IMG/VR virus record: IMGVR_UViG_2744054976_000004
Length of the DNA: 5,090 nucleotides
Direction: 5' to 3' (one strand)
Source of the DNA: a virus
Taxonomy: Duplodnaviria; Heunggongvirae; Uroviricota; Caudoviricetes
Shown: in pieces, positions 1 through 5,090 of the stretch
How the letters are laid out: each line of letters starts with the position of its first letter
Numbering within the stretch: the first letter of the stretch is position 1
The notes under the pieces: model-generated
What the model was told of the DNA's origin: nothing
What the model saw: only the letters and a program-made list of their open reading frames with translations
The model's database searches: none
Program-made: the position numbers and the translations under genes

Positions 1-686
1 CGGGCAAAGGCGATGATGTATTCGCGGAACACATACGCCTGCGTTTTACTGGCCGACAGAAAAATCTGGTTATGACCGGTTTTCAGGGCGCGCAGCAGCG
101 CCTCGCGGGAAAAATAAAACGTCGCGCCAATCTGGCGGGATTTCAGGATATCGCGGATGCGGTGCTCAAGCCCGGCGCGATACCAGTGCAACTGATAGTC
201 GAAAGACTGCTCAAAGAAAATCTGCTCCAGCTTTTCGATGGCCTCGTCACTGAAAAAATTCTTTTTCGGTTTGCGACGCCCGCCTTTGTTGCGGTTAGCG
301 ACGTTCGGATTAAGGTCTGCCTCGTTGCCGGTCTGACTGTAGCGGTTTACCCGTGCCAGTCGTTCAATCTGGCGTCCCAGCAGGTCAATTTCCTTGAAGT
401 CACCGCCGGTTTTCTGCGGTTTGATGATGAGCTGGGTCAGCCGCGCTTCCAGACTCATTTCGACACGGCTGATGGGGGCAACGCTGTCCCAGCCGTCGCG
501 CTGTTTCCAGCTCTGCACCGTCGGGCGTTTCATCTGCAACATGGCGGCAATCTGCGGCACGGAAAACCCCTGCCAGTACAGCAGCGCCGCCTGACGACGC
601 GGGTCGTGAAGTGCTGTTGTGTCAGTGATAAGCCATCCGGGACTGATGGCGGAGGATGCGCATCGTCGGGAAACTGATGCCGACAT
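1..686 (-). CDS. P: Terminase large (ATPase) subunit gpP, N-terminal 228 codons; the rest of the gene lies beyond the left edge of the window
   Basis: Minus-strand frame is open from 686 down to position 1 (hand-translated, no stop). Start ATG is the reverse complement of 684-686, preceded on the minus strand by GAGGAG (revcomp of 691-696) with a 4-nt spacer. Translation begins MSASVSRRCASSAISPGWLITDTTALHDPRRQAALLYWQGFSVPQIAAMLQMKRPTVQSW... and continues ...ILKSRQIGATFYFSREALLRALKTGHNQIFLSASKTQAYVFREYIIAFA. It contains an HTH-like segment and a KSRQIGAT motif (plus 120-143) resembling the deviant Walker A of large terminases. Divergent orientation next to O matches P2 gene P. It is absent from the supplied ORF track only because it runs off the window edge. 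Confidence 0.85.
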   Translation of the reverse strand, partial: MSASVSRRCASSAISPGWLITDTTALHDPRRQAALLYWQGFSVPQIAAMLQMKRPTVQSWKQRDGWDSVAPISRVEMSLEARLTQLIIKPQKTGGDFKEIDLLGRQIERLARVNRYSQTGNEADLNPNVANRNKGGRRKPKKNFFSDEAIEKLEQIFFEQSFDYQLHWYRAGLEHRIRDILKSRQIGATFYFSREALLRALKTGHNQIFLSASKTQAYVFREYIIAFA

Positions 687-800
687 GTGACTCCTCTAAT
701 CACTATTCAGGACTCCTGACAATGGCAAAAAAAGTCTCAAAATTCTTTCGTATCGGCGTTGAGGGTGACACCTGTGACGGGCGTGTCATCAGTGCGCAGG
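600..800. promoter_or_regulatory. Divergent late-promoter region for leftward P and rightward O transcription; exact -10/-35 and activator sites not resolved
   Basis: The P and O start codons are only 35 bp apart (687-721) and that gap is occupied by the two facing SD sequences, so promoter elements must lie inside the coding ends. Short inverted repeats are visible: GTGA-N9-TCAC (687-703), TGACA-N13-TGTCA (766-788) and TCAGT-N15-ACTGA (622-646). No exact TGT-N12-ACA box was found. Confidence 0.35.
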
Positions 801-1576
801 ATATTCAGGAAATGGCCGAAACCTTTGACCCGCGAGTCTATGGTTGCCGCATTAACCTGGAACATCTGCGCGGCATCCTGCCTGACGGTATTTTTAAGCG
901 TTATGGCGATGTGGCCGAACTGAAGGCCGAAAAGATTGACGATGATTCGGCGCTGAAAGGCAAATGGGCGCTGTTTGCGAAAATCACCCCGACCGATGAC
1001 CTTATCGCGATGAACAAGGCCGCGCAGAAGGTCTATACCTCAATGGAAATTCAGCCGAACTTTGCCAATACAGGCAAATGTTATCTGGTGGGTCTGGCCG
1101 TCACCGATGACCCGGCAAGCCTCGGCACGGAATACCTGGAATTCTGCCGCACGGCAAAACACAACCCTCTGAACCGCTTCAAATTAAGCCCTGAAAACCT
1201 GATTTCAGTGGCAACGCCTGTTGAGCTGGAATTTGAAGACCTGCCTGAAACCGTGTTCACCGCCCTGACCGAAAAGGTGAAATCCATTTTTGGCCGCAAA
1301 CAGGCCAGCGATGACGCCCGTCTGAATGACGTGCATGAAGCGGTGACCGCTGTCGCTGAGCATGTGCAGGAAAAACTGAGCGCCACTGAGCAGCGCCTTG
1401 CTGAGATGGAAACCGCCTTTTCCGCACTTAAGCAGGATGTGACTGACAGGGCGGATGAAACCAGCCAGGCATTCACCCGCCTGAAAAACAGCCTCGACCA
1501 CACCGAAAGTCTGACCCAGCAGCGCCGCAGCAAGGCCACCGGCGGTGGCGGTGACGCCCTGATGACGAACTGCTGA
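722..1576 (+). CDS. O: Capsid scaffolding protein / prohead serine protease gpO
   Basis: Same frame as track ORF 656..1576. Preferred start is ATG 722 (AGGA at 709-712, 9-nt spacer), giving 284 aa beginning MAKKVSKFFRIGVEGDT, the length I recall for P2 gpO. Asp19 (776-778), His48 (863-865) and Ser107 (1040-1042) sit where the gpO protease triad is reported. The C-terminal third is alpha-helical/coiled-coil-like, as expected for a scaffolding domain. Confidence 0.92.
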   Translation: MAKKVSKFFRIGVEGDTCDGRVISAQDIQEMAETFDPRVYGCRINLEHLRGILPDGIFKRYGDVAELKAEKIDDDSALKGKWALFAKITPTDDLIAMNKAAQKVYTSMEIQPNFANTGKCYLVGLAVTDDPASLGTEYLEFCRTAKHNPLNRFKLSPENLISVATPVELEFEDLPETVFTALTEKVKSIFGRKQASDDARLNDVHEAVTAVAEHVQEKLSATEQRLAEMETAFSALKQDVTDRADETSQAFTRLKNSLDHTESLTQQRRSKATGGGGDALMTNC

Positions 1577-1634
1577 CCGGCGTCAGTCAGTCCGGGAAAA
1601 CCTTCACGATTAACCCTTAATTTCAGGAAAAACT

Positions 1635-2708
1635 ATGCGCCAGGAAACCCGCTTTAAATTTAATGCCTATCTGTCCCGTGTTGCCGAACTGAACGGCATC
1701 GACGCCGGTGATGTGTCGAAAAAATTCACCGTTGAACCGTCGGTCACCCAGACCCTGATGAACACCATGCAGGAGTCCTCTGATTTTCTGACCCGCATCA
1801 ACATTGTGCCGGTCAGCGAAATGAAAGGGGAAAAAATTGGTATTGGTGTCACCGGCTCCATCGCCAGCACCACCGACACCGCCGGTGGCACCGAGCGTCA
1901 GCCGAAGGACTTCTCGAAGCTGGCGTCAAACAAGTACGAATGCGACCAGATTAACTTCGATTTTTATATCCGCTACAAAACGCTTGACCTGTGGGCGCGT
2001 TATCAGGATTTCCAGCTCCGTATCCGTAACGCCATTATCAAACGCCAGTCCCTTGATTTAATCATGGCCGGTTTTAACGGCGTGAAGCGTGCCGAAACCT
2101 CTGACCGCAGCAGCAATCCGATGCTGCAGGATGTGGCGGTCGGCTGGCTGCAGAAATACCGCAATGAAGCCCCGGCGCGCGTGATGAGCAAGGTCACTGA
2201 CGAGGAAGGGCACACCACCTCTGAGGTCATCCGCGTGGGTAAGGGCGGTGATTATGCCAGCCTTGATGCACTGGTGATGGATGCGACCAACAACCTGATT
2301 GAGCCGTGGTATCAGGAAGACCCTGACCTTGTGGTGATTGTGGGACGTCAGCTACTGGCGGACAAGTATTTTCCCATCGTCAACAAGGAGCAGGACAACA
2401 GCGAAATGCTGGCCGCTGACGTCATCATCAGCCAGAAACGCATCGGCAACCTGCCAGCGGTACGCGTCCCGTACTTCCCGGCGGATGCGATGCTCATCAC
2501 GAAGCTGGAAAACCTGTCCATCTACTACATGGATGACAGCCATCGCCGCGTGATTGAGGAAAACCCAAAACTCGACCGCGTGGAGAACTACGAGTCAATG
2601 AACATTGATTACGTGGTGGAAGACTACGCCGCCGGTTGTCTGGTGGAAAAAATCAAGGTCGGTGATTTTTCCACACCGGCTAAGGCGACCGCAGAGCCGG
2701 GAGCGTAA
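1635..2708 (+). CDS. N: Major capsid protein gpN (HK97-fold precursor)
   Basis: Track ORF 1635..2708, 357 aa, ATG preceded by AGGA at 1625-1628 (6-nt spacer). The sequence MRQETRFKFNAYLSRVAELNGIDAGDVSKKF... is recognisable as P2-family gpN, and 357 aa matches P2 gpN. Confidence 0.95.
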   Translation: MRQETRFKFNAYLSRVAELNGIDAGDVSKKFTVEPSVTQTLMNTMQESSDFLTRINIVPVSEMKGEKIGIGVTGSIASTTDTAGGTERQPKDFSKLASNKYECDQINFDFYIRYKTLDLWARYQDFQLRIRNAIIKRQSLDLIMAGFNGVKRAETSDRSSNPMLQDVAVGWLQKYRNEAPARVMSKVTDEEGHTTSEVIRVGKGGDYASLDALVMDATNNLIEPWYQEDPDLVVIVGRQLLADKYFPIVNKEQDNSEMLAADVIISQKRIGNLPAVRVPYFPADAMLITKLENLSIYYMDDSHRRVIEENPKLDRVENYESMNIDYVVEDYAAGCLVEKIKVGDFSTPAKATAEPGA

Positions 2709-2711
2709 CCG

Positions 2712-3455
2712 ATGACGAGTCCCGCACAGCGCCACATGATGCGGGTCTCGGCAGCGATGACCGCGCAGCGGGAAGCCGCCCCGCTGCGACATGCAACTGT
2801 CTATGAGCAGATGCTGGTTAAGCTCGCCGCAGACCAGCGCACACTGAAAGCGATTTATTCAAAAGAGCTGAAGGCCGCGAAAAAACGCGAACTGCTGCCG
2901 TTCTGGTTGCCGTGGGTGAACGGCGTGCTGGAGCAGGGCAAAGGTGCACAGGATGACATTCTGATGACGGTCATGCTGTGGCGTCTGGATACCGGCGATA
3001 TTAGCGGTGCGCTGGAGATTGCCCGTTATGCCCTGAAGTACGGTCTGACCATGCCGGGTAAACACCGCCGCACCCCGCCATACATGTTCACCGAGGAGGT
3101 GGCGCTAGCGGCCATGCGCGCCCACGCTGCCGGTGAGTCTGTGGATACCCGCCTGCTGACGGACACCCTTGAACTGACCGCCACGGCTGACATGCCTGAT
3201 GAAGTGCGCGCAAAGCTGCACAAAATCACTGGTCTGCTTCTGCGTGATGGTGGTGATGCCGCCGGTGCGCTGGCTCACCTGCAACGTGCGACACAGCTCG
3301 ACTGTCAGGCAGGCGTCAAAAAAGAGATTGAACGACTGGAGCGGGAGCTGAAACCGAAGCCGGAGCCGCAGCCAAAAGCGGCCACCCGCGCCCCGCGTAA
3401 GACCCGGAGCGTGACACCGGCAAAACGTGGACGCCCGAAAAAGAAAGCCAGTTAA
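2712..3455 (+). CDS. M: Terminase small (DNA-recognition/endonuclease) subunit gpM
   Basis: Track ORF 2712..3455, 247 aa. Start is 3 nt after the N stop (TAA ccg ATG), with GGGAG at 2699-2703. Recognisable as P2 gpM and the same length. The C-terminus is a Pro/Lys/Arg-rich basic tail. Confidence 0.93.
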   Translation: MTSPAQRHMMRVSAAMTAQREAAPLRHATVYEQMLVKLAADQRTLKAIYSKELKAAKKRELLPFWLPWVNGVLEQGKGAQDDILMTVMLWRLDTGDISGALEIARYALKYGLTMPGKHRRTPPYMFTEEVALAAMRAHAAGESVDTRLLTDTLELTATADMPDEVRAKLHKITGLLLRDGGDAAGALAHLQRATQLDCQAGVKKEIERLERELKPKPEPQPKAATRAPRKTRSVTPAKRGRPKKKAS

Positions 3456-3554
3456 CAACCGAATGCGCCCCGCGCCAGGGCGGCACGCCGGTCAGTGACG
3501 GTGAATCACCTGACACTGCACCGGCGTCCACCGCCCGACTTTTCAGAGGTAGTC

Positions 3555-4064
3555 ATGATGACGCTGATTATTCCGCGAAAGGAGGCTCCCGTGTCCGGTG
3601 AGGGTACGGTGGTCATCCCGCAACCGGCAGGCGACGAGCCGGTGATTAAAAACACGTTCTTTTTTCCCGATATCGACCCGAAGCGCGTCCGGGAACGTAT
3701 GCGCCTTGAGCAGACCGTCGTCCCCGCCCGTCTGCGTGAGGCCATCAAGTCAGGCATGGCGGAGACGAATGCGGAGCTGTACGAGTACCGCGAACAGAAA
3801 ATTGCCGCCGGTTTTACGCGTCTGGCGGACGTCCCGGCGGACGACATCGACGGTGAAAGCATCAAAGTTTTTTACTACGAGCGCGCCGTGTGTGCGATGG
3901 CGACCGCGTCGCTTTATGAACGTTATCGCGGTGTGGATGCCAGTGCGAAAGGCGACAAGAAGGCCGACAGCATTGACAGCACCATTGATGAACTTTGGCG
4001 GGATATGCGCTGGGCGGTGGCGCGTATCCAGGACAAGCCGCGCTGCATCGTGAGTCAAATCTGA
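3555..4064 (+). CDS. L: Head completion / capsid completion protein gpL
   Basis: Same frame as track ORF 3495..4064, which starts at a GTG with no SD. Preferred start is ATG 3555 (AGAGG at 3545-3549, 5-nt spacer), giving 169 aa MMTLIIPRKEAPVSGEG..., the length of P2 gpL. The second ATG at 3558 is an equally possible start. Confidence 0.9.
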   Translation: MMTLIIPRKEAPVSGEGTVVIPQPAGDEPVIKNTFFFPDIDPKRVRERMRLEQTVVPARLREAIKSGMAETNAELYEYREQKIAAGFTRLADVPADDIDGESIKVFYYERAVCAMATASLYERYRGVDASAKGDKKADSIDSTIDELWRDMRWAVARIQDKPRCIVSQI

Positions 4065-4267
4065 TGAAGACCTTTGCGCTACAGGGCGACACGCTCGACG
4101 CCATTTGTGTCCGGTATTACGGGCGCACTGAGGGCGTGGTTGAGACCGTGCTCGCCGCAAATCCGGGACTGGCTGAACTGGGGGCGGTGCTGCCACACGG
4201 CACCGCCGTCGAACTGCCCGACGTTCAGACCGCGCCCGTGGCTGAAACTGTCAATCTGTGGGAGTAA
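4064..4267 (+). CDS. X: Tail protein X (small LysM-like protein)
   Basis: Same frame as track ORF 3995..4267, which starts at a TTG. ATG 4064 overlaps the L stop (TGATG at 4062-4066) and gives 67 aa MKTFALQGDTLDAICVRYYGRTEGVVETVLAANPGL..., matching P2 gpX in length and in its LysM-like pattern. Confidence 0.9.
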   Translation: MKTFALQGDTLDAICVRYYGRTEGVVETVLAANPGLAELGAVLPHGTAVELPDVQTAPVAETVNLWE

Positions 4268-4270
4268 CGC

Positions 4271-4552
4271 ATGACAGCAGAAGAAAAAAGCGTCCTGTCG
4301 CTTTTCATGATTGGGGTGCTGATTGTTGTCGGCAAGGTGCTTGCCGGTGGTGAACCCATCACCCCGCGTCTGTTTATCGGGCGCATGTTACTCGGTGGTT
4401 TTGTCTCGATGGTTGCCGGTGTTGTTCTGGTGCAGTTTCCTGACCTGTCACTGCCTGCGGTGTGCGGTATCGGCTCCATGCTGGGTATCGCCGGTTATCA
4501 GGTGATTGAGATTGCCATTCAGCGCCGCTTTAAGGGCAGGGGGAAACCGTAA
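4271..4552 (+). CDS. Y: Holin gpY (class I-like, three predicted transmembrane segments)
   Basis: Track ORF 4271..4552, 93 aa, with GGAG at 4261-4264 (6-nt spacer). Three hydrophobic stretches (SVLSLFMIGVLIVVGKVLAGG, LFIGRMLLGGFVSMVAGVVLVQF, PAVCGIGSMLGIAGYQVIEIAI) are followed by a basic C-terminus QRRFKGRGKP. Same position and length as P2 gpY. Confidence 0.92.
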   Translation: MTAEEKSVLSLFMIGVLIVVGKVLAGGEPITPRLFIGRMLLGGFVSMVAGVVLVQFPDLSLPAVCGIGSMLGIAGYQVIEIAIQRRFKGRGKP

Positions 4553-5049
4553 TGCCGGTTATTAACACGCATCAGAATATCGCCGCCTTTCTCGACATGC
4601 TGGCCGTGTCCGAAGGGACGGCAAACCATCCGCTGACGAAAAACCGGGGCTATGACGTGATAGTCACCGGACTGGACGGGAAGCCGGAAATTTTCACCGA
4701 CTACAGTGACCACCCGTTCGCACATGGTCGACCGGCGAAGGTGTTTAACCGTCGCGGTGAAAAATCCACGGCCTCCGGTCGCTATCAGCAGCTTTACCTG
4801 TTCTGGCCGCATTACCGCAAACAGCTTGCCCTGCCGGATTTCAGTCCGTTGTCACAGGACAGACTTGCCATTCAGTTGATCCGCGAACGCGGTGCACTGG
4901 ATGACATCCGGGCGGGACGCATTGAGCGCGCCATTTCACGCTGTCGCAATATCTGGGCGTCCCTGCCGGGTGCCGGTTACGGTCAGCGTGAGCATTCACT
5001 GGAAAAACTGGTCACCGTCTGGCGTACCGCTGGCGGCGTACCGGCTTAA
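4552..5049 (+). CDS. K: Endolysin gpK (lambda R-type lytic transglycosylase family)
   Basis: Track ORF 4552..5049, 165 aa. Start overlaps the Y stop (TAATG at 4550-4554), with a purine-rich AGGGGGA upstream. Motifs AFLDMLAVSEGT (Glu21), GYDVIV and NIWASLPGAGYGQ match my recollection of lambda R and P2 gpK. Confidence 0.93.
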   Translation: MPVINTHQNIAAFLDMLAVSEGTANHPLTKNRGYDVIVTGLDGKPEIFTDYSDHPFAHGRPAKVFNRRGEKSTASGRYQQLYLFWPHYRKQLALPDFSPLSQDRLAIQLIRERGALDDIRAGRIERAISRCRNIWASLPGAGYGQREHSLEKLVTVWRTAGGVPA

Positions 5050-5063
5050 ACGGAGTAAACACC

Positions 5064-5090
5064 ATGAAGAAATTATCCCTTTCACTGATG
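5064..5090 (+). CDS. lysA: First 9 codons of the next lysis gene, probably lysA; truncated by the window end
   Basis: ATG at 5064-5066 preceded by GGAG at 5052-5055 (8-nt spacer), reading MKKLSLSLM before the window ends. Its position directly after K corresponds to lysA in the P2 gene order. Confidence 0.55.

Follow-up and report, generated by a model that had tools for sequence, protein, structure and literature searches.

The window, i.e., the whole 5,090-bp stretch of DNA analyzed here, comprised the late region of a P2-like prophage, with a divergent gene P followed by O-N-M-L-X-Y-K, in agreement with the gene order and domain content of Peduovirus, and its DNA was ~98–99% identical to that of P2-group phages (Table 1). 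The earlier note had recognized P2-type, divergently transcribed P and O genes in this sequence, which the gene table and the identity to P2 confirmed. Gene P ran off the left contig end and carried the Pfam domains Terminase_5 and Terminase_6N on the public record, while the exact O protein, presenting Phage_GPO_N, was found in 20,804 blocks of the public collection. The domains annotated on the source contig were Terminase_5/6N, Phage_GPO_N, Phage_cap_P2, Phage_term_smal, Phage_GPL, Phage_tail_X, and Phage_holin_3_2. The 165-aa product encoded at 4552–5049 on the plus strand, corresponding to the P2 endolysin K, had no Pfam match in the contig gene tables, and the RefSeq name for its homologue is glycoside hydrolase family 24 protein.

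Table 1. Coordinates of genes and control elements in the 5,090-bp window
Feature	Position	Strand	Basis or remark
Gene P, terminase large/ATPase subunit, from codon 11 (His) on	1..608	–	Matches P2 gpP from residue 11
Placeholder AA for NN (assembly/scaffold gap)	609..610		Record comparison and flank mapping on P2
Ogr/delta-type activator site common to divergent PO and PP	612..642		Identical to P2 3057–3087
PO –10-like hexamer GAAACT	670..675	+	–12 to –7 of the start; GGAAACT invariant in 8 sequences
O-operon transcription start (G)	682..682	+	Homologous to P2 3127; leader of 40 nt before the O ATG
Chance ATG (686..684) with GAGGAG (697..692), within the O mRNA leader	684..697	–	P2 and cross-genus comparison
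Gene O, capsid scaffold/protease, 284 aa	722..1576	+	ORF list; ribosome-binding site AGGA 709–712
TGACA-N13-TGTCA dyad, O codons 15–23	766..788		Coding-sequence coincidence
Gene N	1635–2708	+	ORF list
Gene M	2712–3455	+	ORF list

Source record and its two N positions

The exact-protein look-up with the window gpM returned three contigs in all, and one of them, LRXG01000007.1 (GCA_001563385.1), from the draft genome of E. coli LV46221, corresponded to the entire 5090-bp window. The base-by-base comparison revealed only two differences, namely at positions 609–610, where the record reads N,N and the window A,A. The gene table of this record agreed with that of the window, and P was called there as 1–608 only. 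The short N runs by which CLC scaffolding joins contigs have a length that is an estimate only. The LV46221 draft had been obtained from Nextera XT/MiSeq 2×150 reads assembled de novo with the CLC Genomics Workbench into 200 contigs (PMC4876607).

The contig (1–5090) breaks within P and just past K, which suggests repeat-induced breaks, e.g., by the presence of more than one P2-like prophage, or else a clonal sister isolate assembled alike. Moreover, the record of LRXG01000007.1 states "Samples with this contig: 2", suggesting a second assembly with the same contig, probably from a sister isolate. This recurrence could mean that the assembly problem was reproducible or, less likely, that a real structural peculiarity exists at the gap.

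The 92 bp absent from the P-O spacer

In comparisons with relatives, a block of DNA was consistently absent from the window at this very point. The megablast search of positions 400–1100 against phage records resulted in two-piece alignments for every match listed, spanning 791 bases in the record versus 701 in the query, and the same was observed for the whole window, where every match listed was again split in two and spanned 5180 versus 5090 bases (+90 bases). The matches listed for complete E. coli genomes were likewise split in two, with the same 90 additional bases. When fiAA91-ss, Wphi, P2, and E. coli prophages were aligned to the window, the missing block fell between window positions 608 and 611, and the exact mapping of both flanks demonstrated that P2 2964–3055 (92 bp) was replaced by AA, so that P2 coordinates correspond to window +2445 to the right of the gap and to window +2355 to its left. 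The DNA identity to relatives was 99.5–100% up to base 608, and positions 611–760 were base-for-base identical to P2.

The 92 bp were present at the gap point in every relative examined, comprising 116 phage records, ~1,500 complete E. coli genomes, and the contigs with identical O, N, or M proteins, and the contiguous junction of the window was found in none of these phage records or E. coli genomes covering the region. Similarly, 22–26-mers spanning the AA junction gave zero matches in IMG/VR, GTDB species genomes, and JGI metagenomes. The 173-bp P-O spacer was found in 22/22 of the other contigs listed as encoding an identical O, N, or M protein (two sharing gpM and twenty sharing gpO or gpN), and 21 of these 22 harbored the full 590-aa P, the exception being called at 498 aa with P running off the contig end. 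In the phages compared, the true P-O spacers measured 173 bp in P2, fiAA91-ss, and Wphi; 165 bp in 186, Klebsiella phi7.1, EtG, and FSL SP-004; and 150 bp in YenM. The window presented instead only 35 bp counted from an ATG at 686, or 113 bp if the count begins at the last confirmed P codon (608), and thus lacked the Peduovirus trait of a ~150–173-bp spacer holding both promoters, owing to the NN gap. The apparent deletion is resolved by the Ns at 609–610 of the source record. A genuine deletion from P2 by one clean event or by microhomology was also considered and rejected, as the replacement of 92 bp by AA could not be derived in either way.

The Ns of the record, the absence of the 92 bp, and the identity to P2 were all observed directly. 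They point, with a probability of about 0.93, to the 35-bp spacing of the P and O starts being an artefact of a two-base assembly gap, NN rendered as AA, that hides ~92 bp, and the LV46221 sequence within the gap is presumably wild type. The earlier note had reported start codons 35 bp apart, which holds for the literal letters (ATG 686..684 and O ATG 722–724) but not for the genome. The Shine-Dalgarno sequences that it described, GAGGAG on the minus strand and AGGA (709–712) on the plus strand, are indeed both present in the window, and the geometry that it called face-to-face is properly back-to-back.

It is also conceivable that the sequence in the gap differs from the wild-type stretch, being for example a variant, an unresolved mix of two P2-like prophages, or a small insertion. 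The breaks of the 5-kb contig in P and after K, as happens when related prophages confuse assembly, and the 2–4 copies of the region held by many E. coli genomes would fit such a scenario. However, both flanks were exact up to the gap, and the 92 bp were uniform in the P2-type loci compared, except for a 2-bp deletion in E. coli E302, which makes a non-wild-type content very improbable.

Probable content of the gap and the apparent start of P

According to P2, the missing stretch (P2 2964–3055) contains P codons 1–10 (MTITTDTTLL), the ribosome-binding site, the 22-nt 5′ UTR, and the P transcription start at 3016, as well as the PP –10 hexamer TAGCCT (3023–3028) and the upstream sequence to about –39. 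The p12 promoter feature of phage 186 maps to the same missing stretch. The core of PP, with its –10 TAGCCT and its start ~55 bp leftward of the activator dyad, was thus not found in the window since it falls in the NN gap, and its absence reflects missing data rather than the phage. The earlier note had reasoned that each of the divergent late promoters must overlap the 5′ end of the opposing coding sequence, which does not stand, as the real spacer has 173 bp and the PP core lies in the missing ~92 bp.

The minus-strand ATG at 686 is a chance codon, and its GAGGAG is the complement of CTCCTC at 692–697 on the plus strand. The P2 counterpart of this ATG opens an ORF of 26 codons in the same frame as P, which stops at a TAG within the missing piece. 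The change from 92 to 2 bp, a net loss of 90 bp (30 codons), keeps the ATG and P in one frame and deletes the sole intervening stop, and it thereby fuses this chance ORF to P. Furthermore, ATG 686 and GAGGAG were both absent in 186, Klebsiella phi7.1, EtG, ENT4, and FSL SP-004, and therefore they do not represent a conserved start.

This open frame with its strong GAGGAG-ATG, together with a net loss that is a multiple of three, could otherwise be taken as the trace of a real ~90-bp deletion in LV46221, in which the Ns would be ambiguous base calls and the PP core, the P transcription start, the ribosome-binding site, and the P start codon would have been lost. The record nominally claims a distance of 2 bp, i.e., only two unknown bases, and defective P genes do exist in nature, as exemplified by the frameshifted P of E. 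coli E302. Nevertheless, N runs within Illumina draft contigs normally represent scaffold joins, the junction occurred in no other genome or contig examined, and the ATG and GAGGAG were not conserved beyond the P2 species group. In addition, the sigma-70 scan of window positions 400–1100 revealed no promoter-like site on the minus strand, and hence none upstream of ATG 686, and leftward of the activator site no usable –10 was found at the proper distance. The sole candidate for a leftward promoter generated by the junction, TGTACT at 580..575, lacked the –11 A and was wrongly spaced, at 58.5 bp, and it was rejected. A real deletion is therefore very unlikely, albeit the foremost of the alternatives weighed here. 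If it were true, P and Q, coding for the terminase large subunit and the portal, would be left without an Ogr-dependent promoter and, no substitute promoter being visible, would not be expressed, and the prophage would be packaging-defective, while the activator site and PO would be intact and the capsid, tail, and lysis proteins would still be made on induction. Alternatively, the recruited ATG 686 would give rise to an N-terminally altered terminase P fusion. Such a deletion, if real, would perhaps also be present in the sister isolate of LV46221.

The E302 prophage (NZ_AP022362.1) is an example of genuine decay at the P/O locus. It presented a 2-bp deletion (TAAAAG to TAAG) in P codons 9–10, at the extreme 5′ end of P, and both its P and O were annotated in RefSeq as frameshifted pseudogenes.

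An imperfect direct repeat with copies ~90 bp apart was observed in P2, at about 267–292 and 352–380 of the P2 extract, the right copy corresponding to window 609–635. Of the two copies, AAAGAGTGGTGTCTGTGGTGATGGTCAT spans P codons 1–10 and TAAGGTGCTGTTGTGTCAGTGATAAGCCAT makes up the left half of the activator site. Due to this repeat, the sequence of the false fusion protein (…ITDTTALHD…) is similar to the genuine N-terminus of P (MTITTDTTLLHD…). The left copy was weaker in 186, and the repeat may be a chance occurrence, an old duplication, or the cause of the assembly break.

The activator site shared by PO and PP

The region that remains between the gap and gene O is the P2 PP/PO control region, already mapped and annotated, and the anomaly that had been perceived in it is not real. 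In the P2 GenBank record (AF063097/NC_001895), positions 3057–3087 carry the label "activator binding site; pO, pP promoters", and further features of the same record are the P start (2993, minus strand), the transcription starts of the P and O operons (3016 and 3127, respectively), and the O ATG (3167). The core dyad of this site, TGT-N12-CCA at window 618–635, preserves five of the six consensus bases, and the two annotated starts, separated by 111 bp, each lie 55.5 bp from its center at 626.5 (P2 3071.5). An element of partial dyad symmetry resembling TGT-N12-ACA near –55, as expected of P2/186-type late promoters, was thus found for PO. The alignment with the mapped P2 PP/PO region proposed in the earlier note was run, and it recovered the shared site at 612–642, although not the PP part, which is absent in the gap.

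The TGT-N12-ACA consensus has been stated for the P2 promoters PP, PO, PV, and PF (PMC3931495). The exact motif, which the earlier note had failed to find around the start codons, was absent from the whole window (0 observed versus 1.09 expected by chance), and at one mismatch or fewer there were 18 sites against 18.2 in shuffled sequences. A match to this motif was consequently rejected as a site identifier by itself, and, because such matches occur at the chance rate, the assignment of the activator site is based on homology to annotated sites. In this light, TGT-N12-CCA at 618–635, previously regarded as the nearest candidate, proved to be the center of the annotated pO/pP activator site of P2. 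As for the suspicion that either the consensus was imperfect or the site had diverged, the former explanation is correct, given that P2 itself carries TGT-N12-CCA, and the activator site is the known one, undiverged, with a consensus that is imperfect at this promoter pair.

The conservation of these elements was assessed in an alignment of eight sequences, in which the window and P2 were joined by six more phages representing five additional genera. All eight had CTGTTGTG, GGAAACT, and the GA of the start site unchanged, and the remaining spacer diverged. In YenM_31.17, a perfect TGT-N12-ACA was found in register with the window dyad. The PO start and a weak –10 without a good –35 were recognized by homology only, and the sigma-70 consensus scan revealed no full promoter at PO, as expected for an activator-dependent promoter. 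The identity to P2, together with the annotations of the P2 and 186 records, suggests the canonical P2 architecture at the LV46221 locus, in which a single activator site at 612–642 would serve two divergent starts inside a 173-bp P-O spacer. Zinc-finger activators of the Ogr type would bind this shared site and drive PO rightward, from the start at 682, and PP leftward, from a start predicted within the gap. The activator would probably be Ogr-dependent; the 5-kb contig does not include the ogr gene.

A second dyad had been put forward as a candidate activator site, TGACA-N13-TGTCA. This dyad is present in O codons 15–23 as described, but its role as an activator site was rejected, since it was broken by synonymous third-position changes in 186, Klebsiella phi7.1, EtG, YenM, and FSL SP-004, and in P2 and 186 the activator site of PP has been mapped to another position. 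The number of such repeats was not statistically unusual either, as eight perfect 5-nt inverted repeats with 8–20-nt spacers were observed at 536–872 versus 4.0 ± 2.4 in shuffled sequences. These results also bear on a literal reading of the window, in which P would truly start at 686 and two diverged activator sites (618–635 and 766–788) would serve promoters overlapping the 5′ ends of the opposing genes. Such a reading agrees with the literal window sequence only; on the other hand, it requires placeholder bases to keep its frame open, the promoters mapped in P2 and 186 and their shared activator site are annotated elsewhere, and the dyad at 766–788 is neither conserved nor significant. The NN of the source record and the P2 annotation, taken together, refute this reading, the probability of which is practically negligible.

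The shared-site arrangement has counterparts in known systems. The window is like the P2 PP/PO region in its TGT-N12-CCA dyad, –10 GAAACT, start G, leader, ribosome-binding site, and O start, and it differs in the lack of the 92 bp with PP, the P transcription start, and P codons 1–10, owing to the assembly gap. In phage 186 (NC_001317), a B-protein site labeled "activation of pV and p12 promoters", equivalent to window 616–635, is likewise common to two divergent promoters (features 3753–3790, 3798–3817, and 3828–3865), TGT-N12-CCA occurs in register, and the CGCTAAGGTGCTGTTGTGT block and GGAAACT are conserved, whereas the overall identity is ~79%, the spacer has 165 bp, and the chance minus-strand ATG/GAGGAG is missing. 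Similarly, in the Stenotrophomonas P2-like phage Smp131, one 18-bp TGT-N12-ACA-like dyad (nt 4381–4398) was assigned to both PP′ and PO′; in contrast to the window, Smp131 is a distant phage and its dyad was predicted from sequence only (PMC3931495).

The underlying biology would be that of textbook P2, with two divergent late promoters at equal distances on either side of a single Ogr-type activator site, and the window provides nothing new on late-gene regulation. Its relevance concerns mainly quality control, as Ns silently turned into a base can generate false ORFs, false gene starts, and false "overlapping promoter" puzzles.

Two minor observations were made in this region. CTGACA-16-CAAAAT at 716–743 on the plus strand, straddling the O start codon, was the only sigma-70 consensus match in 400–1100; it was identical in all P2-group relatives because it consists mostly of coding or ribosome-binding sequence, and it is probably a chance match. 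Besides, the block TCGCTAAGGTGCTGTTGTGT (window 603–620) was conserved from P2 to 186, Klebsiella phi7.1, and EtG, with a difference at one base in FSL SP-004, and it extends ~8 bp leftward beyond the activator site annotated for P2, so the binding determinants may extend further toward PP than the P2 annotation indicates.

What the first reader, a model, noticed from the sequence alone, without database searches (positions are those of the whole stretch)
3351..3455. Basic C-terminal tail of small terminase gpM contains an AT-hook-like RGRP motif
The last 34 residues of gpM (KPKPEPQPKAATRAPRKTRSVTPAKRGRPKKKAS) are low-complexity and strongly basic. They end in KRGRPKKK (codons at 3423-3446), which matches the AT-hook core (R-G-R-P flanked by basic residues) that binds the DNA minor groove. 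A disordered minor-groove-binding tail on the DNA-recognition subunit could help cos-site recognition or bending. I do not know whether this has been characterised for gpM.
Basis: partly seen in the sequence, partly recalled or inferred. Interest (0 to 1): 0.4.

Follow-up and report, generated by a model that had tools for sequence, protein, structure and literature searches.

The report
AT-hook tail on P2 small terminase
The small terminase gpM of this P2-like phage ends in a flexible, positively charged tail with a well-conserved AT-hook motif that probably grips A/T-rich DNA at the packaging site, but this role is untested and most relatives outside the P2/186 group lack the tail.

Summary
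gpM (2712-3455, 247 aa, Pfam PF05944) ends in a 34-residue tail of K, R, P, A and T that contains KRGRPKKK at 3423-3446.

The motif is not chance. Shuffling the tail gives RGRP in only 0.4% of trials. In 47 non-redundant homologs (66-88% identical to the window protein), G240, R241, P242 and K244 are invariant, while the linker before them diverges and takes indels. All four RGRP codons vary synonymously, so selection acts on the peptide.

AlphaFold2 predicts the tail as unstructured, attached to a confident TPR-like helical core. Twenty-four of the 120 closest cluster representatives carry KRGRGRPRK, the HMGA1 AT-hook 1 peptide crystallised in an AT-rich minor groove.

The tail is confined to the enterobacterial P2/186 lineage. 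Among 150 representatives of the wider family, only that cluster has RGRP. A Yersinia phage with 57%-identical gpM and a near-identical cos has no tail.

The conserved cos core holds one A/T run (ATTAAAA) about 20-26 bp from the nick, a plausible target. Its association with the tail is weak and confounded by shared ancestry.

Verdict: a real, conserved, probably DNA-anchoring AT-hook arm. It is likely an accessory rather than the main cos reader. I found no prior description. Interest is moderate.

The parts
2712..3455 (+). Gene M, the small terminase subunit gpM (247 aa) of a P2-like phage
   Evidence: ORF. Pfam PF05944 covers residues 35-164 at E 3.6e-48. PHROG 74 'terminase small subunit' at E 9e-106. 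97.8-99.5% nucleotide identity to P2 and pro147 gene M. It lies between the gpN capsid gene and the gpL head-completion gene.
2712..3350 (+). Folded all-helical core, residues 1-213, predicted to be TPR-like
3354..3362 (+). Conserved P-K-P hinge (residues 215-217) where the last helix ends and the tail begins
   Evidence: P215 is invariant, K216 is 91% and P217 is 96% conserved in 47 non-redundant homologs. Helix 203-213 ends just before it.
3363..3413 (+). Variable basic linker rich in P, T and A (residues 218-234)
   Evidence: In most columns the commonest residue reaches only 0.26-0.57 frequency (K230 reaches 0.89), and the region takes several indels. Over 214-236 the mean is 0.54, against 0.81 for the core. 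Block-mean pLDDT is 51 for residues 221-230 and 43 for 231-240, with no secondary structure.
3414..3446 (+). AT-hook-like motif T-P-A-K-R-G-R-P-K-K-K (residues 235-245); the R-G-R-P core is 3426-3437
   Evidence: G240, R241, P242 and K244 are invariant; P236 is 98% and R239 is 96% conserved. All four core codons change synonymously between lineages. Pfam AT_hook PF02178 is the only hit to the tail, at 12.3 bits against a cut-off of 17.4. RGRPKK also occurs in Reeves' AT-hook consensus TPKRPRGRPKK (PMC11354804).
3447..3455 (+). Variable last residues (A-S) and the stop codon
   Evidence: After GRP(K/R/P)K the C-terminus differs between lineages (KAS, NAG, IAS, VDKTTG, AVKTAG).

Best explanation
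The last 34 residues of gpM form an intrinsically disordered, polycationic arm. It consists of a P-K-P hinge, a variable linker and one canonical AT-hook (TPAKRGRPKKK). I propose that the folded TPR-like core oligomerises and holds the large subunit gpP. Each flexible arm then places its R-G-R-P core into a narrow A/T-rich minor groove, while the flanking lysines and arginines contact phosphates. The most likely targets are the ATTAAAA run at the left edge of the conserved 55-bp cos core, about 20-26 bp from the top-strand nick, and the A/T tract about 20-35 bp to the right of the cohesive end. One hook alone binds weakly (micromolar for the isolated peptide), but several arms on an oligomer would add avidity and could stabilise a bend or anchor the terminase at cos. 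Shown here: the motif, its strong purifying selection at the peptide level, the predicted disorder, its restriction to one clade, and the A/T runs in cos. Shown by others: the same nonapeptide found in many orthologs binds an AT-rich minor groove. Inferred: that gpM's tail binds DNA at all, that it binds at cos, and that it is an accessory rather than the primary specificity element.
For: The motif and its coordinates are verified. RGRP appears in only 0.38% of tail shuffles. In 47 non-redundant homologs, G240, R241, P242 and K244 are invariant, while the linker averages 0.54 conservation with indels. Of the roughly 100 full-length members among the closest 120, nearly all keep RGRP or RGRGRP, and two have RGPGRP. 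The codons vary synonymously: CGT/CGC, GGA/GGC/GGG, CGC/CGA/CGT, CCG/CCA. This excludes a DNA-level constraint. AlphaFold2 gives block-mean pLDDT of 43-51 from residue 221 and no secondary structure in the tail. AT_hook is the only Pfam model that touches the tail. [quoted passage not shown] The cos flanks of P2, P4, 186, MDG45, Kp4852-2 and ENT4 align without gaps and share TGCATTAAAA(C/G) at about -30..-19, plus an A/T tract of variable sequence to the right of cosN in otherwise GC-rich DNA. By my count the box falls at the left edge of the 55-bp cos core of Ziermann and Calendar, cited in PMC5694545. There are precedents for flexible small-terminase termini contacting DNA: deleting the P22 C-terminal tail abolishes DNA binding and large-terminase association (PMC9611059), and the HK97 N-terminal arm lies in the minor groove next to an A-tract (PMC11331095).
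Against: The Pfam AT_hook score is below the gathering threshold. No binding data exist for gpM. The tail is missing from every other 50%-identity cluster of the family; median tail length is 12 aa, and half of the longer tails are acidic. Yersinia phage vB_YenM_201.16 has a 57%-identical gpM and almost the same cos architecture, yet has no tail, so the tail is not required for this type of cos. Two phages with GRP tails have ATCAAAA instead of ATTAAAA (L181, L190). C-terminal tails of other small terminases also bind the large subunit.
Confidence: 0.5

Rival explanations
1. The tail is mainly a protein-protein contact. It would dock gpM onto the large terminase gpP, or onto the portal or procapsid, and the conserved KRGRPKK would be recognised by an acidic pocket there rather than by DNA.
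For: C-terminal segments of other small terminases bind the large subunit. Deleting the P22 tail abolishes large-terminase association as well as DNA binding (PMC9611059). The motif sits at the extreme C-terminus of a disordered arm, which is typical of short linear interaction motifs.
Against: The conserved residues match the AT-hook consensus exactly, and many orthologs carry the verbatim HMGA1 hook peptide. The residues after the motif are not conserved. Homologs with the same gene neighbourhood, including a gpP homolog, have no tail. A dual role, as in P22, is not excluded.
Confidence: 0.2
2. The tail is a non-specific polycation, like the histone H1 C-terminal domain. It would bind any DNA electrostatically, for example to aid sliding or to neutralise charge during packaging, with no minor-groove or A/T preference.
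For: Net charge is +12 over 34 residues. The only PDB sequence hit for the whole protein is the histone H1.0 tail, at E 0.029. A few unrelated lineages of the family have basic tails without GRP: six tails reach net charge +5 or more, for example P0212 and P0229, and P0204 has +12 over its last 30 residues.
Against: Pure electrostatics would not hold G-R-P and the following K invariant while the linker's basic residues drift freely.
Confidence: 0.15
3. The motif binds RNA or acts away from cos. Examples would be binding the late mRNA, or competing with nucleoid proteins on A/T-rich phage DNA.
For: The AT-hook review has a section on AT-hooks in RNA binding (PMC11354804). A very stable hairpin lies just downstream of the M stop codon.
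Against: Nothing links gpM to RNA. This is speculative and no tool result supports it directly.
Confidence: 0.05
4. It is a chance low-complexity match with no function of its own.
For: Short motifs arise readily in K/R/P-rich segments. Pfam scores it below threshold.
Against: The shuffle frequency is 0.4%. The motif is invariant across sequences 66-88% identical to the window protein, next to a diverging linker, and its codons change synonymously.
Confidence: 0.03

Closest known systems
HMGA1 AT-hooks (Reeves and Nissen consensus TPKRPRGRPKK; AT-hook 1 KRGRGRPRK, PDB 8CPG)
   Same: It has the R-G-R-P core, K/R flanks and an upstream T-P, and lies in a disordered segment. The window shares RGRPKK with the consensus. 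24 of 120 orthologous cluster representatives carry KRGRGRPRK verbatim.
   Different: There is a single hook per chain rather than three. It is attached to a folded phage protein. The Pfam score is sub-threshold. DNA binding is untested.
C-terminal tail of phage P22 small terminase gp3
   Same: It is a flexible C-terminal extension of a small terminase. Deleting the P22 tail abolishes DNA binding (PMC9611059).
   Different: The P22 tail is not described as an AT-hook, and it also binds the large terminase. P22 packages by the headful (pac) mechanism, and its small terminase has a different fold.
N-terminal arm of phage HK97 small terminase
   Same: It is a disordered basic arm of a cos-phage small terminase. 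On DNA binding it becomes ordered and lies in the minor groove, with Arg7 contacting a thymine next to an A-tract (PMC11331095).
   Different: It is N-terminal, has no GRP core, and works together with a C-terminal helix as an 'arginine clamp'. The protein family is unrelated.
Bacterial AT-hook and AT-hook-like proteins (Myxococcus CarD, mycobacterial WhiB7; H-NS/Lsr2 'RGR' motif)
   Same: These are prokaryotic uses of an RGR or GRP element as an auxiliary minor-groove anchor beside another domain. WhiB7 is cited in PMC11354804. CarD and the xenogeneic silencers were listed; the details come from my own knowledge.
   Different: They are transcription or nucleoid proteins, not part of a packaging enzyme.
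Histone H1 C-terminal domain / S(T)PKK motifs
   Same: The composition is rich in K, P, A and T, and TPAK resembles S/TPKK. H1.0 is the only PDB sequence hit.
   Different: The H1 tails are much longer and lack a conserved GRP core.

Membership tests
AT-hook motif (Pfam PF02178; definition in PMC11354804) | G-R-P core, usually R-G-R-P | tested here: met
   R239-G240-R241-P242 at 3426-3437. G, R and P are invariant in 47 homologs.
AT-hook motif (Pfam PF02178; definition in PMC11354804) | Core flanked by K/R on both sides, often with nearby proline | tested here: met
   The sequence is T-P-A-K-[RGRP]-K-K-K. P236 is 98% conserved and K244 is invariant.
AT-hook motif (Pfam PF02178; definition in PMC11354804) | Lies in a flexible segment, not in a folded domain | tested here: met
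   AlphaFold2 block-mean pLDDT is 43-51 from residue 221, with no secondary structure after residue 213. This is a prediction only.
AT-hook motif (Pfam PF02178; definition in PMC11354804) | Score at or above Pfam's gathering threshold (17.4 bits) | tested here: not met
   12.3 bits (E 0.16) for the window tail and 14.9 bits for an RGRGRP ortholog. AT_hook is nevertheless the only or best hit. This is why I call it AT-hook-like by profile but canonical by the literature definition.
AT-hook motif (Pfam PF02178; definition in PMC11354804) | Binds the minor groove of A/T-rich DNA | not testable with these tools
   There is only indirect support. The identical nonapeptide KRGRGRPRK, present in orthologs, does so in PDB 8CPG. 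A/T runs exist in the cos core.
P2-type small terminase (Pfam PF05944 Phage_term_smal) | Profile match above threshold | tested here: met
   163.3 bits against a cut-off of 29.4, full profile 1-130. PHROG 74 at E 9e-106.
P2-type small terminase (Pfam PF05944 Phage_term_smal) | Position in the P2 late operon O-N-M-L | tested here: met
   gpO, gpN and gpL Pfam families flank it in that order. The same order is annotated in related phages.
P2-type small terminase (Pfam PF05944 Phage_term_smal) | The basic AT-hook tail as a family feature | tested here: not met
   Of 150 representatives at 50% clustering, only the P2/186 cluster has it. The tail is a clade-specific addition, not part of the family definition.
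Structurally characterised small terminases | Fold similarity to a solved small terminase structure | tested here: not met
   [not shown]

The most novel reading that the evidence does not exclude
gpM would be a TPR-like adaptor with no DNA-binding domain of its own. In the P2/186 lineage, the AT-hook arm would then be gpM's only direct DNA contact, reading the ATTAAAA run in the cos core. That would be the first packaging-signal recognition that depends on an AT-hook, and it would leave sequence-specific reading of cos to gpP or to another part of the complex.
Probability: 0.1. Interest if true: 0.65.

Novelty: new member of a known kind. Interest (0 to 1): 0.4.

Why it matters
P2 and P4 are a classic helper-satellite pair, yet no structure related to gpM has been solved and how the terminase recognises cos remains undefined. 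A conserved AT-hook arm gives a small, concrete and easily mutated element to test, through truncation or RGR-to-AGA changes. It also points to a defined DNA target inside the 55-bp cos core. If the hypothesis is confirmed, it would add an AT-hook to the emerging picture, from P22 and HK97, that disordered termini of small terminases contact DNA. It would also explain part of the helper-satellite compatibility within the P2/186 lineage. If refuted, the tail would become a candidate docking peptide for the large terminase.

Tried and rejected
1. Looking for a solved relative. phmmer against the PDB gave only a weak histone H1.0 tail match for the whole protein and nothing for the tail alone.

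2. NCBIfam has no model for gpM.

3. The search for related loci on viral contigs with the window protein returned only loci 98-100% identical. These were useless for divergence analysis, since all 80 carry an identical 27-mer over the motif.

4. Testing covariation between the tail and cos in tail-less phages. In Klebsiella phage 4LV2017 I found no P2-type cos near the portal gene, even allowing 5 mismatches. Yersinia phage 201.16 has a near-identical cos with TGCATGAAAAG and still has a right-hand A/T tract.

Only 20 matches had both the box and a readable gpM C-terminus. T-box: 14 with a GRP tail, 0 without. C-box: 2 with, 3 without. G-box: 0 with, 1 without. I do not count this as evidence because the loci are closely related, the tail-less C-box phages are distant with GC-rich flanks, and there are two counterexamples.

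6. A DNA-level explanation for the conservation (a regulatory site or an overlapping reverse-strand ORF) is rejected, because every core codon varies synonymously and no promoter or terminator consensus lies in 3250-3650.

7. Literature searches for AT-hook plus terminase, and for gpM plus gpP, found no paper that describes this tail. The Aravind and Landsman 1998 paper was not available.

Full report
**What is in the window.** The 5,090-bp window is part of the late operon of a P2-like (Peduovirus) phage. [quoted passage not shown] Only gpO, gpN, gpM and gpL were checked against Pfam. Gene M is 97.8% identical in nucleotide sequence to P2 M and 99.5% identical to phage pro147. The protein has 247 residues.

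**Checking the observation.** The tail has a net charge of +12. RGRP appears in only 0.38% of 200,000 shuffles of the tail, and [KR]RGRP[KR] in 0.05%.

**Conservation within the P2/186 clade.**
- The 120 closest cluster representatives (64-99% identical) come from enterobacterial genera including Escherichia, Salmonella, Klebsiella, Enterobacter, Citrobacter, Cronobacter, Kosakonia and Kluyvera. One record is labelled Vagococcus.
- Nearly all full-length members end in (K/R)RGRP(K/R/P)K or KRGRGRP(R/K)K. Two have RGPGRP. The few without the motif are fragments, apparent fusions or frameshifts, plus one 223-residue singleton (P0035) with a short tail.
- In 47 sequences filtered to below 93% mutual identity, G240, R241, P242 and K244 are invariant, R239 is 96% conserved and P236 is 98% conserved.
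- The linker 214-236 has a mean top-residue frequency of 0.54 and several indels, against 0.81 for the core. A P-K-P hinge at 215-217 is also conserved.
- Between the window, Klebsiella phage ST147-VIM1phi7.1, Salmonella phage PHB48 and the 186-like phage SW9, all four RGRP codons differ synonymously: CGT/CGC, GGA/GGC/GGG, CGC/CGA/CGT, CCG/CCA.

So selection acts on the peptide. It does not act on an overlapping DNA element or a reverse-strand ORF. No promoter-like or terminator-like site lies in 3250-3650.

**Distribution in the wider family.**
- An exhaustive HMMER search of representatives clustered at 50% identity found 1,041 family members.
- Among the best 150, only the cluster representing the P2/186 lineage (P0110) has the RGRP tail.
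- In 117 representatives with a recognisable last helix (GVKKDIERLE-like), the median tail is 12 residues. Of the 46 tails of 15 residues or more, 23 are acidic and 6 are strongly basic. None of these has the AT-hook core.
- Yersinia phage vB_YenM_201.16 has a 57%-identical gpM that ends ...ERLAVKLKNAASR.

The tail is therefore an addition specific to one lineage, not a property of PF05944.

**Is it an AT-hook?**
- By the literature definition it qualifies fully: a 10-15 residue peptide with a GRP core flanked by K/R and often by proline, with Reeves' consensus TPKRPRGRPKK (PMC11354804). The window sequence TPAKRGRPKKK fits this.
- By profile it falls short. Pfam AT_hook is the only model that hits the window tail and the top hit for the variant, but it scores 12.3 bits, or 14.9 for an RGRGRP ortholog, against a threshold of 17.4.
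- KRGRGRPRK is the HMGA1 AT-hook 1 peptide. [quoted passage not shown] This nonapeptide occurs verbatim in 24 of the 120 gpM cluster representatives.

**A possible DNA target.** I assembled the cos junctions of P2, satellite P4, 186, MDG45, Klebsiella phage Kp4852-2 and Enterobacter phage ENT4. [quoted passage not shown]
- The junctions align without gaps relative to the nick.
- They share TGCATTAAAA(C/G) at about -30..-19, GCAT-N5-TTGCAT at -110..-97, and an A/T-rich tract of variable sequence about 20-35 bp to the right of the 19-nt cohesive end. The surrounding DNA is GC-rich.
- By my count the ATTAAAA run lies at the left edge of the 55-bp conserved cos core attributed to Ziermann and Calendar (PMC5694545).

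I then tested whether the box co-varies with the tail. The tail-less Yersinia phage has TGCATGAAAAG and keeps a right-hand A/T tract. A degenerate-pattern scan of viral contigs yielded 20 matches with both features readable. T-box: 14 with a GRP tail, 0 without. C-box: 2 with, 3 without. G-box: 0 with, 1 without. The trend fits the hypothesis, but it is confounded by relatedness and GC content, and it includes two counterexamples. I treat it as inconclusive.

**Mechanism.** The best-supported reading is that the tail is a flexible DNA-anchoring arm.
- The hinge frees it from the TPR-like core.
- The linker gives it reach.
- The RGRP core enters a narrow A/T minor groove while the flanking K/R residues hold phosphates.
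- Multiple arms on an oligomer could supply avidity and stabilise a bent or anchored terminase-cos complex.

Precedents exist. Deleting the P22 C-terminal tail abolishes DNA binding and large-terminase association (PMC9611059). In HK97, disordered termini become ordered on DNA, and the N-terminal arm lies in a minor groove next to an A-tract (PMC11331095). Because closely related phages manage without the tail, it is more likely an accessory than the primary determinant of cos specificity.

**Rivals.** The main rivals are a docking peptide for gpP or the portal, a non-specific polycation, and an RNA or off-cos role. Chance is excluded by the conservation pattern.

**Novelty.** Full-text searches for AT-hook with terminase, and for gpM or gpP with terminase, found no description of this feature. 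The gene itself is well known, and AT-hooks and DNA-contacting terminase tails are known kinds. This is a new member of a known kind, of moderate interest, and it gives a readily testable hypothesis for a poorly understood terminase.

Noticed in passing
[not shown]
   Followed up: partly
L082 (P2 right end), L092 (P4), L093 (186), L088, L089, L090, L097:7690-7840: In seven elements, including satellite P4 and a tail-less Yersinia phage, the left side of cos carries TGCAT-type repeats in a fixed register from the nick: GCAT-N5-TTGCAT at -110..-97 and TGCAT(T/G)AAAA at about -30. The DNA between them is not homologous in P2. These look like cosB-style protein-binding sites.
   Followed up: partly
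window 3478-3536: A long imperfect stem-loop lies in the 99-bp gap between the M stop codon and the L start codon. The 121-nt region folds at -47.7 kcal/mol, with a z-score of -3.4 against shuffles. It is followed by CTTTTC. The terminator consensus scan did not call it.
   Followed up: partly
P0204, P0212, P0229, P0158 versus P0171, P0189, P0240 (family representatives): C-terminal tails of PF05944 proteins vary widely between lineages. They may be absent, strongly acidic, or strongly basic without a GRP core. This suggests repeated and divergent evolution of the tail.
   Followed up: partly
L101-L220: The base after TGCAT in the cos box is polymorphic (81 T, 27 G, 12 C, 1 A among 121 matches). 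Most G-box loci had no gpM within the DNA held. They may be P4-like satellites, or the flanks may simply be too short.
   Followed up: no
window 656-1576: The mechanical ORF for gpO starts at an ATG at 656, but the Pfam GPO match begins at residue 28. An internal Met (MAKKVSKFF..., about position 722) is the likelier true start.
   Followed up: no
P0004-P0006, P0029, P0051, P0081, P0035: Several database 'gpM' entries are fusions with downstream genes or end in frameshifted tails. P0035 (81% identical, 223 aa) ends in a short tail without GRP. Most represent a single sequence or a handful, and are probably assembly or gene-calling errors.
   Followed up: no
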